The position numbers were made by a program, and so were the translations under genes. This document shows positions 1 to 38,157 of a DNA stretch of 38,157 nucleotides, piece after piece (positions within the stretch are counted from its first letter, which is position 1; the number at the start of each line of letters is the position of its first letter). The notes below the pieces were generated by a model. That model ran no database searches. It saw nothing but the letters and a program-made list of their open reading frames with translations, and was not told where the DNA came from. Source of the DNA: Anaerolineae bacterium (lineage in GTDB: Bacteria; Chloroflexota; Anaerolineae; B4-G1; DUEL01); NCBI GenBank assembly GCA_041082215.1, contig JBDOIF010000094.1, forward strand, positions 1 to 38,157. Reading direction: 5' to 3'.

Positions 1-82
1 ACCCCCGCCCGCCTGTGGCGGGTGCCCCCTCCCCGCTCCCGCGCGGCGGGTGAGGGGCGGGGGGGGGGGGGGGGGTGAGGGC
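1..82. repeat. CCTCACCC...GGGTGAGG-type GC-rich intergenic palindromic element (partial), with a long poly-G run
   Basis: Ends in ...gggggtgagggc like the copies at 17161-17208, 20241-20278 and 27228-27267. Confidence 0.55.
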
Positions 83-134
83 TGTCCCCTATCATCGTGA
101 TAACTTGTCAGCCTGCAAAAAGGCTGTCCTGCGA

Positions 135-1499
135 CTATTTTCGGACAGGCTGATCGAAGTGGGTGCTCTCTCCGATGAGGGACCAGGGGCCGGCCCACGT
201 GATGCGGACGTTTACCCGTTGCCCCAACCGGTCCTCCTCATCCTCAAAGAAAACCAGCTTGTCGGTGCGGGTGCGGCCCCACCAGCGGCCCTTTTTCTTT
301 CCCTCCACCAGCACCTCTACCCGTTCCCCCAGCAGTCGGGCGTTGATCTCGGCCGCGACCCGGGCCTGTAGCTCGTCCAGCGCCCTGCGGCGGCGCTCCT
401 TCTCCTCCGGCGGCACGTCGTCCGGGTAGCGGCGGGCGGCCAGGGTCTGGGGACGGGGGGAGTAGCGGGCGATGTGGGCCTTGTCCAGCCGCAGCTCCGC
501 CAGCAGGTCGTAGGTCCGCCGGAACTGGGCCTCCGTCTCCCCTGGAAAACCGACGATGACGTCGGTGGCGATGGAGACGCCGGGGATACGCTCCCGGATG
601 CGCCCGACCAGCCGCCGGTAGTCGTCGGCGGTGTAGCCCCGCCCCATTCGGGCCAGCACCTCGTCGTCCCCTGCCTGCACCGGCACTTCCAGGTGCTCGC
701 AGACCCTGGGCAGCCTGGCCACTGCTTCCATAAGCTCGTCAGTCATCCAGTTGGGATGGCTGGTGAGGAAGCGGATGCGCTCCAGCCCTTCGATTTCGTG
801 GAGCTGTTCCAGCAGCCCGACCAGAGGGGTTCCATGCCTGGGATCAGGGCCCGAAGCCAGATCGTAGCCGTAGCGGTCCACGATCTGCCCCAGCAGGGTG
901 ACCTCCCTGACCCCCTGAGCGACCAGGGCGCGGGCTTCGGTTACGATCTCCTCCGGCGTGCGGCTCCGCTCTGGCCCGCGACGGTAGGGGATGACGCAAT
1001 AGGCGCAGCCGTGGGAGCAGCCCAGAACGGCGGGAATGTAGGCGGAAACGAGCTGGCCCTGCTCCCGGCGGGGCAAAAGGTATCCGTTCTGGACCCCGTA
1101 TCGGCGGGCGGCCTCCGCCGTCTCCATCGCCCGCCCCTCATCCACCATCCCCTGTTCCACCAGGAGGTCCAGCAGCGGCCCTGGCTCGGAGGGGGGCATG
1201 AAAACGTCCACCCAGGGGAACCGATCCCGCAGCGGCGCGGGGTCGCGGACACCCACCAGGCAGCCCATCAACCCCACCACCATCTCCGGGCGGCGGGCTT
1301 TGAGGGGCCTGAGGGAGCTCAGGCGGCCGTAGACCTTGTCCTCTGCCTGCTGGCGGACGACGCAGGTGTTGAGGACAACGACGTCCGCCTCTTCGGCCCG
1401 GTCGGCAGGCTGGTAGCCCAACCGTTCCAGCGCTGCCGCCAGCCGGCGGGAGTCGGCGTCGTTCATCTGACAGCCGATGGTCCAGATGTGGTATTTCAT
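135..1499 (-). CDS. miaB: tRNA-2-methylthio-N6-dimethylallyladenosine synthase MiaB (radical SAM methylthiotransferase)
   Basis: N-terminal MTTase domain (GCQMN, LNTCVVR, GC), radical SAM CxxxCxxC (CSHGCAYC), RIRFLTSHP, DVIVGFPGET, YSPRP and a C-terminal TRAM domain. Confidence 0.93.
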   Translation of the reverse strand: MKYHIWTIGCQMNDADSRRLAAALERLGYQPADRAEEADVVVLNTCVVRQQAEDKVYGRLSSLRPLKARRPEMVVGLMGCLVGVRDPAPLRDRFPWVDVFMPPSEPGPLLDLLVEQGMVDEGRAMETAEAARRYGVQNGYLLPRREQGQLVSAYIPAVLGCSHGCAYCVIPYRRGPERSRTPEEIVTEARALVAQGVREVTLLGQIVDRYGYDLASGPDPRHGTPLVGLLEQLHEIEGLERIRFLTSHPNWMTDELMEAVARLPRVCEHLEVPVQAGDDEVLARMGRGYTADDYRRLVGRIRERIPGVSIATDVIVGFPGETEAQFRRTYDLLAELRLDKAHIARYSPRPQTLAARRYPDDVPPEEKERRRRALDELQARVAAEINARLLGERVEVLVEGKKKGRWWGRTRTDKLVFFEDEEDRLGQRVNVRITWAGPWSLIGESTHFDQPVRK

Positions 1500-1534
1500 G
1501 GTTGCCGGTTGCTGGTGACGGATGACGAATGACG
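1500..1534. repeat. Degenerate heptamer tandem array
   Basis: ggttgcc ggttgct ggtgacg gatgacg aatgacg, directly upstream of the miaB start. Confidence 0.55.
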
Positions 1535-1562
1535 GAAACGAACGATGAATGGCCGGTTGCCG

Positions 1563-2339
1563 TCAGCTTCGTGCTTCCTCAAGAAGCCGCTCCACCCATA
1601 AACGTGCCGGATGGTCCACCCGTTCCAGCTCCTTCCGCACCGCTTCCCGGTCGTATGGGACGCGGCGGAGGGAGACGGTGCAGGAGCCGTCTGCAAACTC
1701 CAGCCGGGCGTAGGCCGCCCGCGGGTCGCCATCGAGTGGCAGCCCCACTGAGCCGGGGTTAGTCAGCCGCACCCCGCCCACGACGCGGTCGGTCTGGCGG
1801 TGGGTGTGGCCGTAGAGGAGCAGATGGGCGTTCAGGCCTTCCAGGTAGGGGATGATCGCCCCGTCGGGGGTATCCGGCAGCCAGTTGGTCTCGTCGTCGC
1901 CCGGAGTGGCGTGAACAGCAAGAACGGGGCCGTAGCAGGGGATCTCCACCTCCAGCCGGGTCGGGAGGTCGCGCAGGAAGCGGTAGTCGTCGTAAGAGAG
2001 CCGCTCTACCGTCCAGCGGAAGTTGGCGTCCCGCACCGTCAGCGTGGCGGCCATCTGCGCCCAGTCGTCGGCGGAGCGGACCGGTATGGCAGGCCGTCGG
2101 CCAGTGACCAGGTACCGGTCGGTGTTGCCCTGGACGAAGGCCACGTTCGGCAACGCCCGCAACCGGGCCAGGGTCTCTGCCGGCCAGGGGCAGAAGGCGA
2201 CCAGGTCGCCCAGCACCCAGAAGGCGTCCGGCAGGCCAGCGGCCTCGACGTCGGTCAGGACCGCCTCCAGGGCGGGGAGGTTGCCGTGGAGGTCGGATAG
2301 GAGAACTACAGATAGGCGGGAGCTGATCGGTGTTTCCAC
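1563..2339 (-). CDS. Metallophosphoesterase (calcineurin-like, YfcE/MJ0912 type)
   Basis: Motifs DLHGN, GDLV, GNTD, H, GHTH and NPGSVG. Confidence 0.88.
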   Translation of the reverse strand: METPISSRLSVVLLSDLHGNLPALEAVLTDVEAAGLPDAFWVLGDLVAFCPWPAETLARLRALPNVAFVQGNTDRYLVTGRRPAIPVRSADDWAQMAATLTVRDANFRWTVERLSYDDYRFLRDLPTRLEVEIPCYGPVLAVHATPGDDETNWLPDTPDGAIIPYLEGLNAHLLLYGHTHRQTDRVVGGVRLTNPGSVGLPLDGDPRAAYARLEFADGSCTVSLRRVPYDREAVRKELERVDHPARLWVERLLEEARS

Positions 2340-2349
2340 TGGACCTCCC

Positions 2350-3552
2350 TCAGGGTGAAATGTCGGAGGTCAGCAGCTCTATTGCCAGCCGGGCATAGAC
2401 CTCGGCGGCGGCGCATACATCGTCCAGAGCGACCCACTCATCGGGAGCGTGGGCCTGACGGGGGTCGCCCGGGCCGAAGCCGACCGTGGGGATACCGGCT
2501 ATCCCCGCCGTGTAGGTCCCTTCAGTGGAAAAGCTCCAGAAGGTCACCCGGGGCCGTCGGCCCAGTTGGACCCGCGCCGCCCGCATCAGCGCTGTCACCA
2601 GGGGGTGTTCCTCTTCGATGACCCAGGGGGGGTAGAACTCCCGCGCCTGGCACAGGTAACCGGTGTAACTGGTGGCGGTGTACTCGGTCACCTGCACGTC
2701 GGCGCGCACCCCCTCCCGGGCGATGACCCGCCGGACTTCGGCCAGGGCCTTGGCCTCCGTCTCCCCCAGTGTCAGGCGGCGGTCCACAATGATGTCGCAG
2801 CGATCGGGCACGGCGTTTCGGCTGCTGGCCCGGCTGCGGACATCGGTCACTGCCAGAGTCCCCCGGCCCAGGAAGGGATCGTCCCCCAACTGGTCGGCCA
2901 GCAGCTCCAGGCCAAAGACCAGCCGTGCGGCGGTGTAGATGGCGTTCTCCCCCAATTCGGGCTGGGAGGCATGGGCGGAGCGGCCGTAAGTGGTGACCTG
3001 AAGCTCGATCCGTCCCCGCTGGCCCCGGGCCACCTGGAGGTCGGACGGCTCGGCGATCAGCACCCAATCGGGCCGGATCCCCTCTTCTTCGATCAGCACC
3101 CGACTGGCAAGCCCCTCGCACGGCTCCTCCTGCACCACACAGGCCACCACCACCCGCCCCTCCCGGAGCGCCCCCGTCCGCTGGAGCAGATGGGCGCCGT
3201 AAACCATCGCCGCCAGCCCTCCCTTCATATCGCAGGCCCCCAGCCCGTAGAGCCGCCCCCGCTCTATCTCCCCGCCGAAGGGGTCGTGGGTCCAGACCTC
3301 CGGGTTGCACAACGCTACGGTGTCCATATGGCCGTTGAGCATCAGGACCGGTCCCCCGTCCCCCCCGGCCCAGCCGACCACGTTGCCCATACGGTCGGAC
3401 CGCACGTTCTGGAGTCCCAGCCGCGTCATCTCCGCCGCGATCCGCTCTGCCAGCGCTCTCTCCTGGGTGGAAGGGCTGGGGATACGGACCAGGTCCTGGA
3501 GGAAAGTGGTGAGGGCTTTCTTTTCCCCCTCGTCAAGCCGGAGGTTTACCAT
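2350..3552 (-). CDS. M20 family metallohydrolase, YgeY-like
   Basis: GHMDTV, DMKGG, VQEExCEG, GQRGRxE, SAHASxPExGxNAI, FLGRGTL, DRRLTxGET, WSFST, GFGPG, AHAPDE. Start moved to ATG 3552 (GAGGTG SD); the 3576 start lies inside a heptamer repeat. Confidence 0.8.
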   Translation of the reverse strand: MVNLRLDEGEKKALTTFLQDLVRIPSPSTQERALAERIAAEMTRLGLQNVRSDRMGNVVGWAGGDGGPVLMLNGHMDTVALCNPEVWTHDPFGGEIERGRLYGLGACDMKGGLAAMVYGAHLLQRTGALREGRVVVACVVQEEPCEGLASRVLIEEEGIRPDWVLIAEPSDLQVARGQRGRIELQVTTYGRSAHASQPELGENAIYTAARLVFGLELLADQLGDDPFLGRGTLAVTDVRSRASSRNAVPDRCDIIVDRRLTLGETEAKALAEVRRVIAREGVRADVQVTEYTATSYTGYLCQAREFYPPWVIEEEHPLVTALMRAARVQLGRRPRVTFWSFSTEGTYTAGIAGIPTVGFGPGDPRQAHAPDEWVALDDVCAAAEVYARLAIELLTSDISP

Positions 3553-3562
3553 GCTCACCTCG

Positions 3563-3597
3563 TGGTCACTGGTCATTGCTCATTGGTCATTGGTCAT
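3563..3597. repeat. Heptamer tandem array (TGGTCAT)x5
   Basis: tggtcac tggtcat tgctcat tggtcat tggtcat between two genes. Confidence 0.85.
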
Positions 3598-3602
3598 TGA
3601 TT

Positions 3603-5018
3603 TCAGTATGCCCCTTCGGCGAAGAGCACCTTGGGGATGGTGCGGACCAGGATTTTGAAATCGAGCCAGGGGGACCAGTTTTCGATGTAGTAAATGTCGA
3701 GCAGGACCATCTCATCGAAGGAGAGGCGGCTGCGGCCGCTCACCTGCCAGAGGCCGGTCATCCCCGGCGGGGCCTCCAGCCGCTTCTTGTGCCATTCTTT
3801 GTACCGCTCCACTTCCGATGGAAGGGGAGGGCGGGGTCCTACCAGGCTCATCTCCCCTCGCAGCACATTGATCAACTGGGGCAGCTCATCCAGGCTGGTC
3901 CGTCGCAGGAATCGGCCCACGCGGGTCAGGCGGGGGTCGTCCCGGATTTTGAAGAGGGGACCGTCCGCTTCGTTCAGCTCGGCCAGCGCTTCCTGCTCCG
4001 CCTCCGCCCCCTCGTACATCGAACGGAACTTATACATTTCGAAGGTCCGCCCGCCCACTCCCACCCGCGTCTGACGGAAGATGACAGGGCCGGGGCTGTC
4101 CAGTCGGACGGCAAGGGCGATGAGGGCCAGGAGCGGCGCTCCCAGGGTCAGCCCTACGACTGCCCCCATCACATCCATTGCCCGCTTGATCAGGAGGGCC
4201 CCCTTGCTGATGGAAACCTCCCGCACGCCGATGAGCGGCACCCCGCCCATATCCTCCACATCCACATGGCTCAGGCTCATCTGGAAGAGGTCGGGCACGA
4301 TGCGGGCGCGCACGTTCTTCCGCTCGCATTCGCGGACGATAGACATAATCTTGCGATGGTACATCCAGGGCAGGGTGATGATTACCTCGTCGGCCCGCTC
4401 CTGGTCTATGGCCTGGGGCAGGTTTTCCAGGGGGCCAAGGGCCTTGAACGGGCCAATGTCGGTCCAGCCCTTCTGGGGGTTGTCGTCCACGAAGCCGATG
4501 GCCCGGTAGCCCAGCTCCGGCTGGGCGACGATGGTGCGCATCACCGTTCGTCCCACCTCCCCTGCGCCGACGATAATCACCCGGCTCACGCCGATGCCCC
4601 GGGCGCGCAGCCAGGCCAGGATGGTCCCTTCGATCCACCGCGCGATCCCCATCAGCAGGATGGTCAGGATGCCCACCTCGATCAGCATCACGCGGGAATA
4701 GACGAGGGGGCGAAAGACGAAGGTGATCGCCAGCGTCAGCACCGTCATCTTCGTCGTGGCGTTGACGATGCGGTACATCTGCTCCATCCAGGAGCCCCGC
4801 CAGTTGCGGTAGACGCCGTCCACCACAAAGAAGAGGGGAAGCAGGATCACGTAGAGGGCCAGGAACGGCAGATAGGCCGAAAGGGGGGCATCGTAGGCGA
4901 TGTCGAGGAACCAGCGCAGGTCGTACCGCATCCAGTAGCCGGCGACAAACCCCGTTGCGATAACGACCACGTCTACGGCGATGGCCCACCAGGGGGCCCG
5001 GTGTCCGTTCCGATTCAT
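3603..5018 (-). CDS. Polyprenyl-phosphate sugar phosphotransferase (WcaJ/WbaP-like priming glycosyltransferase)
   Basis: N-terminal TM helices, CoA-binding-like GAG domain, C-terminal Bac_transf motifs KFRSM, DPRLTRVGRFLRRTSLDELPQL, GEMSLVGPRP, PGMTGLWQV. Confidence 0.92.
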   Translation of the reverse strand: MNRNGHRAPWWAIAVDVVVIATGFVAGYWMRYDLRWFLDIAYDAPLSAYLPFLALYVILLPLFFVVDGVYRNWRGSWMEQMYRIVNATTKMTVLTLAITFVFRPLVYSRVMLIEVGILTILLMGIARWIEGTILAWLRARGIGVSRVIIVGAGEVGRTVMRTIVAQPELGYRAIGFVDDNPQKGWTDIGPFKALGPLENLPQAIDQERADEVIITLPWMYHRKIMSIVRECERKNVRARIVPDLFQMSLSHVDVEDMGGVPLIGVREVSISKGALLIKRAMDVMGAVVGLTLGAPLLALIALAVRLDSPGPVIFRQTRVGVGGRTFEMYKFRSMYEGAEAEQEALAELNEADGPLFKIRDDPRLTRVGRFLRRTSLDELPQLINVLRGEMSLVGPRPPLPSEVERYKEWHKKRLEAPPGMTGLWQVSGRSRLSFDEMVLLDIYYIENWSPWLDFKILVRTIPKVLFAEGAY

Positions 5019-6160
5019 CCCTTATCCTCTTTCAAAGCTCGACGGTATACAACGACGGTCTCAGCGGCGGTCCGCCCCCACGTGAAACGGGCGGCGTGGG
5101 CCAGCCCCTGTTGGCGAAGCGCTTCCCGGAGGGGGACGTCGGTCAGCAATCGGTGCAACCCCTCAGCGATCGCCTCAATGTTGTATGGGTCCACCCTCAG
5201 TCCCCCCTCCCCTGCTGCCTCCGGGAGGGCGGAACAGTTCGAGGTGAGGACCGGCGTGCCACAGGCCAGCGCCTCCAGCACCGGCAGCCCGAACCCTTCG
5301 TAGAGGGAGGGATAGGCAAAGACGGTCGCCGCGCTGTACCAGAGGGGGAGCTCTTCCGCCGGGATGTAGCCGGGGAAGAGGACCTTTCCCTCCAGACCCA
5401 GCGCCTCCACGCGGGAGAAGATTTCCTCATCATACCAGCCCCGTCCGCCCACCAGGACGAGCCTCAGGTTCGAGTCGTGCAGGCGGGCAAAAGCCTCGAC
5501 CAGCCGGGTCAGGTTCTTGCGCGGCTCCAGCGTCCCCACATAGAGGACAAACCGCTCCGGCAGCCCCTGCCGGGCCCGGAAGGCTGCCACCTCCTCGGCA
5601 GGAAGGGGCTGGAACCAGGGGTCCACCCCGTGGTAGACCACGTCCACCTTCTCCCGCGCCACACCTAGGAGCTGCACGCTCTCCTCGGCGGCGTGGGCGG
5701 AGACGGCGATGATCCGGCGCGCCCGGCGGGCGGAGGCCCGGGTGAGCAGCCGCAGGTAAAGCCGGTTGGCGGGGCGGAAGAGGTGGGGAAAACGGAGGAA
5801 GCTCAGGTCGTGCACCGTGATGACGACGGGGCATGGGGCGAACAGCGGCCCCACGAAGACCGGCCCGTGGGCCAGGTCTGCCCGGACCCGTCGGAGCGCT
5901 CCCGGCTGGATCAGTTGTTCCCAGATCGCCCGCACCGGGGGACGGTCGGTGGGCCAGCGACTGCGAAGCACCCGCACCGCTTCTCCAGGCGGCCTCCCTT
6001 CCGGCCCCAGGAACGCCGTGACCCGGCAGCCTGCCTCCGGCAGGTGCGCGAGGAGGTGAAGGATGTATTGATGGACACCTGCGCTCCGGTAGGAAAGGGC
6101 GCCGGAGAGCAGGTGGGAATTCAGGGCCACGTGTACGGGCCGCTCATCGGCGACATTCAT
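5015..6160 (-). CDS. Glycosyltransferase family 4 (GT-B, MtfB-like)
   Basis: VITVHDL, GTLEPRKN, YPSLYEGFGLPVLEALACG (EX7E motif); overlaps the downstream transferase start. Confidence 0.92.
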   Translation of the reverse strand: MNVADERPVHVALNSHLLSGALSYRSAGVHQYILHLLAHLPEAGCRVTAFLGPEGRPPGEAVRVLRSRWPTDRPPVRAIWEQLIQPGALRRVRADLAHGPVFVGPLFAPCPVVITVHDLSFLRFPHLFRPANRLYLRLLTRASARRARRIIAVSAHAAEESVQLLGVAREKVDVVYHGVDPWFQPLPAEEVAAFRARQGLPERFVLYVGTLEPRKNLTRLVEAFARLHDSNLRLVLVGGRGWYDEEIFSRVEALGLEGKVLFPGYIPAEELPLWYSAATVFAYPSLYEGFGLPVLEALACGTPVLTSNCSALPEAAGEGGLRVDPYNIEAIAEGLHRLLTDVPLREALRQQGLAHAARFTWGRTAAETVVVYRRALKEDKG

Positions 6161-6168
6161 CGGAGGAG

Positions 6169-6177
6169 ATTATACCA
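6169..6177 (-). promoter_or_regulatory. Extended -10 promoter TGGTATAAT for the GT4 operon
   Basis: The reverse complement of attatacca ends 8 nt before the ATG at 6160; no SD fits in between. Confidence 0.6.
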
Positions 6178-6197
6178 CGTCCGACCGGGATGACCAG

Positions 6198-7580
6198 TCA
6201 ACCGGACGGTGCGGCTGGGAGCGTGAAACGGAAGGTAGAGCCTTTGCCAGGGATGCTCTCGACGTGGATTTTTCCCCCGTGCATTTCGACGAGTTGCCGG
6301 GCGATGGCCAGGCCCAGCCCCGTTCCGCCAGCCTCCCGCGAGCGGGACCGCTCCCCCCTCCAGAATCGCTCAAAGACGTAGGGGAGATCCTCCGGGGAAA
6401 TGCCGACCCCTGTATCGGCCACAGCGATCTCCACCTCCCCCTCCCGGACGGTTGCCGAGAGGGTCACGCAGCCGCCCGCCGGGGTATGACGGAGCGCGTT
6501 GCTCACCAGATTGCCCAGCACCTGACCGACGCGCCGCCGGTCGGCCAGGACCGGAGGAAGCCCGGCAGGCAGGTCCAGCGCCAGCATGATCCCCCGGTCC
6601 TCAGCCTGGGGGCCAAAGTTGACCCGGGTATCCTGGATGAGGTCGCCGACGTCCAGCGGCTTCTTCTCCAGGGCAAGCTGGCCTGCTTCCGCCAGCGCCA
6701 GCAGCCGCAGGTCCTCCACCAGCCGGGTGAGCAGTTGGATCTCATCCAGAACCGGCTCCAGGTGTTCCGGCGTGGCGGGATAGACGCCGTCGAGGACCCC
6801 TTCGATCTTTCCGCGGATCACGCTGAGGGGGGTGCGGAGTTCGTGGGCCACATCGGCGGTGAGATTGCGGCGGAGCTGGTCGGCGCGGGCCAGTTCTTCA
6901 GCCATCCGGTTGAAGGCAGAGGCCAGCTCGCCGATCTCGCCGGGGTGGTCTGTGGGGACCCGCACAGAGAGGTCGCCGGCGGCCACTGCCCGCGTTGCCT
7001 CGGTCAGGCGGACCAGGGGGCGGCTCATCCCCCGGGAGAGGATAAAGCCAATGGCCAGACTCCCCACGCCGATCCCCAGGGCAGTGAGCAGGAAGCGGGG
7101 GAGGACGGCCCCGATAGCGGGGGAGGGTTCCGGGGGGCGGGGGAAGGGGAACAGGAGGAGGAAACCCACCGGCTCTCCATCCACCTGGATCGGCGTGGCC
7201 ACCTGCTGCTCAAAGGGGGACAGCCCTTCCTGCCGGGGATCGCTGGCTGCCAGGACGGTGCCGTCGGGGGCGGCAAGGACGTAGGGGACCTGCCAGGTTG
7301 AGTCCCATGGCTCCCAGCCCGGCCCGCAGGGGTAGCTGGCGATGAGGTCTTCCACGCCGTCCCAGCCCCCGTGTTCGCGGTAGTAGCGCGCCAGCCGCTC
7401 TTCCCAGAGGGTGGATTCTCTGGGGGTGCGGTGTCGCTCCAGCCGACGGAGGGCCGCGCTGCCGGCCAGGGCCATCCCCATGCCGACCAGCAGGATGACC
7501 AGCGTGAACCCGATGATCAACTGCCAGAAGAAGCGGAGACTGAGCCATCGGCGCGCAAATGTATGGAGCCTGGTTTTCAT
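6198..7580 (-). CDS. Sensor histidine kinase, BaeS-like (TM-HAMP-HisKA-HATPase)
   Basis: Two TM segments, HAMP (EIGELASAFNRMA), H-box DVAHELRTPL, N-box NALRH, DTGVG, GGTGLGL. Confidence 0.93.
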   Translation of the reverse strand: MKTRLHTFARRWLSLRFFWQLIIGFTLVILLVGMGMALAGSAALRRLERHRTPRESTLWEERLARYYREHGGWDGVEDLIASYPCGPGWEPWDSTWQVPYVLAAPDGTVLAASDPRQEGLSPFEQQVATPIQVDGEPVGFLLLFPFPRPPEPSPAIGAVLPRFLLTALGIGVGSLAIGFILSRGMSRPLVRLTEATRAVAAGDLSVRVPTDHPGEIGELASAFNRMAEELARADQLRRNLTADVAHELRTPLSVIRGKIEGVLDGVYPATPEHLEPVLDEIQLLTRLVEDLRLLALAEAGQLALEKKPLDVGDLIQDTRVNFGPQAEDRGIMLALDLPAGLPPVLADRRRVGQVLGNLVSNALRHTPAGGCVTLSATVREGEVEIAVADTGVGISPEDLPYVFERFWRGERSRSREAGGTGLGLAIARQLVEMHGGKIHVESIPGKGSTFRFTLPAAPSG

Positions 7581-8311
7581 CCCTGGCCTCCTGTGTCCGT
7601 GTCCTCCAGATCGGGGGCTTCGTTGAGTTTGTATCCCACCCCGTACACAGTAAGGATATAGCGAGGGTTAGGCGGGTCCGGCTCGATCTTCCGCCGCAGG
7701 TTCTTGATGTGGGAGTCAATGGCCCGGTCGTAACCTGCATAGGCCACGTCGTAGACCTGGTCAATCAGTTGGGCGCGGGTGAAGGGCCGGCCGGGGTGGC
7801 TGGCCAGCACGGCCAGGATGTCGAACTCGGTGGGGGTCAGCATGACCTCCCGACCGGCCACTGTCACAACACGACGGGTCAGGTCAACGGCCAGCCCGCC
7901 GACGCGGACCATCCCGCTGGGCGGCCCTTCGGGGCTGGCGCGGCGGAGCACCGCCCGGACGCGGGCGACGACTTCGCGGGGGCTGAAGGGCTTGGTCACG
8001 TAGTCGTCCGCGCCTAACTCCAGCCCGACGACCCGATCCGCTTCCCCGTCGCGGGCAGTGAGCATGAGGATGGGGAGGCCGGAGAGGGCCGGGTCGTGGC
8101 GGATGCGTCGGCAGACCTCCAGGCCGTCCAGCGGCCCCGGCAGCATCAGGTCCAGGACCACCAGGTCGGGCCGCTCGTGACGGGCCAGCGTCAGCGCCGT
8201 CTGGCCGTCGCGGGCGGTGAGGATGCGGAAGCCGGCCTGGCGGAGGTAATCCCCCACTACCTCCAGAATGTGCGGCTCGTCGTCCACCACTAAGATTAGT
8301 TGTCCGGACAT
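7577..8311 (-). CDS. OmpR/PhoB-family response regulator
   Basis: VVDDE, VLDLMLP, GADDYVTKPF, winged helix IDSHIKNLRRK, TVYGVGY; ATGA overlap with the kinase. Confidence 0.95.
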   Translation of the reverse strand: MSGQLILVVDDEPHILEVVGDYLRQAGFRILTARDGQTALTLARHERPDLVVLDLMLPGPLDGLEVCRRIRHDPALSGLPILMLTARDGEADRVVGLELGADDYVTKPFSPREVVARVRAVLRRASPEGPPSGMVRVGGLAVDLTRRVVTVAGREVMLTPTEFDILAVLASHPGRPFTRAQLIDQVYDVAYAGYDRAIDSHIKNLRRKIEPDPPNPRYILTVYGVGYKLNEAPDLEDTDTGGQG

Positions 8312-8392
8312 GCTCTCTTATCCTTTAGACTTTCTGTCCATCCCGTTTAGCGGCTCCATTATAGCACTGGCCCTGAAAACGGGCAGAAAAAC

Positions 8393-8418
8393 GTAGCGCA
8401 AGATTCATCTTGCGCTAC
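8393..8418. repeat. GTAG REP-like palindrome
   Basis: gtagcgcaagat-tc-atcttgcgctac, perfect 12-bp arms. Confidence 0.8.
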
Positions 8419-8471
8419 AGAGCCCTATCTTTTATCAAAGTAGGGTAGATCACACTCCTTTGAACCCGAGG

Positions 8472-9734
<1,263 letters not shown>

Positions 9735-9792
9735 GGTTCTTCCTCGTACTTCCTCTCTCGTGAGTTATGCGTCATACGTTATATGTCATACG

Positions 9793-10572
<780 letters not shown>

Positions 10573-10573
10573 C

Positions 10574-12052
10574 CTATGGCCTCCCTCCACCGAACATCGG
10601 TCCGAACATCCCACCCCCCGGCATCCGGATAGTCGTCCCTTCTGTCGTGGTCTGGGACATAACCACCACCACATCCCCCTCGGACAGGCCGTCCACCACC
10701 TCGGCCCAGGTGCCGTTGGAGGCGCCGACGGTCACCACGACCCGTTCGATACCAAAGTTGGCCGGCGGCCCCTGGCGGGAACCCTGTCCTGCCCCTGCGG
10801 TGGGAGTGCCGGTACGCCGGAAGACAAAGTACTGTCCATCGGCGTTCTGCAGCGCCCGCAGCGGCACCAGCAGGACGTTCTCCCTGGATGCGGTGATGAT
10901 CTCCACATCGGCCGTCATCCCCGGGCGGATGGGCAGGTCGGTCGCCGCCAGCCGGACCCGTACCGGGTAGAGGACCACGCCGGATTCCACCTTGGCGGAG
11001 AGGGCAACGTAGACGACCTCGCCCTCCAGTTCCGCATCGGGGAAGGCGTCCAGATAGACCCGCGCCTTCTGCCCGATGGCCACCTGGGGGATGTCGGTCT
11101 CATCCAGGTTGATCTCCACCTCCAGCGCGCTCAAGTCGCTGATAGTGACGACCTCGCCACTCACTGTCTCACCGGGGGTGGCGTCGAGGGAGGTCACCAC
11201 CCCGTCGAAAGGGGCAGTTAAGGTAGCCTGCTCCAGTTGCAGTTGGGCCTGCTTCAGACTTGCCTGCGCCTGCTCCACTTGCAGCCGGGCCAGTTCGACT
11301 TCCTGCTCGTCGGGGCCTGCCAGCAGCTCATCCAGCGCCGCCTTCGCCTGCTGGTAGGTGTTGACGGCCTGCTGAAGCTCTGCCGCAGCGGACTCCAGCG
11401 TTTGGTCGGCCTGTTGCTGCACCCGCCGGAGGGCCAGCTCCGCGTCCTCCAGCCGCTGCTGGGACCGATCAACCCACCAGTAGGTGGCTTTGCCCTGGTT
11501 GTATTGATCCAGCCAGTAATTGTAGGTGTTGAGCGCCTCCTCGTAGGCCGACCGGGCGTCCTCCAGCGTCTCGTTGACCGTCCGGCTGTCCTGGGCGGCC
11601 TGGTAGTTGATCTGGGCCAGCCGCAGCGCGGCGGCGGCCTCTTCCAGCGCGTCCTGGGCCTGTTGCACTTCGTCCTCATCCGGCGAGGCCAGCAGCGCCT
11701 CCAGGTCGAGTTCCGCCTGGCGGAGCGAGGCTTCCGCCTGCGCCACCTGCAGCTCCAGTTCGTCCGTCTCCAGGCGGACGAGCGGCTGGCCGGCCTGCAC
11801 TACCTCCCCCTCGGCGACCAGCACCTCCGCCACCCTTCCGCCGGAGGAGAAAGAAAGCGTCACCTCCCGCGCCGGGGCGATGCTGCCGGAGCCATCCACC
11901 GTTGCCTCCAGGCTGCCCCGCTGGACGACGATCTGCTCCACCGGCACCTGGGCCGCAGCCTGCCGGGCGGAGAGGAGCTGCCAGGCGACAACCCCTCCAG
12001 CCACGACGATCAGCACGACCACTCCGATGATGAACCACCATCTCCTGCGCAT
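10574..12052 (-). CDS. Efflux periplasmic adaptor (MacA/HlyD family) with a long coiled coil
   Basis: N-terminal TM, lipoyl halves ([29 protein letters not shown]), long Q/E/A-rich hairpin, IRPGMTA. Confidence 0.92.
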
Positions 12053-12114
12053 ATCCTGCCTCCAGACCTGTTGATTTGGGTTGTTGAAAGACGGGAACTC
12101 CTTCTGTTCGCTGC

Positions 12115-12170
12115 TATTATGCCTGCAACTTGTGGAGAAACTTTGGAGAGGTGGTGAAAAGGTTGTAAAA
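12115..12170 (-). promoter_or_regulatory. Candidate promoter with OmpR/BaeR-type direct repeats for the MacAB-like operon
   Basis: On the minus strand, TCTCCA occurs at 12144-49 and 12133-38 (11-bp period), followed by CATAAT. Confidence 0.5.
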
Positions 12171-12174
12171 GGCT

Positions 12175-12246
12175 CTACTGCAGGAAAGGCTTTCCAGCCT
12201 GTCCGGACAGCCGTCTCACACAGCAGGACAGGCTACAAATTTGTCG
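12175..12246. repeat. Degenerate pair of REP-like palindromes
   Basis: ctactgcaggaaaggctttccagcctgtcc ... gcaggacaggctacaaatttgtc, similar to the 23011 and 31671 copies. Confidence 0.55.
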
Positions 12247-12294
12247 TTTGTGCTATAATGAATAGGGGTTCCTGTGGAGGAGAAAAGGGGGCGG

Positions 12295-12729
12295 TTAAGG
12301 CCATTCGGCCAGGGAACGGACATCCAGGCCGGTGTCCGTCAGGCGGTGCACCAGGGCTTCGTCGGCTGTGACCACAGGGAGGGATAAGCGCTTGCCCAGA
12401 GCCACGTACACGGCGTCATAGACGGTGATGTCGTGGGCTACCGCCAGCTCCAGGGCGTTCTCGACCAGGTTTGCTGTGGAGGCGACGCGGAAGGGGAGGT
12501 GAAGGAGATCGGAAAGGTCCTGACAGGCAGCCTCGGCGGAGTAACGGAAGTGGCGAACGTACTTCCATAGGATGCTGGCGCACTCGACGAAGAGGAGATC
12601 AGGGACGTAGAAGCGGGCTGGAGGTGAACTGACGAGGCGGTCGAAAAGGGCATCGGCGCGTTCGGAGAGAGGCTCGACAAGGAAGAGCTTGATGGCCACG
12701 CTGGCATCAACGACGCAGTCGCAGATCAT
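12295..12729 (-). CDS. vapC: PIN-domain (VapC-type) toxin
   Basis: VVDASVAIK, E in 'LFVEC', TVYDAVYVAL, VVTAD acidic residues. Confidence 0.88.
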   Translation of the reverse strand: MICDCVVDASVAIKLFLVEPLSERADALFDRLVSSPPARFYVPDLLFVECASILWKYVRHFRYSAEAACQDLSDLLHLPFRVASTANLVENALELAVAHDITVYDAVYVALGKRLSLPVVTADEALVHRLTDTGLDVRSLAEWP

Positions 12730-12968
12730 CGCTGGCGGTCCTGGCGGAGGAGGGAGGTGGAATCAGGTGCGCTGGCGGTGGCGGGGTTGAAGGAGCGGCG
12801 GGAGCGAATGGCGACAAGGGTAACATGCGGGGAGCGTTCGGTTTCCTGGATGGCCCATTCGAGGAGGGAGATAACCTCAGCGGAGAGGGAGCGGCGTTGA
12901 GCTTTAGCCCGTTGCTTAAGGCGGTTATAGAGGTTTTCAGGGACGTTGCGGACATGCAGGATAGCCAT
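12726..12968 (-). CDS. Ribbon-helix-helix antitoxin (FitA-like)
   Basis: MAILHVRNVPENLYNRLKQRAKAQRRSLSAEV; GGAGGTG SD; ATGA overlap with the PIN gene. Start is 12968, not 13238. Confidence 0.85.
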   Translation of the reverse strand: MAILHVRNVPENLYNRLKQRAKAQRRSLSAEVISLLEWAIQETERSPHVTLVAIRSRRSFNPATASAPDSTSLLRQDRQR

Positions 12969-12988
12969 AGAAAACACCTCCAGAGAAA

Positions 12989-13019
12989 ATTGTATCACAG
13001 TTGGTTGCTTTGTGCAACC
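12989..13019 (-). promoter_or_regulatory. TA promoter (TTGCAC-N17-TACAAT) with a palindromic operator
   Basis: ggttgc-tttgt-gcaacc at 13003-13019 overlaps the -35 element. Confidence 0.7.
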
Positions 13020-13098
13020 TGAAAGGTGAAGAAAAGAACTCCGTGTCCTCCGCGTCTCTGTGGCGAAAACAGGATAACCGGGCAATAGCCCGCCGATT

Positions 13099-13155
13099 TG
13101 GCAACCGGCCTGTAACCTGGCTGTAACGTGCACGGGCCTGAAGTAGGATACAATC
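13099..13155 (+). promoter_or_regulatory. 11-bp-period direct repeats and -10 upstream of the orphan kinase
   Basis: tggcaac (13099), ctgtaac (13110), ctgtaac (13121), then TACAAT. Confidence 0.5.
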
Positions 13156-13242
13156 AAAGTGAGGTGGCCAGCAGCGTTCCGTTGTCTGTGGTGAACGATG
13201 AGGGGCGGGTGCGCGCAAAGTTGCTGCGCTCTTCTCAAAGGG

Positions 13243-15501
13243 ATGGATAAGATGCTCAGTCAGCACAAGCAGCACCCATGGTACCGACGGCTGGGGGGTC
13301 TCTTCACCAGCATCCGCAGCAAGATCATCGGGCCTTACCTGATCCTGACCATCATCGTCGCCGTCATCGGTACCTACGTGGTGACCAACCTTGTGGCCGG
13401 CTCCCTCGATGAGCGGCTGACGAACCACCTGCTGGAGGCCGGGCGGGTGGCTTCGGACAGCCTGGTGCGCTACGAGATGGACCATCTGGAGAAGGCAAGG
13501 ATCGTGGCCTTCACCCAGGGGATGGCAGAGGCCCTCCGGGATCGGGACCGGGATCGGGTTGCGGCCCTGGCCGACCCCGTGGCCGTGGGGCTTGGCCTGG
13601 AGAACCTCATCGTTGTGGACGTCAACGGGTATGAGGTGTTCCACAAGCTCCGACAACCGGATGGCTCCTTTGAGGACCTGAGCGGGCAGTTTGACGGGCG
13701 GGGGCTGTGGGTTGTCCAGGCGCTGCTGGCGGAGGGAGACCCCAGCGCGTTGCCCAGGCGGGCCATCGGACTTCATCCGGCAAGCGGCCGCTATTATTAC
13801 TTCACCGCTATCCCGATCGGTTTGGAAGAGGAAGTCGTGGGCGTCATCGTCATCGGCACTTCTCTGGATACCCTCCTCCCTTCGATCAAGAATTCCTCCC
13901 TGGCAGATGTCATCGTCTACCTGGAAGGGGGCCGCGCGATTGCCACCACCTTTGCGCTCCTCGAAGAACCGGAGGCCGCCGCAGGGCTTCTGGCCGATCT
14001 ATCCATCGCTCCAGAGGAGTACCAGCTTTCCCTCTACAGCGACCAGTTCACCACCGTCGAGAACCTCCGCATCCGGGGCCGCTGGTACCGCCTGGCGCGC
14101 GGCCCCCTGCGCGTTGGCAACGAGCGATTGGGCGTCTTCGCCGTCGCTCTCCCCTCCCAGTTCATCATCAGCGCCGGGGCAACCAGCCGCAACACCTATG
14201 CTCTCCTCTTCGCCGCCACCATGGCCTGTGTGATCATCATCGGCTACATCATCTCCCGACGCATCACCCGCCCCCTCGACCGCCTGGTCTATACCTCCCA
14301 GGCCGTGGCCGATGGGAACCTGAATCAGCGAACCGGCATCCAGAGCGCCGACGAGATCGGGATCCTGGCCGCCACCTTCGACGAGATGACCGAGCGGCTG
14401 AAAGAACGGACCCAGGAGCTGGAAGCGCTCCTCCAAACCCACAAAGAGGCGGCCAGCCGAATCCGGGCCATCCTCTCCAGCATCGGCGACGGGGTGATCC
14501 TGGAGGATGTTGAAGGAAATTTCATCTCCCTCAACAAGGCGGCCGAGGATATGCTGAAGGAGATGTCCGACAGCTTCCTGCAGGGGCCGCTCCGGGAGCT
14601 GCCGGTGGGGGAGCACGAACTGGCCTCCGACACCGAGACCAACCCCTGGCTTCTGGAGCACCGACGCTTCCAGGTCGGCGAAAAGATCGTCTCCGTCCAC
14701 TCCGCCGCCGTCCGCACCGACGATGGGGAGCGGCTGGGCACGGTGATCGTGATACGGGACGTGACGGCTGAGGCCGAGGCGGAGCAGCTAAAGGACGCCT
14801 TTATCGCCCACGTCTCCCACGAGCTGCGCACGCCGCTGACGGCGATCAAGGGGTATAGCAGCCTCCTGCTTGACACCGCCGGACCCTCGCTCGACGAAAC
14901 GCAGCGGAGTTTCCTGCAGGCCATCAGCCGTAACACTGAGAGCCTGGTGGCGATGATTGACTCCCTGCTGGATTTCTCCGAAATGGAAGCGAAAGGACGG
15001 CTGGGGCTGCAGCGACGGCCCCTCAGCCTTTCCGACCTCGTGGAGGAGGTCGCAGAGGAGTGGCGTGGGCCGATGGAGGAAAAAGGACTGGACTTCCGGA
15101 CGGAGATCCCCGCCGGGCTGCCGCTGGTGCGGGCAGACGCCCGACGGCTGCGCTGGGCGATCGTCAACCTGGTGCGCAACGCCTATCAGTACACCCCCGA
15201 GGGGGGCAGCGTCACGCTGCGGCTTTCGGCCCACGACGGCCGGGTGACGCTGGAGGTCGCGGATACCGGAGTGGGAATCCCACCGGACCAGCAGAAACGG
15301 CTCTTCCAGCGCTTCTACCGCGTGATGGTCCGTTCGGATGACGAGCTCCGGGGGCTGGGGCTGGGACTGTATGTGACCAAGGCGATCGTCGAGGCCCACG
15401 GCGGGGAGGTGCGCGTCGTCAGCAAGGTGGGGACGGGCAGCACGTTCAGCGTGACCCTGCCCGCACTGCCGGCCCGGGAGGGCGGGGAAGATGCAGCCTG
15501 A
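13243..15501 (+). CDS. Sensor histidine kinase (TM-extracytoplasmic sensor-TM-HAMP-PAS-HisKA-HATPase); start uncertain (13198/13243/13252)
   Basis: HAMP DEIGILAATFDEMT, PAS (ILSSIGDGVI...VIRDVT), VSHELRTPL, NAYQY, DTGVG, GLGLGL. Confidence 0.9.
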   Translation: MDKMLSQHKQHPWYRRLGGLFTSIRSKIIGPYLILTIIVAVIGTYVVTNLVAGSLDERLTNHLLEAGRVASDSLVRYEMDHLEKARIVAFTQGMAEALRDRDRDRVAALADPVAVGLGLENLIVVDVNGYEVFHKLRQPDGSFEDLSGQFDGRGLWVVQALLAEGDPSALPRRAIGLHPASGRYYYFTAIPIGLEEEVVGVIVIGTSLDTLLPSIKNSSLADVIVYLEGGRAIATTFALLEEPEAAAGLLADLSIAPEEYQLSLYSDQFTTVENLRIRGRWYRLARGPLRVGNERLGVFAVALPSQFIISAGATSRNTYALLFAATMACVIIIGYIISRRITRPLDRLVYTSQAVADGNLNQRTGIQSADEIGILAATFDEMTERLKERTQELEALLQTHKEAASRIRAILSSIGDGVILEDVEGNFISLNKAAEDMLKEMSDSFLQGPLRELPVGEHELASDTETNPWLLEHRRFQVGEKIVSVHSAAVRTDDGERLGTVIVIRDVTAEAEAEQLKDAFIAHVSHELRTPLTAIKGYSSLLLDTAGPSLDETQRSFLQAISRNTESLVAMIDSLLDFSEMEAKGRLGLQRRPLSLSDLVEEVAEEWRGPMEEKGLDFRTEIPAGLPLVRADARRLRWAIVNLVRNAYQYTPEGGSVTLRLSAHDGRVTLEVADTGVGIPPDQQKRLFQRFYRVMVRSDDELRGLGLGLYVTKAIVEAHGGEVRVVSKVGTGSTFSVTLPALPAREGGEDAA

Positions 15502-17158
15502 AGCATTCCGGCAGGGGTCGGGGGGGGAAGGAGGACTGCCGAACCGCCGCCGGAGAAGAGGGGGCGGAGAGCTTCTGCTCCTCCTGGTCATCCCCACGCT
15601 GGGTATCGTCTGCCTGCTGCTGGCAGCCCAGCTGGCCGTGATGCCCGCCCGCGTCTGGCAGGCCCCGGCCAGCATACTCTCCGAGATGGACCCCGACCGG
15701 AATTATGGGACCAGCGAGGTCTATCTCGAGCCGCTCCGGCCGGAGATCATGACCCCCCAGCCGTGGGATCCCATCCTTATCCTGACCCCCGGCGGGGAGG
15801 TGGACATCATCCCCCCGCTCGTCTTCGTCCCGGTCCCCACCGCCACCCCCCTGCCGGTCGCCGGGGTGACGGCCACGCCCACTCCCCGTCCCACCTTCCC
15901 CGCCCCATCGCCCACTCCCCTCCCCACCTCCACCCCTGTCCCGCCCACCCCCACCCCCCGGCCCCCGACGGCCACTCCCACCTATCCACCCACCCCAACA
16001 CCGACGCCGACGTTCACGCCGCTCCCTCCGACCCCCACTCCCATCCCGCCCACCCCTACCCCCCGCCCGCCGACGCCGACGTTTACCCCTACGCCGGCCG
16101 GGCCCCGTGTCTTCTCCATCGTCCCTAACATCCACGTCAACACCACAACGGTGGACGTGACCATCACCGGGGAGAATTTCCAGTTCGGCTGCGCGGTCGC
16201 CCTGGGTTCGGTCCCCCTGACCGTTATCAACTGCCTCGCCACCACCATTACGGCCCGGGTGCCGGCGGACCTGCCGGTGGGCAGTTTCCCGGCGGGGGTC
16301 TATGACCTCACTGTCACCAATCCGGATGGTCGGTCCGGGCTGCTGACCGGCGCCTACACGGCGACCAACCCGATCCCCGTCATCAGCCGGGTGTACCCCG
16401 CTATTGCGCCCGAGGGGGCGGTCCAGGCCATCACCATCACCGGCAGTTTTTTCCGCAGCACGGGCGCTCCGCCCGCGCTGAGGGCCTGGCTGTGGGACGG
16501 GACGCCGATGTCGCTGAGCGACCTCGCCTTCGTCAGTGAGAGCACGCTGACGGCCACGGTTCCCTACACGATGCCTTTGGGCGGCTATACCCTTTATGTG
16601 GCCAACCCCGGCCCCACCGATCCCACCGGCTCTCTGCAAAACGCCTTCTCCGTCTACGCCTTGCCGGTCGGGGTTACCTGTACCCCTCCGATCCCAGCCG
16701 ACCTTTGCCAGAGAGTCTCAGGGGAGCCTGATGGCAACGTGCTCGAGTTCAGCGATGGCGAGGTGATTGTTGACTTCGGCGCCGGGGGAATCACCGACGG
16801 CCCGGGCTACGACCTGGTGTTCTACGAGTACTATAATTACCCGGGCATCCATATGGACTTCATACGGGTCGAGGTTTCTCCAGACGGCACGGGCTGGTAC
16901 GCGATATTTGAGTGGGATGGGGTTCCTGGAGGTGTGAATGGGACCAACATTGATGACTTTGCGGGTGATGGAGAGGTGGAAAACGAGGAGATAAACGAGG
17001 CGAATCTCTATCCAAGCGACTTACCGCACAACACCGGCATTGCCATTGATCTCAGCGCCTGGGGGCTGAGCGGCCCCTTCCAGTACGTGCGGTTTACCGA
17101 CCCTGACCCCGGAGGGGCTGAGCCGAGCCAGATCGACGCTGTGCTGCGGCTGCACTGA
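15491..17158 (+). CDS. Membrane-anchored surface protein: TM, Pro/Thr-rich stalk, two IPT/TIG-like domains, acidic C-terminal beta domain
   Basis: Hydrophobic LLLLVIPTLGIVCLLLAA; PTPT repeats; VTITGENF...YDLTVTNPDG and ITITGSFF...YTLYVANPG; C-terminal TDGPGYDLVFYE...IDAV. Confidence 0.75.
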   Translation: MQPEAFRQGSGGEGGLPNRRRRRGGGELLLLLVIPTLGIVCLLLAAQLAVMPARVWQAPASILSEMDPDRNYGTSEVYLEPLRPEIMTPQPWDPILILTPGGEVDIIPPLVFVPVPTATPLPVAGVTATPTPRPTFPAPSPTPLPTSTPVPPTPTPRPPTATPTYPPTPTPTPTFTPLPPTPTPIPPTPTPRPPTPTFTPTPAGPRVFSIVPNIHVNTTTVDVTITGENFQFGCAVALGSVPLTVINCLATTITARVPADLPVGSFPAGVYDLTVTNPDGRSGLLTGAYTATNPIPVISRVYPAIAPEGAVQAITITGSFFRSTGAPPALRAWLWDGTPMSLSDLAFVSESTLTATVPYTMPLGGYTLYVANPGPTDPTGSLQNAFSVYALPVGVTCTPPIPADLCQRVSGEPDGNVLEFSDGEVIVDFGAGGITDGPGYDLVFYEYYNYPGIHMDFIRVEVSPDGTGWYAIFEWDGVPGGVNGTNIDDFAGDGEVENEEINEANLYPSDLPHNTGIAIDLSAWGLSGPFQYVRFTDPDPGGAEPSQIDAVLRLH

Positions 17159-17160
17159 TG

Positions 17161-17208
17161 GCCCTCACCCCTCCCCCTGCCGGAGGGGGTAGGGGTTGGG
17201 GTGAGGGC
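17161..17208. repeat. CCCTCACCC...GGGTGAGGG palindromic element between convergent genes
   Basis: gccctcacccc...ggggtgagggc 11-bp arms with an inner ccccct/aggggg stem. Confidence 0.75.
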
Positions 17209-17287
17209 TTCTTAAAGCCTGCGTGAAGATGCACACGGACGATCCCGTCCGTGTGTATCTGGTTTACCCTGAAGGCCCCCCGTGGGT

Positions 17288-17791
17288 TTAGAACTTGCGG
17301 AAGGCCTCCCGCTTGGCCCCGCAGATCGGGCACCGGTCCGGCGGCTCCCCCTCCACGGTCCAGCCGCACGCCTCGCAGATGTACACATCCCCCACTTCGG
17401 CGTCCTTGCCAGCAAGGACCGCCTGGCGGGCCTGTTCGTACATCCCGGCGTGGACCTTTTCGGCTTCCAGCGCCCAGGTCATCGTGCGGACGGCCTTGTC
17501 CTCCTCCTGCAGGTTCGCCACTGCGCGGAAGGAGGGGTACATCTCGTCCACCTCATAGGTCTCCCCGTCAATGCCCGCCTGCAGGTTCTCCGCCGTCTGG
17601 CCGATCTTGCCCAGGGTGCGCAGGTGGTTGGTGGCGTGGACCTGCTCGGCGAAGGCGATGGCGCGGAAGAGGCGGGCGATGTTGGGGAAACCCTCCTGTT
17701 CTGCCCGGTCGGCGAAGATCAGGTACTTCATATGGGCCTGGCTCTCGCCAGCAAAGGCCGCTTCCAGATTGGCTTTTGTCATCTTGTGCAT
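17288..17791 (-). CDS. rbr: Rubrerythrin
   Basis: AFAGESQA, EQVHA, GETYE, EKVH di-iron motifs plus C-terminal rubredoxin CEACG...CPICG. Confidence 0.93.
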   Translation of the reverse strand: MHKMTKANLEAAFAGESQAHMKYLIFADRAEQEGFPNIARLFRAIAFAEQVHATNHLRTLGKIGQTAENLQAGIDGETYEVDEMYPSFRAVANLQEEDKAVRTMTWALEAEKVHAGMYEQARQAVLAGKDAEVGDVYICEACGWTVEGEPPDRCPICGAKREAFRKF

Positions 17792-17825
17792 AGTTGACCT
17801 CCTTTTAAAGAGAGCCGACCACGGA

Positions 17826-17940
17826 TCGGGCGACCGCAGCTCGGGCGACCGCAGGTCGGGCGACCGCAGGTCGGGCGGCCGCAGGTCGGGCGACCGCAGG
17901 TCGGGCGACCGCAGCTCGGGCGACCGCAGGTCGCCCTTAC
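17826..17940. repeat. 15-bp tandem array x7 ending in a REP-like palindrome
   Basis: (tcgggcgaccgcag[g/c])x7 at 17826-17930 with one a>g variant, then tcgcccttac. Confidence 0.92.
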
Positions 17941-18329
17941 CCGGTCTTGATCTCCTGGCTGTTTTCCCACAGGCCGTGGATGTTGCAGTAGGAAAGCGCG
18001 ATCAGCGTGCCGGGCCCCTCCACCTGCATCGAAAGGGCGGCAACCGGGTGAGTATAGACTGGCCCCTGATTGGCCCCCTTCACCGATTCGCCGTGGGCTG
18101 TGAAGTCGAAGTGACCCACCTGGTAGATGAACTTGTCCCCTTCCGGCTGGAAATAGACATCAATCCAGCGGATGTGGTGCTCGGTGGTGTTGGGGTGGGG
18201 GATCTCCTTGCCCACACTCACCGTCACCAGGAAGGGCTTGCCCGCCTCCACCTTCTCCGGCGCCTCGATGACCGGCACGTGCTTTTCCGCCTTCCAATCT
18301 GCCGACTGAACTCTCTCACCGATCTTCAT
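17937..18329 (-). CDS. sor: Superoxide reductase, single-iron (neelaredoxin/class II SORL)
   Basis: EKHVP, HPNTTEHHIRWI, CNIHGLW; no desulforedoxin domain. Confidence 0.92.
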   Translation of the reverse strand: MKIGERVQSADWKAEKHVPVIEAPEKVEAGKPFLVTVSVGKEIPHPNTTEHHIRWIDVYFQPEGDKFIYQVGHFDFTAHGESVKGANQGPVYTHPVAALSMQVEGPGTLIALSYCNIHGLWENSQEIKTG

Positions 18330-18333
18330 CTAT

Positions 18334-18382
18334 CGCCTCCTGCATCCTGCACTTTGTATCCTGCAACGCGTCAACCGTTATC
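18334..18382. repeat. Degenerate heptamer array
   Basis: cgcctcc tgcatcc tgcactt tgtatcc tgcaacg cgtcaac cgttatc. Confidence 0.55.
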
Positions 18383-18384
18383 CG

Positions 18385-18885
18385 TCAGGCTCCTCGCTTC
18401 TTCATCAGGCTGATGTCCTCCACCAGCGCCTCCAGGTCCTCCTCGTGTTCGACCTCGTCGGCCATAATCTGGACGGCCAGGTTGTAGGTGATGGGGTCTG
18501 CGTCTTTGGTGGCCTCCGCCATCTGCCGGTAGACCTCGATGGCGCACTGCTCGCCCCGGATGTTCTGCTCCAGCAGGGTCTCGACGTAGGGGTCCTCCGG
18601 CGGCTCGTAGCCGCAGTTGCTCATCTCATACCAGGCTTTGGGGCTCAGGGGAGGCGTGCCTCCGAGCTGGATGATGCGCAGGGAGAGCAGTTCGGCGTGC
18701 CCCAGTTCCTCGGTGGCGTGCTGCAGGAGCTCCGCTGCCACCGCCTCTCGCATCGGCCCCTTGGCCAGTTTGGCCCCGAGCCAGTACTGGTAGTAGGCCA
18801 GCCATTCGTCGGCGAAGGCCTTGTTCAACATCTCCAGCAGTTTGTCCACGTTGATGCCGATGATGGATTGTGCTTTCGTGCCCAT
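18385..18885 (-). CDS. Ferritin-like DPS-like (DPSL/thioferritin-type) protein
   Basis: ADEWLAYYQY, EELGHA, GEQCAI, DEVEHEED di-metal ligands and two Cys (NCGY, EQCA). Confidence 0.85.
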   Translation of the reverse strand: MGTKAQSIIGINVDKLLEMLNKAFADEWLAYYQYWLGAKLAKGPMREAVAAELLQHATEELGHAELLSLRIIQLGGTPPLSPKAWYEMSNCGYEPPEDPYVETLLEQNIRGEQCAIEVYRQMAEATKDADPITYNLAVQIMADEVEHEEDLEALVEDISLMKKRGA

Positions 18886-18943
18886 AGAATACCTCCTTAA
18901 AATTCTGCGGTTTGGTGATAACTGTCCATTTTATGGCAAAGCG

Positions 18944-19645
18944 TCAGGGTTTCCACACTTTCCAGACGTTGCCCACCAGATCCGGCCCTGGCTTCAGAGT
19001 CGGCTGCCCGGGGGTCCAGCCGGATGGGGTGGCCTCCGCCCCTTTTGCGGCGCGGACGTGCTGATAGGCCTGTATCTGGCGGATCAGCTCGTCGGGGTTG
19101 CGGCCTACTGGCGGGGTGAGGACCTCCATCGCCTGGATCACCCCATCGGGGTCAATGAGAAAGCGGCCGCGGATGTCCACCCCTGCTTCCTCATCATACA
19201 CCCCGTAGACAGTGCCGATCCGCCCGCCCTGATCGGAGAGCATCGGGAAGGGGATGCCCCCTTCGACCATTTTTGAAAGCTCTGTCTCGTTCCAGATCTT
19301 ATGGGTGAAGCGGCTATCGGTGCTGATGGAAAGGACCTCCACCCCCAGCTCCTTGAACTGTCCGTACCGGGCGGCAACTGCTGCCAGCTCGGTCGGTCAG
19401 ACAAAGGTGAAGTCGCCCGGGTAGAAGCAGAGGACAACCCATTTCCCCCGATAATCGGAGAGCTTCACATTTTTGAACCCCTTGCCGGGGATATACGCTG
19501 TGGCCTCGAAGTCAGGAGCCTCTTTACCCACACGTGCTACGGTCATCTCAGCCCTCCTTTCTGGTGGTCTCTCCTCCCCTGGTGGGGGTGGAGGCGGGAT
19601 CAAAGGACCCGCCGCAGGTTTTACACAGGAATCTACCTCTGGCAT
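18944..19645 (-). CDS. prxU: Selenocysteine-containing peroxiredoxin (PrxU-like, AhpC/Prx1 fold), 233 aa with in-frame UGA at 19397-19399
   Basis: The track ORFs 19397..19678 and 18944..19342 are in the same frame. Reading through gives [17 protein letters not shown], with UGA at the peroxidatic Cys position of FYPxDFTFVCPTE. AGGAGG SD precedes ATG 19645. Confidence 0.92.
19362..19396 (-). promoter_or_regulatory. Bacterial SECIS-like hairpin
   Basis: Directly after UGA: CCG ACCG-A-GC-U-GGCA [GCAGU] UGCC-GC-C-CGGU A CGG, with a bulged U and a G-first apical loop 16 nt downstream of the UGA. Confidence 0.7.
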
Positions 19646-19690
19646 GTCAACGTTCCTCCTTTCGCACTGACAGATCACCTCGCACTGCGT

Positions 19691-20128
19691 CTACTTTTTT
19701 GCCTCCAAACAGCGGGAGCAAAGGCCGTAGACACTCACCTCGTACCAGAGCGGATGGAAACCGTACCCGGCCAGTGCCTCCTCTGGCAGCGTGACCATCA
19801 TTTCGGGGGGCAGGTCAATGACGGCCTGACATCGCACACAGACCAGATGGGGGTGCGGGGGGAGGTTGCGGTCGTAGCGGCTGATGCCGTCCACCGTCAG
19901 CTCCCTGGTCGCACCCAGCTCCTTCAGCACGTGCAACGTCTTGTACACCGTGGCAAGGCTGAGCATAGGAAAATCGGCCGAGACCTGCCGGTAGATCTCC
20001 TCTGCGGTGGGGTGGGTGGGGCTTTCCAGGATTGCCCGGAGGATGGCCATCCTCTGCGGCGTCATCCGATGCCCACGGGCCCGCAGCCGGTCCGAAATGG
20101 TCGTAAGGTATTCTGATAAGTTCTCCAC
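19691..20128 (-). CDS. perR: Fur-family regulator, PerR-like
   Basis: RMTPQR, HPTAEEIY, SLATVYKTL, HPHLVCVRC and CSRC Zn site; heads a peroxide-defence operon. GTG 20128 follows an AAAGGA SD; TTG 20158 is too close to the -10. Confidence 0.8.
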   Translation of the reverse strand: MENLSEYLTTISDRLRARGHRMTPQRMAILRAILESPTHPTAEEIYRQVSADFPMLSLATVYKTLHVLKELGATRELTVDGISRYDRNLPPHPHLVCVRCQAVIDLPPEMMVTLPEEALAGYGFHPLWYEVSVYGLCSRCLEAKK

Positions 20129-20138
20129 CCTGTTTCCT

Positions 20139-20191
20139 TTTGGAGAATTGTTCTTCAAAGATAATTATACCATATTTGTTTTGATTGTCAA
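20139..20191 (-). promoter_or_regulatory. Consensus sigma70 promoter (TTGACA-N16-TATAAT) with a Fur/Per-like inverted repeat over the start site
   Basis: tgtcaa at 20186-91, attata at 20164-69; tttggagaa-ttg-ttcttcaaa at 20139-20159. Confidence 0.75.
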
Positions 20192-20240
20192 GATGGCTGC
20201 CTGAAGTTCGGACGTGAATTCGGACAGGGCAGGAGAGATG

Positions 20241-20278
20241 ACCTCACCCGGGAGGGGGTTAGGGGGTGGGGGTGAGGT
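20241..20278. repeat. CCTCACCC...GGGTGAGG element
   Basis: acctcaccc...gggtgaggt arms. Confidence 0.65.
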
Positions 20279-20356
20279 GAGAAGCGGCCGATGGCGGCTT
20301 GTCTCTTCCCCCAGGTGCGTTATACTAGAGATAACCGCTTCTCAAGGAGCAATCAG

Positions 20357-21463
20357 ATGCGATGTTGCTGGAACTTTTCGGCCGGGTTCTCCTTCCTTGC
20401 GGTCCTCATCGTCGCCCTGGCCCTGCTGGGGGCGGCCTGCCAGTCGCCCCTTCCCGGGCCAGCGCTCCCAGGGCAGGGACGGGTTTCAGAAATGGTCTCT
20501 GGCGACTGGATCGCCCTCTACTTCACCGCCCCCAACCGGCCTGCCCCCTCCGATCAGGACGGAATGCCGGATGCGGGGCTGGTTGCCCTCATCGGGGAGG
20601 CCCGTGAGCGCATTAATATGGCTGTTTACGAACTGAACCTGGAATCGGTGGCGGAGGCCCTGATTCAGGCGCACCAGCAGGGGGTCCGGGTGCGTCTGGT
20701 GACCGACGGCACCAACGCCGATGATGGGGTGGTGAGCCGGATCCGCCAGGCCGGCATCCCCGTTGTGGCTCGACCGCTGGAGGGAAGGGGGATCATGCAC
20801 AACAAGTTCGTTGTGGTGGACGGGCAATGGGTATGGACCGGCTCCTGGAATCCGACGGAGGGCGGCACTTACCGGAACGACAACAACGCTGTCCTCATCG
20901 CCTCCCGCGCGCTGGCCCGGGACTACGACGCTGAGTTCGAGGAGCTGTTCGGAGGGCAGTTCGGTCCGACCTCCCCGGCTGAAACCCCCTATCCCCTGGT
21001 CGAAATCGAAGGGCAGGGCCGGCCCGTGCAGGTCGAGGCCTACTTTGCGCCGGAGGACGGCGTGGCCGACCGGCTCCTCCAGCTCCTCTCCTCCGCCCGC
21101 TCCCACGTCCGTTTCCTTGCCTTTCAGTTCACCGCTCCCCGCCTCGCCGATGCGCTGGTGGACCTGGTGGGGGAGGGGGTTGATGTCGAAGGGGTGATGG
21201 AGGCCCAATCGGCTGAGAGTACCTACAGTCAGTACAATCGGCTGCAGGCGGGGGGGGTGGAGGTATTTCTGGACGGCAATCCCTACCTGATGCATCATAA
21301 GGTCCTGATCGTTGACGATCAGGTTGTGGCGCTGGGCTCGTACAATTTCACCACCAGTGCCGATAAGGACAACGATGAGAACCTGCTGATCATCCACGAT
21401 TCCGAGGTCGCAGGTGCCTTCCTGGCCGAATTCGAGCGCGTCCTGGGGGAGGCCGAAAGGTGA
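20357..21463 (+). CDS. Secreted or lipoprotein phospholipase D superfamily protein (two HKD motifs)
   Basis: HNKFVVVDG...GSWN and HHKVLIVDD...GSYN; hydrophobic signal ending LGAAC; AAGGAG SD before ATG 20357. Confidence 0.85.
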   Translation: MRCCWNFSAGFSFLAVLIVALALLGAACQSPLPGPALPGQGRVSEMVSGDWIALYFTAPNRPAPSDQDGMPDAGLVALIGEARERINMAVYELNLESVAEALIQAHQQGVRVRLVTDGTNADDGVVSRIRQAGIPVVARPLEGRGIMHNKFVVVDGQWVWTGSWNPTEGGTYRNDNNAVLIASRALARDYDAEFEELFGGQFGPTSPAETPYPLVEIEGQGRPVQVEAYFAPEDGVADRLLQLLSSARSHVRFLAFQFTAPRLADALVDLVGEGVDVEGVMEAQSAESTYSQYNRLQAGGVEVFLDGNPYLMHHKVLIVDDQVVALGSYNFTTSADKDNDENLLIIHDSEVAGAFLAEFERVLGEAER

Positions 21464-21464
21464 G

Positions 21465-21995
21465 ATGACGGAGAGGAGGGAAGCGATGGAAGAGACGAAA
21501 AATCGGGAATCCATCCAGGTCCGGTTCACCGGCTGCCAGGTAGCAGCGCTGGTGGGGGGGATCCTCCTTGTTGCCGGTGTGTGTGTGGTTCTGGGGCTTG
21601 TCCTCGGCGGCGCCGTCGGCTATCTCCTGGGCCGGGAGGCTGCCGGCTCCGCTCCGGCCTGGGGCGGCCCGCTGCCGAACGTCCCATCCTGGCCGACGCC
21701 GTTCGTGCCGGCGGCAGAGCGCCCCTATCTGGGCATCCGCTACCGGCAGCTGGAGGAAGGGGCCGAGGTCGTGAGGGTGGACCCCGACGGCCCGGCCGAG
21801 GAGGCGGGGTTGCAGGTCGGCGATGTGATCCTGGAGGTGGATGGAGAGCAGGTGGGGTTGGTGAGAGGAAAACCCCTTGAGGTTCTCATCCTCAATTACC
21901 AGCCCGGCGATCGGGTGCGCCTGGGTGTGGAACGGGAGGGGGAAAGGATAGAGATAGAGGTGGAGCTGGGGCGGTGGTCGGATCGGCAACCCTGA
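21465..21995 (+). CDS. Membrane-anchored PDZ-domain protein
   Basis: Single TM, then RPYLGI...VDPDGPAEEAGLQVGDVILEVDG; no protease domain. Start is 21465 or 21486. Confidence 0.8.
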   Translation: MTERREAMEETKNRESIQVRFTGCQVAALVGGILLVAGVCVVLGLVLGGAVGYLLGREAAGSAPAWGGPLPNVPSWPTPFVPAAERPYLGIRYRQLEEGAEVVRVDPDGPAEEAGLQVGDVILEVDGEQVGLVRGKPLEVLILNYQPGDRVRLGVEREGERIEIEVELGRWSDRQP

Positions 21996-22053
21996 CGGGT
22001 GGGGAAGCAGTTTGACAGGAACTCTTTTCTGAAGTATCCTTCCCTGCCGACCG

Positions 22054-22986
22054 ATGAACCCATACCACCTGACCCGTCTGTTGATCCCCACCGGGGTTTT
22101 GCTGGCGATGACGCTGCTGCCGGGCGGCCTGCCGGCGCCGGGCGTCCAGGCTCCCCTGCCGTCGGCCACCTGGACGGCCACCGTCGCCCCCACCGCCCCA
22201 CCCCCGACGGCCACCCCCACCCCGCCTCCCACCCCCCCCCCTCTCCCGACGCCCACCCCGACCCCCCTCCCCACTCCCACCCCGGCCCCCCCGCCGGATT
22301 TCGCTGAGGTCCCCATCCTGATGTACCACTACGTGGAGGACCTCCCTCCGAACGCCGACCGGATCCGGCGGGACCTGACCGTCTCCCCCCAGGCCTTTGA
22401 GGACCAGCTCCGGTATCTTTCCGAAGCGGGTTATCACACCGTCACCCTCACCGATCTCTACCTCCATCTCACCCAGGGGCGTCCCCTGCCTGGGAAGCCA
22501 GTCGTTCTCACCTTCGACGACGGATACCGGGATGCCTACACCATCGTCTTCCCTCTCCTGCAGAAGTACGGCTTTGTGGGCACCTTCTTTGTCCTGGCCA
22601 CCCCTGCCCACTACGAAAATCCCAACTACCTGACCTGGGCGATGATGAAGGAAATGGCGGACGCCGGGATGGAGATCCAGGGGCACGGGCGGGACCACGT
22701 GGACCTGCGGAATCGGCCTTACGACTTCCTGGTCTACCAGATCCTGGGGATCAAGGAGGCGGTCGAATACCATACCGGTCGGCCGGTTCGCTTCTTCTGC
22801 TACCCTTCCGGTCAGTACGACCGGAACGTCATCGTCGTCCTCCAGTCCGCTGGCTACTGGGGAGCGGTGACCACCATGCACGGGCGGATCCATACCCGGG
22901 AGGGTCTCTTCACCCTGGGGCGTATCCGCATCCGGGGTTCCGACTCGCTGGAGACCTTTATCGCCAAGGTCGAAGGCCGCTACTGA
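22054..22986 (+). CDS. Polysaccharide deacetylase (CE4, IcaB/YadE-like) with signal peptide and Pro/Thr linker
   Basis: ILMYH, LTFDDGY, GHGRDH, FCYPSG. Confidence 0.88.
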   Translation: MNPYHLTRLLIPTGVLLAMTLLPGGLPAPGVQAPLPSATWTATVAPTAPPPTATPTPPPTPPPLPTPTPTPLPTPTPAPPPDFAEVPILMYHYVEDLPPNADRIRRDLTVSPQAFEDQLRYLSEAGYHTVTLTDLYLHLTQGRPLPGKPVVLTFDDGYRDAYTIVFPLLQKYGFVGTFFVLATPAHYENPNYLTWAMMKEMADAGMEIQGHGRDHVDLRNRPYDFLVYQILGIKEAVEYHTGRPVRFFCYPSGQYDRNVIVVLQSAGYWGAVTTMHGRIHTREGLFTLGRIRIRGSDSLETFIAKVEGRY

Positions 22987-23010
22987 GAGAGCCGACTCAC
23001 AGGAGCTGCT

Positions 23011-23084
23011 GTAGGACAAGCTTTAGCTTGTCCTGCAATGTCCATTAGAAGCCGCTGTAGGGCAAGCTTCAGCTTGCCCTACAG
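23011..23084. repeat. Two GTAG REP-like palindromes
   Basis: gtaggacaagct-tt-agcttgtcctgc (23011-36) and gtagggcaagct-tc-agcttgccctac (23057-82). Confidence 0.85.
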
Positions 23085-23184
23085 TTGATAGTTTTTGATA
23101 GTCCCTTGCGTATAATATAAAGCTGAAGCCGCCGGGGAAGCTCGGGCGTTCCGGCGGCGTGTGTTTGCATAAAGGGAGTAGGAT

Positions 23185-24471
23185 TTGGAAGAGCGTTCTT
23201 CCCGCGTATCCGGCTTCTACAACTGGCCGCTCCAGAAGCGGCTGGAGTGGGTGGCTCGCTGGGCGGAGCTGAGCCAGGAAGAGATAGCCGTTCTCCAGAG
23301 CGGAGGTCTGGCCCTCGAGCGGGCGGACCGGGTGATCGAGAACGTGGTGGGGCTTTATGCCCTGCCGCTGGGGATCGCCCTCAACTTCCGGGTCAACGGG
23401 CGGGACCTGCTGGTGCCGATGGCCATCGAGGAGCCGTCGGTTGTGGCCGGGGCCTCCTTCGCCGCCAGGCTGGCCCGCGCCGGGGGCGGTTTCCGTGCGG
23501 AAAGCAGCCCGCCGGAGATGATCGGTCAGATTCAGGTGCTGGACCTTCCCGACCTGGAGCGGGCGCGGGCGGCGGTGGAGGCAGCCCGGGAGCGGATCCT
23601 GGCCCGCGCCGATGAGGTGGACCCGGTCATCCGGCGGCTGGGGGGTGGCGCCCGGGGGCTGGAAGTGCGGGCCCTGCCCGACACCCCCGCCGGGCCGATG
23701 CTGGTGGTCCACCTCATCTACGACTGTCGGGATGCGATGGGGGCCAACGCGGTCAACACGGCCTGCGAGTCGCTGGCCCCGCTGATCGAGGAGGTCACTG
23801 GCGGGCGGGTGGGGTTGCGTATCCTCTCCAACCTGGCCGACCGGCGGCTGGCCCGCGCCGAGTGCAGGGTGCCGGCCGGGGCGCTGGCCTTCGATGGCTT
23901 CTCCGGCGAGCAGGTGGCGCGGTCCATCGTCGAGGCCTGGGCCTTCGCCGCCGCCGACCCGTACCGGGCAGCGACCCACAACAAAGGCATCCTCAACGGG
24001 GTGGATGCCGTCGCCATCGCCACCGGACAGGACTGGCGGGCAATCGAGGCCGGGGCTCACGCCTACGCCGCCCGCTCCGGCCGCTACACCAGCCTTTCCA
24101 CCTGGGCGCTGGACGACGACGGCAGCCTGGTGGGGCGGCTGGAGTTGCCCCTGGCCGTGGGGACGGTAGGTGGGGCCACCCGTGCCCACCCCACAGCGCA
24201 GGTGGCATTGAAGCTCCTGGAAGTCCGCTCGGCCCGGGAGCTGGCGGAGGTGATGGCGTCAGTGGGGCTGGCCCAGAACCTGGCCGCGATCCGGGCGCTG
24301 GCCACCGAGGGCATCCAGAAAGGACATATGGCCCTCCACGCCCGCCAGGTCGCCATCTCCGCCGGCGCGCAGGGCGAGGAGATCGAGGCAGTCGCCCGCC
24401 AGATGGTCGCCGAAGGGGTGATTCGGCTGGACCGGGCGGAGGAGATTCTGCACGGAATACGGAATACGTAA
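23185..24471 (+). CDS. mvaA: Hydroxymethylglutaryl-CoA reductase, class II
   Basis: [43 protein letters not shown] start. Confidence 0.95.
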
Positions 24472-24496
24472 TACGTATTCTGTTGGGGAGCGTTGT

Positions 24497-25552
24497 ATGG
24501 AGGCATTGCGTCCGAACCGACCAGTGGGAATCGTGGGATATGGGGCCTACGTGCCCCGCTACCGGCTGCCGGTGCGGGAGGTGGCCCGCGTCTGGGCCGG
24601 AGGGGAGGGGGAGACCCCCATCGTCGAGAAGGCGGTGCCGGGGCTGGACGAGGACACGGTCACGATCTCCATCGAGGCCGCCCGCAACGCCCTGGCCCGG
24701 TCCGGAGGGGTGAATCCGGCCGACATCCGCGCCGTCTGGGTGGGCAGCGAGTCTCACCCCTATGCCGTCAAGCCCACCTCCACCATTGTGGCGGAGGCGC
24801 TCGGCTCCACCCCCTTCACCCAGGCCGGCGACTGGGAGTTTGCCTGCAAGGCCGGGACGGAGGCGTTCCAGGCGGCGGTGGGGTTTGTAGGGTCGGGGAT
24901 GGCCCGCTATGCCCTGGCGATCGGTGCCGACACCGCCCAGGGGCGGCCGGGGGATGCGCTGGAGTATACGGCGGGAGCGGGCGGCGCCGCCTTCCTGCTG
25001 GGGCCAGCGGAGGAATCCCTGGCCGTGCTCGAAGGCTCCCTCTCCTTCGTCACGGATACGCCCGACTTCTGGCGGCGGGCCTACCAGCATTACCCCTCCC
25101 ACGGCGGCCGCTTCACCGGCCAGCCAGCTTACTTCCGCCACATTACCGATGCGGCCAGAGGGCTGATGGAGGCGCTGGGGACCACCCCCGCCGATTATAC
25201 CTACGCCGTCTTCCACCAGCCGAACGTGAAGTTCCCCCAGACCGTGGCGCGCCAACTGGGGTTCACCCCTGAGCAGATCGCGCCGGGGCTGCTGGTGAAC
25301 GAGATCGGCAACACCTATGCTGCCTCCTCGATGATCGGCCTGACCGCTATCCTGGACCAGGCCCGGCCCGGCGCTCGGATCCTCCTGGTCAGTTTCGGCT
25401 CCGGCGCAGGCTCGGATGCGATCTCGTTAAGGGTCACAGAGGCGATCGAGGAGCGGCGGAACCGGGCGCCGATGACCCGGGCGTATGTGGACCGTCGGAC
25501 GGAGATAGACTATGCCCTCTACGTGCGGTATCGGCGAAAGCTGAGGATGTAG
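24497..25552 (+). CDS. HMG-CoA synthase, archaeal type
   Basis: [24 protein letters not shown] (catalytic Cys), HQPNx[16 protein letters not shown]. Confidence 0.92.
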
Positions 25553-25557
25553 AAGCT

Positions 25558-26715
25558 ATGCGCGACGTGGCGATCATCGGCATCGGACAAACCAGGGTAG
25601 GTGAGCACTGGGAGAAGGGGCTGCGCCATCTGGCGCTGGAGGCCCTTCAGGCGGCTATGGCCGACGCCGGGGTGGAACGGGTGGACGCCCTCTATGTGGG
25701 CAATATGCTCAGCGGAGAGCTGACCGGGCAGGAGCATCTGGGCGCGCTGGTGGCCGACTTTGCCGGGATGCGGGGGGTGGAGGCAGTCAAGGTCGAGGCG
25801 GCCTGCGGCTCCGGCGCAGCGGCGCTCCGGCTGGGCTACATCGCCGTTGCCGGCGGACTGGCCGATGTGGTGCTGGTCGTCGGCGTGGAGAAGATGACCG
25901 ATGCCACCCCCGAGCAGAACACGGCCGCCCTGGCAATGGCTGCCGACGCCGATTACGAGGCCGCCCAGGGACTCTCCTTCGTCGCCATCAACGCCCTGCT
26001 GATGCGCCGGTATATGTACGAGTACGGCTACCGTAAGGAGGACTTCGCTCCCTTCGCCGTCAATGCCCATGCCAATGCGATGAACAATCCCTATGCGATG
26101 TTCCACGTCCGGGTGACCCCCGAATCCTACGCCCGGGCACAGATGATCGCCGATCCGATCAACCTGATGGACTCCTCTCCCATCGGGGATGGGGCTGCTG
26201 CAGTGGTGCTGGCCCCTGCCGACTGGGCCCGTCGCCTCTCCAGAGTGGGGGTGCGGATCGCTGCCTCGGCGGTGGGGACCGACGCCGTCGCCCTCCACGA
26301 TCGGCGGGACCCCCTGGCACTGGAGGGGGCGGCCCTCTCCGCCTATCGGGCCTACCAGCAGGCAGGGGTCGGACCGGAGGCGATTGACCTCTTCGAGCTG
26401 CATGACGCCTTCAGCATTATGGCGGCCCTGAGTCTGGAAGCGGCCGGGTTTGCCGGGCGGGGGAAGGGAGTGCGCCTGGCGCTCGAGGGGGAGATCGGCC
26501 TGCAGGGCCGAATCCCTGTTGCCACGATGGGCGGGCTGAAGGCCCGGGGCCATCCCGTGGGGGCTACCGGCGTCTACCAGGTCGTCGAGGTCGTCCAGCA
26601 GCTCCGGGGGGAGGCGGGGGCCAACCAGGTGGCGGATGCCCGCGTGGGGATGGCTCAGAACATCGGCGGCAGCGGCGCGACGGTGATCACGCATATCCTG
26701 GAGAGGATGGAGTAG
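25558..26715 (+). CDS. Acetoacetyl-CoA thiolase, archaeal/SCP2 type
   Basis: EAACGSG, GVEKM, DGAAA, ELHDAF, GGLKARGHPVGATG, NIGG. Confidence 0.92.
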   Translation: MRDVAIIGIGQTRVGEHWEKGLRHLALEALQAAMADAGVERVDALYVGNMLSGELTGQEHLGALVADFAGMRGVEAVKVEAACGSGAAALRLGYIAVAGGLADVVLVVGVEKMTDATPEQNTAALAMAADADYEAAQGLSFVAINALLMRRYMYEYGYRKEDFAPFAVNAHANAMNNPYAMFHVRVTPESYARAQMIADPINLMDSSPIGDGAAAVVLAPADWARRLSRVGVRIAASAVGTDAVALHDRRDPLALEGAALSAYRAYQQAGVGPEAIDLFELHDAFSIMAALSLEAAGFAGRGKGVRLALEGEIGLQGRIPVATMGGLKARGHPVGATGVYQVVEVVQQLRGEAGANQVADARVGMAQNIGGSGATVITHILERME

Positions 26716-26742
26716 AAATTACAGAACCACAGGAGGTATCCT

Positions 26743-27141
26743 ATGAGTGTTCCGAGGACCTGGAGGTTGCAGCGACAACGATACCGGCTGGTCGGAGAGG
26801 TATGTGACAGATGTGGAACCCCCATCTTCCCGCCCCGAGATGTCTGCCCGGAGTGCGAAGCCCCGGCCAAGACTCCCTACATGTTCAGTGGACGGGGGGA
26901 GGTCTATTCCTACAGCACAGTCTACCATCCCCCGGCGGGGTTTGAGGAGAATGTGCCGTACACCGTGGCCCTGGTCCGGCTGGAGGAGGGGCCGCTGGTG
27001 ACCGCCCAGCTCACCGATGTGGACGCCGGTCAGGTGGAGATCGGCATGCCAGTGGAAATGGTCACGCGGCGGATCCAGGCTGAGGGGGAGGAGGGGGTCA
27101 TCAGCTACGGCTACAAGTTCCGCCCCGTCCTCCGAAGCTGA
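26743..27141 (+). CDS. DUF35 Zn-ribbon/OB-fold protein
   Basis: CDRC...FPPRDVCPEC, then an OB fold ending YGYKFRP; AGGAGG SD. Confidence 0.92.
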   Translation: MSVPRTWRLQRQRYRLVGEVCDRCGTPIFPPRDVCPECEAPAKTPYMFSGRGEVYSYSTVYHPPAGFEENVPYTVALVRLEEGPLVTAQLTDVDAGQVEIGMPVEMVTRRIQAEGEEGVISYGYKFRPVLRS

Positions 27142-27227
27142 TGCGATCCAGGCCATCGTCGAAGCCGCCGGACGGCTTTTCCTGACTCTCCCGGCGATTG
27201 CTTGAAAAGCGGTATCTACTTAGCCTT

Positions 27228-27267
27228 CCTCACCCCACCCCCAGCCAAAGGGCCGGGGGAGGGGTGA
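27228..27267. repeat. CCTCACCC...GGGTGA element
   Basis: cctcacccc...ggggtga arms. Confidence 0.55.
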
Positions 27268-27443
27268 AGAGTGATGCCGCAGGCAACGGGAGAGAGGTGA
27301 GGCTGAATAGTTACAAAAAGCCGAAGCGAGACGACAAACCACCGGGACAAAAAGGCACAGAGTTCCCTTAAAGGGTAGAAAAAGCCTTCATCTCTTGTTG
27401 TCTTCGTGCCCTCGTGATGATTTGTGTCTGGGCTGGTGGCTGG

Positions 27444-27474
27444 AAAGGGCGGGAAACCCGCCCTTTTGCTTTTT
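27444..27474 (+). terminator. Intrinsic terminator-like hairpin after the mevalonate operon
   Basis: aaagggcggg-aaa-cccgcccttt followed by tgcttttt. Confidence 0.7.
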
Positions 27475-27550
27475 CCGATTATGACCACTTGCCTCCTTTG
27501 CCACCCTCAGGTACAATACCCACAGGAATACAGGGGTAGGGCAGGGGAGG

Positions 27551-29455
27551 ATGAGCGTCGTTGATGAGATCAAAGAGCGCCTGGACATCGTCGAGGTCAT
27601 CGGCTCCTACGTCCCGCTCCAGAAAGCGGGGCGAAATTTCAGGGCGCTCTGTCCCTTTCACAGCGAAAAGACCCCCTCCTTCTATGTCTTTCCCGAAAGC
27701 CAGCGATGGCACTGTTTCGGGGCCTGTGGTGAAGGAGGGGATGTCTTTACGTTCGTGATGAAACAGGAGGGATGGGACTTCCGCACCGCGCTGGAGGAGC
27801 TGGCCCGACGCGCAGGGGTGGAGGTTGCGCCTCGAACCCCTATCCAGCTTCAGGAAGATGACGAGACCAAACGGCTGCTGGCAGCGGTGGCGGAGGCTGT
27901 CTTTTATTATCACCACCTCCTGCGGCATGCCCCCCAGGCCGGCCCGGCCCGGGAGTACCTTTCCCGCAGGGGCCTCTCCGATGAGACGGTCGAGCAGTTC
28001 CAGCTGGGGTACAGCCTGCCGGGATGGGAGGACCTCCGCACCCACCTTACTGGCCGCGGCTTCTCCCCCCCGGAGCTGGTCCGTGCCGGCCTGTTGATCG
28101 AACGGGAGGACGGCACCACCCATGACCGCTTTCGGGGGCGGCTGATGATCCCGATCCGCGATGCCAGGGGGCGTCCCATCGCTTTCGGGGCCCGCACCCT
28201 GGAGCCGGGCGGAGTTCCCAAGTACATCAACTCGCCTCAGACCCCTCTTTTCGACAAAAGCCGCACCCTCTTCGGGCTGGATATGGCCCACCGGGCGATC
28301 CGGGATGAAGACCGGGTCGTTATCGTTGAGGGGTATATGGACGTGATGCAGGCCCACCAGGCGGGGTTCCGTAATGTGGTGGCCCAGATGGGGACCGCCC
28401 TCACCGAGCCGCAGCTACGGCAGCTCAAACGGTACACCCGTCGCTTCGTCCTGGCGCTTGACCCCGACGCTGCCGGGGTGCAGGCTACCCTGCGGGGCCT
28501 TGAGGTAGCGCGGGAGACGCTGGACAGGGAGTGGCAGCCAGTGTTCGACCCCCGGGGGCTGGTGGGGTTCGAAGGCCGCCTCGACGCGGAAATCCGTGTC
28601 CTCAGCCTTCCCTCCGGGCTTGACCCCGACGACCTGATCCGCAGCGACCCGGCCCGCTGGGCCGCGCTGGTGGAAGAGGCCGCTCCGGTGGTGGAGTTCT
28701 ACTTCCAGAGGCTGCTGGCAGAAGCCGATCCGAAAGACGCCAAGGACCGGGCGCGGGTGGTGGAGGCAATGCTCCCCCTCCTGCGAGACGTGGCCAACCC
28801 GGTCGAGCGGGAAACCTATGTTCAGAAGATCGCCCGAACCCTGGGCATTGAGGACCGCACCATCCTGATGCGGCTGGAGGCAACACAGCGGGAGGCCGCT
28901 CGCCGCACCCGCCCCGACTATAGCCCGCCCGCCCGCCAGGCAACCCCCCGCGCAGACCTGGAGGGGTACTGCCTGGCGACCCTGCTGGCGCGGGGCTGGC
29001 TTCTGGAGCACGTCGGTCGGACGCTCGAGGAGATGGGCCTGCCTCCCCTTAACGCCCGGGATTTCACCGACCCGGCCTACAGGGCCCTGTTCGAGGCATG
29101 GGAGGGAGGTGATCTGGGTCCTGAACCCGACGTTCAGCAGCTAAGGGGTTATCTTCCCGAAGAGACAGTTGGGCAACTGACGGCGCTTCTGACAGGCCTG
29201 CAGAATCTGGCGGAGGAGCAGTGGCTGCGGGAAGGGGTTCAGGCCGCGCTCCGACTGCGAGAACGGAATCTGAGACAGACGGGTATGGAGTTGCGTATGC
29301 TCGTTCAGGAAGCGGAAGAGGCCGGCCTTTCGGAGGCGGCCAGCTATGGGCAGGCCCTGGAGGAGAACGCCAGGGCAATCCTCCAGGTCCAGCAAGCCCT
29401 GCGGACCCGCTGGCGGGGCGGCGCAAGCGTCCTGACGGGCATGGAGGTCCGCTGA
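27551..29455 (+). CDS. dnaG: DNA primase
   Basis: [11 protein letters not shown]...CFGAC zinc finger, [34 protein letters not shown]. Confidence 0.97.
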
Positions 29456-31014
29456 TGGACGTGGATGAGGACGACCTCTGGTCGGAACCCCTCTCGGAAG
29501 AAGAGGCCGATCTGCCGGTGCCGGATGAGGAGGAGCCGTCCTTCTTCGGCGACTGGATCGAGGTCTCCTTCGACGAGGAAGAGCCTACTCTGACCGACCT
29601 GGAGGAGGTCGAGGAGCTGGAGCTCGGTGTGCCGGCGGCGGCCCCCGAGACCTTTGAGGACCCGGTCCGTATGTATCTGCGGGAGATCGGCCGGGTCGCT
29701 CTCCTCGAGCCTCACCAGGAGATGTGGCTCTACACGGTCCGGGAGGCAGCCACGCTCCTCGGCGCTGTCCGCTCCGAGCTGGAGGCCCGGAAGGGCCATC
29801 ATCCCAACCATACCGAGGTGTGGGAGTATCTGACCCGAAAGACGCGGGAGCTCTGGCGCCAGACTCTGCGGATCTGTGCAGACCGGAAGATCCCTCCGCC
29901 GGACCTGGGGGCGATGGTGGACGAGGCCATTGGCCTGCGTCGCACGCGCATGCCCGCCGCCGATTCTTACCTCTACGGCTATCTCGAGCAGGGGGAGGTC
30001 TCTCAGGACCCCGTGTGGGCGGAGTTGACCCGTATCTTGATGGAAATCCTAATGTACCTGTATCTCCTGCCCGATTCCACCCTTCAGCTCTATCATCAGG
30101 CCTGGAGCCGGCGGAAGCGCCTGCCCAGCGTCCGGGCGCTGCTCAACTATGCGCCCAGCGAGGAGGTGCTGGAGGCCAGTTGGGCCGACGTGGACCATCG
30201 GGCGGCCGAAGCCCAGCAGCAGTTGATCCAGGCTAACCTGCGGCTGGTGGTCAATGTGGCCAAGCGGTATGTCGGGCGGGGCATCTCTTTTCTGGACCTC
30301 ATCCAGGAGGGGAACATCGGTCTGCTTCGGGCTGTCCAGAAGTTCGACCACACAAAGGGGTTCAAGTTCTCCACTTATGCCACCTGGTGGATCCGGCAGG
30401 CGATCAGCCGCGCGATCGCCGATCAGTCCCGCACCATCCGCATTCCGGTCCATATGGTGGATACCATCAACCGCCTGACGCGGATCCAGCGCCGGCTGAC
30501 CCAGGAGTACGGTCGGACGCCGACGGCGGAGGAGCTGGCGCTGGAGATGGAATTCCTGGACGATGTGGACGCGGAGGCGGTCCGGCAGGCCCTGACCACG
30601 GGACGGCCTCTTTCCCCTATTCTGAAGCGACGGCTGCAGCGAGCGGCCGCCAAGGTGCGCGGTATTATGCGCGTCTCTCAGGAGCCGATGTCGCTGGAGA
30701 TGCCGGTGGGGGAGGAGGAGAGCAGCCAGCTTGGGGATTTCATCGAGGATGACACCATCATGGCCCCCGATACAGCCACCTCCCAGCAACTGCTGAAAGA
30801 GCAGATCCGCAGCGCGCTGGGCGCGTTGAGCGATCGGGAGCGGGCGGTGCTGGAGATGCGCTATGGCCTGCGCGATGGCCGGCCTCACACGCTGGAGGAG
30901 GTGGGGAAGGCCTTTGGCGTTACGCGGGAGCGAATCCGCCAGATCGAGGCCAAAGCCCTGCGGAAGCTGCGTCACCCGGGCCGGAGCCGCAAGCTACGTG
31001 ATTTTCTGGGGTGA
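29455..31014 (+). CDS. rpoD: Group 1-type sigma-70 factor (RpoD/SigA-like)
   Basis: Region 1.2 [48 protein letters not shown], region 4 [21 protein letters not shown] 29455 overlaps the dnaG TGA. Confidence 0.9.
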
Positions 31015-31611
31015 CGCCGGCAGAATAAAACAGGGGGCCGGGGAGGGCCGTACCATCAGGGAGAAATTCTCGCTCCCCTCCGTGGACGATTTGGAAGAAG
31101 AAGACTCCGCCTCCGGCCCGCGGTCTTTCTCTGATCGAAGGAGGGAGCATCGAGCGGGGTGACATCCCTCCCAGCTCACCCGCTCGACCTGGATTTCTGT
31201 TCTGCTGGCCCGGAAGCGCTCGGTTGCAATCTCCACCCACCATTCGTCTTGTCGGTCGTATATGAGCAGGACCCGCAGCGGTAACACCGAGGGCCAACTG
31301 GCCATCATGTTCTCCAGAAGCCGCGTGACGAGCAGAGGTTCTGCCCGGATGCTCCTCCAGTCTTTCGGCGGACGCTCGTAAATCAACCCCAGTTCCTGCT
31401 GGATCTCTGGCCGGTCCAGAAGCTCCTGCACTTCTCCCCGTCGCAGGTCGAACACCCAATCCGCCAGAAGGGTGTAAGCCGTCTCCACCACACAGTATTC
31501 GAAGAGAGGACAGGGTTCTTCTGGCGACCGAAGAAGGTAGAACACAAAAAACCGTCCCCCTTTTGGAACGGTACGGAATCTGGAAGACAACTTTTCACGC
31601 TGGGTACTCAA
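30994..31611 (-). CDS. Hypothetical protein (205 aa)
   Basis: AAGGAGAGG SD before TTG; protein-like composition over the first ~150 aa; no family recognised; 21-nt convergent overlap with rpoD. Confidence 0.6.
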
Positions 31612-31670
31612 CGTCCTCTCCTTTTCATCCAGTCACTCTGTTGTCCCTCCTGTTTTCCGTTGAGGCTACT

Positions 31671-31695
31671 GTAGACAGGCTTCAGCTTGTCCTGC
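31671..31695. repeat. GTAG REP-like palindrome
   Basis: gtagacaggct-tc-agcttgtcctgc, a near-copy of 23011-36. Confidence 0.75.
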
Positions 31696-31775
31696 AGAGG
31701 GGCGGGGGAGGTGGGGAGCGCTCAGGGCATCGGTGTCGGCTGTGACGAAGGGCGCTCCCCACCTCCGCGGCGGCA

Positions 31776-31883
31776 CAGCGTGCCGGCAGCAGATTCACCT
31801 CTGGCGTAAGCTACGTTGGGATCTTGCGTTGAGATCAGCGGTGACGGGCCGACCGCTGGGGTCAATCTGCTGCCCGCACGCTG
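31776..31883. other. 108-nt structured element with 20-bp terminal inverted repeats and three internal hairpins (ncRNA or MITE-like)
   Basis: cagcgtgccggcagcagatt / aatctgctgcccgcacgctg, 19 of 20 positions complementary. Confidence 0.6.
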
Positions 31884-31915
31884 CCTGAGGAAGCGGGCCG
31901 CTTCCCAGCCTGGGC

Positions 31916-32179
31916 TTAAAAAGAGGGACTTCGGGCGAACGGCTCCTGGATAAGAGGGCGGCACATTCCCGGTGTTTTCCCTCCTCCGAGCCGCCGTTCC
32001 AGCTCCGCAGCAAACCCCTCAAGGGAGGAGGCCCGGATAGAAAGGACCACCTCCTGCTCCTCTGTCGCCAGATCGAATTGGGCCAGCAGCCGCTTCCGCC
32101 CCCCGTTCAGAAAGCCCTGACGGAACCGCTGGTCCACGATGGCCATGCCGACCAGCTTCTGCAGCGCATGTTGCGACAT
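31916..32179 (-). CDS. Small protein resembling the NHLP leader-peptide clan (Os1348/Franean1_4349-like)
   Basis: MSQHALQKLVGMAIVDQRFRQGFL...LAQFDLATEEQ fits the 'xxGRAxxDxxFRxxLL...xDLTxEE' pattern; AAGGGGG SD. Confidence 0.65.
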   Translation of the reverse strand: MSQHALQKLVGMAIVDQRFRQGFLNGGRKRLLAQFDLATEEQEVVLSIRASSLEGFAAELERRLGGGKTPGMCRPLIQEPFARSPSF

Positions 32180-32390
32180 TCTTTACCCCCTTTTCAGAAC
32201 TGCCTCCTCCGCCGGGCGATCGTCTGTCCTTCTGACAGGCCGCGAAAAAGGCGGATAGGCCACAGCCCCGGTCGGCATACGTGGCTACCTGACCATCAGG
32301 CCCGCACCCTCGCGGTGCGATGCCAGACCAGAGGAGCCAATAGCCTCCTGCGTGATCCGTATTGAGATGATACCGTGCTGAGGCGGCCCG

Positions 32391-32564
32391 TTAGCAGTTG
32401 GACGTCCCGCCGCTCTCCGGTGCGAGCAGGCCGCCGGGGTATGCGGGCAGGACCGCCCCGAGCAGCGCCAGCGCGGCCAGCGCCACACCGATGAGCGCCA
32501 CCGCCAGGTAGATCACCCGCGGATCGGACAACCCGTACAGCCCGACCAGCAACCGTTCCTTCAT
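32391..32564 (-). CDS. 57-aa hydrophobic peptide with a polar Gly/Ser/Cys tail (below the ORF-track cutoff)
   Basis: GGAGGGAG SD, ATG 32564, TAA 32391; MKERLLVGLYGLSDPRVIYLAVALIGVALAALALLGAVLPAYPGGLLAPESGGTSNC; GC3-rich codons. Confidence 0.75.
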   Translation of the reverse strand: MKERLLVGLYGLSDPRVIYLAVALIGVALAALALLGAVLPAYPGGLLAPESGGTSNC

Positions 32565-32611
32565 CTTTCTCCCTCCGTCCTGCGCGATATGTCCCTCTTA
32601 CTGGAAGCCGT

Positions 32612-32664
32612 ATATACTATACCACCAGCCTATACACGAAACTATACACAGAGGCCAGGCTATA
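32612..32664 (-). promoter_or_regulatory. Extended -10 (TGGTATAGT) preceded by GTGTATAG direct repeats
   Basis: ctata at 32617, 32630, 32642 and 32660; the minus strand reads gtgtatag-tttc-gtgtatag. Confidence 0.55.
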
Positions 32665-32787
32665 TCTATCGTCTGAGACGGAAAACCGCAGAGGCACGGA
32701 GGACGCAGGGGCGTAGCGGCTCAGTCGGACCTTTGCTGAGCCGTGTGGAAGGAACAGAGGGCACTGAGGGAAGCTTTTTCCTCTGGC

Positions 32788-33531
32788 TTATTCCCACCGG
32801 AACGTCCGCGCTGCGACGGCACCCCCCACCAGCAGGCAACCCACCAGCACTGCCACCTCTGTCCAGTGCTGGTTCCACGCTTCGCCAAACCACAACCCTT
32901 TCATCAGCGTCACCACGTGGGTCAGCGGGATGTAGCGACTGATGGCCTGCACCCTGGCGGGCAATACCTCCAGAGGGATAGATGCCCCGGAGATAAACAT
33001 CATGGGAAATGCCAGCACCATCCCGACGGTCTGAGCTATGCGAGCTGTGGGGGAAAGCCCGGCAATGAGATACCCCAGGGCGAAGAACGAAGTCGTCCCC
33101 AGGAGGAAGCCCGCCAGTACGCTCAGGATGTTTCCCTCAAACCGGATGTTGAAGACCAGTTTGCCGGTCAGAATGAGCAGCAGGACGCCCAGCATCGTCA
33201 TCAGGAGGTAGCTGACGATGTCGCTGACGACGTAGGCCAGGGGGTGGAGGGGGGTGGCCCGGAAGCGCCGCAGGACTCCGCTCTCGCGCGCCGCCGCCGT
33301 GCCAATGGGCAGGCCGATGAACCCAACCGTGACGATGATCAGCCCGATGTAGGAGGGCACCGTTATATCCATCGTCCCCCGTCCGCCGAAGAGGGGGGTG
33401 GGCTCATTGCCGTAGATGGCGCCGAAGAGCAGGAGCACCATCGGCGCATAGAAGATAGTGAAGAAGGTGGCAATGGGCTCCCGCAGGTAGAGTTTCATCT
33501 GAACCAGGATTAACTTTGCCAGTCCTCGCAT
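32788..33531 (-). CDS. ABC-2 type exporter permease
   Basis: Six TM segments, RESGVLRRFRATP, FISGASIP, IPLTH. Confidence 0.92.
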   Translation of the reverse strand: MRGLAKLILVQMKLYLREPIATFFTIFYAPMVLLLFGAIYGNEPTPLFGGRGTMDITVPSYIGLIIVTVGFIGLPIGTAAARESGVLRRFRATPLHPLAYVVSDIVSYLLMTMLGVLLLILTGKLVFNIRFEGNILSVLAGFLLGTTSFFALGYLIAGLSPTARIAQTVGMVLAFPMMFISGASIPLEVLPARVQAISRYIPLTHVVTLMKGLWFGEAWNQHWTEVAVLVGCLLVGGAVAARTFRWE

Positions 33532-33540
33532 CGTTGTCTC

Positions 33541-34455
33541 CTACTCCCGCATTTCCCTTCCCGTCAGGGCCAGGAAGACGTCCTCCAGCGATGGCTGCTC
33601 CGTGCGCAGGTCGCGGAAGCGGAGCCCTATCTTCTCCAGCGCACCGACGACCGCACTGACCAGCCCCTCTCCCCTCCCGTAGACGACCACCCGCTCCCCG
33701 ATATGCTCTACCCGGGTCACACCGGGTATCTGCCGGAGCAGCGCGTCGTCCCATCGTCCTTCGGCGGTGAAGACCACCCGGTGTTCCGCTCCCAGGGAGC
33801 GGATCAGGTTCTCCGGCGTGTCCAGGGCGACAATTTTCCCCTGGTCTATGATGGCGACCCGGTCGCAGAGCCGCTCCGCTTCTTCCATATAGTGGGTGGT
33901 CAGGAAGACCGTCTTGCCCCGCTCCCGGATGCCCCGGACCAGGTCCCACGTCGCCCGGCGGGCCTGGGGGTCCAGGCCGGTGGTCAACTCGTCCAGGAAG
34001 ACCAGTTCCGGGTCGTTGACCAGCGCCAGGGCGATAAAGAGGCGCTGTTTCTGCCCGCCGGAGAGTTTGTCAAAGGGGGCTTTCCGCTTCTCCGCCAGCC
34101 CCAGTTGCTCCAGCAGCGAGTTCCCATCCACCCGACGGGGGTAAAAGGAGCCGAAAAGGTCCAGCGCCTCCCAGACTTTGAGCCGGGGATGGAGCGCGGC
34201 CTGTTGTAACTGGACACCGATGCGGCAACGGAGTTCGTAGCCGTCCCGCTGGGGATTCAGTCCCAGCACCCGCACCGTCCCCCGGTCGGGGCGGCGCAGC
34301 CCCTCCACGCACTCGATGGTGGTGGTCTTCCCGGCGCCGTTGGGGCCGACCATGCCGAAAATCTCCCCCTCCTCCACGGTAAAGGAGACCCCGTCCACGG
34401 CCCGGACCGGCCCGTAGGATTTGTAAAGGTCGCTGACTTCTACCGCGATGCCCAT
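33541..34455 (-). CDS. ABC-2 exporter ATP-binding protein (DrrA-like)
   Basis: GPNGAGKTT, LSGGQKQRL, FLDELTTGLD, TTHYMEEA, SLEDVFL. Confidence 0.95.
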   Translation of the reverse strand: MGIAVEVSDLYKSYGPVRAVDGVSFTVEEGEIFGMVGPNGAGKTTTIECVEGLRRPDRGTVRVLGLNPQRDGYELRCRIGVQLQQAALHPRLKVWEALDLFGSFYPRRVDGNSLLEQLGLAEKRKAPFDKLSGGQKQRLFIALALVNDPELVFLDELTTGLDPQARRATWDLVRGIRERGKTVFLTTHYMEEAERLCDRVAIIDQGKIVALDTPENLIRSLGAEHRVVFTAEGRWDDALLRQIPGVTRVEHIGERVVVYGRGEGLVSAVVGALEKIGLRFRDLRTEQPSLEDVFLALTGREMRE

Positions 34456-34459
34456 CGGT

Positions 34460-34630
34460 TCACTCCTGGAAAGCCGTCACCGCGAGGGCCAGCAGGCCAA
34501 TCCCCAGCAGCAGGATCATCGTCCTCTCGTCGGCTGCGCTCAGGATGTGGAGGACGATCACCGCCACGCCCATCGCCAGGGCGAGGGCTCTGAGGACCAG
34601 GGAAACCGTTTTGCCGACCTTACCGCTCAT
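34460..34630 (-). CDS. 56-aa two-TM membrane protein (below the ORF-track cutoff)
   Basis: GGAGG SD; MSGKVGKTVSLVLRALALAMGVAVIVLHILSAADERTMILLLGIGLLALAVTAFQE; fills the operon gap closely. Confidence 0.8.
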   Translation of the reverse strand: MSGKVGKTVSLVLRALALAMGVAVIVLHILSAADERTMILLLGIGLLALAVTAFQE

Positions 34631-34641
34631 TTCTGCCTCCT

Positions 34642-34941
34642 TTATCTGGGATTCAGGATGTTCTCCAAAGCGTCCACGTAAGCCGCGAACGCGGCCCGCC
34701 CTTTCGCTGTAGCCCAGACCCAGGTCTTGGGGCGACGCCCGACGAAGGTCTTTTCTATCCGCACGTAACCTGCCTCCTCCAGCCGCATGAGGTGCACGCT
34801 CAGGTTGCCGTCGGTCAGGCCCAGGAGGTCGCGCAGGAAGCCGAAGTCGGCCTTATCGCCCTCATCCAGGCCGACCAGCGCGGCCATAATACGCAGCCGG
34901 GTCGGTTGATGGATGACGGGGTCCAGGTCCGCCATACTCAT
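34642..34941 (-). CDS. Winged-helix transcriptional regulator (HTH_34/ArsR-MarR-like)
   Basis: LDPVIHQPTRLRIMAAL, LTDGNLSVHL..LEEAGYV, RPKT; ATGA overlap with the upstream gene. Confidence 0.9.
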   Translation of the reverse strand: MSMADLDPVIHQPTRLRIMAALVGLDEGDKADFGFLRDLLGLTDGNLSVHLMRLEEAGYVRIEKTFVGRRPKTWVWATAKGRAAFAAYVDALENILNPR

Positions 34942-35513
34942 TCTCCCCGGCGGAGGAACCCGATGCCGCCGCCGATGAGGGCACCGCCGCCCAACAGGGC
35001 CACCCCCAGGCTGAAGTATTCCGGCAGCCACGTCGCCAGGGCCACCGCCAGAACGCCGATAAAGAGGCCGATGGCGCTGATGGCCCAGTGGGTGAAGAGG
35101 CCGAACTGGATGTAGCCCAGGGCGATGGTGAGAACCATCAGGAGAGCGAAGTTGGGCCAGTCGGTATAGAGCCGCAGCTTCCAGATCAACACCGCGTCAA
35201 AGGCCGCCAGGGCCAGCCACCAGAGGAGAATGAGGAGCCAGATGGTGGACGAGATTTTTCGGGTCCGTTGCCCCATCCGGACGCCCAGGTAGATGCTGCC
35301 CAGAATCCCCACGGTATCCAGAAACGCCCAGAGCCAGTTGATGGGAGGATAGTGCTCCAGATGGACGAGGATGTGGGTGCCGGTAAATCCGACCAGCCAG
35401 ATGACTCCCCAGAGCACCATGAACCAGCCGCCGGTCCTGTCCGAGGCCCGGCGGGCCCGTTCCATTATCAGCCGGATGGCTCTCAGGTCGTCCAGCGCGT
35501 CCTGTGGTTGCAT
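34938..35513 (-). CDS. Multi-pass membrane protein
   Basis: Short N-terminal helix (ALDDLRAIRLIMERAR) plus about six TM segments. Confidence 0.8.
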   Translation of the reverse strand: MQPQDALDDLRAIRLIMERARRASDRTGGWFMVLWGVIWLVGFTGTHILVHLEHYPPINWLWAFLDTVGILGSIYLGVRMGQRTRKISSTIWLLILLWWLALAAFDAVLIWKLRLYTDWPNFALLMVLTIALGYIQFGLFTHWAISAIGLFIGVLAVALATWLPEYFSLGVALLGGGALIGGGIGFLRRGE

Positions 35514-35531
35514 ATTTCCCCCTATTTAAAG

Positions 35532-35578
35532 CTCTTTGTATTGTAAAGTATTCTACCATAAAGAACAAATTTCGTCAA
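35532..35578 (-). promoter_or_regulatory. Promoter TTGACG-N17-TAGAAT with a CTTT-N7-AAAG operator-like palindrome
   Basis: cgtcaa at 35573-78, attcta at 35550-55, ctttgtattgtaaag at 35534-48. Confidence 0.65.
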
Positions 35579-35651
35579 GGAATCCCCCCCGAAGGCCCGG
35601 AACAGGCGTATTTCGATTTCGGGGCGAGTGATCCTCCCGCTCGCCGGTGGA

Positions 35652-35740
35652 TCGCGAATCCCACGAATGGCCCGAATACAGCAAACAGGAGGGATACCTG
35701 TTCCATTCGTGGTATTCGTTTCCATTCGCGCCATTCGTGT
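35652..35740. repeat. Inverted pair of 9-10-mer CGAAT/ATTCG arrays
   Basis: gcgaatc ccacgaatgg cccgaatac ... ccattcgtg gtattcgtt tccattcgcg ccattcgtg. Confidence 0.7.
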
Positions 35741-35880
35741 TTCCCCAGGTCCGGCCCGGGCCAGGGACATCTCGCCCCCAAACTGAAATACATCTGCCCG
35801 GAACAGCATGATTGACTTCCACGCAGAGTTGGTCTATATTGTTCAGTAACGGCGGTGTGTGGCGGAGGGAGGGTTTTCGA

Positions 35881-38157
35881 ATGCCCGTTCTCTTCTGGCT
35901 GGACGTTGCCGCTTATGCGATCTCCATGCAGGTTGCCCTGGTGATGGCCCTGGTCGTGCTGGGTGCAGGGGCATCCCGTCCGGTCAACCGGTTCTTTGCC
36001 CTCTTCGCCCTGACGGAAGCAGGGTGGGCTGTGCTGGCGCTCCTCCTGCGAATGTCGCTCTGGCTGGGAGTGGGGAATCCCCAGCTTCTGCTGGAACTGG
36101 CCACCCTCTGCTTTTCGTTGATGGCCCCGTTCCTCCTCCTTTTCACCGTCCGTTACCTGGGCCTCCCCACCCGCTGGGGCGACCGGTTTGCCCTCCTGGA
36201 GATGGCCGTCCTGGCTTTCCTTACCCTTCCTATCCTCCGCCACCAGATCGTTTATGGGCCTTACCTCAGTCCTGTGGGCACGACCAGCCACCGTTTCACT
36301 GCCCTGGGGGGAGGGATGGCTGCCCTCCTCCTTCTGTGTCTTCTTGGCCCCCTTTGCCTGTTCTGGCGGGAGCGCCGACGGACCCGTGAGACGTACCTGG
36401 TCGGGAGCCTCTTCAGCCTGGTGTTCGGGCTTGTCGTGGGCGGGCTGCTCAACCCCCCTGTCCCGGTGATGTCCTTCACGACCACGCTCAGTGTGGCCGT
36501 CCTCGGCTATGCGATCACCAGCCGCCAGATCCTCAACCCGCTGCGCGACCTGACCAGGTCGCTGGAGCAGGAGGTGGAAAAGCGGACCCAGGAACTGGCG
36601 AGGCGGACCGCCCAGTTGGAGGCGCTGCGGGAGGTGGGGCTGGAGCTGGCGGCTGAACTGGAGCTGGACACCCTTCTTCGCACGATTGTCTCCCGGGCGG
36701 CGGAGCTGCTGGCGGCCGATGTGGCCGGCATCTACCTCCACAGGCCAGATGCAGATGTGCTGGAATGGAGGTTCTCCTCCGGCGACTACGGCCCCCCTGT
36801 AGGGAGCGTCCTCCGTCGAGGGGAGGGGCTATCGGGTCGGGTCTGGGAGCGGGGCGAGCCGCTTATCGTGAACGATTACCGCCACTGGAAAGGGCGGGCG
36901 ACCGCGTATGATGGCCTAGATATCGGGGCAGCCATGGGGGTGCCCATCCGTTGGGGAGAGACCTTTTTCGGTGTGCTGACGCTTGGAACACAGGCCGGCT
37001 CGCCCCGTTCCTTCTCCCAGGCCGATGCCGAGCTCCTGAGCCTCTTCTCCGTCCAGGCGGCCGCAGCCCTTGAGAGTGCCCGGCTGTACGAGGCGCTGCA
37101 GCAGCGGGCTATGGAGCTGGAGGCACGGGTCGCCGAGCGCACAAAAGACCTGGAACGCCGAAGGACGCAGCTTCAGGTAGCGGCCAGGGTTGCCCGCGAT
37201 GCCACGACCGCCGAGAGCCTGGAGGAGTTGCTGGAACGAGCCGTTTATCTGATCCGGGACCGGTTCGGCTTTTATCACGCCGGTATTTTCCTGCTGGACG
37301 AAAAGGGGGAATATGCCGTCCTTCGGGCCGCCACCGGCGAGGCGGGCCGCAAGATGATGGAGCAGGGGCATAAGCTCAGGGTGGGGAAGGTCGGCATCGT
37401 GGGCCATGTCGCTGCCTTCGGAGAGCCCCGCATCGCCCTTGACGTGGGAGCCGACGCCGTCCACTTCAAGAATCCCCTGCTGCCCTACACCCGCTCCGAG
37501 ATGGCTCTGCCCCTTAAGGTGGGGGATCGGATCCTCGGCGCCCTGGACGTCCAGAGCACCCAGGAGGCGGCCTTCGACGAGGGGGATGTCGCTACCCTGC
37601 AGACGATGGCCGATCTGCTGGCGGTGGCGATCGAGCGATTGCGACGGGTCGCTGAGATTCAGGCCGAGCACGCCCGGCTGGAGGCGATCCTCCGCAGCAC
37701 GATGGACGGAATCATCGTTGTCAACAGGACGGGAGAGGTCCTCCACGCCAATCCAGTAGTCCAGCGCTGGCTTACCCAGGCGCTCACCCTTGAGGAGGCG
37801 GAGGAGCTCTGGAAAGCGGTGCGGGAGCTGGCGCTGCGGGCCGAGGAGCGGCCCCGGCAGGTTCTGGAGCTGAAGGGGCTGGACCTGGAGATGAGCGCCG
37901 CGCCAGTGGTGGAGGAAGGGGTGGAAACCCACGTGGTCGTGGTCTCTGCCCACGACGTGACCCACCTGAAGGCGCTGGATCGGATGAAGTCCCGTTTTAT
38001 CACCAACATTTCCCACGAGCTGCGGACGCCGGCGACCACCATCAAGCTGTACGCCTATCTGATGCAGCAGCAGCCGGAACGGTGGCGGGAGTATCTGGAG
38101 CCGCTGGCCCAGGAGGCGGAGCGGCAGGCGTCGCTGGTGGAGGACATCCTCCAGATT
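35881..38157 (+). CDS. Sensor histidine kinase (multi-TM N-terminus, two GAF, PAS, HisKA), truncated by the window end; absent from the ORF track
   Basis: GGAGGAGG SD before ATG 35881 (MPVLFWLDVAAY...); GAF motifs GEGLSGRVW and GIVGHVA...TRSEMALPL; H-box ITNISHELRTP; no stop codon seen before the edge. Confidence 0.9.
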   Translation, partial: MPVLFWLDVAAYAISMQVALVMALVVLGAGASRPVNRFFALFALTEAGWAVLALLLRMSLWLGVGNPQLLLELATLCFSLMAPFLLLFTVRYLGLPTRWGDRFALLEMAVLAFLTLPILRHQIVYGPYLSPVGTTSHRFTALGGGMAALLLLCLLGPLCLFWRERRRTRETYLVGSLFSLVFGLVVGGLLNPPVPVMSFTTTLSVAVLGYAITSRQILNPLRDLTRSLEQEVEKRTQELARRTAQLEALREVGLELAAELELDTLLRTIVSRAAELLAADVAGIYLHRPDADVLEWRFSSGDYGPPVGSVLRRGEGLSGRVWERGEPLIVNDYRHWKGRATAYDGLDIGAAMGVPIRWGETFFGVLTLGTQAGSPRSFSQADAELLSLFSVQAAAALESARLYEALQQRAMELEARVAERTKDLERRRTQLQVAARVARDATTAESLEELLERAVYLIRDRFGFYHAGIFLLDEKGEYAVLRAATGEAGRKMMEQGHKLRVGKVGIVGHVAAFGEPRIALDVGADAVHFKNPLLPYTRSEMALPLKVGDRILGALDVQSTQEAAFDEGDVATLQTMADLLAVAIERLRRVAEIQAEHARLEAILRSTMDGIIVVNRTGEVLHANPVVQRWLTQALTLEEAEELWKAVRELALRAEERPRQVLELKGLDLEMSAAPVVEEGVETHVVVVSAHDVTHLKALDRMKSRFITNISHELRTPATTIKLYAYLMQQQPERWREYLEPLAQEAERQASLVEDILQI

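Follow-up and report, generated by a model that had tools for sequence, protein, structure and literature searches.

The question raised by this locus is whether a TGA codon that interrupts a peroxiredoxin gene exactly at its catalytic residue marks a broken or misread gene, or a site at which selenocysteine (Sec, U) is incorporated. The locus lies on a contig of 38,157 nucleotides (hereafter the window, meaning the whole stretch of DNA that was analysed). Sequence and translation agree that the minus strand is the coding strand, the plus-strand TCA at 19397-19399 being the minus-strand TGA. This in-frame TGA (19399-19397) separates two ORF fragments of the same frame, 19678..19397 and 19342..18944 (minus strand). 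When TGA is translated as U, the region 19678..18944 (minus strand) yields a single, unbroken peroxiredoxin, in which nothing apart from the Sec TGA interrupts the frame. The minus-strand letters at the site are TTC ACC TTT GTC TGA CCG ACC GAG and the residues around the UGA read PGDFTFV-U-PTE, which places the UGA exactly at the position of the peroxidatic Cys of peroxiredoxins. A first-pass annotation had proposed that the two fragments are joined through a TGA at the catalytic Cys, and the continuous frame agrees with this; the limits proposed for the gene, 18944-19645, coincide with a TGA stop codon (18946-18944) and an ATG start codon (19645-19643). As judged from the sequence, 19645..18944 (minus strand) is very probably an intact prxU gene, which encodes a peroxiredoxin of the AhpC/Prx1 type with a thioredoxin fold and Sec as the peroxidatic residue, and the apparent internal stop codon almost certainly encodes selenocysteine. 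The coordinates of the features discussed below are collected in Table 1.

Table 1 Features of the prxU locus and its neighbourhood (positions in the window; column numbers of the SECIS count from the U of the UGA).
Feature	Position	Strand	Remarks
Sigma-70-like promoter	20164..20191	minus	TTGACA-16-TATAAT with upstream TG; 12/12 hexamer matches; consensus match only
Fur-family regulator, most like PerR	19691..20158	minus	directly 5' of prxU; start codon uncertain
prxU CDS, long form	18944..19645	minus	233 codons + TGA stop (18946-18944); ATG start 19645-19643
Cys7 codon, N-terminal arm	19625..19627	minus	Cys in 75/80 DNA-derived rows and 75/77 arm-bearing database rows
Internal alternative ATG (Met34)	19544..19546	minus	AAAGGAGGG 5' of ATG; would give 200-aa short form, with Sec50
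Cys73 codon (VVL-C-FYP)	19427..19429	minus	ten residues before Sec; Cys in 80/80 DNA-derived and 115/120 database rows
Sec UGA, Sec83 (Sec50 in short form)	19397..19399	minus	predicted peroxidatic residue, P76-x3-T80-x2-U83
Minimum free energy hairpin, single sequence	19362..19396	minus	alternative register with bulged U and GCAGU loop, as drawn in the first-pass annotation
SECIS helix, family-consensus register	19368..19387	minus	columns 13-32; nine pairs, two of them mismatched in the window
SECIS tip G22-U23	19377..19378	minus	invariant in 80/80 sequences; presumed SelB contact
Thr206 codon	19028..19030	minus	resolving-Cys position of typical 2-Cys Prx, by alignment to 5ijt
Ferritin/Dps-like gene	18385..18885	minus	3' of prxU; NF040955 Arch_DPS 85 bits, below cut-off; family level
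Superoxide reductase, neelaredoxin-type, ferrous iron-binding domain	17937..18329	minus	TIGR00332 111.1 bits, cut-off 61.9
Rubrerythrin-like gene	17288..17791	minus	NF045783 and NF045767 both below cut-off; family level

The family to which the protein belongs was established with profile searches, for which Sec was entered as Cys. The long form scored 391.5 bits (profile positions 2-230 of 233) and the short form 383.9 bits against the NCBIfam equivalog NF040737 ('peroxi_PrxU'), the equivalog cut-off of which is 270 bits; the first-pass annotation had itself stated that Sec-containing peroxiredoxins (PrxU) are known. In Pfam, the protein matched AhpC-TSA (8.1e-41) and 1-cysPrx_C (24.6 bits). 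The AhpC equivalog TIGR03137, which describes the partner of AhpF, gave 195 bits, i.e. less than its cut-off of 272 bits, and the protein is therefore not assigned to it. Two traits of PrxU are found at the active site, namely a UGA at the peroxidatic position of PxxxTxxU and the conserved catalytic Arg (Arg159). The latter does not vary in alignments of 18 and of 121 sequences, and its counterpart in human Prx2 is the Arg of AYRGLF. The gene is, in short, an ordinary representative of PrxU, a family that is known, occurs widely and has been catalogued before. A second NF040737 match in the same genome (contig C26, 32112-32618; 71.4 bits, one TGA) was also considered as a candidate; it turned out to be an ordinary Cys peroxiredoxin (WTGVCKTQ), whose TGA is its stop codon.

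An AlphaFold2 model of the protein, built from 121 aligned sequences, had a mean pLDDT of 91.4. Foldseek searches with this model returned human Prx2 (7kj1) as the best solved match (target-normalised TM-score 0.90, rmsd 2.2 Å, 46% identity), and a target-normalised TM-score of 0.93 was obtained to 4mab. Human Prx2 was likewise at the top of a sequence search of solved structures (1.4e-51). Together with the Pfam 1-cysPrx_C match, the model points to a Prx1/AhpC-type fold with a C-terminal extension.

One explanation of the TGA would be trivial: a nonsense mutation, or an error of sequencing or assembly, so that the gene would be a pseudogene or the codon in truth one for Cys. A single base change would turn TGC or TGT into TGA, the genome is a draft of 174 contigs, and the hairpin 3' of the UGA, when folded alone, looks like chance. 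This explanation was confronted with homologous loci of other species, which were collected by using aligned PrxU-type proteins as the query in a scan of species-representative genomes. The scan gave 80 loci (66-87% identical), spanning, by the titles of their records, Chloroflexota, Thermodesulfobacteriota, Acidobacteriota, Bacillota and others, with the nearest of them (L013) being 87% identical. The aligned codon is TGA in 79 of the 80 loci and TGC in the remaining one (L032), which is the pairing of Cys with UGA among homologues that the first-pass annotation had named as a check on its reading. A motif search gave 78 TGA and one TGC (again L032); the locus that it missed, L039, also has TGA (FTYV*PTE). 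Moreover, among 41 genomes (the window's own and those of relatives) there are 22 NF040737 matches over the cut-off, 20 of which contain one TGA, the two exceptions being a match with TAA (genome G034) and a match with no stop codon (genome G028).

The integrity of the sequence itself was examined in contigs of four public runs over 18900-19700, bearing in mind that assemblies lose rare variants. Two of these runs (X2 and X3), which belong to a study distinct from the possible source, gave one contig each across 18900-19700, with four differences (at 18933, 19274, 19283 and 19588), none of which affects the UGA at 19397-19399 or the wobble base of A18 (19382), a position of the SECIS helix described below. 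An RNA-library run (X7) gave a contig over 19388-19700 with the UGA unchanged, although, as an assembled contig, it is no proof of transcription, its level or its strand. Reads with TGC or TGT had been named in the first-pass annotation as evidence that would speak against Sec, and neither codon occurs in the contigs of the other runs, these being assemblies and not raw reads. Given that TGA is retained in the two runs of another study and recurs in other species, that the frame continues open and conserved both before and after it, and that the hairpin 3' of it shows covariation (see below), a mutation or an error at this codon is exceedingly improbable.

The preferred reading, a Sec codon, implies a host equipped to insert Sec, and the first-pass annotation had predicted selA, selB, selC and selD elsewhere in the genome. 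All of them were found in the window's own genome (3.53 Mb, 174 contigs, 96% complete), so that a lack of Sec machinery, which would have weighed against the reading, is not what this genome presents. Profile searches identified (i) selA (459.6 bits), (ii) the SelB winged-helix 3 domain (83.3 bits), placed inside an open frame of 632 amino acids, and (iii) selD (330.4 bits), which itself contains one in-frame TGA, in SCAG-U-AGK at the N-terminal active-site loop. The fourth component, tRNA-Sec with the anticodon tca, was detected by ARAGORN and gave 69.6 bits with Rfam RF01852, being the only match of 17 above the gathering score. It sits on another contig, and a tRNA search of the window gave no tRNA.

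Another way to account for the conserved TGA would be a genetic code that assigns it to Trp (code 4) or Gly (code 25), with a standard amino acid at the site instead of Sec. This idea draws on the database, where W stands at the site in 95 of 121 rows (own protein and 120 relatives) and C in 22 of 121. The genome argues otherwise. Among its 49 tRNAs, the anticodon tca is found only in tRNA-Sec, while tRNA-Trp has cca; TGA also serves as a stop codon, being the last codon of the dps-like neighbour and of prxU; and the full selABCD set is present. Because tRNA-Sec alone reads UGA, tRNA-Trp carries cca and TGA terminates genes, a code with Trp or Gly at TGA can practically be dismissed. The W of the database rows is explained most simply as TGA rendered as Trp by gene callers, since TGG occurs at this codon in none of the 80 genome loci. 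The same rows illustrate what the first-pass annotation had said of standard gene callers, i.e. that they mishandle such a gene: in addition to the W in 95 of 121 rows, a relative that is 92% identical (P0117) is represented by a fragment of 147 amino acids, which begins just after the UGA. The relatives in NCBI already bear the name 'thioredoxin-dependent peroxiredoxin'.

Insertion of Sec in bacteria depends on a hairpin (SECIS) in the mRNA, and here the fold of the single sequence is of little help. The minimum free energy fold has -24.5 kcal/mol over 63 nt, which corresponds to z = -0.81, with 42 of 200 shuffles at least as stable; as the coding sequence is GC-rich and z is only -0.81, folding of one sequence is uninformative as a test for a SECIS. 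The region was therefore compared across the family, in an ungapped alignment of 57 nt from the UGA that included the window and 79 loci (80 sequences, of which 79 distinct rows were counted), with the U of the UGA numbered as column 1. This analysis revealed a helix of 9 bp between columns 13-21 and 24-32 (19387-19379 with 19376-19368 in the window). Its cells are paired in 86.6% of cases, compared with 77.9 ± 0.6% in shuffles, and its covariation score is 0.318, compared with 0.161 ± 0.011 in shuffles, neither value being reached in any of 500 shuffles. Registers slid along the alignment have covariation scores of only 0.086-0.131.

The substitutions themselves follow the helix. Six of its pairs, including 15-30 and 16-29, show changes on both sides. 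At pair 21-24 there are 39 rows with GC, 38 with AU, one with GU and one with another combination, and at pair 18-27 there are 60 with GC, 13 with AU, three with GU, one with CG and two with other combinations. For some substitutions the coupling extends even to the amino acids, an example being Thr (ACN) going together with Val (GUC), which results in A-U at pair 16-29. In the window, two positions of the helix are mismatched (U14.C31 and A18.C27), and the window's copy is among only two of the 79 rows unpaired at 18-27; its nearest relative (L013) has G18-C27 there. Despite these mismatches in the window copy, a bacterial SECIS hairpin is found immediately 3' of the UGA, as is typical of PrxU, and by comparison across the family the predicted, conserved SECIS element is real.

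The first-pass annotation had likewise placed a SECIS-like hairpin directly after the UGA, and this part stands, being reinforced by covariation; the bulged-U register that it had drawn does not, and is replaced by a straight helix of 9 bp with a G22-U23 tip. The register of the minimum free energy fold was tested as a candidate for the family SECIS and rejected. In the register shifted by -3, 78.2% of the cells can pair as a result of the GCN-GCN periodicity of Ala codons, yet the covariation score of that register is 0.109, compared with 0.318 for the consensus helix, so it can serve as an alternative for the window only. In the SECIS elements of Escherichia coli fdhF and of Moorella, the SelB-binding tip presents a G-U above the closing pair, and G22 and U23 are on this analogy presumed to form the SelB contact. 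The PrxU element resembles those of fdhF and Moorella thermoacetica in that the hairpin is contained in the coding sequence, closely follows the UGA and ends in a G-U tip, which is located at +22/+23 in PrxU; the bulged U is not needed in the family-consensus register. In the selD gene of the same genome, the corresponding G-U of the hairpin is found at +37/+38.

A further question concerns the beginning of the protein. The ATG at 19645-19643 is preceded by AGGAGG at a distance of 9 nt, and the long form that starts there carries an N-terminal arm with the motif M-x-E-x-K-D-G-C-V-x-P-A-x-G-P and, after it, a variable linker. It might be argued that this is a real selenoprotein gene whose product is only the short form of 200 amino acids from the ATG at 19546, with the first 33 codons either left outside the translated region or encoding a leader that is later cleaved off. 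That ATG has a good Shine-Dalgarno sequence (AAAGGAGGG) in front of it, the arm is missing from 44 of the 121 rows (own protein and 120 database relatives), and the PrxU of Eubacterium acidaminophilum is reportedly about 203 residues long. However, the C-V-x-P-A-x-G-P of the arm is kept as amino acids in 75 of the 80 loci, and in many of these the internal position offers neither Met nor any other start, which means that at least in these relatives the arm is translated. Furthermore, the NF040737 profile takes in the arm, the long form scoring 7.6 bits more than the short one, and residues 11-20 of the long form have a mean pLDDT of 80 in the AlphaFold2 model. A product confined to the short form is therefore considered unlikely, and the long form is used in the numbering given here.

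The long form differs from typical 2-Cys peroxiredoxins (human Prx2 7kj1, 1qmv and 5ijt; Salmonella AhpC 4ma9) in several residues that matter for catalysis. Both share the fold, the active-site motif, the Arg and the 1-cysPrx_C extension, but PrxU has Sec in place of the peroxidatic Cys, Thr206 in place of the resolving Cys, an additional N-terminal arm of 33 residues with a conserved Cys, and Cys73 where the others have Phe (VVLCFYP versus VVLFFYP). At the resolving-Cys column the sequence is EATPSGW, compared with EVCPAGW in human Prx2, the Cys of which makes a disulfide between subunits with the peroxidatic residue in typical 2-Cys enzymes, and among the 121 rows this column has T in 101, A in 12 and C in 4, which sets the protein apart from the 2-Cys type. 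The Cys-bearing arm, the invariant Cys73 and the loss of the C-terminal resolving Cys are the only features of PrxU that are less described. A literature search on 'PrxU' and the matching passages of two selenoprotein reviews yielded no description of the N-terminal arm.

On this basis a working scheme can be proposed, parts of which follow from what is known of bacterial Sec insertion and of peroxiredoxin chemistry. During translation, SelB carrying Sec-tRNA(Sec) would bind the hairpin located 10-30 nt 3' of the UGA, as in the established bacterial Sec pathway, with G22 and U23 being exposed at the hairpin tip, and this binding would lead to the insertion of Sec83 instead of termination. The selenolate of Sec83, held within P76-x3-T80-x2-U83 with the assistance of Arg159, would then attack the hydroperoxide and be converted to a selenenic acid, as expected from peroxiredoxin chemistry. 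We infer both the Sec insertion and the peroxidase activity of Sec83 from the sequence. Because Thr206 replaces the C-terminal resolving Cys, recycling of the selenenic acid would have to employ another thiol, which may be that of a direct reductant such as thioredoxin, that of Cys73 or that of Cys7 in the arm.

The last of these options leads to a more specific, and speculative, proposal, namely that PrxU is not of the '1-Cys type'. The arm could fold back on the active site, either in the same subunit or in its partner, where Cys7 would resolve the selenenic acid as an Se-S bond to be reduced by thioredoxin, and in this manner the arm would replace the lost resolving Cys. Cys73 might act as an alternative or as a relay, and the two ribosome-binding sites (of ATG 19645 and ATG 19546) might give forms with and without the arm. 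We regard this proposal as tentative and more probably wrong than right.

The genes around prxU lie on the same strand, and their arrangement fits an oxidative-stress operon of an anaerobe, as far as can be told from annotation. Directly upstream is the Fur-family regulator, whose best match is NF052545 PerR (105 bits), below the cut-off of 180 bits, and it is thus assigned at the Fur/PerR family level only. Further upstream, the sequence at 20191-20164 is likely the promoter of a perR-prxU operon; sites of this kind occur three times in the region, compared with 0.5 ± 0.8 in shuffles. The genes downstream (Table 1) are a ferritin/Dps-like gene, a superoxide reductase and a rubrerythrin-like gene, the last two being separated by a tandem repeat (15 bp x 7.2) with a terminator-like site. 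Among these neighbours, a curated cut-off is passed by the superoxide reductase domain only.

How does this PrxU relate to those already known? A selenocysteine-containing peroxiredoxin, PrxU, of Eubacterium (Peptoclostridium) acidaminophilum was reportedly described by Sohling and colleagues in 2001 (Biol Chem 382:979). In common with that enzyme and with NF040737, the protein described here has Sec at the peroxidatic TxxU and a score well over the cut-off, it lacks the C-terminal resolving Cys, its SECIS follows the UGA directly, and its host is an anaerobe with selABCD. Unlike the enzyme of E. acidaminophilum, it comes not from a clostridium but from an uncultured, hot-spring Chloroflexota/Anaerolineae-like bacterium, and the clostridial-type relatives have U-A-T-E after Sec (U-P-T-E here) and the arm motif G-C-x-R-P. 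Two reviews tabulate 'Peroxiredoxin (Prx), TxxU', both citing Sohling et al. 2001 (PMC13188914 and PMC9312934), and in the first of these the Prx TxxU family is set apart from the families headed 'Predicted with high confidence'. The locus accordingly presents nothing new in kind, a Sec-peroxiredoxin having been known since 2001 and a curated NCBIfam equivalog being in existence.

The locus raises the question of how the selenenic acid is recycled when the C-terminal resolving Cys is absent, and what roles the Cys-bearing arm and Cys73 have in this. It is also of value for annotation, in that an antioxidant enzyme widespread among anaerobes stands in catalogues with the wrong catalytic residue, and some of the entries are fragments. 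Finally, it marks this bacterium as a selenium user, in which Sec would be employed in an oxidative-stress operon as well as in selD.

The selenoperoxiredoxin PrxU carries an N-terminal arm ahead of the peroxiredoxin core, and in the alignment of PrxU relatives this arm follows the motif M-x-E-x-K-D-G-C-V-x-P-A-x-G-P. Its cysteine, Cys7, is nearly invariant, being found in 75 of the 80 homologous loci of other genomes, and no description of the arm was found in the papers searched. A further cysteine, Cys73, occupies a position where the typical VVLFFYP strand has phenylalanine; it is conserved in all 80 DNA-derived rows and in 115 of the 120 database rows, and may possibly act as a resolving or relay thiol.

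Features of the prxU region and of the selD locus of the same genome (window positions unless a contig is named)
Feature	Position	Strand	Remark
ORF of 390 aa	20291-21463	+	divergent orientation; from the ORF listing
Promoter-like site TTGACA-16-TATAAT, TG upstream	20164-20191	-	perfect consensus match
N-terminal arm, residues 1-33 of the PrxU long form	19547-19645	-	conserved motif, then variable linker
Cys73 codon of prxU	19427-19429	-	10 residues ahead of Sec
Tandem repeat, 15-bp unit TCGGGCGACCGCAGG	17826-17933		7.2 copies, 94% match
selD UGA (Sec) codon, locus L003	G000 contig C139, 21816-21818	-	reads SCAG-U-AGK

Upstream of prxU, the promoter-like site stops just 6 nt short of the TTG listed as first codon of the Fur/PerR-like ORF. 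The transcript would then have almost no leader, unless translation actually begins at a codon further inside the ORF. The divergent ORF encodes a hydrophobic N-terminal segment and two H-x-K-x4-D-like motifs (MHNKFVVVD and MHHKVLIVD), which we take to be those of the phospholipase D / HKD family, so its product, judged by these motifs, looks like a putative member of that family. On the other side of prxU, the tandem repeat lies within the spacer that separates the superoxide reductase gene from the rubrerythrin-like one, and overlaps a terminator-like site (17836-17815, minus strand).

The selD of this genome is a selenoprotein gene in its own right, and its UGA is followed on the 3' side by a hairpin with G-U at +37/+38, counted from the UGA.

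When PrxU from the window is aligned with 120 database relatives (P0002-P0121), 95 of the 121 rows show W at the Sec position, and some database entries, e.g. P0117, are fragments beginning 3' of the UGA. We infer that metagenome catalogues systematically mistranslate selenoprotein PrxU. At the DNA level, a single one of the 80 loci, L032, which is labelled as Acidobacteriota, has TGC (Cys) at the Sec codon (3232-3234). This locus retains both the cysteine of the N-terminal arm and a fully paired hairpin 3' of the codon, which suggests that the change from Sec to Cys was recent in this member of the family.

Follow-up and report, generated by a model that had tools for sequence, protein, structure and literature searches.

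Members of the Chloroflexota occur in abundance in hot springs, in sediments and in wastewater sludge. We know of no regulatory circuit or cell-cell signal that has been studied in this phylum and, to our knowledge, peptide quorum sensing has not been described in it. In the Firmicutes, RRNPP-type peptide quorum sensing (PlcR-PapR, Rap-Phr and NprR-NprX) relies on a cytoplasmic TPR regulator, either fused to an XRE-type HTH or a Rap phosphatase, that binds the mature peptide once it has been re-imported. The peptide is encoded next to the regulator by a small gene, and it carries a segment for export at its N-terminus and a conserved unit at its C-terminus. For SARP-dependent promoters, the part of PMC10936776 that we draw on gives the rule that direct repeats lie one helical turn apart, with the 3' repeat 8 bp from the -10 element. 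The locus described here, which lies in a 38,157-nt stretch of Anaerolineae DNA (the window), appears to have its closest analogue in AfsR/AfsS of Streptomyces coelicolor.

Results

A conserved operon next to rpoD

The three minus-strand ORFs to which an earlier note on this DNA had drawn attention are all present (Table 1). The operon, p57-p87-(R1 RNA)-p205, is real, is conserved in hot-spring relatives within the Chloroflexota and lies next to rpoD. The earlier note had proposed that absence of co-occurrence in other genomes would speak against the locus; as p57, p87 and p205 are found together in related Anaerolineae (tblastn), this objection falls. When 21 other loci were compared by tblastn, the three genes were jointly present beside rpoD in four related loci and a fifth had p57 and p87 followed by the end of the contig; gene maps of the related loci agree with this co-occurrence. 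Within the window, the operon is convergent with rpoD. Third-position G+C (0.89 for p57, 0.72 for p87 and 0.67 for p205) is high, like that of real genes in this DNA. Furthermore, an independent DNA contig of 3,013 nt covers positions 30364-33376 with six differences, and thus the layout is not an assembly artefact. Contigs from one RNA library cover parts of the locus only, and possibly reflect DNA content.

Across the order, the cassette follows a common plan of regulator, glycine-tail peptide, NHLP/LigA-like protein and variable third gene, and a literature search found no description of it. The view that this is a regulated small-peptide locus outside the standard RiPP and agr layouts is one that we share with the earlier note. 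That note had also placed the locus in the context of an ABC-2 exporter and a divergent kinase. The reading frame of the kinase is present in the window, as is the ABC-2 operon, but neither the permease nor the ATPase had a tblastn match in the 21 other loci compared, and so the exporter does not belong to the conserved surroundings of the cassette.

Table 1. Positions of the features of the operon in the window.
Feature	Position	Strand	Description
Predicted SARP-type promoter	32616-32649	minus	two repeats, 8-nt spacer, extended -10
Direct repeat 1	32642-32649	minus	GTGTATAG
Direct repeat 2	32630-32637	minus	GTGTATAG
Extended -10	32616-32621 (hexamer)	minus	TGG-TATAGT, 8 nt after repeat 2
p57	32391-32564	minus	57-aa ORF, ends ESGGTSNC
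p57-p87 spacer	32180-32390	minus	'three-way junction' of the earlier note; structure unsupported
p87	31916-32179	minus	ORF, NHLP/LigA-like small helical protein
R1 structured RNA	31702-31885	minus	fold z, covariation, covariance model
REP-like palindrome	31669-31697	minus	CTGCAGGACAAGCTGAAGCCTGTCTACAG; genome-wide short repeat
p205	30994-31611	minus	ORF, lineage-restricted alpha/beta protein, start uncertain
Terminator-like hairpin and T-run	31541-31572	minus	within first 70 nt of annotated p205 frame

The promoter and its putative regulator

The direct repeats noted earlier in the promoter are real, with two matches to GTGTATAG in the window against 0.13 expected, and the tandem box occurs a single time in the 3.53-Mb genome even when up to two mismatches are allowed. 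The positions of the repeat, the 8-nt spacing and TAnnnT are invariant in all six orthologues (6/6), and an exact 8-mer is repeated at 11-12 nt in 11 of 15 cassette promoters, compared with 0.4% of shuffles. Other cassette types carry repeats of their own (GTTTAGAG, TGTTCAGAGG, GCGTTTAC and TTGTCTAC) at the same promoter position. The GTGTATAG repeats have a period of 12 nt, as opposed to the canonical SARP period of 11; apart from this, the geometry of the p57 promoter matches the rule for SARP-dependent promoters, and we regard it as a predicted SARP site.

The conserved partner of the cassette, and the key part that is missing beside the operon in the window, is a MalT-like ATPase/TPR/SARP regulator of about 1,080 aa, comprising a MalT-like STAND ATPase (residues 25-168), TPR sensor repeats (~410-770) and a C-terminal SARP module of winged helix and BTAD (~813-1066). 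Its gene lies directly upstream of p57 in three relatives (L023, L024 and L025), and, of the 23 order-level loci, 13 have a gene for a BTAD protein upstream, while contig ends truncate most of the others. In this genome and in G013 the operon has no regulator gene as a neighbour; the best match to the regulator in this genome (C34:13910-17116, 54% identical) is on a different contig from the operon, and its pairing with the operon is presumed from that best match. Pfam domains found were BTAD (E 3.4e-30), TPR_MalT and NPHP3_N/AAA_22, while Trans_reg_C was not reported at E<=0.1. Against the NCBIfam MalT model (NF003420) residues 8-760 align with E 2e-82, scoring 277.6 bits against a cut-off of 537, and residues 813-1066 match the NCBIfam AfsR model (E 7.9e-26). 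When the C-terminal 270 aa were taken separately, their residues 7-252 aligned to 39-283 of the AfsR SARP region (E 6.8e-11), and the same segment aligned to EmbR 24-260 (E 2.3e-6). An OmpR-type winged helix together with BTAD, the combination that marks a SARP, is thus present in G000:C34:13910-17116 and its orthologues. The order SARP-NOD-TPR of AfsR-type 'large' SARPs is ruled out for this protein, in which the SARP module is C-terminal.

p57 and the glycine-tail peptides

The hydrophobic 57-aa peptide predicted previously is confirmed as an ORF with orthologues in five relatives (41-57% identity, tblastn), and it belongs to no family in Pfam, NCBIfam or PADLOC. Its conserved N-terminus, MKxRxxxGxYxLxxPR, is followed by a hydrophobic segment of about 23 residues, and the tail GLLAPESGGTSNC forms its extreme C-terminus. 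Differences between orthologues fall mostly at third codon positions (19, 12 and 25 at positions 1, 2 and 3 between the window and L051). No clear signal-peptidase site was seen in p57 when the sequence was read by eye.

Family-wide, the peptide tail has the form LLA(D/N)PxxGGGSxG. Under a fixed rule, 18 of the 23 order-level loci have a glycine-tail peptide encoded upstream of their NHLP-like gene, while the control for that rule (the other strand or side) gave one hit in one locus; a looser rule listed such a peptide in L028 and L042, two of the five loci that the fixed rule had missed. One peptide (G001:C77) carries the unit LLANPPVGGGSSAT three times in tandem, which supports the idea of a short processed unit. 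The glycine-tail peptide of G008, in turn, has 35 aa and lacks any hydrophobic segment, so that export is not universal and the tail may act inside the cell; it cautions against taking secretion for granted.

p87 and p205

The assignment of the 87-aa protein to the NHLP clan stands, with scores that lie below the curated cut-offs: 34.2 bits against NF038399, the Os1348 family NHLP clan protein (E 1.9e-8; cut-off 40), and 25.8 bits against PF14407, Frankia_peptide (E 1.4e-5; gathering cut-off 48). A 72-aa relative from another Chloroflexota family reaches 91 bits against NF038399. In an alignment of 22 relatives, residues 1-64 of p87 are conserved and the 22-residue tail is variable and disordered; AF2 predicts five helices within residues 3-65 (pLDDT ~83) and gives the tail a pLDDT below 50. 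Among 48,161 chains, SonA, the C-terminal domain of a borosin methyltransferase, LigA and DesB account for four of the six best structural matches, with Z values (5.2-5.6) in the range that the tool calls common for unrelated models; within that range fall SonA (Z 5.6, rmsd 2.0, 50 of 52 residues) and the borosin methyltransferase domain (Z 5.5). Foldseek returned nothing for the p87 model at E<=0.001. The LigA-like group of ECOD, which takes in LigA, NHase alpha, Nif11, Frankia_peptide and the borosin C-terminal domain, is marked by three alpha-helices forming a core that superposes on LigA or SonA.

By the features looked for here, p87 does not belong to the RiPP precursors with an NHLP leader. 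There was no match to TIGR03793 at E<=1, the alignment of 22 relatives has no conserved GG cleavage site, and neither a RiPP maturation enzyme nor a C39 transporter was found among the eight flanking proteins (Pfam, NCBIfam) or in the clusters of neighbouring proteins drawn from 20 related loci. Neither a signal sequence nor a double-glycine leader is present in p87. Of 401 Chloroflexota genomes sampled, 89 contain relatives of the NHLP-like protein, which argues for a regulatory or binding role beyond that of a RiPP leader peptide. In G010, the peptide and R1 are present and p87 is absent; p87 is therefore not indispensable.

The 205-aa protein, for which the earlier note recognized no family, is likewise confirmed as an ORF, with no match in Pfam at E<=1, in PDB sequence or profile searches at E<=10, or in NCBIfam or PADLOC. 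Its candidate starts are TTG 31611 and GTG 31545; the relatives P0009, P0007 and P0013 start at about residue 23-25 of the window protein. The protein has four conserved cysteines (CPLFxYC ... CxxxRC). Its conserved core spans residues ~23-157, whereas conservation and order are both lacking in the last 48 residues. Orthologues are 30-35% identical, and 13 hits only were found among 1.84 billion representatives. The AF2 core has a pLDDT of ~90 and the ordered part of p205 amounts to ~130 residues; Foldseek gave nothing at E<=0.001. In VIA, tetrapyrrole-methylase-fold proteins make up 14 of the best 30 matches, the best including a borosin methyltransferase (Z 8.6), CbiL/CbiF and SonM (Z 7.7). 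These matches (Z 7.4-8.6, and 8.0-8.6 for the best) are borderline, in the range that the tool calls common for unrelated models, and align 106-117 residues, to the N-terminal subdomain of these enzymes only; the full fold has two subdomains and a SAM-binding site. p205 is restricted to one family of genomes, and unrelated genes replace it in other versions of the cassette. Some of these encode M78 peptidase or HD-domain proteins (Pfam), and two further unnamed families have an hhalign probability below 1% with p205.

Spacers and R1 RNA

The two structured elements described previously fared differently. The three-way junction proposed for the p57-p87 spacer is not supported (z -1.33; 19 of 200 shuffles fold as well): RNAalifold gave no conserved pairs across six orthologues, whose spacers vary from 86 to 223 nt, and the contig of a relative from a DNA run has a 17-nt deletion there. 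The 108-nt multi-hairpin element is real and larger than first described. The p87-p205 spacer folds with z -3.17 (0 of 100 shuffles as good), and 33 of the 59 pairs in the R1 consensus are changed on both sides, compared with 15 +/- 2.6 in shuffles (0 of 500 reach this value). R1 has a stem A of ~20 bp around small hairpins, followed by a hairpin B of 15-17 bp. Across 61 genomes, its covariance model recovered the six training loci together with G008 (55 bits), G002 (37.5) and G010 (31.8). The sole Rfam match for the two spacers was mir-7558, at 21.8 bits (gathering score 80; E 0.55).

Most of the 37 other matches to the spacer in the genome map to the REP-like palindrome CTGCAGGACAAGCTGAAGCCTGTCTACAG, of which six copies were read; it is probably not specific to the cassette. 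The hairpin and T-run at the start of the p205 frame could possibly be the end of the p57-p87-R1 transcript, or a mask over the ribosome site of GTG 31545. Terminator-like sites numbered four in a pattern scan, against 1.6 +/- 1.4 in shuffles, a difference that is weak on its own.

Discussion

Our tentative reading, which we rate at a little under an even chance, is that we are looking at one representative of a cassette conserved in Chloroflexota, whose tiny operon is turned on by a large activator of its own, by steps that we infer. The regulator orthologue on C34 would sit on the repeats as a side-by-side dimer, replacing a -35 element, and would then recruit RNA polymerase, as AfsR does at afsS. 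p57 may insert into the membrane N-in/C-out, and its last ~13 residues (GLLAPESGGTSNC) could be the part that functions, set free or exposed outside the cell and perhaps feeding back as a signal on the TPR sensor. p87 might be a cytoplasmic peptide- or protein-binding partner. R1 and the hairpins that follow it could set the 3' end or the stability of the p57-p87 message, and hence the amount of p205, which may be an output or accessory protein peculiar to one family of genomes, with four cysteines that possibly give it a metal- or redox-binding function.

Peptide signalling with processing in trans, as the earlier note suggested, is possible. A full autoinducer circuit, of a kind not known in the Chloroflexota and one that we consider unlikely, would require the tail unit LLA[D/N]PxxGGGSxG to be cut from a small pre-peptide that is membrane-bound or secreted, to accumulate outside the cell and to be sensed by the TPR sensor of the MalT-SARP protein, either directly or through p87, thereby activating its own peptide promoter and a lineage-specific output. 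Such a circuit would exist in several insulated copies per genome with differing boxes, represented here by GTGTATAG on C14 and a TGTYCAGA-type box on C156, and the conserved R1 may be a further product of this transcript, at the level of RNA.

The same observations could be accommodated differently. If the regulator did no more than make p57 and p87 as intracellular effectors like AfsS, acting inside the cell or at the membrane, there would be no secreted signal and no feedback. The layout, in which a large SARP and an adjacent small gene are joined by a box overlapping the -35, mirrors AfsR/afsS as described in the available part of PMC10936776; the uniqueness of the box in the genome, the G008 peptide without a membrane segment and the diverse, mutually unrelated third genes, which suit variable outputs, also fit. 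However, most of the peptides have an N-terminal basic stretch and a hydrophobic segment, several have Ala-x-Ala-like sites (by eye), and a conserved C-terminal unit that is once triplicated is typical of processed peptides rather than of folded effectors, so that we think this explanation rather doubtful, if far from fanciful. It is quite improbable, in our judgement, that the operon encodes a RiPP system of the split-borosin kind, with p87 as precursor (a LigA-like domain for recognition and a variable core tail), p205 as divergent methyltransferase-fold partner and p57 as accessory membrane peptide. The conserved 64-residue domain and hypervariable disordered tail of p87 are what such a precursor would have, the best structural matches of p87 (SonA and the borosin methyltransferase domain) and of p205 (that methyltransferase, CbiL/CbiF and SonM) point the same way, and ECOD unites Frankia_peptide, Nif11, LigA and the borosin C-terminal domain (PMC12353581, in the part available). 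Yet every one of these Z values is common for unrelated models, p205 spans one of the two subdomains of the fold and has no sequence signal (Pfam E<=1, PDB profile E<=10), most cassettes lack p205, and no maturation enzyme recurs among the conserved neighbours in 20 related loci.

That p87 is secreted or toxic and p57 is its membrane immunity peptide, as in a bacteriocin or toxin-antitoxin-like pair, seems very improbable. Os1348 has been linked to antibiotic activity in Pseudomonas sp. Os17 (PMC7726476, in the part available) and an ABC-2 transporter lies upstream in the window, but p87 carries no export or leader sequence, the ABC-2 genes are unmatched in related loci, a conserved and repeatable C-terminal unit would be unusual for an immunity peptide, and PADLOC matched none of p57, p87 and p205. 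Finally, the want of a Pfam, NCBIfam or PADLOC family for p57 and p205 might suggest chance ORFs among unrelated neighbours; this is scarcely credible, being contradicted by the synteny, by the way in which differences are spread over codon positions, and by the conservation of amino-acid sequence, ribosome sites and promoter.

Read as an activator-driven cassette, the locus offers a large ATP-switch activator of new architecture, MalT-like in front and SARP behind, together with a promoter that is marked in a unique way, tiny glycine-tail peptides that form a new family, and a new structured RNA. It also places a widespread NHLP/LigA-like small protein clearly outside a classical RiPP cluster. 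If the peptide is a signal, the cassette would bring peptide quorum sensing to the Chloroflexota; if it is not, the cassette would still be a natural one-regulator, one-promoter switch from thermophiles.

Several known systems resemble parts of the cassette. Like Os1348, the namesake of NF038399, p87 is an all-helical protein of ~85 aa with a flexible C-terminal tail (PMC7726476, in the part available), and the profile of p87 relatives weakly matches the Os1348 chain 6lk7 (E 0.17); however, p87 falls below the NF038399 cut-off and its structural match to 6lk7 has a Z of only 3.6. The OS3 cluster, according to the same part of that paper, is controlled by GacA and continues downstream with GNAT, HEXXH-peptidase-like and SagB-type genes, whereas such genes were not found in the loci examined here. 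The NHLP/Nif11 RiPP precursors belong to a clan of three-helix LigA-like domains (PMC12353581, likewise in part) and p87 resembles them in that its N-terminal domain is conserved and the C-terminal stretch after it varies, but differs in having no TIGR03793 match, conserved Gly-Gly, or maturase or C39 neighbour. Much as in SonM/SonA, a small, putatively LigA-like protein with a tail adjoins a protein whose fold may resemble the N-terminal half of the methyltransferase, by weak Z values, although p205 is without the second subdomain and without sequence similarity. The ATPase and superhelical sensor of the regulator resemble those of Escherichia coli MalT, as judged by the match to NF003420 (residues 8-760), with a score below the cut-off and a SARP module in place of the LuxR-type HTH. 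With the RRNPP systems, relatives of the cassette share the pairing of a TPR regulator with a neighbouring gene for a small peptide that has a putative export segment at its N-terminus and a conserved unit at its C-terminus. The cassette differs from them in its DNA-binding domain, which is SARP rather than an XRE-type HTH, in having a STAND ATPase but no linked Opp importer, and in containing an NHLP-like protein and a structured RNA. From AfsR/AfsS, the cassette differs in the reversed domain order of its regulator, with SARP at the C-terminus and 760 MalT-like residues at the N-terminus, in the 12-nt rather than 11-nt repeat period, in its putative targets (a glycine-tail peptide and an NHLP-like protein), in its phylum and in the unlinked regulator and target of this genome. 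What the two appear to have in common is a large regulator that combines STAND, TPR and SARP parts, a single small gene beside it as target, and a pair of direct repeats running into the -35 region, the second of which stands 8 bp from the -10, as reported for AfsR in the part of PMC10936776 that we draw on.

The operon and its surroundings

The earlier note read this region as a candidate undescribed peptide locus. It holds three minus-strand ORFs: p57, a 57-aa glycine-tail peptide; p87, an NHLP/LigA-like protein; and p205, a protein of 205 aa. All three were chosen by a gene picker that uses simple G+C by codon position and that recovers the window's obvious genes; their third-position G+C is 0.89, 0.72 and 0.67, respectively, and a purine-rich ribosome site precedes each of them. 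Between p57 orthologue pairs the differences are mostly at third positions, and many codon changes are synonymous.

Coordinates of features at the peptide locus
Feature	Position	Strand	Remark
p57	32391-32564	-	ORF
p87	31916-32179	-	ORF
p205	30994-31611	-	ORF; 3' end 21 nt inside convergent rpoD
Direct repeats GTGTATAG	32642-32649 and 32630-32637	-	upstream of p57
-10 of p57 promoter	32616-32621	-	
Terminator-like hairpin	32686-32699		between ABC-2 operon and p57
REP-like short palindrome, consensus about CTGCAGGACAAGCTGAAGCTTGTCCTACAG	31669-31697	-	last hairpin of p87-p205 spacer

The ORFs do travel together in other genomes, so the absence of co-occurrence that the earlier note named as refuting its reading is not what is seen: p57 (41-57% identity) adjoins p87 (47-71%) in five same-family genomes and p205 (30-35%) followed by rpoD comes next in four of these five loci, the fifth ending at a contig edge. 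The source genome (3.53 Mb in 174 contigs, of which the window is contig C14) comes from hot-spring metagenomes, according to the run records. Relatives of p87 are present in 23 of the 61 related genomes and, across the phylum, in 89 of the 401 genomes sampled, and a genome-collection scan with the p87 alignment gave four loci from the same lineages. A metagenome scan with the p205 alignment gave two loci; judged by their gene maps and identities, both are apparent duplicates of loci already compared. Word-indexed protein searches returned only p57 itself and one 75%-identical protein for p57, and nothing beyond the query for p205. In a DNA run from a related population, 17 nt are absent at window position 32215, inside the p57-p87 spacer, and 8 nt at 31616, shortly before the annotated start of p205.

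The same-strand operon upstream of p57, which encodes an HTH_34 regulator, a small membrane protein, an ABC ATPase and an ABC-2 permease, is unrelated to the p57 operon; the permease and ATPase genes, the two searched from it, had no match in the related loci. Its start (34460-35513, minus strand) encodes a 191-aa multi-pass membrane protein, the winged-helix HTH_34 regulator and a 56-aa membrane peptide. The junction between the two operons is real, because an independent 3,013-nt DNA contig from another sample covers 30364-33376 with 6 differences from the window. Of the sampled words, 17% were present in one metatranscriptome run, whose contigs cover 30751-31270, with low depth in bins 32010-32945 and zero depth over 31542-32009; this library may hold DNA, and the contigs cannot show transcription. 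Elsewhere in the window, two minus-strand frames at 15721-16248 read as Gly/Val repeats (GVGVGG...); they overlap a 555-aa plus-strand ORF and so probably mirror a repetitive stretch of that gene.

A repeat promoter and a SARP-type regulator

Upstream of all six p57 orthologues lies the tandem box TGTGTA(T/G)AGTTYYGTGTATA(G/C), followed after 8 nt by TAnnnT with a TG before it. With two mismatches allowed, the box is a single site in the genome, and the reversed control pattern gave 2 forward and 2 reverse matches. The promoter offered by a sigma-70 scan (TAGATA ... TATAGT, 32668-32641) was set aside because its -10 falls inside repeat 1 and has G for T in three of the six orthologues. Other versions of the cassette (regulator, glycine-tail peptide, NHLP-like gene or genes, variable third gene) carry different repeats at the same promoter position. 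An exact 8-mer is repeated at 11-12 nt in 11 of 15 cassette promoters versus 0.4% of shuffles; in one of the 11 (L024) a poly-C run was scored, and the true repeats match at 7 of 8 positions.

The gene directly upstream of p57 in three same-family genomes encodes a protein of 1,075-1,081 aa whose Pfam domains run from a STAND-type P-loop (NPHP3_N, AAA_22) at the N-terminus through MalT-like TPR repeats to a BTAD domain at the C-terminus. Residues 8-760 align to MalT (NCBIfam, E 2e-82, under the cut-off) and residues 813-1066 to AfsR (NCBIfam). The C-terminal 270 residues can be aligned with the AfsR SARP region in cryo-EM entries (E 6.8e-11), and also with EmbR. The PADLOC matches of this regulator were weak and of TPR type only. 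As in the source genome, the related genome G013 has no regulator next to the operon. The best match in the source genome is on contig C34 (54% identity over 1,066 residues), and a 37%-identical paralogue on contig C156 adjoins a second cassette.

The wider cassette

Mapping of 20 further loci, together with a rule-based scan, gave the usual order as regulator, then the small peptide, then a single NHLP-like gene or a pair of them, and last a variable gene. The scan flagged a peptide in 18 of 23 order-level loci (control: one match, in one locus). Two of the five missed loci have a glycine-tail peptide under a looser rule; of the others, one ends at a contig edge, one lacks a peptide and one has a weak p87 match only. 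The cassette peptides begin with a basic N-terminus, continue with a hydrophobic segment and end, at the extreme C-terminus, in an LLA(D/N)PxxGGGSxG tail. One of them, of 86 aa (G001:C77; L039 8294-8551, minus strand), has three tandem LLANPPVGGGSSAT(G) units C-terminal to the hydrophobic segment. It resembles a multi-core precursor, and the tandem units point to a short unit as the functional part.

The third gene differs by lineage, and may be p205, an unnamed family of ~90 aa, an unnamed family of ~150 aa, an M78 peptidase with a solute-binding protein, or an HD-domain protein. That p205 and the ~150-aa and ~90-aa families are one family was ruled out by hhalign, which gave p205 probabilities of 0.3% and 0.2%. 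Five loci of one genus in the same order (L027, L028, L031, L032, L042) carry a tandem pair of NHLP-like genes that differ from each other; behind the pair come an M78 (ImmA/IrrE-like) peptidase and a family-3 solute-binding protein.

The second, paralogous cassette of the source genome (G000:C156; L035 7857-8586) comprises the regulator, a 55-aa peptide ending GGGSGA, a 67-aa NHLP-like protein and a ~90-aa unknown protein; its repeat box is different and imperfect (TGTCAGAGATT/TGTTCAGAATG). Matches to the p87 family occur in 24 of 25 genomes of a different Chloroflexota family. In the loci read there (L062-L084) the match is a 72-aa protein ending LDPRLSKSAGRGF(I/F), directly after a large TPR protein and often followed by a ~480-aa P-loop protein; these loci have no peptide gene. 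The one copy of the 72-aa protein scanned (L063) scores 91 bits against NF038399, above the cut-off. In other classes (L056, L058, L060, L081) the NHLP-like gene has a DUF5317 membrane protein immediately upstream, which in L060 separates it from a 34-aa glycine-tail peptide. In L057 an HD-domain (HD_5) protein is 3' of the NHLP-like gene.

The p87 and p205 proteins

Neither p57 nor p205 matched Pfam, NCBIfam or PADLOC; p87 also had no PADLOC match, and this lack of PADLOC matches for all three rules against membership in a defence system. The description of p87 as NHLP-clan-like holds: it is a relative of the clan, but below the membership thresholds, because it scores 34.2 bits against NCBIfam NF038399 (Os1348 family NHLP clan protein; E 1.9e-8, cut-off 40) and 25.8 bits against Pfam Frankia_peptide (E 1.4e-5, cut-off 48). 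The namesake Os1348, a helical dimer of 85 aa in Pseudomonas sp. Os17, is linked to antibiotic activity and has GNAT, HEXXH-peptidase-like and SagB-type genes 3' of it (PMC7726476). In the p87 model, residues 3-65 form five helices and a disordered tail follows. Out of 48,161 chains, this model is matched best by SonA (Z 5.6), a borosin methyltransferase C-terminal domain (5.5), LigA (5.3) and DesB (5.2), with Os1348 at Z 3.6; Foldseek against the PDB returned nothing at E<=0.001. The ECOD 'LigA-like' group includes LigA, nitrile hydratase alpha, Frankia_peptide, Nif11 and the C-terminal domain of a borosin methyltransferase (PMC12353581), and the modelled structure of p87 is coherent with this group, at weak scores.

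The p205 family is tiny, with 13 matches among 1.84 billion representatives (11 at E<=1e-10), and its conserved core has two Cys pairs, CPLFxYC and CxxxRC. An AF2 model is confident over residues about 21-150 (pLDDT around 90), as a three-layer alpha/beta domain. Foldseek against the PDB gave nothing at E<=0.001, and the best ESM Atlas score was 0.87, under the tool's meaningful level. An exhaustive structural aligner put tetrapyrrole-methylase-fold proteins on top, at Z 8.0-8.6, a level that the tool calls common; they fill 14 of the top 30 rows, with borosin enzymes and a stand-alone half domain among them. Complex prediction for p205 (residues 1-165) with p87 scored 0.01, which speaks neither for nor against binding. 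Three relatives begin at window residue about 23-25, and the window offers an alternative start (GTG, 31545) with a GGGGGA motif 5' of it; the start is thus uncertain, because the relatives start at this GTG position and a terminator-like hairpin overlaps the site.

A structured RNA in the peptide transcript

The two spacers, both described as structured in the earlier note, fared differently. No consensus pair was found for the p57-p87 spacer, which folds with z -1.33, varies in length and has an indel in a relative; its proposed structure is therefore not supported. The p87-p205 spacer (z -3.17) upholds the proposal. Five orthologues give 59 consensus pairs, with 91.6% of cells paired where shuffles reach 78.3%, and 33 pairs are changed on both sides against 15 +/- 2.6, which 0 of 500 shuffles reach; slid controls gave 6-8. 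For the structured RNA in this spacer, R1, the covariation evidence, from few and related sequences, is good but not final. Its long stem A and hairpin B are present in all six orthologues. The last hairpin of the spacer is a palindrome that also occurs at window 23005-23037 (minus strand), as two copies side by side, and throughout the genome, where it makes up most of 37 other matches.

An R1 covariance model found three additional sites among 61 genomes. On a short contig of genome G008 (L102, G008:C133, 1300-1686, minus strand) the order, as read, is two TTTTGTCTACCC repeats, a 35-aa glycine-tail peptide, R1 and a canonical intrinsic terminator, a minimal version of the unit whose peptide has two Cys and lacks a hydrophobic segment. 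In G010 a repeat promoter, a p57-like peptide and R1 follow one another, and p87 is absent. Because of these two arrangements, we assign R1 to the peptide transcript and not to p205.

Relation to known systems

The comparative sequence evidence supports p57-p87-p205 well as a regulated operon; the roles of the peptide and of p87 are ones that we infer. The reading that we rank first is that the peptide may act as a signal, either exported or displayed, that feeds back. The hydrophobic segment common to most cassette peptides is consistent with it, but the peptide of the minimal G008 unit has none, which speaks against export in every case. Ranked below it, the peptide and p87 would be AfsS-like intracellular effectors, a role that sits beside the AfsR-like end of the regulator and leaves the same hydrophobic segment to be accommodated. 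Third comes a split-borosin-like RiPP, towards which the borosin enzymes among the structural matches of p87 and p205 point, at scores that are weak for p87 and common for p205.

No description of the cassette was found in the papers searched, nor did a literature search on the name Franean1_4349 find a paper. The promoter can be compared with the SARP rule as set out in PMC10936776, in which direct repeats are 11 or 22 bp apart and the 3' repeat is 8 bp from the -10. The p57 promoter agrees with this rule in its 8-nt distance, whereas its repeats have a period of 12 nt.
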